A stretch of DNA of 64,000 bases from an uncultured Bacteriovoracaceae bacterium (GTDB taxonomy: Bacteria; Bdellovibrionota; Bacteriovoracia; Bacteriovoracales; Bacteriovoracaceae). The stretch spans positions 32,001-96,000 of the forward strand of contig CAXGUD010000001.1 of the NCBI GenBank assembly GCA_964012805.1. Reading direction: 5' to 3'. The notes below the pieces were generated by a model that was given only the letters and a program-made list of their open reading frames with translations, was not told where the DNA came from and did not search any database. Positions 1-64,000 of the stretch are shown in pieces. Within the stretch, counting starts at the first letter, position 1; every line of letters begins with the position of its first letter. Both the position numbers and the translations under genes were made by a program.

Positions 1-384
1 TATAAAAAACCTGGAAATAAGAGAAGGGTAAAGGGGCAAGCTTCCAACAATTGTGAAGTTATTTCTTTCAATTCCCACCTCTTCATAGGTTTCTCTAAGG
101 GCACAATCAAATGCCGACTCTCCTTCAGATTGTTTACCGCCTGGAAAGCTAATCTGTCCTTTATGAGATGGCATCTCATCAGTTCTTAATGTATAAAGGA
201 TTTCAATATTTTCAATTTTTTCTACGACCTCAGGACAACTTAAACAAATGAGGACCGAAGCTGGCCTATGAGGGTTATTTTCAATATATGAGTCAACCGA
301 ATCCTGGGCCTTACCTTTTTCAAAATAAGGTACTTCCTGATCTAAACCATTCTTAATAGCTTTTTCTAAAGTTGATCTATCCAA
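1..384 (-). CDS. CoA pyrophosphatase, NUDIX family (3' end runs off the window)
   Basis: Not in the ORF track; translated by hand from TTG at 384 (SD AAAGGA upstream): ...ASVLI...LYTLRTDEMPSHKGQISFPGGKQSEGESAFDCALRETYEEVGI. This has the NuCoA motif plus the Nudix box. Confidence 0.9.
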   Translation of the reverse strand, partial: MDRSTLEKAIKNGLDQEVPYFEKGKAQDSVDSYIENNPHRPASVLICLSCPEVVEKIENIEILYTLRTDEMPSHKGQISFPGGKQSEGESAFDCALRETYEEVGIERNNFTIVGSLPLYPSLISRFFI

Positions 385-397
385 AAAATATTTCCTT

Positions 398-423
398 TAT
401 TGTCTGTATTGTCTGTATTGTCT
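398..423. repeat. 9-bp tandem repeat (TATTGTCTG) x ~3 just upstream of the NUDIX RBS
   Basis: tattgtctg tattgtctg tattgtct read directly. Confidence 0.7.
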
Positions 424-707
424 TGTCATTGCGGAAAAGCCCTACAGCTAATAAGGGTAAGACTGATTTATGGAATCTTTTTTAAATCCTTATCTAAAAA
501 GCTTCGGTTAGTTTAACTTTAAAACTACCCCACCTTGTTTGAACTTACAACTCTCAAAGAAGCGCTAATTCCTTCATAGATTGTGCTTATCCATTAATTT
601 ATTTATTAATTATTAGACAGATTCAATTTTTTTTTGGTTTAAGGAGGTTCAAATACTTTTTAACACTCAAACAAAGTTTTTATCTAAAACGGTATCGCTT
701 TTTTTCA

Positions 708-920
708 CTAATTTCTTTCTTCTTTCTTATAGGCGACGATTGTAAGGCCTGTCTTTTTTTCAAACTCTCTAATTAAGTCCAGATTATCTTCAGATAGTTG
801 AGCTAGATCGTATTTCTTTTCAAAAGCAATCAGGCTTACACCAATTTTCTCCTCAAGATCTTTAAGCTCTGTAAACTGATTTGTATTTAATTTTGCAACT
901 TTAAATTCGCTATCTCTCAT
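708..920 (-). CDS. Small hypothetical protein made of two ~30-aa internal repeats
   Basis: VAKLNTNQFTELKDLEEKIGVSLIAFEKK / LAQLSEDNLDLIREFEKKTGLTIVAYKK; strong SD AAGGAG. Confidence 0.8.
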   Translation of the reverse strand: MRDSEFKVAKLNTNQFTELKDLEEKIGVSLIAFEKKYDLAQLSEDNLDLIREFEKKTGLTIVAYKKEERN

Positions 921-1123
921 TTTTTAACTCCTTTTGGCCTTCTATCGGTTATACCTATTCTTTTCCTGAGTCTTACAGTCACTTTTTTACCTTTTAGAAA
1001 TACTTATTTAATATTTTGGCCAATTCAATTATTTAACTTTAACCTTAGGATGAAAACATAAACAGTATTTTTTGTTTTAAATGCTTTTTGGGTTAAAAAA
1101 TAATCACTTAAAAGGATCCTATT

Positions 1124-1858
1124 TTGACAAAACTAAAAACTATCCCCCTGACAATCTTTCTGAGTTTAATCTGCAATACATTAAGCGCAAAAAGCTTTTT
1201 CCCTTCTATGATCCAAGTTAGTGGTACTTGTAAAAAAAAGGTGCCCACAAATAGGTCCAGGCTTCAAATATCTGTTGAAAACTATGGAAAAGAATTAAAT
1301 GATTTATACCAGAAAACAACCACCACATATAACTTATTATATAAAAGAATTAAGTCTCTCAAGCTTAAAAACTCAGAAATAGAAACGTCATCTTACCAAG
1401 TAAAAAAAGAGTTCGATTGGGTTAAAGGAAAAAAAATATTCCGTGGCTACAAAGTGGCCCTTTCAATCTCTGTATCCTCATCTGAAACTCAAAAAATGAC
1501 CACCATTATCCAAGAGGCAAACAAGCTAAAGATTTCTAACGTAAGGGGACTTCAACAGTTTGTCTCCGATGACATGATCATGAAAATTAAATCTGAGTGC
1601 CTAAAAAAAGCAGTCCTTGATGCCCAAACAAAAGCACTTTCCATGGCCAAGGCCCTAGGTAGAAAACTTGGCCAAAATTTTCGCCTTACTGAAGGAATAA
1701 AAGGCCCTAACTCTCCAGGACCTATGGCGAAGAGGTATGAGAAGCTTGAGATGTTTTCCATGCAGTCAATTTCAGGGAGGCAAGGTCAACCACCTGCCAT
1801 TGCTCAAGGACATAGAACATTTCACTTTTATGTAACAGGAGAGTTTGGAGTTCAATAA
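1124..1858 (+). CDS. SIMPL (DUF541) periplasmic protein
   Basis: Signal peptide, IQVSG...GY..S.ISV, AVLDAQTKALSMAKALG pattern. Confidence 0.85.
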   Translation: MTKLKTIPLTIFLSLICNTLSAKSFFPSMIQVSGTCKKKVPTNRSRLQISVENYGKELNDLYQKTTTTYNLLYKRIKSLKLKNSEIETSSYQVKKEFDWVKGKKIFRGYKVALSISVSSSETQKMTTIIQEANKLKISNVRGLQQFVSDDMIMKIKSECLKKAVLDAQTKALSMAKALGRKLGQNFRLTEGIKGPNSPGPMAKRYEKLEMFSMQSISGRQGQPPAIAQGHRTFHFYVTGEFGVQ

Positions 1859-1863
1859 GAAGG

Positions 1864-3666
1864 CTAACTCTGAATTTTATAGAGCTCCTCTACCTCTTTA
1901 GCAAACTTCATTAAAATAAATTTTCTTTTCAATTTCATTGTTGGAGTGAGCTCTCCTGTTGCGACGTCAAAGGGTTTTGCCAGAATAGTAAACTTTTTAA
2001 CTGTTTGTACCCTTGCCAAGCTTTTATTAACTCTTTCAATTTCCTCTTCAATGTACTTAACAAGCGTTGAATCCTTCGCATATTCATTGACATCACCTTT
2101 AGGTTCAATTCCCAATTTCTTAAGATGTTCATCTAAAGTTTCAGGGTTAAGAGTTACAAGCGCCGCCAGGAATTTTTTCTTATCCCCTACAACAACAGAG
2201 TGGCCTAAAATTTGGATTTGATTAATTTTCCCTTCTATCATTTGAGGTGCTATATTCTCACCACCCGCCGTAATTATGATGTCTTTTTTTCTATCTGTAA
2301 TAAAAAGAAACCCCTCTTCATCAATATGTCCAACATCCCCAGTATGAAGCCATCCTTTATTATCTAAGGCTCCATTCGTCGCTTTTTCATCTTTAAAATA
2401 ACCCAAAAATACATTGGCCCCTCGAATCAAGATTTCTCCATCTTTTGCAACATCAAGCTCAACGTGAGGAAGTCTAACACCAGCAGATCCTATTTTTGAC
2501 CTTTGAGGGGTCGAAAAAGTTGCCGTCCCTGCACACTCACTCATTCCAAATACCTCGTAGAGTGGAAGGCCTAAGCTAAGAAAAAACTCTAATGTCTCTT
2601 TGCTAATGGGTGCGGCCCCTGTTAGCTGGTATCTGCAGCGGTCAAGCCCTAAGGCCTTCCGAACCTTTTTAAAAACCAGACGGTCGGCAATATGGTAAGA
2701 GAAGGTTTTCGACAAACCTTTTTGAAAACGGTATCCATTTTTTAAGCCAACATTTTTGGCCCAAGTGACCAGTTTTTTGCGAAGCCCGCCTGAGCTGGCC
2801 CCTGCTTGGATCATCTTTTCCTGGATTTTTTCCCAAACTCTAGGCACTCCAAGAAAAAGTGTCGGCCTTACTTCTTTCAGGTTATCTGGCATTTTTTCCA
2901 TACTTTCAGCAAACCAAACACAGCCCCCCACAATAATAGAACCAATAATAGAAATCTCCTGCTCTGCCACATGACTCAAAGGCAGATAGCTTAAGATCGT
3001 CTCATTTGTATCTGTATAGAATTGGTCAATTGTTTTTCCCGTATTGTAGATAAGGTTTTTATGAGAAAGCATAACTCCTTTAGGCCTGGCCGTTGTCCCT
3101 GAAGTATAAACAAGAGTTGCTAGATCATCAGGCTTTTGAGCATCTATTCTTTTTTGGAGGTCTTCTTCTGGGAATTGTCTTCCCAAAGCCGGAAGATCTT
3201 CCCATGAGTAGACATTACTGGCCGAATCTTCACCATTCATTAAAATGATGGCCTTGAGTTGAGTAAGCTTCTTCTCAATCTTCTTAATTTTGTCTAATTG
3301 CTCCTGGTCCTCAACAACAATTATGCTCGACCCACTATGCTGGGCCAAAAAGAAACATTGGTCACTTGAGCTTGTGGTATAAATACCTACGGGGAAGCCC
3401 CCCCCAAAAATGGCCGCAAGGTCTGAGACTACCCATTGAACACAATTAAAACCAATAATTGAAACACCTTCGCCCTCTCTAAAGCCTAATTGACAGAATG
3501 CCCTTGCGACAATTTTCGTGAGTTCGTAATACTCTTTCCATGAAAGAGATTCCCAAGTACCATTTTTTTTGAAGCAAAGAGCATCGTTATGTATCCTTGT
3601 TTCAGCTGTTTTTTTCAGAAGTTCTGGTACCGTTAATTGATCAAGGATATTAAGATAATCCAGCAT
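1864..3666 (-). CDS. Long-chain fatty acid--CoA ligase (AMP-binding; FadD15/ACSBG-like)
   Basis: YTSGTTARPKG, YLPLSH, FGMSE, GWLHTGDVG, GELTPTMKLKR motifs. Confidence 0.92.
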   Translation of the reverse strand: MLDYLNILDQLTVPELLKKTAETRIHNDALCFKKNGTWESLSWKEYYELTKIVARAFCQLGFREGEGVSIIGFNCVQWVVSDLAAIFGGGFPVGIYTTSSSDQCFFLAQHSGSSIIVVEDQEQLDKIKKIEKKLTQLKAIILMNGEDSASNVYSWEDLPALGRQFPEEDLQKRIDAQKPDDLATLVYTSGTTARPKGVMLSHKNLIYNTGKTIDQFYTDTNETILSYLPLSHVAEQEISIIGSIIVGGCVWFAESMEKMPDNLKEVRPTLFLGVPRVWEKIQEKMIQAGASSGGLRKKLVTWAKNVGLKNGYRFQKGLSKTFSYHIADRLVFKKVRKALGLDRCRYQLTGAAPISKETLEFFLSLGLPLYEVFGMSECAGTATFSTPQRSKIGSAGVRLPHVELDVAKDGEILIRGANVFLGYFKDEKATNGALDNKGWLHTGDVGHIDEEGFLFITDRKKDIIITAGGENIAPQMIEGKINQIQILGHSVVVGDKKKFLAALVTLNPETLDEHLKKLGIEPKGDVNEYAKDSTLVKYIEEEIERVNKSLARVQTVKKFTILAKPFDVATGELTPTMKLKRKFILMKFAKEVEELYKIQS

Positions 3667-3750
3667 AAGTTCCCCTGGCCGTATCTATAAAGTTATTGTC
3701 CCTCTTACAAGGTTTTTTCAACTAATAGAATAATGCATTTTTAAAAAAAT

Positions 3751-4521
3751 TCACAGTCTTAGACCAAAACCTTTTTTCATTAAAGTTAAAGACGTGAACC
3801 ATAAAACGATGATTAAAACAGAAAGGAAAATAACCGCCGAAAAAACTGGGACATCAGTATAGTTTATGAACCCAAAACGGAAAGTATTAACGATATAAAG
3901 GATCGGATTGATCATAGAAAGGTTTTTCCAAAATGGAGGAAGAAAAGACAATGAATAAAAGACTCCTCCCAGGTAAGTTAATGGAATGAGTACAAAGGTT
4001 GGAACGATTGAAATATCATCAAAGCTTTTTGCATAAAGGGCATTGATAAAGCCAAGAAGCGAAAAAAGAATGGCCGTCAAAAACATGGTTCCAAAAACAA
4101 GAAAAGGTTTTTCTATGGATAAAGGTGCAAAGAATAGAGAAATCAGTGTTATTAAAATTCCTACGAGTACACCTCTTAAGACTCCTCCACTCAGGTAGCC
4201 GACTAAAATTGTTGAAGGATAAAGAGGAGATACAAGAAGCTCTTCAATACTTTTTTGAAACTTTGCTCCAAAAACACTGCCCACGACATTGGCATAAGAG
4301 TTTTGAATAATGGCCATCATAATAAGACCTGGAATAATAAAATTAATATAAGAGAAGCCCTCCATGTCCTTAATTTGCTTACCAATAAAATTGCCAAAAA
4401 TTAAAAAATAAAGTGTGATTGTTATAAGCGATGGAAGCAGAGTTTGGGTCCAAATTCTAAAAAGTCTCGAAGTTTCTTTTTTAAATATAGTTAAAAAACC
4501 AACCCATTGAGTTTTAATCAT
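3751..4521 (-). CDS. ABC-2 type transporter permease (YadH-like)
   Basis: RIWTQTLLP, FIIPGLIMM, LTYLGGVFYS. Likely start is ATG 4521, overlapping the upstream stop (ORF track start 4551). Confidence 0.9.
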   Translation of the reverse strand: MIKTQWVGFLTIFKKETSRLFRIWTQTLLPSLITITLYFLIFGNFIGKQIKDMEGFSYINFIIPGLIMMAIIQNSYANVVGSVFGAKFQKSIEELLVSPLYPSTILVGYLSGGVLRGVLVGILITLISLFFAPLSIEKPFLVFGTMFLTAILFSLLGFINALYAKSFDDISIVPTFVLIPLTYLGGVFYSLSFLPPFWKNLSMINPILYIVNTFRFGFINYTDVPVFSAVIFLSVLIIVLWFTSLTLMKKGFGLRL

Positions 4522-5446
4522 GTGTTTTTGAGCCCTCCACCAGGTTAACAAAAAGCTCCTCTAGCCTATTAACCTTGTTTTTTATCCTCTTAACCTTGAT
4601 ACCAGAAGAGGATAGAGTACTAAGAACATCACCAAGAATATCAGATTCTTTTAAATCAACCTCAATTATTTTTTGATTTATTACTCTGAAATCAAATGGA
4701 AAAGTCATTTCTTTAGGTTGAAACGCTTCACAATAGCAAACGTAAGTCTCTTTTTTCAACTTCTGAAGAAGAGATTGTGTTGTTCCATTCTCAATAATAT
4801 TCCCTTCATCAATAATCGCAATCTTTTTACATAAAGACTCTGCCTCCTCTAAATAATGAGTCGTCAGAATAATAGTAAGTCCTTCCTGATTTTGTTTGAG
4901 CATGAAATCCCACATAGATCTTCGCAAACTTATATCAACACCCGCAGTCGGCTCGTCAAGAACAAGGACTTTAGGTCCATGAACAAGCGCCCGAGCTATC
5001 ATTAAGCGCCTTTTCATTCCCCCCGAAAGCTGTCCAGAAGGTGTATGCATTTTATCTTCTAACCCTAGCAAACTCAGGAGAGTTTTAGACCTTTCTCTTG
5101 CCGGACTTTTCTCCATCCCATAAAAGCCACCTTGATTACTAACAATTTGAAAACATGTTTCAAAAATATTAAAATTAAACTCCTGAGGCACAACTCCTAT
5201 TTGCTTCCTCATTAAATAGGGATCTGTATCTAAATCAATTCCATGAACTTTGACCTCTCCACGGGTTTTATTAACAAGACCACAAATAATACCGATTAAA
5301 GTGGATTTTCCTGCACCATTTGGACCCAATAAGCCGAAAAAGTCTCCTTTCTCAATCTCTAAACTAACACTTTTAAGCGCTTCAATATCCGGCGGAAATA
5401 TTTTGTTAAGATCATTGATTCTTAATGCCATCTCTGAGTGATTCAT
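4514..5446 (-). CDS. ABC transporter ATP-binding protein (YadG-like)
   Basis: Walker A GPNGAGKST, signature LSGGMKRR, Walker B LVLDEPT, H-loop TTHYLEEA. Confidence 0.93.
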   Translation of the reverse strand: MNHSEMALRINDLNKIFPPDIEALKSVSLEIEKGDFFGLLGPNGAGKSTLIGIICGLVNKTRGEVKVHGIDLDTDPYLMRKQIGVVPQEFNFNIFETCFQIVSNQGGFYGMEKSPARERSKTLLSLLGLEDKMHTPSGQLSGGMKRRLMIARALVHGPKVLVLDEPTAGVDISLRRSMWDFMLKQNQEGLTIILTTHYLEEAESLCKKIAIIDEGNIIENGTTQSLLQKLKKETYVCYCEAFQPKEMTFPFDFRVINQKIIEVDLKESDILGDVLSTLSSSGIKVKRIKNKVNRLEELFVNLVEGSKTHD

Positions 5447-5450
5447 TTGC

Positions 5451-7751
5451 CTAGTCCTTGTCTTTTAAGGAAATAAGTACGGCTGGAAGGAAAGTGAGGT
5501 CCACAATGAGCGCAATTGATAAAATAACAGCGCACATAATACCAAAGTACACATTTGGTACGAAAATCCCAAAGGCCAAAGTTCCAAATGATACAACTAG
5601 AATGATTGTTGTAATAATGAGTGCGGGAGTCGTGTAGGCCAAGACATTAACGACACTTTGATTTCGAGACTTCCCTTCTAACCTTTGCCTTTTATAATTG
5701 GAAAGAACGTGGATCGTATCATCAACAGCAATGCCTAAACAAACACTGGCCACAATGACCGTACCGACATCCATGGCCCGTCCCGAAAGGTAAAGGACCG
5801 CCCCCCCAATCATTAAAGGAATCGTGTTTGTTATTAAGGCCAAAACCCCAACTGATAAAGATTTAAAGTAAATTATAAGGAGAAGACTAATACAGACAAG
5901 GGCCACGCTAATCGATTGAACAAAAGACTCCACCACATAACCATTTAAAAATTGATAAAGCTTTGATTTGCCGGTCGTCATAACGTCAAGACCTAAATCC
6001 CGGGCCTTCGCTTCAATTTTTTTTACGGCGGCTTCAAATTCAGAAGAGGCCGACAAAGTAGACAAAACACTCATTCTCAATGAATCTTTATTTATTGTCA
6101 TTCGATCGTTTAAGCTCATTCCTTGAGGGATGCTTTGCGTGTAAAGCAAGAGCTCCTCAGCTATCATTTTTCTATCTTCTACAAGTCTATATTCACTTTG
6201 CTTTCCTCCATGCAAAACACGGTTTGTGGATTTTAGAATATCTATAATAGACAGTGCCCTCGTAACGTGAGGAAGACCTTCAACCCAGTTTTGGAAAACT
6301 TCCACTTTTTTCAAAAACTCAGGCTCTTTTATTCCTTCTGCTTTACCTGTTCGAATGACAACTTCAATCCCCCTGGAGGCCCCCACATTTTTTGTAATAA
6401 AATCCTGGGACTCTCGAAGCCAATAACCTTTTTTAAAATAGAGGTAGGGGTCACTATTCACATGATTTTTGAGGGATAAGAAAATGCTGTATCCAGATAG
6501 TAAGAGGCACCCTATAGTAAGGGGCTTTTTAATAGTTTTAAGAAAGTCGACATATATTTGAATGGATTGAATGAAGTTTCCTCTTTTCTCATCAGTCCAT
6601 TTTGGTAACTTCGCAGGGAGGCGGTACATGAGACCACCCAAAACTAAATAAGAAAAAGCCCAGGCCAAAAGAACTCCTATTCCGGCCAAAGTCCCCATGC
6701 CTGAAATTGACTTTATATTAACATTTGAAAAACTAAAAAAACCAATCGCTGTAGAAATGGTGGTAAGACCTGTAGGTACAAAGTTTTTTAGCAGTGAGTA
6801 TCGGGCGGCTTCCTTTTGCTCTACACCATCTTGGACCGCCCTGTAAAATACGGCCAATAGGTGAACACTATCGGCAATACTTATTCCTATAAGTATTTGA
6901 GGAACAGCGGCAGTGGCCGAGGTTATCTGAACACCAAAAAATGCACCAACAGCAAAGGTCGCCGCCGTTGTAAGAATAATAACAACAAAAGGGAGCACAA
7001 CCCCCCAAACGGTCTTCAAATTAATATAGAGGAGGACGATAATACTAAGCAAAAGAATAGGGATCATTTTTGATAAGTCAATCTGAGTTGCCTCTTCAAA
7101 GCCGTAAGTTATAGTAGGGCCTCCACTTAAATGAAGTTGATGGTCGCCTAACGAGTATTCTTTAATTAACTTTTTAGCAGCAACAACCGTTTTTTTAAAT
7201 TTCGCTGCCTCTTTTAGGCCTGGTTTTAGTCTGGCGAAAATAAGGGTTGTTTTAGCATCTTTACTAATTAAATAATTAGGTAAGACTTCATGATTTAAAG
7301 CGATCTTCTTACGGTCCTTTATATAACTTTCATTAAAATCTTCACCATCAGCTATCAAAGGCTCTATCAAAATATCATCGCCCTCAGCATGAACCCAATT
7401 GTAGTTACTAAGAGAATCAACTCTAATAACTTCTGGCAAAAGCCAAGCCTTTTCTGTCAACTTCTGCACAAGTTGCAATGACTCTTTATCAAAAACTCCA
7501 GAAGGGCTGTGAATTGCCATTACTATAGAGTCGTCATTACCAAATTGTTTTTCAAAGCTATTGAAGTCTTTAATCATTGGGTCATCATCATAAAAAAACC
7601 CCTTATAGCTAAAGTCGACCGTTAAAAATAAAAAGCCTGGTAAAGAAAGGATTAGAATAAGAAGACCAAAGAAAATAGCGAGTAAGCTCCTCCGCTCAAT
7701 AAAATTAACAAATGTTTCTGCCACTTTAGGAGCTTTAATCTCGTATGACAT
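5451..7751 (-). CDS. MMPL/RND family lipid transporter
   Basis: Two-fold repeated TM architecture; GISIADSVH and GIAVDDTIH motifs. Confidence 0.9.
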   Translation of the reverse strand: MSYEIKAPKVAETFVNFIERRSLLAIFFGLLILILSLPGFLFLTVDFSYKGFFYDDDPMIKDFNSFEKQFGNDDSIVMAIHSPSGVFDKESLQLVQKLTEKAWLLPEVIRVDSLSNYNWVHAEGDDILIEPLIADGEDFNESYIKDRKKIALNHEVLPNYLISKDAKTTLIFARLKPGLKEAAKFKKTVVAAKKLIKEYSLGDHQLHLSGGPTITYGFEEATQIDLSKMIPILLLSIIVLLYINLKTVWGVVLPFVVIILTTAATFAVGAFFGVQITSATAAVPQILIGISIADSVHLLAVFYRAVQDGVEQKEAARYSLLKNFVPTGLTTISTAIGFFSFSNVNIKSISGMGTLAGIGVLLAWAFSYLVLGGLMYRLPAKLPKWTDEKRGNFIQSIQIYVDFLKTIKKPLTIGCLLLSGYSIFLSLKNHVNSDPYLYFKKGYWLRESQDFITKNVGASRGIEVVIRTGKAEGIKEPEFLKKVEVFQNWVEGLPHVTRALSIIDILKSTNRVLHGGKQSEYRLVEDRKMIAEELLLYTQSIPQGMSLNDRMTINKDSLRMSVLSTLSASSEFEAAVKKIEAKARDLGLDVMTTGKSKLYQFLNGYVVESFVQSISVALVCISLLLIIYFKSLSVGVLALITNTIPLMIGGAVLYLSGRAMDVGTVIVASVCLGIAVDDTIHVLSNYKRQRLEGKSRNQSVVNVLAYTTPALIITTIILVVSFGTLAFGIFVPNVYFGIMCAVILSIALIVDLTFLPAVLISLKDKD

Positions 7752-7787
7752 TGGTCGCCCTTAAAAACTAAGAAAAAAAAGATAAAA

Positions 7788-8372
7788 TTAAATAAGAATA
7801 ACTTGACCACCCTGATTAGCTTCAGAATAACTATCGAAGTTTCCCTTGGCAAACTTGGTAAAGTCTAAAACATCAGTTCTAAGATGATTAAAAACACTTC
7901 CGGCCTCTAAATTGATTTTCCAACTATCCCTCATAAGGGCCTTTTTTTCATTTTTTTGATATTTAGTGACGCTCCCCAGAAGAGTCACTTCATTACCCTT
8001 AATTTTGGAAAGTTTAGGAGTTTCAAGGTTTAGAAAATCAACATGCTCTAGAGATTTCTTGATGGTCGCGATCATCATATTAGTGTATTCATCAAAAAGA
8101 CTTATGGCCATCCCCTGGGTTGGACTAGACTCCCATGGCAGGGCCTTAGGCACCAAGGCCATCGCTAAATTACTTGAAAAAAAAATTCTGAAATCAATGG
8201 TGAAAGTACTTCCGTGTGCTTTTATAAAACATCCATAATCGATACCTCTAACAGTTGTTCCCGCTTCCTCATGAATTGTTCCCGTACAATTTGTCACGTC
8301 CTTAAGTATCCGCTCACTCGAGTCATGACAAAACATTTTGTACCTTGTTAGGATATCCTCTTCCAAAATCAC
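7788..8372 (-). CDS. CheX-like phosphatase-domain protein
   Basis: FDEYTNMMIATIK matches the CheC/CheX ExxN motif, followed by LETP. Confidence 0.55.
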   Translation of the reverse strand: MILEEDILTRYKMFCHDSSERILKDVTNCTGTIHEEAGTTVRGIDYGCFIKAHGSTFTIDFRIFFSSNLAMALVPKALPWESSPTQGMAISLFDEYTNMMIATIKKSLEHVDFLNLETPKLSKIKGNEVTLLGSVTKYQKNEKKALMRDSWKINLEAGSVFNHLRTDVLDFTKFAKGNFDSYSEANQGGQVILI

Positions 8373-8498
8373 CGCCTAAATTAAGATTAAAAAAACCTTT
8401 TTGGTCCCATATGTTTTCTTACTTTAGAATTATACGTTAACAGAAAGCACGGTCAATGAATAGATTAAGGGAGAATCTTCTATCTTTTTAGAGATATC

Positions 8499-8528
8499 TG
8501 GACCTTAAAAGGTTGCTTTTAAGGTCCA
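8499..8528 (-). terminator. Hairpin just downstream of the esterase gene; probable terminator
   Basis: Perfect 13-bp stem tggaccttaaaag-gttg-cttttaaggtcca, 8 nt past the stop at 8537; no strong U-tract. Confidence 0.6.
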
Positions 8529-8536
8529 AATTCACA

Positions 8537-9685
8537 CTAATTTAAATCAAAGGCTTTTTTTAGAGATTTTGAAACGAAGTTCCTCTTGGTCCTTCCACGA
8601 TAAACTCTTTTTGAAAACTTATATGGCCCAACTCCATCTATTTTTTTCCAACGAAAAGGAGAAAAGTAAAGGTATGCGTGATATATACTTTTAGAAATCC
8701 AAGAAGAGCAATTATTTGAGTTTAATGTCGCTTGGTAAAGGCCTTCATCAGAAAAGACAAGACCCTCATGATCTGAAGGTGAAATATTTCCGAAGAACCG
8801 GCTCATAATAATGTCCTGGCTTCCTTGGATAACACCAACATTCCAATGGGAGTAGCGGTAGCACACGCTCGGCATAAAGCGGGCCAAGTTTCCATTATCC
8901 AATCCACCTTTAAGGCCATGCCTCGAAAATGCATCTTTAAAATCTTCTCTAAACTCTGGGGTAAACTTACTCCAAAAAGTTGCACCAAAATGAAGACCCG
9001 CTGAGTCTACAATTAAAGTACGTTTTACATCTTTTGCGTCTTCAGGAATGACTTCATCAAAATAAGGCAAATGAACCAAAGTTCCAAAAGCACCAGCTGA
9101 TGAACCATAGACAAAGAGGTCTTTAACTTTGCTCCAATCAAGGACTCCTTTGTCAATCAAAAGAGCTATAGACTTCTCCACATTTGTCCTTCCATAGTGG
9201 TAAAGTTCCTTGTCGTCGTAAACGGCTAAGTGTGTCCCAGCGTAAACATCCGCCGTACAGTAGGGAAAAATAACCTGGCTATGGTTTGCCAGAAAATTCC
9301 TTGATAGCTTGCGCTTGGAAAAGATACTCCTCAAAAGAAGACGCTTAGGTGAGAAAAGAGGAAAGGCATGAGGGATTGCCCCAAAACAACTATCTTTATC
9401 CCAGCAAGCACCACCTGGCCTAAATTCAAAGGCCCACTTGGAAGCACCTTTTTTATCAAAGAAAACTCTGTAGGGCTGGCCGTTTCCGCAATAGGCTCCC
9501 GGAACAACCATTGACTCATAGCTTCGATACAATCCTCGGGCTGAAGCAGTACTCATGAAAGAGAAGAGAAACAGTATGTAAAAGCAAGCGGCTTTCTTTA
9601 AAAACACGACTAGATCCTTTGTCACTTTTATAATTTCATCGGCCTTCGAATTTATAATAGAATTGTTTTCTTTGGAAACATCCAT
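8537..9685 (-). CDS. Pectin acetylesterase / Notum-like secreted alpha/beta hydrolase
   Basis: C-GNG, GGACWD...C, PYCTADVYAG, nucleophile GSSAG. The true start may lie downstream of 9685, nearer the signal-peptide-like segment. Confidence 0.85.
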   Translation of the reverse strand: MDVSKENNSIINSKADEIIKVTKDLVVFLKKAACFYILFLFSFMSTASARGLYRSYESMVVPGAYCGNGQPYRVFFDKKGASKWAFEFRPGGACWDKDSCFGAIPHAFPLFSPKRLLLRSIFSKRKLSRNFLANHSQVIFPYCTADVYAGTHLAVYDDKELYHYGRTNVEKSIALLIDKGVLDWSKVKDLFVYGSSAGAFGTLVHLPYFDEVIPEDAKDVKRTLIVDSAGLHFGATFWSKFTPEFREDFKDAFSRHGLKGGLDNGNLARFMPSVCYRYSHWNVGVIQGSQDIIMSRFFGNISPSDHEGLVFSDEGLYQATLNSNNCSSWISKSIYHAYLYFSPFRWKKIDGVGPYKFSKRVYRGRTKRNFVSKSLKKAFDLN

Positions 9686-9758
9686 CGCAGCGCTTTTTCT
9701 TAAATTTTCCTTACATTTATCATACCCAGTGTGTTACAAACCACATTTTTTCAAAAAC

Positions 9759-9776
9759 TTGTCACTTTACTGACAA
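9759..9776. promoter_or_regulatory. Palindromic operator-like site TTGTCA-N6-TGACAA (CRP/FNR-family-like geometry)
   Basis: Perfect 6-6-6 dyad between the esterase start and the divergent small ORF. Confidence 0.4.
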
Positions 9777-9850
9777 AAGAACAACACTTAAGTTGAAGAA
9801 AGAGAGTAAGTTTCCCTTATCTAAAGTTGCGAGGGGGAGACCTAGTCCAC

Positions 9851-9931
9851 ATGAAAAGAAAGCTTGTTCTACTTTTATTTCTTATAATACTTGTCCTTCA
9901 AATCGAAGGATTCCAAATTCAATCTCTCTAA
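9851..9931 (+). CDS. Small hydrophobic peptide, 26 aa (MKRKLVLLLFLIILVLQIEGFQIQSL); candidate type I toxin-like membrane peptide
   Basis: Below the ORF-track cutoff; ATG preceded by GAGGGGGAG; flanked by a complementary 5'/3' inverted repeat. Confidence 0.5.
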   Translation: MKRKLVLLLFLIILVLQIEGFQIQSL

Positions 9932-9959
9932 GTTTAAGGTCACCCCTCCAACTTAAAAC

Positions 9960-11084
9960 CTAGCAGTCTAAAGGCCCTTTCCCGATGAGCTTAAAAGATT
10001 CAACAATAGCAGGTACAAAAAAATATTGACTCGCCACAAAGGAAGAGAGATGCCCTCCACCTATTTCTTTTAGAGAAGACTTTCCCGGAAGGCATGTTGA
10101 TGAAAGTTCATGGAAGAGTTTCTCACCGGATTTTTTTTCCACAACATAGTCATCTCTAGCATTTATTTGTACTAAGGAGCGTCTACCAATTCTTTCATTT
10201 GGAAAGGCATCTACAAGACTTTTAACGTTATATTTTTCCATTATTTTATAAAGTTCTACTTTAACTTCTCGATCCTTTAAGCCTGATTCGGAACCTAGCT
10301 TGGCCCAGTCAATCTGTTTGTGAAGGGCCCCAGAAACAAGTGGAGACGGCGAAGGCCCTGATAAGCAAGGACTCATGGCAAGATCACCCTCTGTAATGGC
10401 AGCCCCAAAAGAGCTTGTCCCTCCCCCCAATGAAATACCGGTCGTTCCAACACTCACGTGCGGATAAGTTTCTCTAACCCAGGAGATCAGTTTAGAAACT
10501 TCCAAAACTGTCACACCAAGACCAACCAAAAAGTCTGATACACTCAAAGAGAAATGCCACTTTTGCCTTTTAGGTCTTCTCTCTCCATAAAAAGGAATCA
10601 TCTTTATCAGTGAACCGATCCCATGCTCTAAAAGGGGTTCAGCCAATAATTGTCTTCTTATTTTAAAAGTTGAGTCTCCAGTAGAAGCTGTATGAATCAC
10701 AATTCCTCTTAATCGACTCGTATCTAATGGGAGTATAAGTTGAAAACAACCTAGCTGAGATTCCTCTGGTAAAAAATGAGCTAGAGGACTAATGTAGTAT
10801 ACTTTGCTGAGAGTGAAATTTTTTCCTTTAGATATTTCTCTCTCTTTCCAAAAAGGACGGAGGGGATACTCAGAATCATTTTTACCCGAGTTTTCTGCAA
10901 AAGAAACAAGCAGACTTTTTAGATCTTTGACCTTTCCTAAGTCACCAAAACCGTCTGAAAAAAACTTATACTTCTTGAAAGGCAAAAAAGTGTTATAGAA
11001 AAGAAAACTCAAATCTAAACGGCCAAGAGCACGACCGGAAATATATTTAAGACCTTTAGGATAATTTTTTAAACCAAACTTCAG
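9960..11084 (-). CDS. ABHD18/DUF2048-like alpha/beta hydrolase (probable CTG start at 11084; ORF track start 11012)
   Basis: KFFSDGFG, LPEES, TGD..F..RR, PFYGERRP, nucleophile GISLGG, GGHLSSF. Confidence 0.8.
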   Translation of the reverse strand: MKFGLKNYPKGLKYISGRALGRLDLSFLFYNTFLPFKKYKFFSDGFGDLGKVKDLKSLLVSFAENSGKNDSEYPLRPFWKEREISKGKNFTLSKVYYISPLAHFLPEESQLGCFQLILPLDTSRLRGIVIHTASTGDSTFKIRRQLLAEPLLEHGIGSLIKMIPFYGERRPKRQKWHFSLSVSDFLVGLGVTVLEVSKLISWVRETYPHVSVGTTGISLGGGTSSFGAAITEGDLAMSPCLSGPSPSPLVSGALHKQIDWAKLGSESGLKDREVKVELYKIMEKYNVKSLVDAFPNERIGRRSLVQINARDDYVVEKKSGEKLFHELSSTCLPGKSSLKEIGGGHLSSFVASQYFFVPAIVESFKLIGKGPLDC

Positions 11085-11293
11085 ATTAACCTCTATATTT
11101 AAAGGAAAAACTCTTTTATTTGTCTCATCAAAGGATACCTTTGGTAAACTTTAGGAAACTTTTTCCCTTGGATTTTTCAAGGCTTTGGATCTCAGACAAG
11201 TTTAAAAGCGACCCCTTTTTCAACCCTAAATTTTCATTTTGTTTTATAATAAATTTATTAAGCTGGTGAGGTTCTCAACTGGAGATAAAATTT

Positions 11294-11758
11294 ATGAATC
11301 TAATTTATCTAATGAGGCATGGGGAATCGTCAAAAGACTCTGGTTCACTTGAAAGCTCTTTAACTGACAAAGGCATTGAACAAGTAAGCCAAATGGGCGA
11401 AAAACTAAAACAAGAGGGTATTGAGGTAGCGAAAGTCTACCATAGTGGACTCATGAGGGCCGAAGAAACAGCTTCTATTATTAGAGAAATAGCTTTTCCA
11501 CATATCTCTGAATTAGACCTTGAAACGGAAAAAGGAATCACACCACAGGCAGACCCTGAATTATGGAAGAAAAAATGGGATGATAAGACCTATATAAATA
11601 AGCCTTCCCTTTTTGTTTCACACCTTCCCTTCCTGCCAAAGCTTGTTGATGTTCTACTAAAAGATATTGATGATTATTCTTTTTCCCATTCTTCTGTAAT
11701 GTGCATAGGACAAGACGAACAAAGTAACTGGGAAAAAAAATGGAGTTGGTCCATTTAA
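11294..11758 (+). CDS. sixA: Phosphohistidine phosphatase SixA
   Basis: LMRHG, HSGLMRAEETA, VSHLPFL. Confidence 0.85.
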   Translation: MNLIYLMRHGESSKDSGSLESSLTDKGIEQVSQMGEKLKQEGIEVAKVYHSGLMRAEETASIIREIAFPHISELDLETEKGITPQADPELWKKKWDDKTYINKPSLFVSHLPFLPKLVDVLLKDIDDYSFSHSSVMCIGQDEQSNWEKKWSWSI

Positions 11759-11780
11759 TTTTTTTAAGAAGCCTTAGACT

Positions 11781-13124
11781 CTAAAGAATAATTTTATCCA
11801 GGGCATCTATAATTTTTTTAAAACGATTTGTGGGGAACCTTCGATTTAAGTAACTAAAAATGAGCTGCTTATGGATTTTTCCATCTCCCGCTTCAATAAC
11901 CTTATCAGTATAGGCTTCTGCCACCATAAAGTTGAGAGATAACGGAGAAAGGTTTGGAGAAAAATTATCAGGAAAACCCACGCCATTAAGTGCTCCATGA
12001 TGCTGCCTTATAAGTAGATCAACACCCGCCGGAGATTTAGGAAACACTCTGGCCAACTCCGAAGCTCTAAGGGCATGATGCTTTAAAGTTTCTTTAGCCT
12101 CATAGGTTAAATCTGCCTTATCAAACTCATCTTTTGTACAAATTTTGGCCTGTTCATCGGTTTTTAGAAGAATGTCATGAAAGAAGCAAGTAAACATAAG
12201 TTTTTCTTCATGCTCTTTTTTTGCCCAATCTGCATGCTTGATTAAATGAAGTGAAACATAAGAAAGAACTTGAATGTGCTTATAAAGGTAACTTGCTTTA
12301 TTTGAAAGAAGATTTTTAAGCATCGACTTTAATGTTTTATTTTTTTTAACATCTTTGGCAATATCCCTCATTGCCTTTTTAGCAGCGTTGACAGTTTCTT
12401 TTGTAATCCCCATTTCTCTAAATTTATCGTGGACAGTATTAACCTGAACCTCGCCAGCAACGGTTCTTTCGTTATCATTCAACTTATCGAAAGATAGTTC
12501 ACTTATCATTTCATTTGAAATTTGATTCACTAATTTTAATCTATCATTCTTTTGAATGAAAACTTCTTGAACACCCATTGAAATATAGTTTTTTAATTTC
12601 TCCTCAGTTATTTCATCACCAGGAGAAAATAGTGTTTGATACTCCTCTTCACTGCTACTATCTGGGTCTAAAAAAAAAGTTCTGCAAATAGGAGATTTTA
12701 TTTTTCTTAAATAATGAGATGGTATGGGAAAATAATTAGGCACGTCCAAACCTACCATTTCTGCTGCTGTAATATTTGCAACCTGAGCACAATTTCTTAT
12801 TAATGTTTTCAAATCAACCCCAACACTCATAGATAATGTTGATGAGTCTGATTCTAATTCCTCTCCTATTTTTCCAATTACTAGAAGTGGTATTTTCAAA
12901 TTTTCATTTTTCATTTTTTCATGAAGAGTTTGAGCGATCTGTTGCCCCTCAATCTCTGCCTTGGTTACAATCAATTTAATTTTTTGATTTTCTTTTAAAA
13001 TTTGATCAACTGCTGAGTCTAAGCCAGACGTAGACACGGGATCTAAACCTAAATAAACTCGAAAGTTTAAATTATATAAATTTTCAAGCTCTTTATTATT
13101 TTCTACTAAAAGAATATTGGCCAT
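11781..13124 (-). CDS. Pseudo-receiver plus HD-GYP-like domain protein
   Basis: N-terminal NILLVENN receiver-like; FFHD; QHHGALNGVGFP (HHExxDGxGYP variant); SD AGGAGG before ATG 13124. Confidence 0.75.
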   Translation of the reverse strand: MANILLVENNKELENLYNLNFRVYLGLDPVSTSGLDSAVDQILKENQKIKLIVTKAEIEGQQIAQTLHEKMKNENLKIPLLVIGKIGEELESDSSTLSMSVGVDLKTLIRNCAQVANITAAEMVGLDVPNYFPIPSHYLRKIKSPICRTFFLDPDSSSEEEYQTLFSPGDEITEEKLKNYISMGVQEVFIQKNDRLKLVNQISNEMISELSFDKLNDNERTVAGEVQVNTVHDKFREMGITKETVNAAKKAMRDIAKDVKKNKTLKSMLKNLLSNKASYLYKHIQVLSYVSLHLIKHADWAKKEHEEKLMFTCFFHDILLKTDEQAKICTKDEFDKADLTYEAKETLKHHALRASELARVFPKSPAGVDLLIRQHHGALNGVGFPDNFSPNLSPLSLNFMVAEAYTDKVIEAGDGKIHKQLIFSYLNRRFPTNRFKKIIDALDKIIL

Positions 13125-13311
13125 AATCCCTCCTACTTTCAATAAGATCCTTTTCGACTTTTTTTTGATTTTATAAAAAGATAAAAAAGAAAATATAACT
13201 TATTAGAAGAGTTTCACTACACATTAAAAATGTTGTGATAGTTTTTTTATTGAAGAGGCAAGTAAGAATTTTTTTTGAGTTTTATGCTTTTAGAAAGAAT
13301 TTAGAAAAAAC

Positions 13312-13331
13312 AAGGGGAGATAACTCCCCTT
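13312..13331 (-). terminator. Rho-independent terminator
   Basis: aaggggag-ataa-ctcccctt stem followed by a U-run on the minus strand, 11 nt after the stop at 13343. Confidence 0.75.
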
Positions 13332-13342
13332 TAATTTATGAA

Positions 13343-14329
13343 CTAATCTTTAAACATTCTAAAATTAAGTTTATATTCCCATGAATGATAACCTTGCTGA
13401 CCTTTATAAAACTTTGAAAATTCAATCAAGTCTTCATCAAGGAAAACATTTTCTAATTTTTTGGGAGTATACATAAGAGTTTCGTTAACAAGTCTATCAT
13501 CGTTATTGAGAGAAATAAGTGAATTAGACAGTTTTCCAACTTCTTTTCTTAAAGCAACAGAGCTACCTGCTGTCATCACATTTGACATATCACCTGTATA
13601 AAGACCATAAGCTGCTGCAGCGAGAGGGATGATTGATTGACTCAACTTTTGCATTTCTTTAATATCATCGCCATCAGACTCAATGATTGAGTAATCTACT
13701 ATCAAGTGCTTATATGGAGTTGCATAACCAATTCCTGCTGCTGGAAAAATGACTCTGTCTTGGGCCGTTAAGAAAAAAGTGTTTCCCTGACTAAGACCTT
13801 TGTAAACTTCAGTGATTTTACCTGTCGTTAAAGCACCATCAGTAGTATAAAAGAAAAGATAGATGTCATCTTTTAAAAACTCATCCTTTTCATCAATTAC
13901 TTCAAACTCGTAAGCGTGAAGGGCCATTCTTGGCATTTCCAATTTGTCACTCAATGATTTTTCATAAAAGCCAACAGGACCTAATTTTCTTGTTTCCTGA
14001 ATTCTAAGGAATTTATCAGTTTCGTTGTCTTCCCTTAACAGAAAATCATTTTGGTTAAGACCTTTATTGACTGGGTCCCATTTCATGAGTATTTTTTCTA
14101 AATATAATTTATTGATTTTTTGCTTTTTGAGTATTTGAACCATTTGCCCAAGTGGATTTCCCTTTGCAAATAAATGAGGTCTTTTGTCCTCAAATTGGGG
14201 GTTTAGCACAATTTTAATGGCCTCTAATGCCATTGGAAGCGCCTTTGATTGCTCTCTTTCAGCTGAATAGAGAGAGACCTGACAAAAAAGGGTCAGTAAA
14301 AAGAAAAGCTTAAAAGCAGTTTTGAACAT
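13343..14329 (-). CDS. Secreted hypothetical protein with a C2-like acidic beta domain and a hydrophobic insertion
   Basis: Signal peptide; DEKDEFLKDDIY, IIESDG, NNDD motifs flanking PLAAAAYGLYTG. Confidence 0.7.
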   Translation of the reverse strand: MFKTAFKLFFLLTLFCQVSLYSAEREQSKALPMALEAIKIVLNPQFEDKRPHLFAKGNPLGQMVQILKKQKINKLYLEKILMKWDPVNKGLNQNDFLLREDNETDKFLRIQETRKLGPVGFYEKSLSDKLEMPRMALHAYEFEVIDEKDEFLKDDIYLFFYTTDGALTTGKITEVYKGLSQGNTFFLTAQDRVIFPAAGIGYATPYKHLIVDYSIIESDGDDIKEMQKLSQSIIPLAAAAYGLYTGDMSNVMTAGSSVALRKEVGKLSNSLISLNNDDRLVNETLMYTPKKLENVFLDEDLIEFSKFYKGQQGYHSWEYKLNFRMFKD

Positions 14330-14608
14330 TATTCTTCTCCGATAAAGAAACCTTAAGGCCGTAATCTATTCTAAAATGAAGCGATAGGCAAAGCCTATTC
14401 TCCAATCAGAGTATTTTTTTTAAATTATTTTCATTAAAATAAAGGGCCTGAAATTTTTAGGAAAAAGCCCACCCATGCGACACATAATTTCAATAACTTA
14501 TACGAGGCAAAGATGTATAAGTCCGAAAGGACTTAATGTTTAGAAAGTATCTAATTGGAGTGAAAAGAGGATAGGTGCTAAACTAAAAAGATCGAATAAA
14601 GGTTCAAG

Positions 14609-14911
14609 ATGAAGCCAATAGACTACAACGACCCATCTGAAAATGAGTTAACTGTCAAACTCCCTAAAAGGTACCGTGTGATTTTATACAGGGATCAAGA
14701 GACTCCACGCCACTTTATTCTTCTCCTTTTAATGAGGCATTTTCAAAAGTCCATCCATGAATCCAAAGAACTTGTCGAAGTACTTGAGAAAAAGGGCTTC
14801 GTTACAGTGGGAACTTACACGCATGAGATAGCTGAGACAAAATCAACAAAAGTAATTATATTGGCCAAGAAAAATAGCTATCCCTTAAAATGCTCTTTCG
14901 AGCCTGAGTAG
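14609..14911 (+). CDS. clpS: ATP-dependent Clp protease adaptor ClpS (divergent substrate pocket)
   Basis: YRVILY.D..TP..F, VGTYTHEIAETK, YPLKCSFE. Confidence 0.85.
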   Translation: MKPIDYNDPSENELTVKLPKRYRVILYRDQETPRHFILLLLMRHFQKSIHESKELVEVLEKKGFVTVGTYTHEIAETKSTKVIILAKKNSYPLKCSFEPE

Positions 14912-14913
14912 AA

Positions 14914-16092
14914 TTAAAACTCAATTGCACCCTGTTTACGAAATTTATTTAATTCCTCTTCAGTATAACCAGCTTCAAGGAGTACACTTTTTGTATCATG
15001 ACCTGCCATTTTACCAATATTCTTATAATGGTTTTTAAAAGAAGAAAATTTAAATGGACTACCAATTTGTTTTTTAGACTCGCCGTCCTCTCCACAAGGA
15101 ACATCGACAATGAGGCCTCTTTCTTTTACATGAGGATCATTTAAACTTTCTTGAAAACTTAAAACAGGCTCAACACAGGCGTCGAGTTTTGAAAAAATAT
15201 CCCGCCACTCTTTAAATGTTTTACTTTTAAAGGTCTTTTTAAATTCTTCTTTTATATAGTCTTTTCCTTTATTCTCTTCTTTAAGAGTCATGTCCAATAT
15301 GTCTTTCCGATTTAGCCCCTTACATAATTCCCTAAAAAACTTAGGCTCTAAACTACCAACTGAAAAAAAACGATCATCTTTAGTTTTATAGTAACCATAA
15401 AAGCTTCCACCATTAAGGAGAGTAGACTCAAAGGAAAGGTCTTTTTTATTACTTAATGAATCGGCCCCATGGATGGAATTTAAAGAAAAAGAGCCATCCA
15501 GCATACTTATATCGATATATTGACCCTCTCCCGTTTTTTCTCTATGAATGACTGAGGCCAAAATACCGGTGATAGCATGAAAAGACCCACCCGCAATATC
15601 TGCAATTTGGGGCCCAGTTAAAATAGGGCCTTCTCCCTTAACTCCACTATAAGAACTGACTCCACAAAGTGATAAATAATTAATATCGTGGCCTGCTCTA
15701 TCTCTATAGGGCCCTGTCTGACCAAATCCAGTAATAGAGCAATAAATTAATGAAGGGTGGATAATCGAGAGTTTTTCATAGTCAAGGCCTAATCGCTTCA
15801 TCACACCTGGGCGGAACTGTTCAACGACAATATCATAATTTTTTAAAAGTCTTTTTATAATTTCCCGAGAAGAACCTTCTTTTAAGTTTAGGCCAAGGCT
15901 TTTTTTAGACCTCCCTAAATACTCTCTCATTGAAGGTGGTGTTTTTAATTTATCATTTTTGTTTTTAGAAGGAAGTCCCTCAATACATAAGACATCAGCA
16001 CCTAGATCAGATAACATCATAGTTGCAAAAGGACCTGGCAATAATGTTGAAAAATCTAATATTTTTAAAGAAGAAAGAGGTCCTTTCGTCAA
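14914..16092 (-). CDS. CaiB/BaiF family III CoA transferase / alpha-methylacyl-CoA racemase-like
   Basis: LLPGPFAT..LSDLGADV, EQFRPGVMKRLGL, GHDINY, QIADIAGG. Confidence 0.9.
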   Translation of the reverse strand: MTKGPLSSLKILDFSTLLPGPFATMMLSDLGADVLCIEGLPSKNKNDKLKTPPSMREYLGRSKKSLGLNLKEGSSREIIKRLLKNYDIVVEQFRPGVMKRLGLDYEKLSIIHPSLIYCSITGFGQTGPYRDRAGHDINYLSLCGVSSYSGVKGEGPILTGPQIADIAGGSFHAITGILASVIHREKTGEGQYIDISMLDGSFSLNSIHGADSLSNKKDLSFESTLLNGGSFYGYYKTKDDRFFSVGSLEPKFFRELCKGLNRKDILDMTLKEENKGKDYIKEEFKKTFKSKTFKEWRDIFSKLDACVEPVLSFQESLNDPHVKERGLIVDVPCGEDGESKKQIGSPFKFSSFKNHYKNIGKMAGHDTKSVLLEAGYTEEELNKFRKQGAIEF

Positions 16093-16482
16093 AATAAAAC
16101 TCCATAAAAAGATTGTAATTATTAAATCTTAAACCTAATTCTTCTTTCTATGAAATTTAATTTTCCTTATACCTATAAAGTATTTAGCATTTTGCCAAAA
16201 ACTTAAAGTACTCATTAAAAACGCACCCATTTCGGAACTACCATACCAAAGTTCACTATTTTCTCTTACCTAAGACAAACTTGAATTTAAATGGATTTAT
16301 AATCGATTAGACTGAGGATAAGTATAAGAAAAAAATAAGAATGAAACCACTTTAATTACTTAGAGAAAACATCGGTCAATTCAGAAACTTTTCGTAATAA
16401 GATATTTAGAACCTATTATTGGATTAGAGGGAAGAAAAAAATAACTTAGTTTTTCACTTTTAACTAAATTCTTATAATCCCC

Positions 16483-16863
16483 TTATTTTTTCTTTCTAAA
16501 AGGATCGTAGAATATGAGGATGTTATTTTTTTCTTTAAAAACCTTATCTGCATGGCACACTAGTGTTACGTTAATGGGTCCCTTGCCTGAAAATGATTGA
16601 AGTAAGTCTCCAGAAACAATCTCTTCATTTTTTATAAATTGAGTCTCAAAGCCTAATTGGAAAAGTTTACGACCTAAATTTCCCTGTATTTTATTGACTC
16701 CATTAGCATCATCACTAAAAGAACTCGTGTTTACAATTGATTCTAAAAAAGGAAGATAAAAGAAATCACTTCTTTTTAAATCTACCGCACTACTTGAAAG
16801 GTGAAAATTTTCTTTTAAATTAGTAATGGGAACCTCCTTATTTTTTTTAAATTTTAAGTCCAA
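16483..16863 (-). pseudogene. N-terminal fragment of an M20 (carboxypeptidase G2-like) peptidase
   Basis: LESIVNTSSFSDDANGVNKI...LGFE...LVCHADKVF resembles the start of M20 up to HxDTV, then stops; the rest of the domain is missing. Confidence 0.6.
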
Positions 16864-17033
16864 CTTAGCGGAAAAAAAAATAAGGAATCGATCACAATTA
16901 TGTTAAGCATTCATAAATGAAATATAATTTTATTAAATAAACATCTTATTTATTAAAAAAAAGTTAAAATCTCTGACTAAAAGTTTTTTTTTGATTAACT
17001 GGCCGAGGGAAGGGAATACATCATATGAAATTT

Positions 17034-19226
17034 TTAAAATGACCAAGGCTTAATATAAATGGTTTCAATTATTTTTCCTTCTAGCAAATTGAGTTGATCT
17101 CGACAGAACCCTCCACATTTTGAATACCTCTTAAAAGCTAATTGCCTGGAATCTTCACCCTTCTTGTAAATCTCAGCTATTATATATTCATTTAATATGT
17201 CTTCCCTTATTCTTAGACTTAAGTAACATGTGTTAATCGCCTGTCCTTCATCATCACCTAAAATAATTTCAACAATCTCACCTACATAATCAAGACATTC
17301 GAGTTTTAAAAGGGCCACTAAAGCTCCTCTTCTGGCTCCCTTATCACCATTTTTATATTGGTCTTTTAAAAATTCAATTTTGGACCAATCTTTAACCTCT
17401 CCTACGGCATAAATTCCACTTATGAGATGATTGTCATTTTGACCGTCCAACATTTGATTAAGTGTTTTCTTTACCTGAAGCCTAAAGGATTTGTACTTCC
17501 AAAGCGCAACAACCGTATTGGCCTTAATCCTAGAGATTTCGTGATTTAAAAAAGGTAAAAGAACATCAACAACTCCCGGATAATCAACGTAATTAAGTCC
17601 GTCTATTGCATTAGCAACCACCCGCTCATCTTTATCTTTAAGTGCTTGGATCACAAATTCAACTGTCTCTCTGGCAGGACTTTTTTGAATGAGAACTCTC
17701 ATAGCGATAGATCTTAAAACATTTGATTGCATTGAAGAGCAAATAAATTTTAGATTTTCAGTAAGTTTAAAGTTTAAAAATGGATCTAGCTTACTAAAAT
17801 CAACCTGATCTAAATACTTCAACATGGCCATTTGAACCGTGGGATTTTTTTCATTTATCATTAAATCTAAAATAACCGGAGCAGGAGTGTCCGTTTTCAA
17901 GTTAGAAAAAGTATTTAGTATATTAATTTTAAGAGGTATATCTTTCGTATTTTCTAAAAGGTAGATAATTTTTTTACATTCACTCCGATTTTGGACCCTA
18001 TCAAAAAGAGCGACAGCATTATTTTTTTCTTCAGGTTGATGACCTACTAAAAAATTTAAAACTTCTACATTAAAATTCTTCCTCGTTTTTAATCCAAGAA
18101 TAATCATCACAAACAAAATAAGTATTAGAATTATATTTACATATGGGGAGGGTAATAAAAATAAAAGAGCTATCATGGCGCCACCTAAGGACCTCGCCAT
18201 AATTTCGGTTAACAAACGAAGACGATCCCTGGACTGTGATCTATAGAGACTGAACTTTGTAGAAATACTCATTGTAATAAAAGACTCTTCCAAAAGCTTA
18301 AAGGCCAAAAAAGCAAGAACTCCAAAATGAAACGATTGATAAGAAATAAAAACGCCGCCAAATATAAAAAGAACCAAACTGGAAATTAAAAGCATTGTTC
18401 CGAGCTGATATTTTTTTAAAATATTCGGATAAATCCACCTTAAAAGAATTGTTGATAACAACGCAGCTATTAAATCGATGCTTCCATATAGGGCAGTCAA
18501 GTTAATCTGTGCTGACTCAAATGATTTACCGGTAAGACTTTTCATAGAAGTAAACAAGAATCCCCATAGAAAAATCCATAGGGCAAGCTTTGGAATGAGC
18601 TTGTATTGAAAAAAAGAAGACATTAAGCTTGGTTTTCTTTTACTTGATTCAGTATTTATGGAAACAATACTTTGTTTTTTTTCTCCGAAAATTAAAAATA
18701 TAGAAATTATTAAAATGAAAATTTCTACTGTAACCCAGAAAGGTATAAATATATTTTTAGAGAGGCCAAAATAAGATAACAAAGCTAAAGTAGATCCAAA
18801 AATCATTCCCCCTTGGGTAAATATACCGAGGATAGGAAATATTCTTTTTGTTTCAAAAGGACTTATAAATATGGATGATAAAGACCAGTTACTAAAATAA
18901 ATCATAAGTCCAAAACCAACCATATTTAAAAACGAAACCTTTGCTACTAAAGCTTCTTGGCCTGAAAAAAAACAAAATAAAGAGCTAAACAAAAGAATAA
19001 GATGGAGGATTATGAAGCGAATTAAACGGGAAAGCCATTTACTTAGAAAGGAAAAGATTAAAATTGAAATGATTGAAATTGTTGCAGATATTGAGAAATA
19101 GAGGCTTAACTCTTTACTCCCAATGGTTGTAATTAATTTATCTAAACTAAAACACGTGAGGGCAGTCCTCATCCCAAATGATAAGAAAAATATCAAACCA
19201 ACCAATTTTTGATAAATATTCATCAA
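17034..19226 (-). CDS. MFS / NTT (Npt1-like) transporter fused to a HEAT-repeat domain
   Basis: About 12 TM segments with ETKRIFP and R.R.R motifs, then D.DERVVANAIDGL / RIKANTVVALW HEAT repeats. Confidence 0.75.
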   Translation of the reverse strand: MMNIYQKLVGLIFFLSFGMRTALTCFSLDKLITTIGSKELSLYFSISATISIISILIFSFLSKWLSRLIRFIILHLILLFSSLFCFFSGQEALVAKVSFLNMVGFGLMIYFSNWSLSSIFISPFETKRIFPILGIFTQGGMIFGSTLALLSYFGLSKNIFIPFWVTVEIFILIISIFLIFGEKKQSIVSINTESSKRKPSLMSSFFQYKLIPKLALWIFLWGFLFTSMKSLTGKSFESAQINLTALYGSIDLIAALLSTILLRWIYPNILKKYQLGTMLLISSLVLFIFGGVFISYQSFHFGVLAFLAFKLLEESFITMSISTKFSLYRSQSRDRLRLLTEIMARSLGGAMIALLFLLPSPYVNIILILILFVMIILGLKTRKNFNVEVLNFLVGHQPEEKNNAVALFDRVQNRSECKKIIYLLENTKDIPLKINILNTFSNLKTDTPAPVILDLMINEKNPTVQMAMLKYLDQVDFSKLDPFLNFKLTENLKFICSSMQSNVLRSIAMRVLIQKSPARETVEFVIQALKDKDERVVANAIDGLNYVDYPGVVDVLLPFLNHEISRIKANTVVALWKYKSFRLQVKKTLNQMLDGQNDNHLISGIYAVGEVKDWSKIEFLKDQYKNGDKGARRGALVALLKLECLDYVGEIVEIILGDDEGQAINTCYLSLRIREDILNEYIIAEIYKKGEDSRQLAFKRYSKCGGFCRDQLNLLEGKIIETIYIKPWSF

Positions 19227-19405
19227 GCATCATTATAATGTCATTTTTTATTTTTGGACCTTGAAGGGATTTTTTAATACTTAATTAATTAAAAAAAATA
19301 TAAACTTCAATTAAAAATATTTCTCTCTTTTAAACTATTTCTATGAGTCTCAATAGGTTTATTAAACCAAACTAATTTAAATGAAACGAGATTCAATTTA
19401 ACTTA

Positions 19406-19445
19406 ATTAAATTAAATTAAATTAAATTAAATTAAATTAAATTAA
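19406..19445. repeat. Simple sequence repeat (ATTAA)x8
   Basis: Eight perfect pentamer units read directly. Confidence 0.95.
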
Positions 19446-19457
19446 ATGAATTTAAGA

Positions 19458-20657
19458 CTAGCAACTAACTTTAAAAAAGGTTATTTCATTTGGAACACCT
19501 AGCCTATTCGGAGGCCCCCAATATCCAGTTCCTGGGTTCACATAGACATTCATTCCTTTGTGCTCATAGAGGCCTTTAGGGTAACGATAAATGATATTCA
19601 CAACAATATTCCAGGGAAAAAACTGTCCACCATGAGTATGCCCAGACATTTGTAAATCATACCCAAGGCGAGAAGCTTCCTCATAAAGCTCTGGCCTATG
19701 ATTTAAAAATATCTTGTAGTCAAATTGCTCTCCCGATACTCTAGAAGATATCTGCGCTAATTCCGCTCTAGAACGGCCAAAATGTCGGGCTGCACGGTCT
19801 TGTATACCCGTCAAAAGAATTCTTTTTCCATTCACCTCAAGGACTTTATTTTTATTATCAAGATCTTCAAAACCTAAAGTTTGAAATGCCCTACTCCATC
19901 TTTCTGCTCCCCAATAATACTCATGATTTCCAGAGACGAAGAATTTACCCAAAGGAGCATCGATCTTTTTTAGATTTCCAAGAATCCTCATCATATTGGT
20001 GTCTGGTATCGCATCAATCATATCGCCTGTTAGAAAGAGTAAATCTGGTTTTAATTTTTTTATTTCATCTGACAGTTTTTCAAGCATGGAGTCTCTAATT
20101 GTAGGACCTGCATGAAGATCTGAGATTTGAACAAAGGTAAAATCTTTTGCTTCCTTTTTTTCATTGTCAATCTTTTTGGATTTTAAAATAACCCTTTTTA
20201 TGGGGGGAACTTGAGTGGCCTTTACTGTTCCAGTCGATGCGCCCAAAAGTGCAGTGCCAAAAATACTACGTGCTCCAATCTTTTTAATAAACTCTCTTCT
20301 TTCCATTCCAGCGTCATCTTTTTCAGAGTCCTTTTTCTCATTTCTTTTATTCCGTTTAAAGATATTCCACGAAAATGTACCAAGATCGTAAAAAAGGGAA
20401 AAAACAATAATATAGCTTAAAAAAGACATGCAGCTATAACCTAAAAAGATCCAAAAGTGTCCAAAGCTTTTTTCAGCTTGTATTATTCCGAATCTATAGA
20501 GAGTTAAGGGAACGGATTGTACCAGGAGAAAAATAAGGATGAAAACTTGACTCATTTTTTTTGTTTGAAACACGTAACGAGATTTTTTGTAGAGGAAATA
20601 GTAAACTCCGACATTCAAAAGAGTAAAAATTACATAAAACATTAAAACTCTTAACAT
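19458..20657 (-). CDS. Membrane-anchored metallophosphoesterase (YkuE/YaeI-like)
   Basis: SDLH, TGDMID, SGNHE, LNHRP, SGHTHGGQ; internal twin-Arg MERREFIK. Confidence 0.92.
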   Translation of the reverse strand: MLRVLMFYVIFTLLNVGVYYFLYKKSRYVFQTKKMSQVFILIFLLVQSVPLTLYRFGIIQAEKSFGHFWIFLGYSCMSFLSYIIVFSLFYDLGTFSWNIFKRNKRNEKKDSEKDDAGMERREFIKKIGARSIFGTALLGASTGTVKATQVPPIKRVILKSKKIDNEKKEAKDFTFVQISDLHAGPTIRDSMLEKLSDEIKKLKPDLLFLTGDMIDAIPDTNMMRILGNLKKIDAPLGKFFVSGNHEYYWGAERWSRAFQTLGFEDLDNKNKVLEVNGKRILLTGIQDRAARHFGRSRAELAQISSRVSGEQFDYKIFLNHRPELYEEASRLGYDLQMSGHTHGGQFFPWNIVVNIIYRYPKGLYEHKGMNVYVNPGTGYWGPPNRLGVPNEITFFKVSC

Positions 20658-20763
20658 AGGTTATGGCCTTTTTAGATTTTCAGGTTTCTTCTTAAAAAAC
20701 ACTGTTTTCAAACAGATATTATAATTTCTCTTCAATCATCTCCGCAATTAAGAGTTATTAAAT

Positions 20764-22419
20764 TTAGGAGTAGGCCTGCCCATGAATTTTTAACTGCTCA
20801 AGAGGTATAGTAATTTCTTTTTCATTACATAACTCAATAAAAATTTTATGAATTAGCCTCTCTAAAGTAAATCTATAAGGGGCCATCACCCCTTCTGCAT
20901 CGACTCTTATCCATAATTCAAAAGCATGCTCTCCCTGTGCTTTAAATTCCACCATAAGTTTTTTAATATTCCCTTTGAAAATGTCACTTGAATTTATTCC
21001 CTCATCAAAACCTTGTTTGAAAAAAGGCAAAAGTTCTAAAACTCTCTTTTGCAATTGATAATCCAATCTTAAGGTAACTTCTATAAAGTATCCATACGAT
21101 AAATTTTCTGGAAAGAGAGATAAAAACTGAGGTGTTTGGTAATAAATTTGGCTTCCACCCAACGTTTTAAGTAAAATCTGATCAGGCGTTTGAAGGATAA
21201 CTTCACCAAATGAGCCATCTTTTAAAGAAATCCAATTTCCTTTTTCTGTTGGAAACATGGACTCATTTTCTGCCATTGGTCTGGATTGATGGTTCATCAT
21301 ATCCTTGGCCCTTACCAGAATGCGGCCTCCTTCCAAAGAGTCATTTGTTAAAGAACAAAGAAAATTTAAGGAATCTACTTTCCAAGGAACGCCCTTGTAA
21401 TAAACCCTTTCTCCTTCCCTTACCGTTCCAAGATTTAAGATTAACCTCGCCTCGTCTAACAATTCTGGAGCCACTTGTTTAAGAGACCAAAGGATTCCAA
21501 AAATAAAAATACAAGCGATTGTAACCAAAAGCCAATCATTTAAAAAATAAAGGCAGAGTATTGAAGCGAATAAAGAAACTGTAAAAGCTATGCCTCCATA
21601 TAGGGCCATAAAGGTTTTTTTAAGGAATAAGAACCTGTCTGATAAATCAAATAGTTCAAATAACCTATTTCTACAAATCATGAAGGAATAAAAGAAAATA
21701 AAAAGGACGGAGATCGATAAAAAAAGGTTTTTCCCTTTTGTCCCAATAAATTCAGTCAGAACATTGCCAGCTTCATTTATAAACGATGATTTTTTACCAT
21801 CTATTTTACGAAGAGACCTTTCTGCAAGAGTCAGATCAAATTCCAAATTTCTTTTCTCGGTGAAAAGCATTTCCTTAGATAGGTTTAAAGAATTTTTAAG
21901 GTCACCATATTTATCTTTCTTAATTAGCTCCTCAATTTTGATAATAGCATTTTCTCTTATGAGTATCGCTTTTTTGTACAACTCTATTTGACTCTTATAG
22001 AGTTCTATTTTTCGAGGTCTTTCACTGATTCTTCTTAACCCCTCCAAAAGAGGCATTAAAATTTCTTTTATCTGCTTACTTAAGTCTTTCTTAGATTCAA
22101 GGTTAGGTTTCTCTCCACGTTCTATAAATACGCCTGTTGCAACTTCAATAAATTGATATTCCTCTATAGATATTTTTCTTTTAAGAACATCAACCTCTTG
22201 CTTTAAAACTTTTTCCTCCTCATTACTTAGAGCTTGGCCTTTTAATTTTTCCTTTTTTTCTTTTAAAACTTTCTTGAGCCAAATTTTGTTTAAGTCTATT
22301 TTTTGAAGGGACTCAAACTGGCGTTCTGAATTTGAAGTGAGATTTTTTGAATAGAGTGGATCTAGAACAAAAATGCTCAGAAAAATCGTAAATAAGACCT
22401 TGTAGATAACTATCTTCAT
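20764..22419 (-). CDS. MscS-like mechanosensitive channel with a periplasmic coiled-coil N-terminus
   Basis: Signal peptide, coiled coil, TM helices, VREGERV..GVPWKV beta domain, C-terminal EITIP.EQ. Confidence 0.65.
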   Translation of the reverse strand: MKIVIYKVLFTIFLSIFVLDPLYSKNLTSNSERQFESLQKIDLNKIWLKKVLKEKKEKLKGQALSNEEEKVLKQEVDVLKRKISIEEYQFIEVATGVFIERGEKPNLESKKDLSKQIKEILMPLLEGLRRISERPRKIELYKSQIELYKKAILIRENAIIKIEELIKKDKYGDLKNSLNLSKEMLFTEKRNLEFDLTLAERSLRKIDGKKSSFINEAGNVLTEFIGTKGKNLFLSISVLFIFFYSFMICRNRLFELFDLSDRFLFLKKTFMALYGGIAFTVSLFASILCLYFLNDWLLVTIACIFIFGILWSLKQVAPELLDEARLILNLGTVREGERVYYKGVPWKVDSLNFLCSLTNDSLEGGRILVRAKDMMNHQSRPMAENESMFPTEKGNWISLKDGSFGEVILQTPDQILLKTLGGSQIYYQTPQFLSLFPENLSYGYFIEVTLRLDYQLQKRVLELLPFFKQGFDEGINSSDIFKGNIKKLMVEFKAQGEHAFELWIRVDAEGVMAPYRFTLERLIHKIFIELCNEKEITIPLEQLKIHGQAYS

Positions 22420-22545
22420 GACCCTATTTTTCGGTTTTTTTACATTGAGCTTAAGAATAGTACATTAAAGTCAATAAAAAATGTATGGTCGAAAGAAAAG
22501 GGTCATACATTCTCGTTAAGTCTTAGTCATAAAAGGCACAAAGGA

Positions 22546-25092
22546 CTAATCTTTATCTCTTCTCCATCGATCCCAGACCCTTTTCCGGTCCCATTTTTTG
22601 AGGTGCTTCTTATAAAGAGGTCCCCAATTTTTACCATCATGACTGAGGGATACGGTGACTGTAACCCTTGAATTCCTCAAAAATAGATGCTTTGAAATAA
22701 TACCCTCAAGGCCCTCTCCAGATGCCCCTTTTTCGAAAGATAAAATATTCTTTCCCCTTTCAATTAAGCCTTCATTATTTTTAAAAATGGATTTGAATAG
22801 GTTTTTTCTGGCCCTAAAAGGAGGATTCTTATCTATTTGGATAAAGTAGTATTTAGGTTTTTTATCAGTCTTAAAAGCGATGGCCACCTTCTCTTTACCA
22901 ACACGGCCAACCTTGAAGTTACTTAAAACTGAACCATAATCGATATTTGTTTTATAAGGTTTCTCAAAATTAACTCGGTCCTCAAGGGTATAATCAATCG
23001 GATCCTGATCCGTGAAACCTGGGTCTGTAAAGGTAAAATTGCCAAAGCTTTTTTCATTACTTCCTTTCACAGAAAGCAGATAACGTTCGTTTTTCATACT
23101 CTCTTTAAGGACCCTTATAAACTCAAAGCCGTAACTAAAGGTTTTAAAGAGCTCTCCAAAGAGCTTTGAAAGCTCTTTATTATCTTTTGCGTTACTTAGC
23201 TTCGCCCAATAAGTCTGGAAGCGCTTAGCAGCAAAAAGGTTTCCGCCCTCCCTAACATGAACGCCCATTATAACGGTCGGTCCGTATATAATTGAAGCTG
23301 GTAAAAACTTTAAAGCATACTTGGCTCTGTCTCCTTGAGTTAACCAGCTGCCTTCCTTAACTCTAAAAGCCCCTTCTAAAACCCGCCACATCTCATCTTT
23401 TGGGAAATGGATAAACGTCTTTAGTTGGTTTAAAGTGAAGGCCATTTTGTAATGAAATGATGAGTGACCATAATTTATAGACTTATTACTCCTCATGCAC
23501 AAATTTCTTAAGACGGATTTTTTACCTTCAGGAATTCTACTTAAACGCTTCATCATTTTTTTGGAACAGACTTTTCGAGGCCCATGAACCGGAAACGACG
23601 GGAACTTGTATCTGTCTCCAACAATGTTTTGCATTTTATCAACGTATCGTCTTAATTCAGTCCCTGAGGAACGGTTGTCCCAGATATGACCATTCACCCT
23701 TAAAGTTAGTGGATCTCCTAATGAACTTCCGGCTTTTTGAAAAGTTGTTATAAAAGACTGCCCTTGATCCTCACCAATTCCAAAAATAGAACGGTAACCC
23801 TTGCTATTGGAACTATAGGCCCTAAAAAACTCCGTTTTGCCGTCTGGTAAGGTTAATTCAACTCTACTGACTTTGTTTGTAGAGGAATTATAGCGACTAA
23901 ATATAGGGCCCAAATTTAATGACAAGCGGGAGTGAGAACCAGTCGTTGTAGATTTTTTAGTGAAAGTCTTTTCAACTCCCCTTTCTTGGATCATCAACTC
24001 TTCCGCCCTTTTAAAGTTACCCGTTGAAGCCTTTAAATAGGCTTCCAAAGCATCAGGCTCATTTAAGTTGAATCGGTACCCTACATCAAACTGCTTCATC
24101 CATTCTTTCTTTGCGTTAATTTGAAAGGGAACAACGCGAAGACCGAGTTTATCTAGGAGAAAAACTCCTTGAAAAGGGGTGTAATAATCGCTCATCCCAC
24201 CAACATTTGATGAGATACCTGCGGACTTTAAGCGAGTTACCTTAACCTGAACCTTTTGTTCTTTCTCCTTCATTACAGAAATTCTATAATCTCCGTAGAG
24301 AAAAGTTGTCAAAGAAGCCGCAAGGTTGACCCCACCAACATTTGGTATCTTAGGAGTTTTCCACCCTACATGACCTGAGAGGGCCAGGTGACCAGACAAG
24401 GTGTAGCTATGAATCTCACCTGGAGCCATTTCAAGAACCCTCTTTTTTGTAAAAGGCAATTTGAATGGGTGCGTTAATAGGTTCCATACCTTTGAGTAGC
24501 GCGCTTTGCTTAAGGGATTATCATCGAAAAAGTCCTTTAACTTATTTTTTCTTGCTGAGTCTTCATTTTTTACAAGGCCGGTTTTTTTTCCTTCCCTCAT
24601 TAGCTTTTTGGCATTTTTATTTAACTCAGAAATGCTTTCTATCCTGTTAATCTCACCAGAATTAACCTGACGAAAATGAGCTATCTTGGTATTTAAATTG
24701 AGATTAAGAGATATCCCATAATTACCTCCATTAAATTTGTAAGAGTGAAGAGGAATGCCTAGAGGTAAGTACATTGAATCAACGACCGTATACTTATTAT
24801 CAGGTGTCTTGTTGTTATAAACTCTTCTTTGGGCCCTAAAACTAATTCTTGCTCTTTCGGGATACAACCACTGATTGAAAAAAGTGTTGTCGTCAAGCTG
24901 GTTCCAGATAAAATTGGTGATGTCATTACGAAAACCATCCCACCTATTGTCATCTTCACCGGCAGGAATCGTGTCCCAATCCAGAACCTCTTGTCCCATT
25001 CCGCCCTGTATAGAAAAGGCAATCAGACCAAATAACAACATTTTTTTGATTTTTTTTAAGTAATATGTTCCTCGCATAGAAATCCCTTTCAT
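22546..25092 (-). CDS. Large secreted hypothetical protein, 848 aa
   Basis: Long ORF, signal-like N-terminus, beta-rich central region; no family recognised. Confidence 0.75.
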   Translation of the reverse strand: MKGISMRGTYYLKKIKKMLLFGLIAFSIQGGMGQEVLDWDTIPAGEDDNRWDGFRNDITNFIWNQLDDNTFFNQWLYPERARISFRAQRRVYNNKTPDNKYTVVDSMYLPLGIPLHSYKFNGGNYGISLNLNLNTKIAHFRQVNSGEINRIESISELNKNAKKLMREGKKTGLVKNEDSARKNKLKDFFDDNPLSKARYSKVWNLLTHPFKLPFTKKRVLEMAPGEIHSYTLSGHLALSGHVGWKTPKIPNVGGVNLAASLTTFLYGDYRISVMKEKEQKVQVKVTRLKSAGISSNVGGMSDYYTPFQGVFLLDKLGLRVVPFQINAKKEWMKQFDVGYRFNLNEPDALEAYLKASTGNFKRAEELMIQERGVEKTFTKKSTTTGSHSRLSLNLGPIFSRYNSSTNKVSRVELTLPDGKTEFFRAYSSNSKGYRSIFGIGEDQGQSFITTFQKAGSSLGDPLTLRVNGHIWDNRSSGTELRRYVDKMQNIVGDRYKFPSFPVHGPRKVCSKKMMKRLSRIPEGKKSVLRNLCMRSNKSINYGHSSFHYKMAFTLNQLKTFIHFPKDEMWRVLEGAFRVKEGSWLTQGDRAKYALKFLPASIIYGPTVIMGVHVREGGNLFAAKRFQTYWAKLSNAKDNKELSKLFGELFKTFSYGFEFIRVLKESMKNERYLLSVKGSNEKSFGNFTFTDPGFTDQDPIDYTLEDRVNFEKPYKTNIDYGSVLSNFKVGRVGKEKVAIAFKTDKKPKYYFIQIDKNPPFRARKNLFKSIFKNNEGLIERGKNILSFEKGASGEGLEGIISKHLFLRNSRVTVTVSLSHDGKNWGPLYKKHLKKWDRKRVWDRWRRDKD

Positions 25093-25202
25093 CGCTCCCC
25101 TACCTTTTTGGGCAATAAAAATGCTAGAACAATATACAAGGGATATTATTTATGAGCAATTTATTATTGTAAAACTGACGAGAAAAACACAAATGATCTC
25201 TA

Positions 25203-25622
25203 TTAAGAAGGATAAAGACCACTTTTTACTAGAGTTTCTTTGACTTTTTTCTCTACTGTTTCCACCTCAAAAGGTTTTGCAATATAATTAGAAGCACCTT
25301 CCTTGAAGGCAAGACGAACCTGATCTTCAAAGACTTCACAAGTAATCATGATAAAAGGTAACTCTTGTATACCATCAATCCCAGAGCTTCTAATTTTTTT
25401 TAAAAGATCTAGGCCTGATTCCGGCATATTCCAATCACAAAGAAGAAGGCCATAGGGCTTCCCTACTAAATGGGCCTGCTCTACTTTTTCCCAACCATCA
25501 CCTCCGTTGTGACAAGTATCGATGTTGGATAGACCCATTCTAATTAGTATTTTTTTAACCAAAAGGCATATCGGCGGCATATCATCAATCATCAAAACCC
25601 TGATCTTATCATCAAAAACCAT
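25203..25622 (-). CDS. CheY-like single-domain response regulator
   Basis: MIDD, LCDWNMP, MITC, YIAKPF. Confidence 0.9.
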   Translation of the reverse strand: MVFDDKIRVLMIDDMPPICLLVKKILIRMGLSNIDTCHNGGDGWEKVEQAHLVGKPYGLLLCDWNMPESGLDLLKKIRSSGIDGIQELPFIMITCEVFEDQVRLAFKEGASNYIAKPFEVETVEKKVKETLVKSGLYPS

Positions 25623-25796
25623 TATTTATTCCTAGAAAAGTCAGTTCAAAAATCCAGCCCTATCCAATTATGCCATAAATCAGTCTTTTTTCTCCTAGCC
25701 TTCTAATAACTTCCACTAAAAACTTCTAACTTAAATAATCATTGTTGGATAAATACTTGAATTAAGGATTAATATCTCTTCAAAAATTTCCGATAA

Positions 25797-27800
25797 TTGT
25801 TTGATATTATTGGTCATTACGGGGTCAAATTTAATAAAAAAATGAAACAGTTTTTTAACTCAAAGCTTTTTTATTCTTTTTTTGCCTTAGCATTTCTTTT
25901 AACTTTGGCTTCGAAGCTTTACTCTTCAAGTTATGGAGGTCATTCATTCTCATCAATCAATTACTTAGAAGATCAAACCAGCTCTCTTGACGTTACAGAA
26001 GTTGTTAATAAAATAAACAGAGATCCATCCATTTTTAAAGCAACAAAAAACAAAAATAATTTTGGTTATTCAAAGTCAACCTTTTGGTTGAAAGCAACAT
26101 TGCACCCTAACTTAAAATCCAAAGACTCGCTTTTTCTTTCAGTTAACCCCCCTTTGCTTGATACAATAGAACTTTATTCGCTTGATGATAATCTCCAGAT
26201 CATTAAAAAAGTTATAACAGGAGACCTCCATCCTTTTAATCAAAGGGAAATCCCTTACCGAAGGTTTCTTTTCAAAATAACTCCGAAGAATACCAAATCC
26301 TTACTTATTAAATTAAAGTCGACAAGTTACATACCTATAAACCTCACCATTTTGGACCAAAAGGAGTTTATCAATAATGAAATCAGAGAGTCACTCCTCT
26401 TTGGTATTTTTATAGGTGTTTCTCTCCTTCTGATACTTATCCACCTCTCTATTTTCTTCTTTAGAAAGGAAATGGACTCTTTATATTATTCTGTTTTTAT
26501 TTTATGCTTTAATTTAATTACACTATCCACATCAGGCTTCGGCTTTCAAGTTTTATACCCAAACCTACCTGAGTTTAACCAGGCAGCGCACGTTTGGTTC
26601 GCTGCCTTAACAAACTTATCAATTGTTCCATTTCAAAATATGTTTTTCAGTGTTGATAGAACAGAAAAGTTTCACAAAATTAGAGAATTTTTCGTTATTT
26701 TGTGGGTTATACCTTTGGCCCTGACCTTTATCCAAAGATACGAAATGATGCGAATTATCAGTCAGATTCTCATTTTAAGCAATTTTACACTTTTCTGCCT
26801 CTTGATAAAAAAGTACTGGAAAATAAAAATAAAGGAATCAAGAATTTCATCTCTCGCATTCGGATGTCTCATAATAGGTGGAGTCTCGCAAATTTTATAT
26901 ATCCATGGAATAGCTCCTCAAAACTTTTTATTCTACAATAGTTATATTCTTGGCGGATTACTTCAAATGATTATTTTTTCTCTTGGACTTGCACTTAAAC
27001 TGAAAGAAGTGCAGGATGCAAGCTTAAAAAACAAATCACGTCTTATTGAGATCAATCAAAAAATTAACCAAGTCTTAAAACTTGAAGTTTCAAAGAAAGC
27101 TGAAGCGCTCGAAAAGAAAAACCAAAGACTTAAAGAATATGACTTTATTGTTGCACACGATTTAAAAAATCCTCTTGGGGCGATCCTTTCCTATACTGAG
27201 ATATTTGATTTGAAAGATACAGAAGACCCGGAAAAAACAAGAAGAATTATAAATAATATAAGAAGCATTGCTTTCAGGGCTATCGACTTGATTGATGGAC
27301 TTTTAAAAGTTGTTACTTCCGGTACTCTTGAGTTAAGAAAGCACTCTATCGAACTCTTAATTAAATGGGCAGCATCGCAGCTTACAACAAAAATAAATGA
27401 AACAAACGCAAAAATAAAACAGGACCTCGCTATTTTAAGTTTTTTTTGCGATGACGTTTCCATGGAACAAATATTTGCTAACATCATAGAAAATTCGATT
27501 AAATATAAAAGTCACGACAAAGAGCCAGAAATAATAATTAAATCATGGGAAGAGAATCAAAGAGTTTATATCTCTTTTAAAGACAATGGGATCGGCATCC
27601 CTGAACATATAAAATCAAATGTCTTTTCCAAGGACTTTAGAGGTGAAGACTTTAAAAACTCTAACATAGATGGGTATGGTTTAGGACTTTACCATGTAAA
27701 AAACCTTGTCAAAGAAAACAAAGGCGAAATTGAAATCACCGATACAAAAGAAAACCATGGGACAACTATAACTCTTTCCTTTTTAAAAGACCCATCATAG
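25797..27800 (+). CDS. Sensor histidine kinase with 7TMR-DISMED2 and 7TM-DISM input domains
   Basis: NFGYSKSTFWLK, TGDLHPFNQR, 7 TM, AHDLKNPL, NSIKY, DNGIGI, GYGLGL; likely start ATG 25842. Confidence 0.92.
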   Translation: MFDIIGHYGVKFNKKMKQFFNSKLFYSFFALAFLLTLASKLYSSSYGGHSFSSINYLEDQTSSLDVTEVVNKINRDPSIFKATKNKNNFGYSKSTFWLKATLHPNLKSKDSLFLSVNPPLLDTIELYSLDDNLQIIKKVITGDLHPFNQREIPYRRFLFKITPKNTKSLLIKLKSTSYIPINLTILDQKEFINNEIRESLLFGIFIGVSLLLILIHLSIFFFRKEMDSLYYSVFILCFNLITLSTSGFGFQVLYPNLPEFNQAAHVWFAALTNLSIVPFQNMFFSVDRTEKFHKIREFFVILWVIPLALTFIQRYEMMRIISQILILSNFTLFCLLIKKYWKIKIKESRISSLAFGCLIIGGVSQILYIHGIAPQNFLFYNSYILGGLLQMIIFSLGLALKLKEVQDASLKNKSRLIEINQKINQVLKLEVSKKAEALEKKNQRLKEYDFIVAHDLKNPLGAILSYTEIFDLKDTEDPEKTRRIINNIRSIAFRAIDLIDGLLKVVTSGTLELRKHSIELLIKWAASQLTTKINETNAKIKQDLAILSFFCDDVSMEQIFANIIENSIKYKSHDKEPEIIIKSWEENQRVYISFKDNGIGIPEHIKSNVFSKDFRGEDFKNSNIDGYGLGLYHVKNLVKENKGEIEITDTKENHGTTITLSFLKDPS

Positions 27801-27847
27801 TAACATTTTTTTCCACTTATTTTTTTGTAAAAAGTTTGATCAGGGAA

Positions 27848-28690
27848 TTATAATTTGAAAATTAAATCCTCGAATTCTTCACCATATTCAGCATTTTCTA
27901 ACAATTCAAAGAACGATTCCTGATCGTAAATTTCAATTGTAATTTTACACGTTATACTGAAATTCTTAAAGCAAATATCCCATGAATCCTCAATAAGCCT
28001 TATACTATCCGTTGTAGAATCAACCATTAAGAAAATACTATCTTGCGCCCTTGTTAACATGGGAAGACTTAAATTAGATAACTTATCATGGCCTTTGGCC
28101 AAAATCATTTTAATCCCACCTGCAGTAAGGTTACAAAACTCCTTCATAAAATCCACAACATCGTCAGGTGAGTTTAAAGGTTCCTCCACTTCTTCCAGTT
28201 TTTCACCTATCAAAAACTTATTGGCAATGTCGTGTGTAAAATAAGCTTGAAAATTAAAACGAAGAGAGGATGATTCTGCCATAACAAAGGTTAACTTTTT
28301 TCCGACATTTTGGTCAGCAGTTGGTTCACCAATAAAAAAGTCTCTATTTTTCAATCCTTTTATTTTGGTATATTTTCCTAAACGATCTAAACTTATTTTT
28401 CTAACACTATCTTTGAAACCTTTTATCATCTGAAGTTTTTTAATTTGCCTCTTCATGGCATCATCAAAGATTGAAAGGAATTCTTTTTTTGAGAAAGTTG
28501 AAATTCTATTTGGTATTTTTTTTAAGATTTCGATGACTTTTAAAGTTAGACCATCACTTATACCCTGATTGTGGGCCTTATCAATAATATGTTCTATTTC
28601 CAAAGCATATGAAGACAGTTCCTCTTCCTTTAGATTATCCATGTAGGAGGTCGCTTCATAAACAAATTTGTTTTTTTTCTTTACAACCAT
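27848..28690 (-). CDS. CheX-like domain protein with an N-terminal extension
   Basis: DFMKEFCNLTAGGIK...LSLP (ExxN motif). Confidence 0.6.
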   Translation of the reverse strand: MVVKKKNKFVYEATSYMDNLKEEELSSYALEIEHIIDKAHNQGISDGLTLKVIEILKKIPNRISTFSKKEFLSIFDDAMKRQIKKLQMIKGFKDSVRKISLDRLGKYTKIKGLKNRDFFIGEPTADQNVGKKLTFVMAESSSLRFNFQAYFTHDIANKFLIGEKLEEVEEPLNSPDDVVDFMKEFCNLTAGGIKMILAKGHDKLSNLSLPMLTRAQDSIFLMVDSTTDSIRLIEDSWDICFKNFSITCKITIEIYDQESFFELLENAEYGEEFEDLIFKL

Positions 28691-28700
28691 TAAGTTTCTT

Positions 28701-29060
28701 TTAGTTTTCTGAACCCAATTTTTCTATTGTTACTCTATAAACAATTCCCTGATCAGAATAAGTTCCTCTATAAATGACCTCTGCCTTGTCTTTTTTTGTT
28801 ATACCAAAAAATAACTCATCTAAGGAAAGGTGTAAATAAGATGCAAGGGCCTTAACGTATTTCATACTTGATGTAGAAGGCTTAATACCATTCATCCAAT
28901 TATGGAGTGTGGTTACTGGTACCTTGCATTCTTTGGCCAGCGAACTTGCACTCATATTTCTTTTTTGAAGTTCTTTAACGATGACCTTGCCGAGAGAGAT
29001 TTCACCCTCATGTGTAAATTCAAAATCCTCTTCAAAGTCCTCTTCAATTTCCTTTTTCAT
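28701..29060 (-). CDS. XRE/Cro-type HTH transcriptional regulator
   Basis: SASSLAKECKVPVTTLHNWMNG...LSLDELFFG; likely start ATG 29060. Confidence 0.85.
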   Translation of the reverse strand: MKKEIEEDFEEDFEFTHEGEISLGKVIVKELQKRNMSASSLAKECKVPVTTLHNWMNGIKPSTSSMKYVKALASYLHLSLDELFFGITKKDKAEVIYRGTYSDQGIVYRVTIEKLGSEN

Positions 29061-29234
29061 TAAAAACCTTTTTTCTTTGAAGAAATTAAACAAGAGTATT
29101 ACGAACACTTAGTCGGTAAGATTTAAATAATAGTTTAGGTGTTTCGTAGAAAATTATAAATAGCGTTTTAGTAAATTAAAAAATTTTAATATACAGAAAA
29201 TTAAAAGCTATTTGAATTTTGACCTCAATAAATT

Positions 29235-29678
29235 TTAAAGGCTTGGAGATTGAGTTAACTTTACTTTAAGGTTTTCTATAGATTTTTCAACTGCCTTAGT
29301 AAGTAAAATTCTGGCCCTTGAAATGGCCGTTCCTAAATCGACCCCCAAAACAAAGAAATCTAACATTTCTAAATTTTCTGGCCAATCAACGGTTGCATGA
29401 AAAACGATTGTTCTGTCTTTACTTATGAATAACTGAACAATAAAATCATCAAATTTGAAATTCCAAAATTTATCTTTAAATAAACCAACCTCGTCTAATG
29501 ACTCCATAAGGTTGAAAAGTGAAGCTTCTTTAAAAACAAACTCGCCTATTATTGAAAAGCCTACAACTTCCTGTCCTTTACCTTTTATCTCATCGACTTC
29601 ATAAAGGCTTTTTATATAAGTACCCTCAAGACCTTCCTTAAAGTTTTTAACAGCTAGCTTTTCCATAAATCGGTTCAA
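29235..29678 (-). CDS. Hypothetical protein
   Basis: 147-aa ORF with GAGG upstream of the TTG. Confidence 0.65.
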   Translation of the reverse strand: MNRFMEKLAVKNFKEGLEGTYIKSLYEVDEIKGKGQEVVGFSIIGEFVFKEASLFNLMESLDEVGLFKDKFWNFKFDDFIVQLFISKDRTIVFHATVDWPENLEMLDFFVLGVDLGTAISRARILLTKAVEKSIENLKVKLTQSPSL

Positions 29679-29937
29679 TTGAGCCTCTCATTTCAAATGT
29701 TTGATGGTCTGGTCCTTTGGCTTTTTCCTAAACCTTATTTTTTCGCCCAAACCAAAAACGAGACTATCTTTTTCTTCCTCTTTGGGCCTTATTAAAAGGA
29801 GCCTTGAGTAATCTTTTTACTCTTAAATAAAGCTTATTTATTTTTTATAGGATAATTTTATCTCTTAATTTAAAGATTATTTATTTATAGTGCCAAGACG
29901 CCAATAGTTTTAACTAAATATAAGTGAAGTGAGAATC

Positions 29938-30654
29938 TTAGAATGAAAGATTAAGGGCCAATCCATTTTTTATAGGAATAAGTCTCGCTTTATTCCAAAA
30001 TTTTTTTTCAGAAACCAACTCATTATAAAATATTCTCCTATAGACCGCCCTCTTTTTTGAAGCCAGTGTTGGAACAGAGGACCTTTGAGACTCAAAAATA
30101 AGTGTCCCCATTAAGAAGTGAATAATTCCACCCATAGGCCTTTCATCACCAAGCCAAACTGCTATTCCTCCAAGAGTATTGATTAAAAGTCCTGTTATTC
30201 GGCGATTCCAGCTCTTTATACTCACCTCTCTTTTGTAAGCATTCTCTAAAATTGCTTCCCCTAACTTTAACTTTTTATGACCTTCAGGGAGCTCATTGAA
30301 AAGGGCCAAATCCATTTTGGGATAGAAGCGGTTGAAAAGCATATCCCAAGCGCCAAAAGTACTTTGAATAGTGATTAAACCACTCGTAAAGCTTGTAGAC
30401 CTGTCTCCTGAAGTAAAATGAACCGCCAAACCACCAATGGCAAGACTTGAATAAATGGCCGTATAACTTCTTTCCCACCTCACTGTTTTTGATGAAATTA
30501 AAAAGCCCTTTCTTGTCGCTTGAGCAAATGTATTTTCCAAGAATTTTAATTGTCTAGAAAGCTTGGCCCCTCCCATATCATCAAATGATAAAGCAGGTTT
30601 AAAAGAAAAAGTAAGGATTAAACTTATAAAAAGTTTTAAAAAAAAAGCTGCCAT
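29938..30654 (-). CDS. Unknown envelope protein, paralogue of 55021..55731
   Basis: Signal peptide from ATG 30654; aligns by eye with the paralogue; ends GLALNLSF. Confidence 0.75.
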   Translation of the reverse strand: MAAFFLKLFISLILTFSFKPALSFDDMGGAKLSRQLKFLENTFAQATRKGFLISSKTVRWERSYTAIYSSLAIGGLAVHFTSGDRSTSFTSGLITIQSTFGAWDMLFNRFYPKMDLALFNELPEGHKKLKLGEAILENAYKREVSIKSWNRRITGLLINTLGGIAVWLGDERPMGGIIHFLMGTLIFESQRSSVPTLASKKRAVYRRIFYNELVSEKKFWNKARLIPIKNGLALNLSF

Positions 30655-30847
30655 TTTTCTTCTTTCAATCACAAGCCCATCTCCTCTTCCCTCGCCAAAA
30701 AATGTAAGGAAAGGCCCTAAAAGACCTTTCGGAGTTTTATTTTTAACTTTAAATAGGGTTAAGAGAAAAGGTTGAATACAATAATCGGATAACAACTTTC
30801 AAAGATTGACTGTTTCCATTGCCTAAGTCGAGTTGATTGGTGGTCTT

Positions 30848-31726
30848 TTATTTTAGAAACCACTCAAGATCAATAACCAAGGGATCATGATCTGATAAGG
30901 GTTTTTTCTTAGAGTCATAGAAGTCAAATTTATAAGGTAAAAAGAGTTCTTTTAGATCTAAGCCGACATCTGTTCCATCACGAAAAGTAAACCGATCTAA
31001 AACCCCTTGCTTCTCTTGGCTACAAACTAAATCTTTACACATATACCGCATATTATTTCTTGCTAAAAAAAGGTGGAACACAAACTGATCATCTTCATCA
31101 TCGTGAAGAAGGTTCCAGTCTCCGGCCACAATAACCGCACGCCCTTTTGACTTTTCTTCTATTGTTTGACTTAAAAACTTAAATTGCTGAAAGCGTGCCT
31201 TTTTATCACTTTTACTTCGACCAGCATCAGCGTGGACATTATAAATATCTACGAAAAGCCCTGGAGAAACTTCATGACGGGAAAAAGTAAAGCCCTTCTT
31301 GGCCAAACAGTCTGAGTCATTCCTCAAAACACCCGAACAAGTTGGCCAAGAGAAAGTTTCAAAATGATGAAACGGCTTTTTTGAAAGACGCATTAAACCA
31401 TTCCCAAGGACTCCTCTAAAATCTGACTTTTGCCAAAAAGGAAAGCTAACAGCTTCCATAAGAAGGGAATGATAACTGAAGTTTTCCTGAAGGAGAGCGA
31501 TATCAAATCTATTGATTTTTTCACCAATAGTCCGCATATTCTTTCTGTTTCTTAAGGGAGAAATGACATTGTGAATACCTGCCACGTTATAGCTAAGGAT
31601 CGTAAGGGTTCCTCTATTTTCATACTGATAAGAAAAAGATGTGCCACTAAAAAGAAAACAAAAACTGCAAAAAACAACAGAAAACTTAATAAAGCTCTTC
31701 ATAAAAATTGACATCCTTTTTAACAT
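30848..31726 (-). CDS. Secreted endonuclease/exonuclease/phosphatase (sphingomyelinase-like) protein
   Basis: LSYNVAG, LLQENF, NVHADAG, AGDWN, SDHDP. Confidence 0.88.
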   Translation of the reverse strand: MLKRMSIFMKSFIKFSVVFCSFCFLFSGTSFSYQYENRGTLTILSYNVAGIHNVISPLRNRKNMRTIGEKINRFDIALLQENFSYHSLLMEAVSFPFWQKSDFRGVLGNGLMRLSKKPFHHFETFSWPTCSGVLRNDSDCLAKKGFTFSRHEVSPGLFVDIYNVHADAGRSKSDKKARFQQFKFLSQTIEEKSKGRAVIVAGDWNLLHDDEDDQFVFHLFLARNNMRYMCKDLVCSQEKQGVLDRFTFRDGTDVGLDLKELFLPYKFDFYDSKKKPLSDHDPLVIDLEWFLK

Positions 31727-31854
31727 GAAGGCGCATAATTAACCGCTATTTCCTATCTAACAAGACGCATAACGCCATAATTTGAAATCATGATAAAATA
31801 TATTCGCTAAGATCATTATAAACTGCAAAGTTTGACTAAAATACGAGGTACTTC

Positions 31855-32241
31855 ATGGAAAAGAAACTAACTTCCAGAAAAAACTATGTCATGGGGCTTT
31901 CACTACTCGGCTTTTTTGGGAGTTTAACAACATTTTTCCTACTCCAACATGAGCCAGAAAAGGAAAATTCAAGCCTCACTCAGAAAGAACCAAAGCGAGT
32001 CGTAGGAAGTAAAAAACTTACTTTGACTCCGAAAGTGAAAAAAACTACGAATAAGGCTCCCTCCAAAAGCCTCTATGTCCCACCCGAAACTTTTATTGGC
32101 AACCAGAAGCTAAACTTTGAATTCATTAAAAAGGAAATAAAGGCCCAAAAAAAAGAAAAAAAAACCTATGATACCAAAGACTTTAAAAGGAAAGAGAAAG
32201 ACCATAAAAATGTTTTTCTTTCTCTCCTAAAAACCAAATAA
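31855..32241 (+). CDS. Hypothetical basic membrane-anchored protein
   Basis: One N-terminal TM, Lys-rich tail, SD GAGG. Confidence 0.6.
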   Translation: MEKKLTSRKNYVMGLSLLGFFGSLTTFFLLQHEPEKENSSLTQKEPKRVVGSKKLTLTPKVKKTTNKAPSKSLYVPPETFIGNQKLNFEFIKKEIKAQKKEKKTYDTKDFKRKEKDHKNVFLSLLKTK

Positions 32242-32346
32242 AAAAAGCTTTTCAAAAGTTTATGGAAAGGCCCTTTTCCTTCCGGTGATTTTCCCGTAAT
32301 CTCACCCTCCTTATAGGATTTTTGGATTGGCCGCATTGGGGACTCT

Positions 32347-33030
32347 ATGAAACGAAAAATCTATCACGCTGTTATATACATCATTTTAAGAACACTCTAC
32401 GCAACGTACCGGCTTCGCTTTACAGGTCTTGAGAACTTAAAAAAGGCCCAGGAGGAACACCCTCAAGGAAGCGTTATCTTTGCTTTGTGGCATGAACATT
32501 TCCTCGCTGGTATCTTTAGCATTAAAATTTTCAAGCCTTGTGCCATGGTTAGCCCCTCAAAAGATGGAGAAATTGTGGCCCGCTTCGTTAAAAAGTTGGG
32601 ATATACCGTAGCAAGAGGAAGCTCAAGCCGTGGAGGTAAGCATGCTAAAAATGATGCCATTAATGCCCTCGACAAAGGCACAATTGCTGCCATAACTGTT
32701 GATGGCCCCAAAGGACCTCGAAACAAAGCTAAGCCTGGAATTGTAAACCTTTCAAAAATCTCCGGGGCACCTATTATTCCTATTTCACCTATTACTGAAA
32801 GTCCAAAAATTTTTGAAAAATCATGGGATCAAAATAAATTCCCTAAACCTTTTTCAAAAATTGTCCTCCGCTTTGGTGAAGCCGTTCATGTTCCCCAAAG
32901 CGCTCAAGGTGAAGCCTTTGACCAATTGAGAGACAAATTAGATGATCAACTTATTCAAACTGAAAAAATCGCCGAAGGTGACTTTAAAGACTGGAAAAAG
33001 CTGCCCAGCTCTCCTGGCCTTGGTTTTTAA
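32347..33030 (+). CDS. DUF374 / lysophospholipid acyltransferase family protein
   Basis: WHEH, SPSKDGE, RGSSSRGG, TVDGPKGP, SWD...PKPF. Confidence 0.9.
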   Translation: MKRKIYHAVIYIILRTLYATYRLRFTGLENLKKAQEEHPQGSVIFALWHEHFLAGIFSIKIFKPCAMVSPSKDGEIVARFVKKLGYTVARGSSSRGGKHAKNDAINALDKGTIAAITVDGPKGPRNKAKPGIVNLSKISGAPIIPISPITESPKIFEKSWDQNKFPKPFSKIVLRFGEAVHVPQSAQGEAFDQLRDKLDDQLIQTEKIAEGDFKDWKKLPSSPGLGF

Positions 33031-33596
33031 CACTTGCCTATCATGACGCTGCTACCGTTAGGGTGGTTGTAATAAGAACAGCTCCCATTACTACCAAGTG
33101 ACCCTCCTGGTGTCCTTTTAAGCCAACCCTTACCAACTTGACCATTCATCATGGATTTCAAATTAAAGAGCGTAGGTCCCCCTTCAAATCCGCCGTATCC
33201 CATCCCGTTAAGCCAATAACGGCCTGACTTAACAAAACCGAATAGTTTTTTAAGAAAAGCTTTCTCGAGAGGATGAATTTCCCTCCCATTAATAAAAACA
33301 CCAGAGCCCTCACCAGAAGAGTTTTTTAGGAGAACTCCACCTAATTTTAATCCTGGCAAAATTTGACCGAGCGAGGGCCCACCTTGGAGACCCCAAAGAC
33401 CGGAAAAAGAGTCGTACCAAAATCGACCTTCCTTAATTCTTACTTTGTAGGTCTTTTCTAGAAGTTCCACTTGGTCTCGCTTCAAGTTCTCGCCGTTAAT
33501 AATCACTTTTGTCTCAGAACTTTTGGAAATTGGTAAGGATAAGATGAAACAAAGAAAGACATAGAAACACTTTTTCCAATTATTTTTTAATAACAT
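33027..33596 (-). CDS. Secreted hypothetical protein resembling the plant XLG/EDR4 repeat domain
   Basis: Signal peptide; VIING..., GRFWYDSFSGLWG..GGP, GVFINGREIH. Confidence 0.75.
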   Translation of the reverse strand: MLLKNNWKKCFYVFLCFILSLPISKSSETKVIINGENLKRDQVELLEKTYKVRIKEGRFWYDSFSGLWGLQGGPSLGQILPGLKLGGVLLKNSSGEGSGVFINGREIHPLEKAFLKKLFGFVKSGRYWLNGMGYGGFEGGPTLFNLKSMMNGQVGKGWLKRTPGGSLGSNGSCSYYNHPNGSSVMIGKC

Positions 33597-33902
33597 GCTT
33601 TTTTCCTATTTTTTTAAAAGCTTAAAACTAAAACAAGAAAATAATCATACTAAAAAATTCTTTTTTTGAAAAAACTTATAGAAAAATTTGTTGATTCCGC
33701 GAGGAAATATGGATGAGGTTAGGAAAAAACAGAGTACCTTTTTTCTACTTTCTACAGAGCCTATTTATGAAATATATCATAAAAAACCTTAAAGAATTTT
33801 AGAAAAGGCGGTTAAGACTATCAGAATAATTAAAAAGTCTTTTTAACATTTATGTTCATACTTTTTTATATTCCTCAACTCCTAACACGCCCCCTTATTT
33901 TT

Positions 33903-34763
33903 TTACTTAGGCAGTTCACAACCAGGAAGCTGAAGATCAAATTCATTTTGAGAGTTCAAGCAGCTATAAATTAAATATGTCTGCTGCCCATAGGTAGCCC
34001 CCCTTCTTACCGTGACGCTATTGTTTTCATCCACTTCGCAAGGGTTATTCATTGAACACCTTCTGCCCGACTCATTAGCAGTGTTATTAACACCAACGAC
34101 GAGCCTGGTATCACTGTCTATAATAGGAGAACCACTTGTACCACCGATTGTTTTACAGCCAGTATTTGTGTACCTAATAGAGTCGACAAAAGTCCACGAA
34201 GCTTCTTTCAACCTAAAAATAAAATCGTCAATCTGACAAGAATAGCCTCGCTCCCAGTAACCAGAAATTATCTCAATATTATCTCCCACCTGAGGTCGGT
34301 TTTCAGAAAGTTCAAAGGCCTCAATGCCAAGTTTTTTAAGATCATTGTAGGTTTCTTTTAGTCGGTAAAGCGCAGAGTCTGTATCAGTCATTGTTGCGTA
34401 TATAATTTCTTTTGCTGTAATCCTATGAAACCTTCTATTACTATCAGCAACCCTCATTCTGCGGTTGACTCTTTTCTTATAGACAACCTGTCCTGGTTTT
34501 ATAAAAGACCCCCCCAAGCAATGGCCATTTGTTAAAACGATGGCATTGTCGCTAAGCTTTTGTCCTACAAACTTAATGACCGCCCCACTACAATTTGATA
34601 GTTTAACGATCCCTTCAAAATCATAATTATAGGAATCAAAGTAAATTGGCGGCGTGATATTTGACTTTAAAGCGTCATAGGGTGCTTCAGGAAAAGCGGA
34701 TGCCTTCCATGAGAAAAGAGTAAGAAATGCAATAAAGATGGTCTTTTTCAAATTTACCTCCAT
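33903..34763 (-). CDS. Secreted trypsin-like serine protease
   Basis: Signal peptide; TNGHC (His), TDSALY (Asp), GGTSGSP (Ser). Confidence 0.9.
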   Translation of the reverse strand: MEVNLKKTIFIAFLTLFSWKASAFPEAPYDALKSNITPPIYFDSYNYDFEGIVKLSNCSGAVIKFVGQKLSDNAIVLTNGHCLGGSFIKPGQVVYKKRVNRRMRVADSNRRFHRITAKEIIYATMTDTDSALYRLKETYNDLKKLGIEAFELSENRPQVGDNIEIISGYWERGYSCQIDDFIFRLKEASWTFVDSIRYTNTGCKTIGGTSGSPIIDSDTRLVVGVNNTANESGRRCSMNNPCEVDENNSVTVRRGATYGQQTYLIYSCLNSQNEFDLQLPGCELPK

Positions 34764-34800
34764 GTAAAATCATAAGAATATTTTACAAACACCTTTTAAC

Positions 34801-34821
34801 TATTGCAAACAGTTCGCAATA
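34801..34821. promoter_or_regulatory. Fur/Mur-family-like operator palindrome
   Basis: TATTGCAAAC-A-GTTCGCAATA, a 10-1-10 dyad with one mismatch, 38 nt upstream of the protease ATG and just downstream of a Fur-family gene. Confidence 0.55.
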
Positions 34822-34890
34822 GGGAATACATGACGGCTTTGTATCAAAAATGTTTTGCGTATGGCCTTTTCTGTCTTTGGAGAAAACTTC

Positions 34891-35352
34891 TTAATTAGAA
34901 AGCTGCGTTTTTGCACAATTGGGGCATAGGCCGGTCATTTCTAGATGGTGACTGAGGTTTCGATAACCATAACTTTCCAACTGCCTTTCTTGTTTTGAAA
35001 TAAGACATCCTTTAAGAGGCTCAATTGTATTGCATTGGTTACATTTAAAATAATGCTCATGACCTTTAGCATTATTTTTTTTAGAATTAGAGAGCATAAA
35101 CCTCGCTGGTTCACCTTGGAAAATACTTCTTTTCACAAGTCCAAGCTCTTCAAAAGTCGTTAGGGTTCGGTAAACAGAAGCCTGGTCACAATTAAGTTTT
35201 TTAGACCGTTGAATTTGAGTATGAATCTCCTCTGGAGTCAGCAAAGCTTTATTTTTAATAAGTACATTGGCCACAGCTAAACGGGGCTTAGTTATCCTTA
35301 GAGAGTGGGATTGAAGGGCCTCTTTTACTTGAACAAATTGATTCTTATTCAT
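34891..35352 (-). CDS. Fur family metalloregulator
   Basis: LRITKPRLAV, ASVYRTL..FEELGLV, HEHYFKCNQC...GLCPNC. Confidence 0.93.
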   Translation of the reverse strand: MNKNQFVQVKEALQSHSLRITKPRLAVANVLIKNKALLTPEEIHTQIQRSKKLNCDQASVYRTLTTFEELGLVKRSIFQGEPARFMLSNSKKNNAKGHEHYFKCNQCNTIEPLKGCLISKQERQLESYGYRNLSHHLEMTGLCPNCAKTQLSN

Positions 35353-35570
35353 GACGTTATCATTTTATTAAAATTTTCTAATGGATCATCACAATTTTTC
35401 CTTAAAACAACAATAATAAAATATTGAGTGTTGTACGAAAACAAAAACTTATCCCTTATTTTTAATTTATAAGTTGTTTGAGGGGTTTTTTGTTAAATTA
35501 GCTCCACTTGATTAGGTTTTGTTTTCATAATGCGAGGAAATTTAGAATTCTGGCAACCGCCCATCACTTC

Positions 35571-35999
35571 TTAATCATCCTCCCCTGTTTCAAAATAGTC
35601 ATAAGGGTTGAACTCTCCCTTTGCATCGACTTTTAAATAGATTTCTTTTTCCCCATTAAGTATTAACAATTCTCTTCTTTCTTTTGACTGCTAACTCTTT
35701 TTCTTATTCTCGTAAAAAATATATCCATGACCTCGAGGTTCCTTAAGCTCAACAAAATTTTTTATTTCAGGGGGGCCATCCAAACGTTTGATTAAGATCT
35801 CAAAAGAGGGACATTTATACTGGCGGTATCCCTCGCTCCCTTTCCAAGCTTGACACTCTTTAGGCGAATAATAGTAATACAAATTAGGCGCTATATATGT
35901 GGAAAAACTTTTGTAGGAAAAAAGTAAAAAAATAGTTAAGAGGGCCCCTAAAAAGAGCACGATCGATATAATGAGTATCTTTTTTATCCGAGTTTTCAT
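35571..35999 (-). pseudogene. Membrane-anchored hypothetical protein, possibly interrupted by an in-frame TAG at 35691-35693
   Basis: The 102-aa ORF continues in frame for 39 more codons (QSKERRELLILNGEKEIYLKVDAKGEFNPYDYFETGEDD) after the TAG. Confidence 0.45.
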
Positions 36000-36119
36000 T
36001 AATTAAATTCCATAAAACTTCTAATTTAAGAAAAAGGTTATGTTACTCCACCAATAAATTTTGATTGACAAGAATTCCTTACAAAATGATAAGTATAGGC
36101 GGCAGTGAAGAGGAACAAC

Positions 36120-37091
36120 TTAAGATTCTGGGCCATCAAACTCATCATAAATCTGATATCCTAAATAATTTTCGATTAGGTCTTCGAGAGTTACAATACC
36201 TAAAAAGGCTCCATCTTCTTTTATGACTGCAGCAATATGAACATTCATGGCGAGCAACCTTTCAAAAAGTTTCTGCCCAGTGGTATTTTCTGGAAGGATG
36301 AGGATCTTCTTTTGAAGATCGGAAACAGTTCCTTCGCCTTTGTCGATGTAAGACTGCAATATGTCTTTTCTCATGACGTAGCCTTTTACGTCATCCTGAT
36401 CTACCCCAAAAACGATAAGTCTAGAGAAAGAATTGTGTGAAATTTCTTTGTAAGCTTCTTTAATACTCAGAGAGCTTTTAACTCCTGCTACTTTATTAAC
36501 TGGTTTTAAAATATCACTAAGCTCTACCTTGGAAAATTTAAGCATGGTTTTAAGACTGTTAAACTCTCTTTTATTGAGGACTCCGGACTGATAACCAATC
36601 TCCGCTAGAGCAGGAATCTCATCTCTCGTGATCTCAGGTCCTGGTTTTCCTTTGATTAACTTTGAGAGCCAAGTTGAGACCCATACGATAGGGAAAGAAA
36701 GAGCAATCATCGGCCTTAAAACAAAATAACTAACTGGTAGAAAAAACTTCCAACTTCTGGCCCCAATAGATTTAGGAATAATTTCGCTAAAAAATAAAAT
36801 AACAAAAGTCAGGACCGCCGAGAAAATGGCCAGATATTCATTACCCCAAAGCTTTTGTGCCTCGGCACCTGCTCCTGCAGCTCCTATTGTGTGGGCAATC
36901 GTATTAAAAGTGAGGATCGATGCCAGTGGCCTTTCAATGTCATTTTTTAGATAAAAGACCTTTTTAAAGAGGCCCGGGTTCTTATCCTTTAAAGAAGAAA
37001 GATAACTTGGGGTTACGCTCAGGATGACTGCTTCTAACATTGAACATATAAAGGAGACGAAAACGGAAAGTGATATATAAAAAGCTAGCAT
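36120..37091 (-). CDS. CNNM (DUF21) plus CBS domain protein
   Basis: SFICSMLEAVILS, NTIAHTIGA, FSEIIPK, GIVTLEDLIE. Confidence 0.92.
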   Translation of the reverse strand: MLAFYISLSVFVSFICSMLEAVILSVTPSYLSSLKDKNPGLFKKVFYLKNDIERPLASILTFNTIAHTIGAAGAGAEAQKLWGNEYLAIFSAVLTFVILFFSEIIPKSIGARSWKFFLPVSYFVLRPMIALSFPIVWVSTWLSKLIKGKPGPEITRDEIPALAEIGYQSGVLNKREFNSLKTMLKFSKVELSDILKPVNKVAGVKSSLSIKEAYKEISHNSFSRLIVFGVDQDDVKGYVMRKDILQSYIDKGEGTVSDLQKKILILPENTTGQKLFERLLAMNVHIAAVIKEDGAFLGIVTLEDLIENYLGYQIYDEFDGPES

Positions 37092-37486
37092 ACTCCTACT
37101 GTAATAAAATTTACTTAATAAGAAAATAGTTGAAGGTCATAAACTTTACGAAAAAAATAGTATGTTTTAGGCCCTTTCAACGTCAGAATTTTTTTCTGGT
37201 TTTTCAGGAAAGAGATTAAACGGTATTAAAAATAAAACAGATTCTTTTCATTAAAAACCTCATTATTTTTGAAAAAAAGAACTCAAACAAACTTTTCGGA
37301 CTTAATTTTTTGATTCATGTTTTCTGAATTTGAATTTTATAGAAGAGGTTTAGCTTGAAGGTCAATATCAATGAGCTTAGGAAAAAGAGAAAAAACCCTT
37401 GAAAAGACCTTTACAACAAGATCTCTATCGTAGTTTAAAGTGTAATCGATTGAGAAGATTGGTCTTTTTGACAAGGGAAGCTAAAA

Positions 37487-38467
37487 ATGGGCGCTGCCTA
37501 CACAACTGAGTTCATAAAAAATAATATTGAAACCTTTAAAGCATTTTTTACGAAAGTAAATAAAGAACGTTTCACTGTAAAAGAACTCGCCCCCTACATA
37601 TATGAACTGAATCCCACAAAAGAAAAGTCAATTGATAAAGTCATCGGGCTGATGGCGCTTAATCATGGTAATGAAGTTGGAGGCCTCTTTGTTCTTCTAG
37701 AGTTTCTTTCTTTATTAGATATGGGACTCGTTAATTTACCGGGTAAAGTTATTATTGGATTAGGTAGTGTGGAATCCGCCAAGTTAGGTAAAAGGTTTTT
37801 TGAAAAGGACCTGAATCGTTGCTATGGGGACGTCATTGGAGAAGGAAAAGATTTTCAAAGGGCCAAAGTTGTCATGGAGGCCTTTAAAGAATGCCATATA
37901 AGTCTTGATCTTCACCAAACTCAAACTCCTAGTGCCCACCCTTTTTTTCCTATGACTTTTAATTCAAAAACGTTTGACCTTATTAGAGCAATTGACCCGC
38001 AAGCGTCGATTATTCCCCAAAAACCATATGACCAAAAAGGAAAAGGGGTTCCTTTTAGTCATTACCTTGTCAACCGGGGTTGTACTGCAGTAACCGTTGA
38101 ATTAGGAACTATGAGCCTCGACTACAAACAAATTTATTATGGTGTTCACCTCATACTTAAACTTCTCAATTACATCTTAGGAAAAAAACCTGATGAATTT
38201 AGAGGGAGCTTTTTTCCAAAAAGAGGCCCTGTGTTTCCTCCTGGACCCGATGCTTGGTTAAGAAGTGACCTTGGAAACTTCAGTGAAATAAAAAAAGGTG
38301 AGGTCATCGGTGATTACGATGGAGGAAAAAAATGGATAGCTGACGAGGGTGGCTTTCTGGCTTTTCCCAAGGCCATCCGAGGACTTAAAAGAACCCAGGC
38401 CAATGAAAATGAACCAATCTATATCCTTTTAGATAAAGATCCAGATTATTTAAAAAATAGGAACTGA
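37487..38467 (+). CDS. Succinylglutamate desuccinylase/aspartoacylase (M14) family protein
   Basis: HGNE, DLNR, LDLHQT, TVELG. Confidence 0.85.
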   Translation: MGAAYTTEFIKNNIETFKAFFTKVNKERFTVKELAPYIYELNPTKEKSIDKVIGLMALNHGNEVGGLFVLLEFLSLLDMGLVNLPGKVIIGLGSVESAKLGKRFFEKDLNRCYGDVIGEGKDFQRAKVVMEAFKECHISLDLHQTQTPSAHPFFPMTFNSKTFDLIRAIDPQASIIPQKPYDQKGKGVPFSHYLVNRGCTAVTVELGTMSLDYKQIYYGVHLILKLLNYILGKKPDEFRGSFFPKRGPVFPPGPDAWLRSDLGNFSEIKKGEVIGDYDGGKKWIADEGGFLAFPKAIRGLKRTQANENEPIYILLDKDPDYLKNRN

Positions 38468-38482
38468 GTTTAAAATAAATAA

Positions 38483-38953
38483 CTAGTTTTTAAGAGCATC
38501 CCGAATATCATCCCAGCTAAGTAGGTCGTACTCAACTAAGCATTTTTCACCTTTACTATAGCGATTTTTTGGGCATTTAACTTTATTAATGCCTTTTTTT
38601 GGAGGACAAAAAACCATGGCCTTATCAGCATCTGCTAATTTAACCTTTAACTCTTTAGCAGTTAAACCTGTTTCGACCATCATATTTTTATAGGCGCTTT
38701 TGGCACCTTTATAATTCCCTCCCACCAAAAGGGCCTCGATTTGGCCATACTTTTTAAACATTCTCTTGTGATAAAAGTAATTAGGTTTCCAAAACTTTGG
38801 GTGCTTTACACGATAGGCCTTCCAATGAGATTGGTCTTGATAATAACGGACACAAGCTGAATAACAAGGTTTACAACTTGCCAATGAATTAAATGATAGA
38901 AATAAAGAAAAAAATACGACCATTAATCCATTAAACATAAGCTCCCCTATCAT
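38483..38953 (-). CDS. Small secreted cysteine-containing hypothetical protein
   Basis: Signal peptide, CKPCYSAC plus three more Cys. Confidence 0.7.
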   Translation of the reverse strand: MIGELMFNGLMVVFFSLFLSFNSLASCKPCYSACVRYYQDQSHWKAYRVKHPKFWKPNYFYHKRMFKKYGQIEALLVGGNYKGAKSAYKNMMVETGLTAKELKVKLADADKAMVFCPPKKGINKVKCPKNRYSKGEKCLVEYDLLSWDDIRDALKN

Positions 38954-39123
38954 CGTCTAGATTTCTTCGTAATCTAATTTTTTTATCGGTTAATAAATGT
39001 AAAAAAATACATAAATAAAAAGATCATTTATTTGGGTAATTTATAGAACTCAATTAACTTAGGTTTATTTCAAAAAATTCGATAAATTTCAAAAGATAAA
39101 TTCCATTTTAAATTGACTTATAT

Positions 39124-40131
39124 ATGAGGTCTAAAATGAACTTTTATTTAGGTGTATTACTTATTTTAATGTTTCTTCCCCATTCCCAAATATCTGCTAG
39201 GCCTAAGGAGACTGCCAATGGGGTTGGTCCCCTTTTGGAAACTGAGTGGGGGCAAGGGGGATTATATCAAACTTTTACTCCAAGAATTACTAAGTCTTGG
39301 GACCCCGAAGTATGGTTAGGCCAAGCCTATCTTGGGTGTACGACAGTAGCAACTGCACAGGTCCTAAATTACTATGGATACCAAAACATCAAATATCTAG
39401 AAAGATACCAAGAATATTCAAATTGTTACACCCTTGGAAATCATCAGCTATCGGGATTAAAAGGAAAAGATGTTGATGAAAATGGTGTTCTTTGCATAAA
39501 GGGAGTCGATAAAGGATTTGATTTTAGCTCTTTAGTCAGTAAACTTCCTGATGTTTCAATAGATAAAAATGGTGATGGAAAAATGGATAAGGGAATCTTT
39601 AAGCAATTTCCTAGTGATAAAAGAAAAGGATATCAAAAAACGGCTAAATTTCTTTATCAAATTTCTGCCATGGTAAACGCTGAATATGGTGGTAAGACAG
39701 GAGCCGCTGCTCACCCTAACTTTTTAGAACGTTTATTCGAGCAGCACTTCGGTTACGCTAGTGATGGTTCTCTTTCAAAACGAAAAAATTTAAAAATGGT
39801 GTTTAAAGATATTTCAGGATACAAAATAAGCGATAAGGATTGGATCAAGCTGCTCCTTAATGAATTAAAAAATGGAAGACCAATTATTTATAGTGGATAT
39901 AGGAAAGATGAATCGTCTGGACACACATTTGTCGTTGATGGTTATAAGGAAGAAAAAGGAAAGATTTTATTCCATGTAAACTGGGGTTGGGGAGGTACAG
40001 CAAATGGTTATTACGACATCCTCAAACTAAAAGATCATAAAAATAGATCCTGGAGCACAAACCCTTATGCCTATATAGGGCTTGAACCTTTTAAAGGTGC
40101 TGGTCTAAAAAAGCTCAATCAAAAAAAGTAA
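39124..40131 (+). CDS. Peptidase C10 (streptopain/SpeB family) cysteine protease
   Basis: WGQG, GCTTVATAQVL, GHTFVVDGY, FHVNWGWGG. Confidence 0.92.
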   Translation: MRSKMNFYLGVLLILMFLPHSQISARPKETANGVGPLLETEWGQGGLYQTFTPRITKSWDPEVWLGQAYLGCTTVATAQVLNYYGYQNIKYLERYQEYSNCYTLGNHQLSGLKGKDVDENGVLCIKGVDKGFDFSSLVSKLPDVSIDKNGDGKMDKGIFKQFPSDKRKGYQKTAKFLYQISAMVNAEYGGKTGAAAHPNFLERLFEQHFGYASDGSLSKRKNLKMVFKDISGYKISDKDWIKLLLNELKNGRPIIYSGYRKDESSGHTFVVDGYKEEKGKILFHVNWGWGGTANGYYDILKLKDHKNRSWSTNPYAYIGLEPFKGAGLKKLNQKK

Positions 40132-40327
40132 GTGGACAATAAAAAAAGGAACTCAGAATTTTGTGGGCCTCTTTCATTTAGACATTGGTCTTTCTTATAA
40201 GATACCTATTGAACCTAGGGACTTATTTAATTGCTCTGGTCATTTCGAAAGCCGTAAATTTTTCTTAGGTTAAAAGAGTCATAGATATTTGATACAATTT
40301 TCAAAAAAGCTAAACTGGGGAATATCG

Positions 40328-41002
40328 ATGATAAAGAACATTACTTTGTTTTTAATCCTGACAATTGGAGTTGGTTTTCAAGGGATGGCCTGGGCACAGG
40401 GTATCAAACCTGCAGGGCTAAATGCCTATGCTGGTGCTGGATATGTCGAATACACTATCAGTGCGCCCGCTACAAATTTTAAGATGGATAGGGGTGTTTT
40501 TGCTTCTATTGCAGGAGAAAAAGGTTTTGGCATCTTGGGAAGTTACCTTACTTTTTCAACCAGTTATTTAAAAAGTAAGGGAAGTACAAATTATGATTAC
40601 ACTCCATTAGGTAAAACGGCAGTAACAGCTAATGGCATTTCTTTTGATTCAGACCTCTTTCAATTTGGCCTTGGGTTTAAAATAAAACTTTTTGAAAGTT
40701 CATGGTTCCGTCCTTATGCTGAAGTAGGTGTCCTTGGAGGCTACTATCAATTGACTTATAAAGGCATTAACTCATCAACAATTTCTAGTGGTACTGCAAG
40801 TGATGCAAAAACAAAAGAAAGCCTTTTTGATAATGGTCAATATGGTGAAGCGGGTTTAGAGATTGATTTTGCTAAAGAATTTGCACTAAAAGTGAGCGGT
40901 CGGATCTTAGAAATGAAAACTGGTATTCTTGAAACATTGGGAGGAAATAGAGTTCTTTATAGGGCCACAACCGTTTTCCTAAGCGTTCTTAAAGCTTTTT
41001 GA
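40328..41002 (+). CDS. Outer-membrane beta-barrel protein
   Basis: Signal peptide, amphipathic beta strands, FRPYAEVG, C-terminal Phe; likely start ATG 40328 (track start 40289). Confidence 0.75.
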   Translation: MIKNITLFLILTIGVGFQGMAWAQGIKPAGLNAYAGAGYVEYTISAPATNFKMDRGVFASIAGEKGFGILGSYLTFSTSYLKSKGSTNYDYTPLGKTAVTANGISFDSDLFQFGLGFKIKLFESSWFRPYAEVGVLGGYYQLTYKGINSSTISSGTASDAKTKESLFDNGQYGEAGLEIDFAKEFALKVSGRILEMKTGILETLGGNRVLYRATTVFLSVLKAF

Positions 41003-41084
41003 CCTAAACATTTGGTGAAATGGGGGCGGAAAAAATATTTAAATCAGGGCCGTTAATAATAAAATTTTCTTTGAATCAAAATTG

Positions 41085-41133
41085 AGCGTGGAAAAAAAAG
41101 ATCTTAATTGAATATTCTTTTTTTTGTCACGCT
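41085..41133. terminator. Imperfect long hairpin between convergent genes
   Basis: agcgtg-gaaaaaaaaga...tctttttttt-gt-cacgct. Confidence 0.35.
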
Positions 41134-41227
41134 TGCCTTAGTTCTTTGTTACAGAGTTTAATAAAACTGTAAAAATCTTCCCCCAAAAAAATTTCTCCAA
41201 ATCTAAAGGCAAACTTATTTGTTTTAG

Positions 41228-42712
41228 TTAAGAGGGAAAAAAGAAAGGGATAAAAAAGAGAGAAAACAAAGTAATAATAAAAACACAAACTAAATTAATT
41301 AAAAAACCGGATTTAATCATCTCACCGATCCCCACCCTTTTTGAACCAAAAATGATGGCATTAGGAGCCGTTGCAGCAGGAAACATAAAAGCACAGCTGG
41401 CCGCAAGGGTTGCAGGAATCATAAGAGAAAGAGGAGGAATCTGACTTGACTTTGAGACGGCCGCCAAAATGGGAAGGAGCATTTCAGTTGAGGCCATATT
41501 ACTTGTAAGCTCCGTCAATAAACTCATCCCCAAAGTCAAAGAGGATATAATTAACGTGGGAGAAACATGCTTAATACCCAGAAAGGACTCCCCTATTAAT
41601 TGAGAAAGCCCAGTCGCTTGGATCCCTTTGGCCAAAGCAAAACCTCCACCAAAAAGAAGAATCGTCCCCCAGGGTATTTCTTCGAAAACTTTTTTATCTA
41701 TTATCCGCCCACCCTTTTCAGTAGGAATCATAAATAAAAGGAGCGCCATCGTAATGGCCACAGTCCCATCATCGACAAACTCAGGACGAGGTAAAAGCTC
41801 AGACCAACCAGGAATTGCAAGGGCACCTATAGTAATTTTTTTTCTAAAAACCCACAGAAGTGCCATAGACACGAAAATGGCACCAACCCACTTTTCTTCT
41901 TTTTTCATGGGACCTAATTTGATCACTTCTTTTGTGATAACCTCTTCACTCAAGGGCCGTAATTGATTTTTTCTAATCCTCACGAAATAAAGCACACAAT
42001 AAGCTGACAAGAGCATCAAAAGACAGATGGGTAAACCAAAAACAAGCCAGCTACTAAAGTAGAACTCGGATTGCTCAGGAAAATTCATAGAATAGATCCT
42101 CACAAAGGCAAGGTTAGGAGGAGTCCCAACAATCGTTGCGACACCACCAATCGTGGCAGAATAGGCTATTCCCATCATAAGAGTGCTGGAGAAGACTTTT
42201 GTGGGGCCGTTATCTCCATAAATATCTTCAAAACTTTTGATAACGGCAAGACCTATAGAAACCATCATCACACAAGTCGCGGTATTCGATATCCACATGG
42301 AAAGAAGAGATGTGGCCACCATAAAACCCATGAGAAGTCCTGAAGGTTTTGTCCCAAAAAAACTAACTATTTTTAAAGCTATTCTTTTATGAAGATTCCA
42401 CTTTTGCATGGCCAGGGCAACCGTGAACCCTCCAATAAAAAGCATCAAAATAGATGACATATAAACAGGCGCTACCTTTTTTGTAGACATGATTCCAAGC
42501 ATTGGGTAACAAACGAGGGGCAAAAGGGCCGTTCCGGCAAGGGGCAAGACTTCAAAAATCCACCAAAAGGCCATAACAAGAGAAATAACGCCCATTGAAA
42601 CTAGGGGAGAAAGACCCATAAAAAAGCAGGTCAATAATCCAAATACCCCAGAAACAAGAAGAATCATCTTTTTATTTAGTTTAAAAAATTCCCATAGTTT
42701 GAAAGAATTCAT
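41228..42712 (-). CDS. SLC13/DASS family Na+-coupled di/tricarboxylate or sulfate symporter
   Basis: SMWISNTAT, IVGTPPN, TELTSNMA, AFMFPAATAPNA. Confidence 0.93.
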   Translation of the reverse strand: MNSFKLWEFFKLNKKMILLVSGVFGLLTCFFMGLSPLVSMGVISLVMAFWWIFEVLPLAGTALLPLVCYPMLGIMSTKKVAPVYMSSILMLFIGGFTVALAMQKWNLHKRIALKIVSFFGTKPSGLLMGFMVATSLLSMWISNTATCVMMVSIGLAVIKSFEDIYGDNGPTKVFSSTLMMGIAYSATIGGVATIVGTPPNLAFVRIYSMNFPEQSEFYFSSWLVFGLPICLLMLLSAYCVLYFVRIRKNQLRPLSEEVITKEVIKLGPMKKEEKWVGAIFVSMALLWVFRKKITIGALAIPGWSELLPRPEFVDDGTVAITMALLLFMIPTEKGGRIIDKKVFEEIPWGTILLFGGGFALAKGIQATGLSQLIGESFLGIKHVSPTLIISSLTLGMSLLTELTSNMASTEMLLPILAAVSKSSQIPPLSLMIPATLAASCAFMFPAATAPNAIIFGSKRVGIGEMIKSGFLINLVCVFIITLFSLFFIPFFFPS

Positions 42713-42956
42713 TTTTTAATCTCCTTCCCCATTTGGATCACACCTATTTTTCCCTTCGGTTAATCTATTAGAAGGCAATCAGAATAGACCAGGAAATTTA
42801 AGAAGAAACTGGAACAGTATTATGAAAAGAAAGGCCAATGTCCAGCTTGTTTTCTTTTGAAGCCTGCGTCTAAAATACCACCTCTAAAGGCCCTTTATTC
42901 CTCGCTTTATCTCTGATAACTTCGCTATATAAGAACCCAATACGTAGAGACAACTA

Positions 42957-43442
42957 ATGGAAAAAAGTGAGATCCTATTAAAATTAGAGAAAGTTTTGCT
43001 TGAGAAAATCGAAAAGGCCAGGGAGGTTTATCAATCCGCTTATGAATACACCACAAAGGGGGATGTGAAATCCGACGGCAAGTATGATACGAGAGGCACA
43101 GAAGCAGGTTATCTAGCGGGGGCCCAGAAAAAGCGGGTGGAAGAACTGAAAAATGACCTTAATCAGTTAAGGGCAATCTCCGTAGAGGTCTTTTCTTCAA
43201 GTCGAAGCGTCGCGGTTGGTTCACTTATTGAGCTTGAGTGTGAGTGTGACAAGAAGACTTCTCATTATTTTATTTCACCTTCATTGGGAGGGGAAACTCT
43301 AGAGATTGAAGGAGTCTCAATTCAAGTTATTTCTCAAAACTCCCCCATTTCAATTGCTTCATTTGGACTTGATCAGGATGATAGCTTCGAGCTGGAAACT
43401 CCTCGAGGCGTGAAGGTCTACACAATCGTTTGTGTAAATTAA
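42957..43442 (+). CDS. GreA/GreB-family protein
   Basis: KYDTRGTEAGYLA, VISQNSPIS...LGL C-terminal GreA domain. Confidence 0.8.
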   Translation: MEKSEILLKLEKVLLEKIEKAREVYQSAYEYTTKGDVKSDGKYDTRGTEAGYLAGAQKKRVEELKNDLNQLRAISVEVFSSSRSVAVGSLIELECECDKKTSHYFISPSLGGETLEIEGVSIQVISQNSPISIASFGLDQDDSFELETPRGVKVYTIVCVN

Positions 43443-43764
43443 ATTAAACTAAAGGTTGGTAAAGAGTGGAAATTTTCTGAATCTTCAACAAACCTTATTC
43501 GAAATTGGCCCCAAGTTTCTACCTGTAGTGCCTAAATTAAAACTTTAGGACTTCTAATAAGACTTAGAAATGTTTCACTTCAATTTTTTTTATAGTATTT
43601 TAAGTATGATTACTTTTTTTTTAGGCTTAAAAGATTCTCTTAGATAATTTTTTAAACCAAATTTATTTGAATAGACCAAATTTACATTCAGTCTTTCCCT
43701 AATAAAACATTCTCCATGTTAAAATAAATGCCGACCAAATCAAAGTCTATTGAGTGATTAAACA

Positions 43765-44682
43765 ATGAGTGAAAGTGAAAAAATAAGAAAGATTATTAAA
43801 GAGGCCAACCAAGTTTGGATAGGAGAAGAATCGAAAATAGAAATGGCACTTCTTCCCCTTCTATGCGGTGGTCACCTCCTTATTGAAGATAGTCCGGGAG
43901 TTGGTAAGACAACTCTTACCAAAGCACTCGCAACACTTCTTGGAATTAATTATTCTAGAATTTCGTTTACAAACGACCTTCTCCCAGCAGACATCTTAGG
44001 AACACATATTTTTAGTAAAAAATCAGAAGAGTTCTTATTTCAGAAGGGACCCATTTTTTCGAACCTTATTTTAATAGATGAATTAAATAGGGCAACACCA
44101 AAAACTCAAAGTGCCCTTCTTCAAGTAATGGAGGAAAAAAAAATATCTATTGAAAACAAAACTTTTGAACTAGATGAAACCTTTTCCGTTATGGCCACTC
44201 AAAATCCCTTTGGTCAAATTGGAACCTTCCCTCTTCCAGAAAGTCAAAGAGACCGGTTTTTTATGAGCATCTCTCTTGGAATTCCAGACAGGGTAAATGA
44301 AGAGAGAATTTTATTAAACCATTCGACTGAAAAAAGTTTAAATTCTTTAAAACCCATTCTCAATAAAGAAGAGATTGAGGAAGTAAAAAAACAAGTTTTT
44401 TTACTTGAAGTTTCCTCTCCTCTGGTTCATTATGTACTTGATTTTATTGAGTTTCTTAGGATGCAGGAGGAATGTAAACTGCCCATTTCCCCCCGGTGTG
44501 GGAAGGACCTTCTTCTTGCATCCAAAGGACGCGCCTTCATGGAGGGACGAGATTACGTTATTCCAGAAGACGTTCAGGCGGTTCTTCCCTTTGTGGTTGG
44601 TCACCGCCTTTTTTATAACCAAAATATAGAAAAGGCCCAAACTTACCTTAAGGAAATGATTCATCATGTGGCCATTCCATAA
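43765..44682 (+). CDS. MoxR family AAA+ ATPase
   Basis: GHLLIEDSPGVGKT, DLLPADI, DELNRATPKTQSALL, ATQNP, FPLPESQRDRF. Confidence 0.95.
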   Translation: MSESEKIRKIIKEANQVWIGEESKIEMALLPLLCGGHLLIEDSPGVGKTTLTKALATLLGINYSRISFTNDLLPADILGTHIFSKKSEEFLFQKGPIFSNLILIDELNRATPKTQSALLQVMEEKKISIENKTFELDETFSVMATQNPFGQIGTFPLPESQRDRFFMSISLGIPDRVNEERILLNHSTEKSLNSLKPILNKEEIEEVKKQVFLLEVSSPLVHYVLDFIEFLRMQEECKLPISPRCGKDLLLASKGRAFMEGRDYVIPEDVQAVLPFVVGHRLFYNQNIEKAQTYLKEMIHHVAIP

Positions 44683-45625
44683 GGTATTCCCTTTTTTTAG
44701 GCGCTTTCTTTCCTCCTTTATAAAGAAGGATCAAATTTATATATTCTTTACATTAAGGTCTGTTTATTACATAGGATTCCTTATTTCACTAGGCTTTATA
44801 TCGATGACTTTTAGTAGTTCACTGGCCTACAGCTCTACTTTTATTTTCTTCTCCTTTCTTATGATTTCCTCAGTAAAAACAAATTATAACCTCTATAACG
44901 TTTCAATTGAGAAAGTTAAACAGAGAGGTTTTTTTCCTGAAGATGCCCCTGGCCTTGAAATTTTAATTAATAATAAATCGAAAAAACCAAAATTTGACCT
45001 CTATACAAATCATGAAGACATAAAGTCTCAATTTTTTTCTATGAAGCCCCATTCTAGTACCGTGGTAAAAGTTCCAATAAAAAAACCTCCAGGTATCCAC
45101 TCTCTTAAAAGGCTTACTCTTAGAACAACATTCCCATTTGAACTCATGCACTCATGGAAAGTATTTCTTTTTGAAGAAATATGTCTCATTATTTTTCCAA
45201 AAAAAATAAACCATCTCCCACACCTAAGACCTTTAGAGGAAGAAGATTCTTTTGATAAAAATAATAACAATTCTAAAAAGGGAGCTGGGGAAGACTTTCA
45301 CTCCCACTTTCCTTATTCTGAAGGCGATGCCCTTCGTTATATTGACTGGAAAATTTATGCAAGAGAAAAAGGTACTTTTATAAAAACTTACGAATCTTCT
45401 AACAAAACAGCTTTTTGTATTCAGGATACCCACCTCCAGGAGTTTGACAAAAGAGACTTGCCTCAAGAGAGCAAAGATGAACAAGTTGCCTTTTGGTTAA
45501 GCCAAGCTCTAAAAGAAAACCGTCAATTTTCACTAAAGCTTCCCGGGCTCCATTTAAATAATGGAAATAGTCAAAAGGATTTAGAAAACTTTCTTTTTCA
45601 ATACCTTAAATGGAGGGGGTTATGA
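44666..45625 (+). CDS. DUF58 domain protein
   Basis: DF....Y..GDALRYIDWK.YAR; sits between MoxR and the transglutaminase. Confidence 0.88.
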   Translation: MWPFHKVFPFFRRFLSSFIKKDQIYIFFTLRSVYYIGFLISLGFISMTFSSSLAYSSTFIFFSFLMISSVKTNYNLYNVSIEKVKQRGFFPEDAPGLEILINNKSKKPKFDLYTNHEDIKSQFFSMKPHSSTVVKVPIKKPPGIHSLKRLTLRTTFPFELMHSWKVFLFEEICLIIFPKKINHLPHLRPLEEEDSFDKNNNNSKKGAGEDFHSHFPYSEGDALRYIDWKIYAREKGTFIKTYESSNKTAFCIQDTHLQEFDKRDLPQESKDEQVAFWLSQALKENRQFSLKLPGLHLNNGNSQKDLENFLFQYLKWRGL

Positions 45626-47592
45626 CCTGGAAAAGAAACGCCCACCTCCTTTATATCTTTTTAATTTTCCTCCCCTTTTTTAATGATGGATACTTCGAAC
45701 TTATACTCATATTTTTGCTTGGTACACTTCCTCTCCTCTTTCAAAACTTAAAGCTTTACCATCCTTTAAAAAAACTAAAAAAGACTAAATATTTTTTTTT
45801 AATAGCTTCCCTTCTCTATATTTTTTTCCAATACAAAGGTTTAAGAAATATTGAAGGAGCTTCACTTTTTTTAGCAACACTTTTTGTCCTTAAACTATGG
45901 GAAGAGGAATCAAAGAGGGATACATTTTTATTTCTTCTTATTGGACTTTTATTCATGGTTTCAAAATTTCTTATTCATCAAACGCCATTTTTTCTAATTT
46001 ACTTAATTATAATAAGTTTTCTCTTTCTTATTATAACTAGCTTTACATCAATGGATAACTCCCTCTTAAAAGACGATAAAGAGATGAAAAGGCACAGGAT
46101 AAAAGAAATAAGGAATCTTTTTATTGCGAGTCTTCCTCTGTCTATTCTTCTCTTTATTTTTTTTCCAAGAATTCACTTACACCTTCCCTTTGGCGGTCAA
46201 AAAATCCCCATTGCCCAAACAGGTTTTTCCCAAGGAATCACACCAGGAGACTTTGAGTCTCTCATTTCAAGTAAAGATGAAGTTTTTAAGGTCCACTTTA
46301 ATGGACCCACTCCTGGCTATAACAAACTTTACTGGCGAGGAGTTATTCTTTCCTTTACAGACGGCTTTTCTTGGAAAAAGACACCCGACCCTTTAAAAAA
46401 ATCCACATTTAAAAGAAAACAGAAGCTTTTTGAATACAAACTAGAGTATAAAAATATTGAGGAATCACCCGTCTTTACACTCGCTTGGCCCATAATAAAC
46501 AAACACTCACCTGGACGCCTTAAAAGAAAAAATGGAGAGACTTTCTCCCTAAGACCCCGCAGGAACCAGGCCCTTAAATTTAGCGCCACAAGCTATGATG
46601 TTTCTTTTAAAAACATCTCTTCGGATGATATGAGTACTTACCTGCAACTCCCACCCAAAATTGGAATAAAAACAAAAAGGCTGGCCACAAGACTTAAAGG
46701 GGCCACGACACAAGAGACGATTTTTAATATCGTTGACTATTATAAAAAAAATAACTTTCTCTTTGATTTATCGCCCGGACGTTACCAAAAAGAAAACCAA
46801 TTGGAAGAATTTCTTTTTGAAAGGAAAAGAGGTTATTGTGAACACTTTGCTTCAAGTATGGCCATTCTCCTTAGACTTAACAAAATACCTACTAGGCTCG
46901 TAGGTGGCTTTATGGGCGGAACATATAATGCTTATGGCAAGTATTATACCGTTAGGAATGAAGACGCTCATGCATGGCCCGAAGTATGGATTGACAAAAC
47001 TTGGCGTAACGCCGACCCTACGCCATCCTTGGCACCGACAAGAATAAGCCTTGGAGCGGATGCGTATTTTCTCAATTTTTTTTTAAAGGACTCACCGATT
47101 GTCCCAGGTTTAATTTTGCGGAGGGCCCAAAGCCTCTGGAGGCAGCTAGAGCTCCAGTTTGACTTTATTTATTATAAATTTAGTCATTTTTTCTCTCAAT
47201 ACAATTTTTCAAACCAAAATAGTTTTTTAAAACCGTTTTTTAATTTGTTTCCCTCGATCATCACCATTAATAAACTTCATTTTCTTACACTTATGGTTAT
47301 CATTTTTATTTTTCTTTCCGTTGGTTTTCTAACTATAAGTTCCCTTTCTTTGGAGTCATCTCAAAATAAGCTTGAAGCATATTTCAATAAGCTCTGTAAA
47401 AAATTAAAACAGAAGCCAAAAAAGGGAGAAGGCCCGCTTGCCTTCAAAGAAAGGTTGGAAAAAGGCGGGGTGCTCAATGAGCAAACAGTATCTTTAATTG
47501 ATTTTTATATAAGTGCTAAATACTCTCCTTCCTCAGTGAATCATGCTGGCATTAAAATTTTTATTAATAAAATTAATAACTTAAGGATTTAA
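45622..47592 (+). CDS. DUF3488 plus transglutaminase domain membrane protein (TgpA-like)
   Basis: LYWRG, GYCEHFASS, PTRLVGGF.GG, AHAWPEVW, DPT; ATG 45622 overlaps the upstream TGA. Confidence 0.9.
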   Translation: MTWKRNAHLLYIFLIFLPFFNDGYFELILIFLLGTLPLLFQNLKLYHPLKKLKKTKYFFLIASLLYIFFQYKGLRNIEGASLFLATLFVLKLWEEESKRDTFLFLLIGLLFMVSKFLIHQTPFFLIYLIIISFLFLIITSFTSMDNSLLKDDKEMKRHRIKEIRNLFIASLPLSILLFIFFPRIHLHLPFGGQKIPIAQTGFSQGITPGDFESLISSKDEVFKVHFNGPTPGYNKLYWRGVILSFTDGFSWKKTPDPLKKSTFKRKQKLFEYKLEYKNIEESPVFTLAWPIINKHSPGRLKRKNGETFSLRPRRNQALKFSATSYDVSFKNISSDDMSTYLQLPPKIGIKTKRLATRLKGATTQETIFNIVDYYKKNNFLFDLSPGRYQKENQLEEFLFERKRGYCEHFASSMAILLRLNKIPTRLVGGFMGGTYNAYGKYYTVRNEDAHAWPEVWIDKTWRNADPTPSLAPTRISLGADAYFLNFFLKDSPIVPGLILRRAQSLWRQLELQFDFIYYKFSHFFSQYNFSNQNSFLKPFFNLFPSIITINKLHFLTLMVIIFIFLSVGFLTISSLSLESSQNKLEAYFNKLCKKLKQKPKKGEGPLAFKERLEKGGVLNEQTVSLIDFYISAKYSPSSVNHAGIKIFINKINNLRI

Positions 47593-47739
47593 AGAAGACT
47601 ATTTTAATACAGCTTAAATTTCTCTCACCCCCAAAGAAATAATTTAAAAACTGCCTTTAAAAAGACGAAAGAGGAAATGAAGGCCAAAAAACCTCATCAC
47701 TAGAATAAACTTTGGATTTGAGACTACTGAGAAAATAAG

Positions 47740-47988
47740 ATGCCGCCAAAAAAGCCAATGACTAAAAACTACCTCAGAAAATACCTCCTCGCATTAGGTG
47801 AACAAAGTGACATTGAGGGCTACCTTGTCCTAAATAATAGTGGCCCAAGTGAAATTGTATGGCGTTATTCCCATGCTGAAATTGGCGAAAACTTCCGAGA
47901 CTATCTTATCGGTGTCCCTCCAACTCGAAAAAAAATCATTCCTTTTAAAATTCTGGCAGGCGAAATTGAAATAGACTTGTGGCCTTAA
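47740..47988 (+). CDS. Small hypothetical protein
   Basis: 82-aa ORF filling the intergenic space, with a plausible composition. Confidence 0.55.
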   Translation: MPPKKPMTKNYLRKYLLALGEQSDIEGYLVLNNSGPSEIVWRYSHAEIGENFRDYLIGVPPTRKKIIPFKILAGEIEIDLWP

Positions 47989-48157
47989 CTTTTTAATTCC
48001 TATTGGAAGACTTCAAAAACCTCAACGTTTAAGGTTTCAAATATGAAAAGAGTTCTAACGTCAGAAAATTAAATGATCCTAAAAGTAAAAAACAACTTAC
48101 CAGGCCCATGATAAAAAGCTATATTGTCGTTGTGTTTTTAAAGGATCCACAACTATT

Positions 48158-49282
48158 ATGAGAAAAAAAACATTCATTATTTTTTTACTCCCTGCTCTTT
48201 TCGCAGCTATACTTTTATTTGATGCTTCGAAAAAGGAAACAGCACAAGAGCCTTTAGAAATTATAGCAGACCAAGTGAGTGACCAAAAAAGTGCTCCCCA
48301 CAAAGTTAATCCGAGCTCTTTCCTTAAAAAGGATTTGGCCCAAGAGCTTTTAAAAAAAGCTAAAGAGAAACAAACTCAACTGAACAAGAAAAAACCATTA
48401 AGATCAAAAAAAGCCTTGGCAAATACCACAGAAGCTGAAGCTGGACATTGTCCCCAATTTATGGAGGAAGTCTCCACTTTCGAAAAACACCTTCGAAACG
48501 GAGGAAAACCAGAGGAGTTTAGCTTTGACCAGGAGTGTCCTCACCTTCCTCTCTATGGTAAAGCCTATGAAACCTTTAAAAAAGTTTGCTTTCAAAATCA
48601 ACTACAAAAAAGCCCTAAAACATTTGGAGCAATGTGTGGGCAAGCCCTTTTTATGCTTAAGGCCACTCACGCAGAGCTTGTGACAAAAGACACTCCACTT
48701 TCAGAAATTTTTGACCTTGAGCCCCTTGTATATAAATATTTCTACCGACTTTTCGGTCCTGAAAAAAGAAGCTCTTTGATTTCGATTTCAGAAAGGGTTC
48801 TAGAGTTAGAACCAAGCCTTGAGGAATTCAAAGTCCTAAGCCTCATCTCAACCTTTGAGGCCATGGTTTCAAAAAGGCCAGACCTTGAAAAACGGCACCT
48901 TGAAAAAATGGAAAAGTATTTTGAAGAACTTCTTCTGTCTAAAGAAGGGAAAGAGAGAGAAGGAATCTATGAATTAAAGCTTTTAACACTTATGCATTCA
49001 AAAAACCATTCCCTTCATGAGATAGAAACAGTTCTTTCAACCATGGAGAGTGAAGTTCCCAACTCTAGCACCGCTTTGTATTATAGGGCAAACCTCAAAA
49101 ACCAGAGCAACAAAAGAGAGGAAGCCCTGGCCTTCCTCAAAAAGGCCATTGAGATTTCTCCAAATGAAAGAAGGTACCAATTCACCTATGAGCAACTATT
49201 GAAAGCAGACAAAGCGAAACCGGCCCAAAACGCCTTTGTCTTTCAACTTAGCTTTAAGGGTCTCCCCTTTGACTCTTTGTAA
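48158..49282 (+). CDS. Membrane-anchored TPR-containing hypothetical protein
   Basis: N-terminal anchor; ALYYRA...EALAFLKKAIEISP TPR. Confidence 0.75.
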   Translation: MRKKTFIIFLLPALFAAILLFDASKKETAQEPLEIIADQVSDQKSAPHKVNPSSFLKKDLAQELLKKAKEKQTQLNKKKPLRSKKALANTTEAEAGHCPQFMEEVSTFEKHLRNGGKPEEFSFDQECPHLPLYGKAYETFKKVCFQNQLQKSPKTFGAMCGQALFMLKATHAELVTKDTPLSEIFDLEPLVYKYFYRLFGPEKRSSLISISERVLELEPSLEEFKVLSLISTFEAMVSKRPDLEKRHLEKMEKYFEELLLSKEGKEREGIYELKLLTLMHSKNHSLHEIETVLSTMESEVPNSSTALYYRANLKNQSNKREEALAFLKKAIEISPNERRYQFTYEQLLKADKAKPAQNAFVFQLSFKGLPFDSL

Positions 49283-49298
49283 AAGGGCCTTAACCTAA

Positions 49299-50132
49299 CT
49301 AAGACAAATTGTTTTTTATAAGGGCAACAATTTCAGAAGAAGATTCTGGTCTTTCCATAGGAAACATATGACCACCCTCAATCAAAAACCTTTGTGCCTT
49401 AAATTTTTTAACAAAACGGTTTATTGAGCTTTGACTTGTGACCACCCTACGATTTGCCTGGCAATAAATAATAGGAGGGAGGTTCTCAGTTGCTAAAAAA
49501 TCCAGGTTATGAGGAGTGGAATTAAATAAGGAACACTCCTCCTTCACTGGGATAGAGAGAGTCACGCTACCCGCTTCTTCTTTGAGCCCAAATTCAAGAT
49601 AATCCTCTAAACACTCCGGTGAAAATTTTCTAAAAAAGGAATTATTTTGAAAATAAGCTGCAGCTTCTTGGCGGTCTTTCCAGCGGTCCTTTCTATTCCG
49701 GCTTTTTTTTGCAGGGCTCATACTTTCAACCAATCCAATCAACTTTGATAATTTTAGAAAAACTCCTAAGGCACCCATCATGATGGGAGAGTCGAGAAGA
49801 ACCAAAAGCTTAAAAAGACCTGGATTTTGTGAAGCGGCCAATAAATTTAGGATACCGCCCATTGAATGGCCAACACCAATCACAGGAGTTTCCTTACCCT
49901 TTAAGAAGTTCGCAACTTCTATTGCCTGATTAGACCAGTTATCGACGATAGGGTAATTGGGATTCCTTCCAAAGTTCTCAAAAAAAAGAACATCGAAACT
50001 TCTTTCAAAATTCTTGAAAAATTGGCGGTACATTGAGCCCTGAAACCCTGTTGCATGGGCAAAAAAAATGGTTTCTTTATGACTCACCTGATCTCTCCAA
50101 TTTTTTAGTTTTTGTTCCCTTTGATTTAACAA
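49299..50132 (-). CDS. Alpha/beta fold hydrolase
   Basis: HATGF, GHSMGG, GGHMFPME. Confidence 0.9.
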   Translation of the reverse strand: MLNQREQKLKNWRDQVSHKETIFFAHATGFQGSMYRQFFKNFERSFDVLFFENFGRNPNYPIVDNWSNQAIEVANFLKGKETPVIGVGHSMGGILNLLAASQNPGLFKLLVLLDSPIMMGALGVFLKLSKLIGLVESMSPAKKSRNRKDRWKDRQEAAAYFQNNSFFRKFSPECLEDYLEFGLKEEAGSVTLSIPVKEECSLFNSTPHNLDFLATENLPPIIYCQANRRVVTSQSSINRFVKKFKAQRFLIEGGHMFPMERPESSSEIVALIKNNLS

Positions 50133-50331
50133 GTCTTTTTTAGCTTAATTAAAGAAAAGAGGTCAACTCTTACAAAGTTTAGCCTCCCTTATTGATGCGA
50201 GTTAAAAAACAGAAGAACAAAATAGGTCTACAAAAGTTTAAAAAATCAGATGGGCTTTCTTTCCAAAGCTAAAAAAAACAATTAGATTTAAGAGAAAATT
50301 TTCAGTTCCGCAAGAGGGGTAGCTTATCCAA

Positions 50332-51126
50332 ATGATAAACCTGGCGTCTGTGGACCCTAAAAGGCTCAAACATCTCTTGACCATTGGATTCATGGTTCAA
50401 TTTACTGCTTGGTTCTTAGAAGGTTGGATGTATGGCACTTCATATGGCAGATTTTTTCTTTTCCAAGGTTTAAAAGACCAAAACGGCATTTTTCTTGAAA
50501 GGATCCTCCTTTGCACGGCCCTACTGAGTTTTTTTGGACTCTTTTCTGAAAAAAAACCGCAATGGTCATGGCTTTTGTTTATTTACCCAAGCCTTGAGAT
50601 AATCAATGTATTTCTTATGGTTTCCGACTCCCAAAAGCCTGGAGTTGAGTTTTCTTTTCTAGCAAGCATGGGAAGAGTTGGTTTTCCCATCGCCCTTTAC
50701 TTCCTAATAAAATCCCAATTTTCTTTTACAAAGTTTATTGAGAATATTTTTGGAATATTCATAGGGCTCACCTTTATCGGCCATGGACTAAAGGCCCTCA
50801 TACAGGAGCCTGAATATCAAGACTACCTTTACTTCCTTTTTGGACTCCTACCAACTAATACCTTCCCGCCTTACAGTCTTATTACAAATTCCCTAAATAC
50901 CATTGGCGTCATTGATATCCTGCTTGGAATTATTATCATTTTAAAACCATGCCATAAAAAAATACTTCTTTATTTATGCCTTTGGGGCTTCTTAACTGCT
51001 ACCTTGAGACCTCTTTATAGTGGAAGTGATGGACTGCTTCCTTTTTTCCTACGGATCCCTCACTGGCTCATTCCACTTTCTTTACTCATTTGGAGTCATA
51101 ACCATAAACGAGGAACAAATTTATGA
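50332..51126 (+). CDS. Multi-pass membrane protein (DoxX-like C-terminal half), coupled to the phosphatase gene
   Basis: TFIGHG.KAL, G.IDILLG, WGFLTA..RP; ATGA overlap with the next gene. Confidence 0.7.
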   Translation: MINLASVDPKRLKHLLTIGFMVQFTAWFLEGWMYGTSYGRFFLFQGLKDQNGIFLERILLCTALLSFFGLFSEKKPQWSWLLFIYPSLEIINVFLMVSDSQKPGVEFSFLASMGRVGFPIALYFLIKSQFSFTKFIENIFGIFIGLTFIGHGLKALIQEPEYQDYLYFLFGLLPTNTFPPYSLITNSLNTIGVIDILLGIIIILKPCHKKILLYLCLWGFLTATLRPLYSGSDGLLPFFLRIPHWLIPLSLLIWSHNHKRGTNL

Positions 51127-52310
51127 AAAGAAAGTTATTTTTTTTCCTTATTTCTCTTTTCCTTTCTCTAAACATTCTTTCCAAAGAACACCACTTAAAG
51201 CATTTAAGAGTCATCTGGCACGAAGACCCTTCTAAACATGCCGTCATTGCTTGGTCCGGACAAAAAGCAGTGAGAGGTCAATTTCTAAAGCTCATCCGAC
51301 AAGAAAAAAGAGGCAACTCTACAATGAGTGTTTCCATAAAATCCCAAAAGGCCTTAGGGATCAAACCCTACCTCCACTCAGTTTCTTTAAATGACCTTCA
51401 GGCCAATTCCAAATACTCTTTTTCAGTTAATACTAATGGTTCTGAAAGCAAAACCTTCTATTTTATAACTCCTCCTGAGAAAGGAAAAACCTTCAAACTG
51501 CTTTTTGGTGGAGACTCCAGAACAGACCGTAATAAAAGAAGAGAAATAAACGCATCAATCAAAACTTACTTCTCTAACAATAAAGACGTCATGGCGCTTG
51601 TTCACGGTGGTGACTTCATATCAAACGGATACCTGTGGAAGCAATGGGATGCATGGCTTGAAGATTATCAACTAACTATCCAAAGTGACGGCCGCATACT
51701 CCCTATAGTTCCAACAAGAGGAAATCATGAAATGCGCTCGAACCTTTTTAACAAGATATTTTTTTGGAAAAAAAGCCTTTCGATGCGTTCCAACTACTTC
51801 GTAACAAGATTTGGTGAACTCTCTCTTTTTACATTAAACACAAACATATCCCATGGCGGCAGACAAAAATCTTGGCTAAACCGAGTTCTTGATGAAGAGT
51901 CAAAAAGACAAAAATGGCTTATCGCCAACTATCACAGGCCTGCCTACCCTGCCGTAAAAAAACCTGGAAGAGCAAAGAAGCACTGGGTTCCTCTTTTTGA
52001 AAAGTATGGAGTTGACCTTGTTTTTGAGTCAGATGGACACACTCTCAAAAGGACAGTCCCTATATTTCAAGGAAAAAGGGACGATAAAAAGGGAATTGTC
52101 TACCTTGGAGAAGGCGGTCTAGGAGTGAATTTAAGAACACCAAAAATGCAAAATAAGTGGTACTTTCAATCACCTGGTTATGCAAAAAGCGCTTATCATT
52201 TCTTTGCTCTAGATGTTGCGGGGGAAAGGCTCAAAGTCGATGTCATCTCTCCTAACAAACTAGAATTAATAGATAGCATACTATTTCTTCCGCGAGAAAA
52301 TAGAAAGTGA
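51123..52310 (+). CDS. Secreted purple acid phosphatase-like metallophosphoesterase with an FN3-like N-domain
   Basis: GDSR, HGGD, RGNHE, YHRP, ESDGH. Confidence 0.9.
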   Translation: MKRKLFFFLISLFLSLNILSKEHHLKHLRVIWHEDPSKHAVIAWSGQKAVRGQFLKLIRQEKRGNSTMSVSIKSQKALGIKPYLHSVSLNDLQANSKYSFSVNTNGSESKTFYFITPPEKGKTFKLLFGGDSRTDRNKRREINASIKTYFSNNKDVMALVHGGDFISNGYLWKQWDAWLEDYQLTIQSDGRILPIVPTRGNHEMRSNLFNKIFFWKKSLSMRSNYFVTRFGELSLFTLNTNISHGGRQKSWLNRVLDEESKRQKWLIANYHRPAYPAVKKPGRAKKHWVPLFEKYGVDLVFESDGHTLKRTVPIFQGKRDDKKGIVYLGEGGLGVNLRTPKMQNKWYFQSPGYAKSAYHFFALDVAGERLKVDVISPNKLELIDSILFLPRENRK

Positions 52311-52339
52311 TTAAATAATTATTTTTAATATTAATATGA

Positions 52340-52366
52340 CCAGGCCTAATTTTTATTTAGGCCTGG
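52340..52366 (+). terminator. Hairpin downstream of the phosphatase gene; probable terminator
   Basis: Perfect 10-bp stem ccaggcctaa-7nt-ttaggcctgg. Confidence 0.65.
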
Positions 52367-52406
52367 CTGCCCCTATTTTTTAAAAAGAAATTTAGCGGAT
52401 ATTTAT

Positions 52407-54176
52407 ATGAAACTCTTTAATGTACCAGAATATAAAAAAGAATACGATCATAGAATAAATGAAATGATGGTTGAAAGGGCAAAGGCAGTAACCCTGTATA
52501 TTTTTATTTCTTGTATCATTTTTCATTTTCACGCTATGTATAACTTATTGAGTTTATCTTTTTCATGGCCACCATATATTTTTCTTGCTTTCTCCTTTTT
52601 ACCCTTTATTTGCAATAAAGCCGGTTTAACCTTTTTTCTGAAATACCCTTTTTTAGATATTTTATGTAAATTTGTTTTTGTTTATATCTTTACAGACCAG
52701 TTACTCAGCACTAGTAAAGTAACAGCTCTATCAAAAATCTATATTATAAACCTAATTAAATTAACTCCATTCATGGTAACTTCTGCAATTTTTCCCCTTA
52801 AGAAATGGGAAATTTTTATTATGTCAGTTGCACAAATTTTGCTTTATACTATTTTTACGGAAAAGGCCGTCATTACATTCCAGTCTGATATCTTTTTCGT
52901 CCTTACATTTATATTCATTCTTTTTTTTATGGTTTTTATTATTAATTCTCATTTTAATCATAAACAAATCCTAAAAGAGTGCGTAAAAACTATAGAAAAA
53001 GAAAAACTATATATAAAGCTAACTAAAAGTGAAAAAAAGTTTAGAAAGCTTTTCGAGTCAAAGGCCTTGGCGAGCTGTATTGCAAATCAAAATGGGGTAA
53101 TACTTCAAATCAGTGAAACATGGTCTGAAATATTTGAGAAAAGCCAATTGGGGGAAGGATTTCACATAAACAATCTTTTCGAACATACCACTCCAAAAAT
53201 TGAGCTGTCGCAAATCATTTCAAATGAAAACCTTCAATTAGAAAAAGGTAAAAACTTTATCCCAAGTAAACTTCTCAAATCAAAGACTAATAAATATTTT
53301 ACGATTTACTGCTATTATGACACGGAACTTGAAATTATTTTTATCAATTGTAAAGAAAGCACCAAAGAGTACTTAAATAGTATCCGCTTGGTTCAACAAG
53401 AGAAATTTGCGCACCTTGGAAAGTCATCTTCAGGCCTTGCTCATGACATTTTTAACCCACTGTCTTCCCTTACTTTAAATTTAGAGCTTAGCTTGGAAAA
53501 TATAGAAGACACCCAGAAAAAAATAGAGACCTATAAAAGCTTAGTTAATAATCAAAACCTAATAGAAACCCGCGAACTTGTTCACAAAAGCTTGGAAAGT
53601 GCCGAGGCAATAAAAGTAATTGTTACCCGGTTTAAAATGTTTTCCCGAATGTTTAGTTCTTCAAGCTTAAGAAATGACCTCCATAATATAATTCAAACCG
53701 CCATGGACCTTTTCGACTTACCTTTGTCTGACAAAGTAGAATTTAAACTTTCAGGTCTTTTAAAAGGGCAATATTTTATTAAGGACGAGAAGAATAACTT
53801 TTTTCAGGTTTTCCTTAATATTTTTCAAAACTCCTATACATCTTACCTACAAAAAAACTCAGCAACGAAGGTGATAGCAATTAGAGTCGGTGTAAAGTCA
53901 GAAACCATGCTAATCATTCACATTGAAGACTTTGCTAATGGGATGGAGAAGGCTCATTTAAAAAATGTCTTTGATATTTCTTTTTCGACAAAAGATCCTG
54001 AAAAGCTTGGTGGCATGGGTCTCTTTTTGTGCAAAGATGCAATAGAGTCAAACAAGGGGTCGATAAAAATAAAGTCTACTCTAAAAGAAGGAACATTGGT
54101 GACAGTGGAGCTCCCATATTTCAAATCAAAACATAAAGAGCTAAAAAAAGAGTATTCCGTCCATCAGCTGACTTAA
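52407..54176 (+). CDS. Membrane sensor histidine kinase with a PAS-like linker
   Basis: About 6 TM, AHDIFNPL H-box, NIFQNS, DFANGM, FSTK, GMGL. Confidence 0.88.
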   Translation: MKLFNVPEYKKEYDHRINEMMVERAKAVTLYIFISCIIFHFHAMYNLLSLSFSWPPYIFLAFSFLPFICNKAGLTFFLKYPFLDILCKFVFVYIFTDQLLSTSKVTALSKIYIINLIKLTPFMVTSAIFPLKKWEIFIMSVAQILLYTIFTEKAVITFQSDIFFVLTFIFILFFMVFIINSHFNHKQILKECVKTIEKEKLYIKLTKSEKKFRKLFESKALASCIANQNGVILQISETWSEIFEKSQLGEGFHINNLFEHTTPKIELSQIISNENLQLEKGKNFIPSKLLKSKTNKYFTIYCYYDTELEIIFINCKESTKEYLNSIRLVQQEKFAHLGKSSSGLAHDIFNPLSSLTLNLELSLENIEDTQKKIETYKSLVNNQNLIETRELVHKSLESAEAIKVIVTRFKMFSRMFSSSSLRNDLHNIIQTAMDLFDLPLSDKVEFKLSGLLKGQYFIKDEKNNFFQVFLNIFQNSYTSYLQKNSATKVIAIRVGVKSETMLIIHIEDFANGMEKAHLKNVFDISFSTKDPEKLGGMGLFLCKDAIESNKGSIKIKSTLKEGTLVTVELPYFKSKHKELKKEYSVHQLT

Positions 54177-54204
54177 GAAAAGGAGCATTAAAAATTCTTC
54201 TAGT

Positions 54205-54897
54205 TTAGTTAACCCTCTCTTCCAAAATCATACCAAGACCAAATTTAGTCTTTATCTCATAATCCCAAGTCTGGATTTTCTTCCTTAAATTTATAAGGTG
54301 TACATCGAAAAGCTTAGTGTGATCTTGATCACTCCCCCAGATCAGTCCTATAAGATCATTTTTGGAAATTAACTCTCCAGGAGATTTTAAGAATTCAAAT
54401 AAGATTTGATGTTCTTTTTTAGTTAAGTGAATATCCTCTTCTCCGATTGAGACGCTAAAAGATTTTTTATTATAATCAAGGTTCCCAATATTGAATTGGT
54501 CAGCTTCCTCATAAGATACGACAGCAGCACCTGAACGCCTACATACTGCATTTATTCGAGCAATTAGTTCGCCCTTATTAAAAGGCTTGCAAACAAAATC
54601 ATCCGCTCCAAGCTCAAGGCCTTGTATTTTGTCTTCATAATCCCAAAGTGCAGAAATAATAATAATAGGAATATCCTTCGTCTTAGGACTATCCCTCAGT
54701 TCTTTACAGTAATTGAATCCATTTTTACCGTTACCTAAGCAAATATCTAAAAGTATAAGACCAAAATCCTGCACACTGATATGGTCGTTGGCCTCATTCC
54801 AATCTTTGGCAATAAAGGGTTCCATTCCAACGCTAAGGAGAACCTTCTTAAGACTGTAAGCAACTGTTTTATCATCATCAATAACAAGCACTTTCAT
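54205..54897 (-). CDS. OmpR/PhoB family response regulator
   Basis: VIDDD, LLDI, GADDFVCKPF, LTKKE, DVHLINLRKK. Confidence 0.93.
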   Translation of the reverse strand: MKVLVIDDDKTVAYSLKKVLLSVGMEPFIAKDWNEANDHISVQDFGLILLDICLGNGKNGFNYCKELRDSPKTKDIPIIIISALWDYEDKIQGLELGADDFVCKPFNKGELIARINAVCRRSGAAVVSYEEADQFNIGNLDYNKKSFSVSIGEEDIHLTKKEHQILFEFLKSPGELISKNDLIGLIWGSDQDHTKLFDVHLINLRKKIQTWDYEIKTKFGLGMILEERVN

Positions 54898-55020
54898 TAT
54901 GATACCTCATCGTAAAGAATAGTAGGGGCTGTTACGCACCTAACAATGAACTAAAATAACTTTTTATTTACAACAATGCTAGCAAAGTTCGATTAAAGCA
55001 TCAAGCTAGGAAGAATTAAA

Positions 55021-55731
55021 TTAAAAACTTGCCGATAAGTGAAGTGAATTGAACCCAGCAAAGACTTTAACATCGTTAAAAAAAGATTGACTCTTATCGG
55101 TAATTTTAAATCTTTGCTTATAATTTGGATAATCTTTTAAAATTCTTTTAGGTACCGTTCTGATCATTAATTCAGAGACAACCATACCAATAGTAAAGTT
55201 AACCAAAGCATCCTTTGACCTTTCCCCATCATTGTAAATCAAAAGGGCAGCAAGACCATTAACTCCAAATGCTGAAATCCTTCTAATCCAAGACAACTCA
55301 CCTCGAACTCTCTTATAAGTATTCGTGAAAAGTTTTTCAGCTAAATCCAATTTGCTTTTATCATCTTTCATATCTTTTAATTGTCCATAAGCCCTATCAC
55401 CAATAATAGGTCTGAACCATAGGCCTAAAGAGCCAATCGTTGCCTTACCAAAATCAACAAGTGCATCAAACTTTTTATGTTTTTCTTCTTCAGTCAAGGG
55501 GTCTTTATAACCTAGATGAGTGGCCAGTTTGAAAACAGCACCACCTGTATAAAGACCAAAATAGCCCCACTGCCAATATTTCGAATGCTTCTCTCCTTTT
55601 TTAAAGGAGTCCTCAATAAAGCGAAGGCGTTCTAACTCTTCCTTATTCAATTCTCTTCCCTGTATAAAGGTTGAAAACAAAAAAGAACTGGAGACAAATA
55701 TTATTTTAAAAAAACAAAAAAAATGCTTCAT
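55021..55731 (-). CDS. Unknown envelope protein, paralogue of 29938..30654
   Basis: Signal peptide; shared motifs; ends SLHLSASF. Confidence 0.75.
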   Translation of the reverse strand: MKHFFCFFKIIFVSSSFLFSTFIQGRELNKEELERLRFIEDSFKKGEKHSKYWQWGYFGLYTGGAVFKLATHLGYKDPLTEEEKHKKFDALVDFGKATIGSLGLWFRPIIGDRAYGQLKDMKDDKSKLDLAEKLFTNTYKRVRGELSWIRRISAFGVNGLAALLIYNDGERSKDALVNFTIGMVVSELMIRTVPKRILKDYPNYKQRFKITDKSQSFFNDVKVFAGFNSLHLSASF

Positions 55732-55749
55732 CTGATTGATTCCTTTAAT

Positions 55750-56247
55750 TTAATTTAAGGTCCTCTTAGGGCCTAAACCTTTAATCTTTTTTACAGAAAG
55801 TGTTTTACTTACTATAGCAACGGTGATCCCCTTTTCGCAAATAATTGGAATATCGAAAGTCCATTCTATAGGTTTTTCATTCGCGTCTAATTTCTCTATT
55901 ATTTTTTCTATTTCGTTTTCAGTGAGCTTGAAACGGGCACTAACTTTTCCCTTTGCCGCCTTTAGATAACGAATTGAGGCAGCTTTATCGATAACAGAAT
56001 GTCCTTTGCCTAGGACTTCTAATAGCATGATCATATAAAAAGGATCTGTCATTACGTAAAGAGATCCCCCGAAATGCCTACTCACGAAACTTGTGTTCCA
56101 AAAACGCTGCTTCATAGTGACAAGAACTTCTGTCAAATCAGGCTTTAACACCTTAACTCTGATACCTGCCCCAAATATGGGTGGCCAAAAATTGATGGCC
56201 CAAAGTAGGTGTCTTTTTTTAAGATATGTTAAGGGATTTTTGATCAT
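55750..56247 (-). CDS. DUF4442 / hotdog-fold thioesterase
   Basis: NFWPPIFGAGIRV, HFGGSLY..TDPFYM, DKAASIRY. Confidence 0.88.
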   Translation of the reverse strand: MIKNPLTYLKKRHLLWAINFWPPIFGAGIRVKVLKPDLTEVLVTMKQRFWNTSFVSRHFGGSLYVMTDPFYMIMLLEVLGKGHSVIDKAASIRYLKAAKGKVSARFKLTENEIEKIIEKLDANEKPIEWTFDIPIICEKGITVAIVSKTLSVKKIKGLGPKRTLN

Positions 56248-57088
56248 AATAGGAATTCTCTGAATTTTCTTTTCTCACTTTATTATAGTTTTTTCTATTT
56301 TCAATAACTTTGTCATAAAAGGCTTCATAGTCGGGGTGCATAGTTCCCATAATCCGATCCCAAACATTTAAAAATAATCCGAAGTTATAGCGACTGTCCC
56401 TGTGATGAAGGTAGTGAAAAGTAGCAGAGCTCCCCAAGTTTAAAAGAGGAGTCCGAGGGTAATTACTTTGAAAAAACTCATAACCTGAATGCCCTATTAC
56501 ATTTAAAGCGAAGGTTATAACGAGAAAAGCTGCTATTGAATAAGGGTGAAGAGGTATCAAAAGAAGAAGCAAAGGTCTGCTCAAAATTTCCAAAAACCCC
56601 TCAAAAGGGTGAACTGAAAAAGCACTCCACGGAGAAACATTTTTAAAAAGGTGATGCACGTAATGATAACTTTTTTTTGAGTATCTTGGATGATGCATAA
56701 AATAGTGAATCCAATAAAAATAAGTATCCAAAAGAACAAGAGTTATCGGTACAATAAGGATGGCATACCAAACACCATATTCATTTAAGTCATGGTAAAC
56801 TTTAAGGTGGCCTTCTTTATAAAGATAGAAAGTACCAATTCCTATTAAACCGAAATTTACTTTGTTTAGAAGTGCCCACTTAGACTCCTGAAGGATGGTT
56901 TCCTTTTCTGGGAACTCCTGGTTAATCTTGAACCTTTTTAGTCGGTTTTTTAAAAATTTATAAACAACCAGGTAATAAACACCTACCATAGAAATGTAGC
57001 GAAAACAGGCAATTAAAATAAAAACGAGACCCAGTAAGAAGAGATAAAATAAGTCTATTTGCACGGCCACGTCCTTGTAAACAAGCAA
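56219..57088 (-). CDS. Sterol desaturase / fatty acid hydroxylase family di-iron membrane enzyme
   Basis: His boxes YWIHYFMHH, HYVHH, GHSG, HYLHH; YNFG...WDR..GT. Confidence 0.92.
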   Translation of the reverse strand: MLVYKDVAVQIDLFYLFLLGLVFILIACFRYISMVGVYYLVVYKFLKNRLKRFKINQEFPEKETILQESKWALLNKVNFGLIGIGTFYLYKEGHLKVYHDLNEYGVWYAILIVPITLVLLDTYFYWIHYFMHHPRYSKKSYHYVHHLFKNVSPWSAFSVHPFEGFLEILSRPLLLLLIPLHPYSIAAFLVITFALNVIGHSGYEFFQSNYPRTPLLNLGSSATFHYLHHRDSRYNFGLFLNVWDRIMGTMHPDYEAFYDKVIENRKNYNKVRKENSENSYYDQKSLNIS

Positions 57089-57169
57089 AAATTAATATTT
57101 TAATTTAAAATACATCTTAGAAAGTATTTTTACAACGTGTTTATAGGCCAATTAAAATTGTCTAAGTTT

Positions 57170-59284
57170 ATGAAAAAAGTGAGCTTCCTATTAATGAATA
57201 TCATTTTCCTAATCGGTTCCTCCTATTTTATAAAAAACAAGTTCAGTCCTTTCAACCTCCTTGATTCAATTTCCAAAAATCATCCTGTTTATAAAAACTT
57301 TTTGGAATTTCAAAGAAAATATGGACATGAAAATAAGCTCTTTATAGGTTTAAGTTTTGAAAAAAGGTTTGTAGACGAACCAAAATACTTACAATTTATT
57401 CATAACTTAACGAAGGATATAAATAGAAATTTTCCTGAATTAAAAGCTAAATCTATTACCAACCAAGGTTTTTTTACTTTAATCAAAAACAAATTTAAAA
57501 CCCACTTTTACTTTGATGAAAAAAAAAATGTACTTGAAATACCTAGCTCAGTTAAGCTATCTCCTTTTTTCAAAAATTCTTTCTGGAACGGTTCGGAGAA
57601 GGTCACATGGATTACCCTCGATTTAAATAAGGTCAGACCTAAGGAACTAAAAAGGCTTATCACTTTTTTAAAAGAATTCAAAAAACCAAAGAACACTGAC
57701 TATCATCTATTTGGTCATAGTTACTTCCAGCATGTTGTCAGAGAAGAAAGCATAAAAGGACAATTAACCGCAATCCCCCTTTTTACTCTCATTACTTTTT
57801 TATTTTTTAAAATTTATTTTTCTTCTTACAAAGTTTCCTTAATAAGCCTTTACATAATCTTTCTTAGCTACCTTATAACACTTATATTCATTATTTATTG
57901 GGAAGGAACGTTGAGTCCTTTTGGAGGATTGGCCCTCTTAATTAGCTTTATGATGTCCTTATCTGATCTAATCCACTATTTTTATTTCTTGCAAAAAAAT
58001 GGAAAACACCAGGTATTAAGGCCTTGCTTTTTTACTTCCATTACCACTACAATTGGACTCTTTTCTCTCTGCTTAAGTGATATAAAACCCGTTTTTAATT
58101 TTGGGCTGTATGGTGGTTTTGCCGTCATGGTTAGCTTTTTTGCGACTTTCTACATCCTACCAATATTAAACAAAACTTTTAATATTGCATTGCCTCTTCA
58201 AGGTAACAAATTGCCAAAAAAAAATAGATTAAGCCATTTCGGAGAAAAAATTTTTGAAGCTGTTACAAATTACAAGAGAATTTTTGTTACTACTTTTTTT
58301 CTTATTATTGCATTATCTTTTTTCTTCATCCAAAAAGTAACTTTCAAAGAAAACTTTTTAAAACAACTCAAGGAGGGCCATGCTTTTTCTAAAAGTGCTA
58401 GTTTTTTCAAGAATAATTTTAACTTTGCTGGTCAGGTCGACCTGATCCTTGTTCAAAAAAGAGAATTTTTTCTGAAGGCGGAGATAGACGAATGGGAGGT
58501 ATCTCTTAAAGAAAAACTCCTCCGATATCCTTTAATTTCAAAAGTTCAGGGTCTTACGACTTTGAAGGAAGATCTGAAGAAACGCTCCCAATTAACATTA
58601 GATCATTTAAAAATACTGGATCAATTGTCCTTACTAGAAAGATTCCTGCCTTCTTCAAGCGATGAATCTAGAATTATTTTAAATATAAAAAGTCAAGATT
58701 CAGATGATTTGTACAAGCTCTTCCGATTTATTGAGAGCTCACTAAAAAACCCATATTTTGAAATTAAAATAGATGGCTACTCCAAAGTTCGATACACGAT
58801 AATGAAGTTTCTTTTCTCAACTTTTTATGGAAGCTTCTTTCTATCCTTTATAGGAATTTTCTTGGCCTTTCTCGTTCTTTTTAAATCATTTAAATTGGCC
58901 CTCATGGGAATGATTCCCAATATTTTACCGGTTTTAATTGTTTCAGGTCTTCAAGGAGCCCTGAATATTGGAATCAATTTTTATTTGGTAATACTAAATT
59001 GTTTGATTTTAGGAATCAGTGTTGATGATACTATTCACTTTCTCTACCATTTCACTCAAGAAAAAAAAGACCTTAAAAAGGTTCTATCCTCAATCACCCC
59101 TCCTCTTTTCCTTACAACATTTGTTCTTTGCCTTTTATTTCCTCTTTTGTCTCTCAGTGCTTTTGTAAGCTTTGGGCAAGTTGCTTTGTTTTTATGCGTA
59201 GCCTTTATTGTTGCTCTTTTAAGTGATCTAATTTTCCTCCCCTCAATAATTCTCTCTCTTGTGAAAAGAAAATCATCCCTCTAG
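57170..59284 (+). CDS. MMPL/RND family exporter
   Basis: SLSDLIHY, TSITTTIG, GISVDDTIHF; likely start ATG 57170 (track start 57137). Confidence 0.87.
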   Translation: MKKVSFLLMNIIFLIGSSYFIKNKFSPFNLLDSISKNHPVYKNFLEFQRKYGHENKLFIGLSFEKRFVDEPKYLQFIHNLTKDINRNFPELKAKSITNQGFFTLIKNKFKTHFYFDEKKNVLEIPSSVKLSPFFKNSFWNGSEKVTWITLDLNKVRPKELKRLITFLKEFKKPKNTDYHLFGHSYFQHVVREESIKGQLTAIPLFTLITFLFFKIYFSSYKVSLISLYIIFLSYLITLIFIIYWEGTLSPFGGLALLISFMMSLSDLIHYFYFLQKNGKHQVLRPCFFTSITTTIGLFSLCLSDIKPVFNFGLYGGFAVMVSFFATFYILPILNKTFNIALPLQGNKLPKKNRLSHFGEKIFEAVTNYKRIFVTTFFLIIALSFFFIQKVTFKENFLKQLKEGHAFSKSASFFKNNFNFAGQVDLILVQKREFFLKAEIDEWEVSLKEKLLRYPLISKVQGLTTLKEDLKKRSQLTLDHLKILDQLSLLERFLPSSSDESRIILNIKSQDSDDLYKLFRFIESSLKNPYFEIKIDGYSKVRYTIMKFLFSTFYGSFFLSFIGIFLAFLVLFKSFKLALMGMIPNILPVLIVSGLQGALNIGINFYLVILNCLILGISVDDTIHFLYHFTQEKKDLKKVLSSITPPLFLTTFVLCLLFPLLSLSAFVSFGQVALFLCVAFIVALLSDLIFLPSIILSLVKRKSSL

Positions 59285-59338
59285 AATAAAAAGGACCATT
59301 TTTTATTACTTTTTTTAAAGTTTCCCGAGGCACAATTT

Positions 59339-60787
59339 ATGAAAATCACCCTTACTTTATTTTTAATTTTTAACCTAACAACACCTCTTTTTGCCGCTTC
59401 AAAAGAGTCTGTAGAAAAAACTCCTCAGAAAAAAGAAATAAAAAGAAAAATTTCTTCTTTTGAAAAAAGCCCTTATACAGAAAAAGTTTTAAGTTTTAAT
59501 AACTCAAAAAATGTATCCTCATTTTTATCTGAACTTAAAAACAAGCAGGACAACAATATCACAACAGACTTCGAAACCAGGACTTTAAAGGCCCTAAGTC
59601 TTCCTCTTACTCATTTGAGAGGTATTTACTGGAGGCTAAACAAAATTATTTCCAAGGTAAAGGTATTCGATAACTCCGTTGATTCTTTTTTACACAAGTA
59701 CTATTCGAACTTTGATATTAGACCATCTCATATCCCTCCACTTTGGCAGTACATTACGGAACCACTTCCTTCAAAAGGGCAGTTTAAAAAAGCATCTGAC
59801 ATTCAAAAGTTCACTTTAAAAACCCTCATCCCGTCCATTGATCAAGCTATTTTAAGACTTAAAAAGATAGAAGAAGAAAATATTCAGCAACAAAATGAAG
59901 ATTTGGCGCTCTTTAACCTAGACCTTGCTCTCATATACGGAGAAAACAGAGTTCAAAACCTCATAAATAAAAAAACCAGATATTTAAACGTTTATACCAG
60001 TGACTTAATTCTTGTAAAGGCCTGGCTACAAGATTTAAAAGGCTCCCTTTTATATCTTGCTAGCTATAATTTCAATGGCTTTCATAAAATGGTCAATGTC
60101 TTTAGAGGTCATATTGTTCTTGGGGATGCTGTAAAACTCTTTTCCAACTTAAGGCTCAAAAAAAATAGATTAACTAATTACCAGGCCTTAAGCGAAAGTA
60201 AAATTTTTATGCTTAAAAAGCTCTTAACCAGAAAACGTTACAAAAAACTTTTCTCTATGAAAAAATCAAATTACAAAGGGTCCCACACTCTTGTAAGATC
60301 AAAAGAAGCTTTTTTAGATGCTGTCGAATCAAAAATGAAGGCCATAAAAATAAGTAATAAAAATATTTTAAATAATGAATTAAATAGATCAAGGAGATTT
60401 GGAATCGAGTCTGGGAATGATTTTTTCAAACTCTCACTTAAGCATTTGCAGCTAAAAAGAGATTTGCTCAAAGGACCTACAGTAGTTCACGACAGGCTTT
60501 TTACAGAGAAAGTCAAAGTCAATGTTAATGCCCTTTTTGATCCAAACAATAGATCAATAAAAGATTTAAAAAACCTTTTACCTAGACCTAATCAATTTCA
60601 AACAAAGCCTGACCGCTTTAAAAAGAACCACCCTATACGAACTCAAACGGGACTTCCCTACTTGAACTTGGGAGGACTTCTCCCGGATGTAGAAAATTTT
60701 AAAGACCTTAAAAGAAAGAAATTCCTTCTCATTCAAAGGGCAGGAGTTGGATTTCCCCTAGGGACGTGGCTCACAGTCCTTATCTAA
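59339..60787 (+). CDS. Secreted basic hypothetical protein
   Basis: Signal peptide, 482-aa ORF; 3' end overlaps the convergent gene by 30 bp. Confidence 0.75.
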   Translation: MKITLTLFLIFNLTTPLFAASKESVEKTPQKKEIKRKISSFEKSPYTEKVLSFNNSKNVSSFLSELKNKQDNNITTDFETRTLKALSLPLTHLRGIYWRLNKIISKVKVFDNSVDSFLHKYYSNFDIRPSHIPPLWQYITEPLPSKGQFKKASDIQKFTLKTLIPSIDQAILRLKKIEEENIQQQNEDLALFNLDLALIYGENRVQNLINKKTRYLNVYTSDLILVKAWLQDLKGSLLYLASYNFNGFHKMVNVFRGHIVLGDAVKLFSNLRLKKNRLTNYQALSESKIFMLKKLLTRKRYKKLFSMKKSNYKGSHTLVRSKEAFLDAVESKMKAIKISNKNILNNELNRSRRFGIESGNDFFKLSLKHLQLKRDLLKGPTVVHDRLFTEKVKVNVNALFDPNNRSIKDLKNLLPRPNQFQTKPDRFKKNHPIRTQTGLPYLNLGGLLPDVENFKDLKRKKFLLIQRAGVGFPLGTWLTVLI

Positions 60788-61612
60788 ATCAACTTTTTTA
60801 AAAATCCGCGTTCTCACAAAGCGAATGAATCGCTTTGTGGGAATACTTCCATGTTCTAAAAAAGTTATCGGTTTTCTAAAGCTAACAACAACTTTTCCGG
60901 AGGGAAGTTTAACAAACTCTCTAAATAAACACATCCGCCCCACCATCTTTCCAAAAAAGCGCCAAAATAAAAAGACAGAACTATTTCTTCCTCCTAAATG
61001 GACGGGTAATATCGTTGCTTTAGAAGATTTTGCCAAAGAGTGAAAGCTCTCGTCCCACTTAAAATCACAGACCTTGAAGATTCCTCTCTCACTTTTAAAC
61101 CTTATCCCTGAAACCTCTCCCGCTGGAAACATAATAATCATTCCTCCTGCTTTTAAATGATTTCTTGCACTGATAAGTGTTTTGATGTTTCCTGCTTTTG
61201 AAAAACTGTCTTTTTTCAGGTTTGTAACTGTAAATCCGTTTTCTTTTAACTCTGGAAAAATTTGAGTAACAACTCCTCCTACAAAAAATTTATAATCCTC
61301 TCTTCCCAAATGCTTTTTCATCTCTTCAGCTATCATTGCACCATCAGGAAGTCCAAAGGGGTGATTGGCAACAATTAAAAGAGGTCCTTCCTTTAGATTA
61401 TCTGTCAAAAAATGGGTGTCCACCCCTTTCATATCCCATTTAAAGAAACTAACAAGACCACTTCCAATATTACTATAACCACCCTTTGACCTAATTCGAA
61501 GCAATAAATCATTAAGCTTATTCACTCCCATAAGTTTTTCCATTAAAAGAACAATATTTTTTTTAATAAGACCATCATTTTCATTGAAAAAAGAAAGTTT
61601 TTGATAAACCAT
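60758..61612 (-). CDS. PlsC-like lysophospholipid acyltransferase
   Basis: VANHPFGLPDG (NHx4D-like), MFPAGEVS, ILPVH. Confidence 0.88.
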   Translation of the reverse strand: MVYQKLSFFNENDGLIKKNIVLLMEKLMGVNKLNDLLLRIRSKGGYSNIGSGLVSFFKWDMKGVDTHFLTDNLKEGPLLIVANHPFGLPDGAMIAEEMKKHLGREDYKFFVGGVVTQIFPELKENGFTVTNLKKDSFSKAGNIKTLISARNHLKAGGMIIMFPAGEVSGIRFKSERGIFKVCDFKWDESFHSLAKSSKATILPVHLGGRNSSVFLFWRFFGKMVGRMCLFREFVKLPSGKVVVSFRKPITFLEHGSIPTKRFIRFVRTRIFKKVDLDKDCEPRP

Positions 61613-61720
61613 TTGTCTTCCTTGTATCTAGTTTCAAACTTTAGAATTATCTCAAAAAATTTAGAATTACTTTTAAAAGTTATAAAATTTATCTTATCCT
61701 AAGAGAAAGGAATATGTCTT

Positions 61721-63199
61721 ATGAAACATTTTGATGTACTCATTCTTGGTTCAGGTATTTCATCTCTCGCCACTGCCCGTTTCCTCAATAAGTTTGGGAT
61801 AAAAAATATTGGTATTTTGGAGCAACACTCCGTTCCAGGAGGCTTCCTTCATTGCTTTAAAAGATTTGGACTAAGATTTGAAACCGGGGCCCATTATATT
61901 GGTTCTATAAACGAAGGAGAACCCTTTCACACTCTTTTAAATTACCTTGGTGTCTATCACGATGACGATTATATAGAACTTGAACCTAATGGGCCTGACA
62001 CGCACTTTTTTGAAGACGACAATTTCACTTTTCCTTTGGGTTACAAGGAGACCATTCAAAAATTAGGGGTCATGTTCCCTAACGAGAAAAAATCAATTGA
62101 AATCTATTTTTCAATGATAAAAGAAGCTGCTCATTCATTCCCGACTTACTATTATAAAAAAGACTATGACCAAAAAAAAATGCTTTCCTTTTTAGACCAA
62201 ACAGTTCAAGAGGTTCTTGACTCCCTTTTTAAGAACCACTCTTTAAAAAATATCTTATCAACGACTTGTATACTCTACGGTGTTTCTCCAAAAGACGCCT
62301 CTTTTGGCTTTCACAGTATTGTTCAAGACTCGTATATTATTTCTGCCAAAGGTTTCCGCTATGGCGGTGAAAGACTTGCCCAAAGATTTGTAAAAAAAAT
62401 TGAAAATGAAGGCGGACAATTCTTCTTCAAGCACACAATTACAGACCTGGTGGCAAGGGATAAAGAAATCAAAGAAATTCATTGCCACAATGGTGCCGTT
62501 TTTAGCGCCGATAAAATCATTTCAGGAATCCACCCAAAGCTTCTTTTTTCAATGATCAAGGGAGAGGGTCTCAGAAAAAGCTTTCAAAAAAGGCTTGATC
62601 AGATTCAGGAGTCCAATTCATTTCTTGGCGCCTTCCTTTCGTTAAAAGAAAACCCTGGAATCTCTCCTAAAAAAAACTACTACTTTCATAGGGGTTTTAA
62701 TTACGAAGAGCCCTCTCTCGATGATCCTAAAAGTTTATTTCCCTTCTTTTTAACCTCAAGTGACCGTGCCTATAATAATAATGGAAAATTTCCTGTTCTT
62801 TTAACGGCCAAATGTTCTTATACGGGTTTTAAGGAATTCAAGAGCAATAAAAAATCAAATGATTACAAGGATCTAAAAGAAAAGGTTTTTCAAATGGTTT
62901 TACCTTACATTGAAGAACAATTTCCAGGTTTCAAAAATTCTATTGATAAATACTGCCTTTCAAGCCCTCTAACAAATCAAAAATATATCCCCTCACCTAA
63001 TGGTAGCGCCTACGGTATCTACCATGACCAATTTTCTACAGGAGCTAGAGGACTTGGGCCTAGGACACACTTCCACAACCTCATTTTAACGGGGCAAAAT
63101 ACCCTCTTTCCGGGTCTCCTTGGGGGAAGTATATCGGCCATAAAATCGGCTGGACAAATAATTGGTACAAAAGATATCCTTAAAGAACTTTCTCACTAA
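61721..63199 (+). CDS. Phytoene desaturase / retinol saturase-like FAD-dependent oxidoreductase
   Basis: GSGISSL Rossmann motif, LEQH..PGG, FETGAHYIG, SPLT...GSAYG, LTGQ..LFPGLLG. Confidence 0.88.
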   Translation: MKHFDVLILGSGISSLATARFLNKFGIKNIGILEQHSVPGGFLHCFKRFGLRFETGAHYIGSINEGEPFHTLLNYLGVYHDDDYIELEPNGPDTHFFEDDNFTFPLGYKETIQKLGVMFPNEKKSIEIYFSMIKEAAHSFPTYYYKKDYDQKKMLSFLDQTVQEVLDSLFKNHSLKNILSTTCILYGVSPKDASFGFHSIVQDSYIISAKGFRYGGERLAQRFVKKIENEGGQFFFKHTITDLVARDKEIKEIHCHNGAVFSADKIISGIHPKLLFSMIKGEGLRKSFQKRLDQIQESNSFLGAFLSLKENPGISPKKNYYFHRGFNYEEPSLDDPKSLFPFFLTSSDRAYNNNGKFPVLLTAKCSYTGFKEFKSNKKSNDYKDLKEKVFQMVLPYIEEQFPGFKNSIDKYCLSSPLTNQKYIPSPNGSAYGIYHDQFSTGARGLGPRTHFHNLILTGQNTLFPGLLGGSISAIKSAGQIIGTKDILKELSH

Positions 63200-63211
63200 A
63201 GAGGGTCAAGG

Positions 63212-64000
63212 ATGACGAAAATTTTTATTAGTGGGCTTGGGAACATAAGTTCACTAGGTAACACTCCTGATGTTCTCTTCGATAACCTCGAAAAAAATAA
63301 AAGATTTTTTAAATATTACCCTGAATGGAAAAAATTTAAAGGCCTAAAGGCCCTTGTTGGTGCCCCTTCATTTCCCTATGATGTATCAAAAGTACTGCAT
63401 AGAAAAATGAGACGTTCAATGTCACCTATGTCGGAGATGTCCTACCTCGCGACATTGCAGGCATTAGATCAAGCTGGTATCTGCCTCGGTGATAATAAAC
63501 CAAACCTCCACCCCTTTAAAGCTGATCCCCATAAAACTCTTTTGGTTTTAGGAAATACGGCCGGAAGCCCTCTTTTTTTAGACACCTTTTTTAGACAAAT
63601 GATTGAAAAAGAGGGACCGGAAGGACAGTTATCGACTTCATTTTTAAAAGTCATGAACCACACCATTCCAACAAATATTTCTTTGGCGTTAGGTTTTTCT
63701 GGCCCTCTTCTCTCACCATCGAGCGCTTGTTCAACATCTAGCCAGGCCATTATTCTGGCCTCAGAATTAATGAAAAGTGGCCTCTACGACATGGCAGTCG
63801 TCGGCGGAGCCGATGAACTACACCCTCATGTTGTCTCTATCTTTGATATAGTTAAGGCAACCTCCTCAAACTACAACGAAACTCCCGAAGATATCCCTGG
63901 CCCTTTTGACGAAAAAAGAGATGGAATTGTTGTCAGTGAAGGAGCAGGTATCGTCATACTTGAAACAGAGAAGCATTTAACGAAAAGAAAGGGAACACCC
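63212..64000 (+). CDS. Beta-ketoacyl-ACP synthase, aryl-polyene-cluster-like type (runs off the window)
   Basis: Not in the ORF track; translated by hand: MTKIFISGLG...PEWKKFKGL...RKMRRSMS...SSACSTSSQA...GGADEL...PFDEKRDG.V.SEGAG. Confidence 0.9.
   Translation, partial: MTKIFISGLGNISSLGNTPDVLFDNLEKNKRFFKYYPEWKKFKGLKALVGAPSFPYDVSKVLHRKMRRSMSPMSEMSYLATLQALDQAGICLGDNKPNLHPFKADPHKTLLVLGNTAGSPLFLDTFFRQMIEKEGPEGQLSTSFLKVMNHTIPTNISLALGFSGPLLSPSSACSTSSQAIILASELMKSGLYDMAVVGGADELHPHVVSIFDIVKATSSNYNETPEDIPGPFDEKRDGIVVSEGAGIVILETEKHLTKRKGTP

Follow-up and report, generated by a model that had tools for sequence, protein, structure and literature searches.

A compact bacterial protein with an export-type leader and a two-repeat core very probably homologous to part of plant extra-large G proteins

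The gene described here lies in a window of 64,000 nucleotides, the whole stretch of DNA from an uncultured Bacteriovoracaceae bacterium that was analysed. Its open reading frame (33027..33596, minus strand) encodes a protein of 189 amino acids, P0001, and its stop codon overlaps with that of a convergent DUF374 gene (32347-33030, plus strand) in the four bases TTAA. The frame is genuine and reads as first described, with a hydrophobic leader, two internal repeats and a glycine-rich tail that carries a cysteine pair. The following features were assigned.

33027..33596, minus strand: whole gene, 189 codons and a stop codon at 33027-33029
33604..33607, minus strand: likely ribosome-binding site AGGA, 7 nt 5' of the ATG, read from the sequence
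33644..33672, minus strand: promoter-like site TTTTCA-17-TATGAT, a weak candidate by consensus match only (9/12 positions)
33519..33596, minus strand: leader, residues 1-26, Sec-type, with a lysine-rich n-region, a hydrophobic core and SKS; putative cleavage site
33357..33512, minus strand: repeat 1, residues 29-80, strand-helix-three strands, with V-I-I-N-G and G-R-F-W-Y-D-x-x-S-G-L-W-G-x-x-G-G-P
33306..33356, minus strand: linker, residues 81-97, family consensus PGLxLGGPLxxDASGGxTG
33159..33305, minus strand: repeat 2, residues 98-146, with G-V-F-I-N-G-R-E-I-H and G-R-Y-W-L-N-x-x-G-Y-G-G-F-E-G-G-P
33147..33518, minus strand: core domain as modelled, residues 27-150, pLDDT 96.3 and pTM 0.87, matching plant XLG proteins and an EDR4-like Atlas cluster
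33030..33158, minus strand: C-terminal tail, residues 147-189, rich in glycine and serine, with four short strands in the model and C173 and C189

A terminator scan at the gene found none. The window is ordinary bacterial DNA. It also contains a trypsin-like peptidase gene upstream of the P0001 gene, which is not a conserved partner.

The leader consists of lysine-rich residues, the hydrophobic stretch CFYVFLCFILSLPI and SKS. Leaders of P0001 and its relatives were judged by a hydrophobicity heuristic rather than by a signal-peptide predictor, and by this measure the claimed signal peptide is present (best 12-residue Kyte-Doolittle mean 2.6). Two of the four cysteines belong to the leader (C10 and C16); a lipoprotein reading was rejected, as neither is preceded by a lipobox. 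The other two, C173 and C189, form the cysteine pair of the tail, and all 121 near-length proteins (P0001-P0121) share such a pair close to the C-terminus, which bears out this part of the original prediction. The pair is absent from some more distant members of the alignment. We infer a disulfide between C173 and C189.

The translation contains both strings quoted in the original prediction, with GRFWYDSFSGLWGLQGGP occupying residues 57-74 and SGVFINGREIH residues 98-108. The repeats to which they belong are not a chance resemblance. Profiles of residues 29-80 and 98-146, both taken from an alignment of 38 rows, matched each other over 46 columns with an hhalign probability of 98.7% (E 3e-16). 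The core comprises approximately 120 residues, in which a strand-helix-three-strand unit is duplicated. The linker between the two units is conserved across bacteria and plant extra-large G proteins (XLGs).

P0001 is a stand-alone member of a large, unnamed bacterial domain family. Searches of Pfam (E-value threshold 10), NCBIfam and PADLOC assigned it to no family, while 1423 cluster representatives (50% identity) matched at E<=1e-3. The hosts span at least nine phyla (Bdellovibrionota, Gemmatimonadota, Pseudomonadota, Thermodesulfobacteriota, Nitrospirota, Acidobacteriota, Planctomycetota, Chloroflexota and Methylomirabilota). Closer to home the gene is rare: within its own order it was found in this genome only (1 of 151), and within its own phylum in 3 of 401 genomes, with one of the matches weak. 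This rarity points to a dispensable or niche-specific role. Genomic context does not point to a pathway, since no conserved neighbor emerged from 84 flanking open reading frames at 42 loci. Partners recurred only at near-identical loci (Vut_1 at L022 and L032, HTH_3 plus GNAT at L064 and L067).

Family members stand alone far more often than in any other form, and fusions to other domains also exist. A single-sequence search for longer relatives of P0001 gave five bacterial fusions and no plant protein. Fusion partners include caspase-like peptidases, PDZ domains and receptor kinases, as well as lipocalin-like and SLH domains. When 49 longer representatives were compared with Pfam, 42 had no family in the N-terminal extension; the other seven had SHOCT, DUF5640 (two proteins), TPR, GYF_2 or a weak Bflower match. 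In the two kinase fusions, the kinase comes first, then one hydrophobic helix and then the domain, and most other fusions start with a hydrophobic leader. Such a leader is present in 114 of 120 near-length relatives. Six of the 120, and several of 27 fusions, had no hydrophobic N-terminal stretch at the threshold used, some of these being cut at a contig end.

A profile (A1) was built from 38 bacterial rows and contained no plant sequence. A search with A1 (8000 longer candidates, database of 5.8 billion proteins) returned 211 proteins at E<=10. The best 120 of these comprised 37 bacterial fusions and 83 proteins with a G-alpha domain (PF00503), the named ones among the latter being extra-large G proteins of flowering plants. 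These plant proteins surfaced with the profile only, not with a single sequence. The profile match to XLGs that the original prediction expected is thus found, with E-values from 6e-25 to 2e-22 in 5.8 billion sequences. In a local rerun, all 83 plant proteins scored 97.2-105.5 bits over profile positions ∼18-139, versus at most 2.1 bits for 498 shuffled or reversed controls. Direct BLASTP comparison also relates P0001 to the Vitis protein P0311 (36% identity over 113 amino acids, E 1e-15, XLG residues 397-508) and the Ananas protein P0350 (32% identity, E 4e-16). Among 41 positions conserved to at least 80% in bacteria, 31 carry the same residue in at least 80% of 20 plant rows. The plant sampling consists of XLG1-type sequences from flowering plants.

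In the plant XLGs, the match to the P0001 core lies directly before the G-alpha domain, and the plant sequences, as aligned, stop short of the C-terminal tail. Pfam describes only the G-alpha domain in Vitis P0311 (561-947), leaving the stretch matched by P0001 without any model. XLG motifs named in the original prediction are present in this protein as NYWYDKVSGLWGKEG and NTQVFINGREIT. The matched stretch is the part that follows the named cysteine-rich region, not the cysteine-rich region itself. Together, these observations make it nearly certain that the P0001 core is homologous to the XLG stretch between the cysteine-rich region and the G-alpha domain.

Structural comparisons extend the relationship, with the qualification that the models were predicted on both sides and none is a solved structure. 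The Atlas model of P0001 can be superposed on two clusters, one XLG1-like (TM by query 0.87, 124 aligned) and one EDR4-like (TM by query 0.84, 123 aligned), as the original prediction had anticipated. Both clusters are from Streptophyta, and members of the second contain Zn_ribbon_12 (PF11331) in 84% and EDR4-like_1st (PF22910) in 63% of cases. By predicted structure, a stretch of EDR4-like proteins therefore appears to match the P0001 core. The claim of an XLG/EDR4-type core thus stands for XLG by both profile and predicted structure, and for EDR4 by predicted structure only. With the plant stretch as query, the Atlas returned one plant cluster without a name (score 0.82), which we treat as a lead only.

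Solved structures gave no comparable matches. Foldseek found none at E<=1e-3 for either the whole model or the core of P0001 among solved chains. With VIA-align, the best Z for the whole model was 2.1, and none of 48,161 chains reached Z>=2 with the core. Comparison with PDB sequences produced noise only for P0001 (E 0.048, to a fluorescent protein) and zero matches for the family profile. We do not claim a new fold from missing structural matches alone.

Searches able to show eukaryotes revealed a single eukaryotic lineage, versus 1423 bacterial representatives. In an unrooted tree, the plant sequences form a single clade (support 100) on a long stem (2.32 changes per column), and this clade attaches among the bacteria with support 86-88. 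Because the tree is unrooted, the plant stem is long and the attachment support is only 86-88, the direction of transfer does not follow from it, and we rejected the tree as evidence on this point. The distribution makes the original suggestion of a bacterial form as possible ancestor plausible, but the tree does not show it. We consider that transfer probably ran from bacteria to plants. An ancestor of the plant lineage (Streptophyta) would have acquired the core from a bacterium, and the lineage would then have lost leader and tail and put the core to a new, intracellular use in XLG and EDR4-type proteins.

The homology could also be real and have another history, with transfer from a plant to bacteria followed by spread, or with a domain older than both groups and lost elsewhere. 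The unrooted tree would allow the plant clade as sister to all bacterial rows, and the patchiness of the gene in bacteria shows that it moves between lineages. We nevertheless regard such a history as unlikely, since the bacterial family is very large, deeply diverged and present in many architectures across many phyla, and since just one lineage of eukaryotes came up where eukaryotes could be seen.

The bacterial domain appears to be extracytoplasmic, whether alone or fused. This location is suggested by the leaders of the near-length relatives (114 of 120), the kinase-helix-domain order, the leaders of other fusions and the tail cysteine pair (121 of 121). As for its activity, conservation falls mostly on glycine and aromatic residues, and the domain is a C-terminal addition to unrelated catalytic or adaptor domains. 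Both observations argue for binding rather than catalysis, and we hold with moderate confidence that the bacterial domain is a binding or sensor module and not an enzyme. The stand-alone form would then be a secreted or periplasmic binding protein, stapled by the C-terminal disulfide. Behind a membrane helix, the domain might serve as the ectodomain of Hanks-type Ser/Thr kinases, and after secreted caspase-like peptidases, PDZ, lipocalin-like or SLH domains it might aim or regulate its partner. As a guess, the ligand could be an envelope or glycan fragment, or a peptide.

Self-association is a different way to account for the fusions. The domain would unite its partner domains, and on its own it would form an oligomer with a structural or regulatory role. 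Proximity activates caspase-like peptidases and Hanks kinases, relatives of the fusion partners are switched on by dimerization, and the core, built of two repeats, is itself a pseudo-dimer. We consider this improbable, as no result supports it and the commonest form, which stands alone, fits a binder better than a dimerizer of something else. A homodimer prediction for mature P0001 (score 0.00, mark 0.42) counts neither for nor against self-association.

It is rather improbable as well that the domain is a small enzyme, acting for example on an envelope polymer, with fusions that combine two activities. N34, D62, N103, R105, H108 and E138 are invariant or nearly so in bacteria, most of them are also retained in plants, and the polar residues N34, D62, N103, R105 and E138 could equally serve catalysis. 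Against this, conserved positions are mostly glycine, tryptophan, tyrosine or proline, as is typical of a structural core, and H108 is not retained in plants. Moreover, the domain has only about 120 residues in two small repeats, fold searches found no known catalytic fold, and the domain is retained within plant cells, which offer no bacterial envelope substrate.

Although P0001 is glycine-rich and most bacterial members come from metagenome bins, we consider it exceedingly unlikely that the similarity to XLGs reflects chance or convergence in low-complexity sequence, or plant DNA in bacterial bins, because the control scores rule out the former (2.1 bits at best versus 97-105 bits), the match covers both repeats with identity at 31 of 41 conserved positions, and family members sit on long bacterial contigs and complete chromosomes amid ordinary bacterial genes, as in the present window. 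The preferred reading combines a bacterial family, its homology to XLGs, an extracytoplasmic, non-catalytic module and acquisition by plants. As a whole it is only modestly favored, because it can be no firmer than its weakest main step, the binding module. A bolder version remains tentative and is, on present evidence, doubtful. Bacteria would have evolved a fold without solved relative for sensing or binding outside the cytoplasm, and the land-plant ancestor would have captured it as the core of XLG and EDR4 proteins.

XLG and EDR4 are two families reported in plant signaling and disease resistance. In the accessible parts of the literature, XLG proteins are termed specific to plants, and what is said of their N-terminal half is limited to a signal for nuclear localization together with a region rich in cysteine whose function is unknown, in agreement with the original statement that the domain is regarded as plant-specific and has no defined function. 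According to one preprint, AlphaFold models have low confidence except in part of the cysteine-rich region. A literature search, with most subscription journals outside its coverage, found no publication stating the link between bacteria and XLGs. The present results indicate that the XLG N-terminal half includes a discrete domain of two repeats, which has more than 1000 bacterial relatives and models at pLDDT 96 when these relatives are used as alignment. They also tie XLG and EDR4-type proteins (the latter by predicted structure) to one shared module, for which a bacterial origin is suggested. A compact bacterial version of 160 residues with predicted export should be easy to express, to crystallize and to screen for ligands. 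Should the bacterial domain bind a defined small ligand or a fragment of the envelope, its plant counterpart may act as a ligand-binding site as well, which would provide XLGs with their own input, independent of nucleotide exchange.

P0001 itself is not an XLG (189 amino acids, no Pfam family at E<=10) and has only the middle domain in common with these proteins. Plant XLG1-type proteins (P0311 from Vitis, P0342 from Lotus, P0350 from Ananas) contain the same two-repeat core of approximately 120 residues. Common motifs are NG...L and G-x-Y-W-Y-D-x-x-S-G-x-W-G, followed by A-S-x-G-x-T-x-V-F-I-N-G-R-E and [FY]-W-x-[ND]-x-x-G...E-G. Unlike P0001, the XLGs lack a leader (0 of 83) and the cysteine-pair tail, and their core is followed by a G-alpha domain. 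They differ at the bacterially conserved P74, G77, R126 and G136 (positions of the conservation table, which run one below P0001 numbering), and they do not retain H108 of P0001. In the accessible literature they are described as nuclear, cytosolic or plasma-membrane signaling proteins, whereas P0001 has an export-type leader.

In EDR4-like proteins, it is a stretch without Pfam family that superposes, as a predicted model, on residues 27-150 of P0001. Unlike P0001, these are plant intracellular proteins with a zinc ribbon and other domains.

In terms of use, the nearest parallel may be the sensors of bacterial Hanks-type Ser/Thr kinases, namely PASTA and similar small extracytoplasmic domains. 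As in the kinase fusions described here, a small repeated domain stands at the kinase's outer end, after a single membrane helix. The bacterial domain is also found in other exported proteins. The searches found no sequence or fold similarity between it and any solved structure, and the parallel with PASTA-like sensors is an analogy of use and not one of membership.

The case for homology between the core of the window protein (P0001, the 189-residue product of the minus-strand ORF) and plant extra-large G proteins (XLGs) is strong, on sequence and on predicted structure. The window protein begins with a Lys-rich stretch followed by a hydrophobic stretch, and ends in a tail with two cysteines, C173 and C189. 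Between these lies the core (residues 27-150), in which profiles of residues 29-80 and 98-146, both taken from an alignment of 38 bacterial family members (A1), match each other in hhalign with 98.7% probability (E 3e-16, 46 columns). Leader, two repeats and tail Cys pair had been noted in the original prediction; translation and the hhalign match bear these observations out, the repeats being statistically real at the level of sequence profiles, and both motif strings quoted there occur in the translation.

No family in Pfam-A or NCBIfam (even at E <= 10) or in PADLOC accounts for the window protein. Relatives are nevertheless numerous: 239 of 331 candidates of similar length match at E <= 1e-3, with no name other than "hypothetical protein" among the 120 near-length matches listed, and representatives of 50%-identity clusters number 1423 at E <= 1e-3, 881 of them at E <= 1e-10. 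A hydrophobic leader is present in 114 of 120 near-length relatives but in none of the 83 plant proteins; the tail Cys pair is kept in 121 of 121 near-length proteins, while some distant members carry other tails in its place. In A1, eight positions are invariant (N34, W60, Y61, G66, G69, G77, N103 and R105). The consensus reads V-x-V-N-G..L...G-x-Y-W-Y-D-x-x-S-G-L-W-G-x-x-G-G-P in its first part, followed by D-A-S-G-G-x-T-G-V-F-I-N-G-R-E-L-H ... P-G-R-Y-W-L-D-A-x-G-x-G-G-x-E-G-G-P.

Detection of the plant relatives came with the family profile. Among longer proteins, a search with the single sequence returned 5 bacterial fusions only. The A1 profile, which was built from bacteria alone, was run against proteins of 362-2000 residues (8000 candidates, database of 5.8 billion sequences) and gave 211 matches at E <= 10; the best 120 comprise 37 bacterial fusions and 83 proteins with a G-alpha domain (PF00503), the latter at E 6e-25 to 2e-22. 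The named ones of these 83 are from flowering plants, most of them labelled extra-large guanine-nucleotide-binding protein in NCBI or UniRef, and a few rows are nameless. With a locally rebuilt profile, all 83 scored 97.2-105.5 bits over profile positions ~18-139, that is, over both repeats, against a best score of 2.1 bits for 498 shuffled or reversed controls. Direct comparison of the window protein with the XLG of Vitis (P0311) gave 36% identity over 113 residues (E 1e-15, XLG residues 397-508), and with that of Ananas (P0350) an E-value of 4e-16. Pfam recognizes only G-alpha in P0311, at 561-947, which puts the matched stretch directly ahead of that domain, in a part that no model covers. 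Among 73 bacterial rows, 41 positions are conserved in at least 80%; at 31 of these, 80% or more of 20 plant rows share the bacterial residue.

Structure predictions agree with this. The model of the whole protein, made with A1, has a mean pLDDT of 90.0, and that of the core a pLDDT of 96.3 and a pTM of 0.87. The core is predicted to fold into two tandem units, each with a short strand, a helix of ~11 residues and a meander, of three strands in the first unit and two in the second; the modelled tail adds four short strands. The ESM Atlas has its own model of exactly this protein, and residues 27-150 of that model can be superposed on two clusters, one XLG1-like (TM by query 0.87, 124 aligned) and one EDR4-like (TM 0.84, 123 aligned), the latter with Zn_ribbon_12 in 84% and EDR4-like_1st in 63% of its members; both clusters are from Streptophyta. 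The proposed counterpart of an XLG/EDR4-like domain is thus supported for XLG by profile, pairwise identity and superposition, and for EDR4 by predicted structure only. Solved structures offer no likeness, and therefore no function to borrow: Foldseek gave no hit at E <= 1e-3, and the family profile matched no PDB sequence. In a VIA-align comparison with 48,161 representative chains, the top Z was 2.1 when the whole model was used, and with the core alone every chain stayed below Z 2. The absence of a structural match does not in itself establish that the fold is new.

The distribution of the bacterial family is wide but patchy, as it spans many phyla and is rare within the order and phylum of the source genome. 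In a prokaryote scan with one genome per species, 265 of 273 pattern matches were confirmed and 80 loci kept, the nearest (63% identity) in Bacteriovoracales. Their hosts are Bacteriovoracales, many Gemmatimonadota, Burkholderiales and other Pseudomonadota, Thermodesulfobacteriota, Nitrospira, Acidobacteriota, Planctomycetota, Chloroflexota and Methylomirabilota. The gene was found in 1 of 151 sampled genomes of the order, namely the source genome, which has a single copy, and in 3 of 401 of the phylum, one of these at E 5.7e-4 only. GC near the gene is 0.38, with no departure from the rest of the window, and the source genome may have acquired the gene recently without a compositional mark. 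The gene and its surroundings are as follows.

Features around the window gene
33027..33596, minus strand: ORF of 189 codons, read from the sequence
7 nt upstream of the ATG, minus strand: AGGA, read from the sequence
33672-33644, minus strand: weak promoter-like site
32347-33030, plus strand: convergent gene, DUF374 family
33903-34763, minus strand: upstream gene, trypsin-like serine peptidase, 286 aa, hydrophobic N-terminus (Trypsin_2, E 4e-10)
30848-31726, minus strand: nearby gene, endonuclease/exonuclease/phosphatase-family protein, hydrophobic N-terminus
34891-35352, minus strand: nearby gene, Fur-family regulator
29235-29678, 29938-30795, 31855-32241 and 35691-35999: ORFs of the same neighbourhood without a Pfam family

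The stop codons of the window gene and the DUF374 gene share the four bases TTAA (33027-33030), and a scan showed no terminator-like site, either between the two or beyond them. The DUF374, trypsin-like and Fur-family neighbours do not recur elsewhere in the family; the peptidase is not a conserved neighbour at the 42 other loci, and the 84 flanking ORFs of 42 loci contain no recurrent partner except at near-identical loci. At one betaproteobacterial locus (L016:1547-4633), the upstream gene encodes a 1029-residue protein with AAA_22 and a weak NB-ARC match, a predicted STAND-type ATPase; this was a single occurrence.

The origin of the plant domain was addressed with a tree of 93 core sequences (120 columns). 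Besides the window protein, it comprises 53 loci (from 54 taxon-labelled ones picked from the 80), 20 of the 83 plant proteins and 19 fusions; a single row that did not cover the profile fully was left out. The plant sample consists of XLG1-type flowering-plant sequences. All 20 group together in a single clade (support 100), whose stem is long (2.32). A branch with support 97 divides the bacterial rows in two, the plants falling within the larger group, and midpoint rooting places them among bacterial rows beside some Gammaproteobacteria, at a support of 86-88 only. As the tree is unrooted, it gives no direction of transfer, and the suggested bacterial ancestry of the plant domain draws its plausibility from distribution. 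We consider transfer from bacteria to plants likely, because a large, deeply diverged bacterial family faces one eukaryotic lineage: many phyla and many architectures on the bacterial side, a single lineage on the other in searches able to show eukaryotes. XLG homologues are broadly present in land plants, and no G-protein elements were found in green-algal genomes sequenced by 2013, according to a review (PMC3718340).

In bacteria, leaders and the tail Cys pair place the domain, by prediction, outside the cytoplasm. This small duplicated domain appears behind an export-type leader, and sequence annotation also finds it joined to receptor kinases and to several unrelated extracytoplasmic domains with a catalytic or adaptor role. 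Its position in fusions is C-terminal, and 42 of 49 longer representatives have an N-terminal extension without a Pfam family. Recognizable partners are secreted caspase-like peptidases (PF00656, some matching CHAT too), PDZ, DUF5640/lipocalin-like, DUF4412 and SLH domains. The sole exception in order is P0296 (450 aa), with the domain at residues 35-168 followed by ~280 residues without a Pfam family; it forms a long branch in the core tree. In two Hanks-type Ser/Thr kinase fusions, the kinase is followed by a single hydrophobic helix (P0284 475-500, P0290 321-348) and the domain, an arrangement typical of receptor kinases in which the domain would be the ectodomain. Many PADLOC PD-T4-6 models match the kinase region of P0284 (E down to 4e-94), probably through generic Ser/Thr-kinase similarity; the XLG-like domain of the kinase fusions matched no PADLOC defence model.

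We favour, with some reserve, a non-catalytic binding or sensor module. Conservation falls mainly on Gly, Trp, Tyr and Pro with a few polar residues. A self-association module and an enzyme are improbable readings, and about equally so. As a binding or sensor module, the stand-alone protein would capture a putative ligand in the periplasm or medium, the ectodomain form would relay binding to its kinase, and in peptidase fusions the domain would target the enzyme or gate it. For the ligand, our guess would be a peptide or a fragment of envelope or glycan.

The domain is of a kind known but uncharacterised, and the bacterial form is a probably exported, stand-alone variant. In a 2025 preprint the N-terminal domain of XLGs is described as uncharacterised; the only features named are an NLS and a Cys-rich domain with the annotation of a RING/FYVE/PHD-type zinc finger, and the AlphaFold models reported there are of low confidence outside part of the Cys-rich region (10.1101/2025.06.18.660248). 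Reviews of 2013 (PMC3718340), 2022 (PMC9224535) and 2026 (PMC13185490) describe the N-terminal half alike and XLGs as plant-specific or unique to plants. In literature mostly from outside subscription journals, no paper was found on XLG with horizontal gene transfer, and titles and abstracts on EDR4/DUF3133 and on a bacterial origin of XLG held nothing on bacterial relatives. The window protein offers a tractable bacterial version of a stretch that is unexplained in two families of plant signalling proteins. The window protein is not an XLG: only the middle domain is common to both, and unlike an XLG it is putatively exported and stand-alone, with a putative disulfide in its tail.
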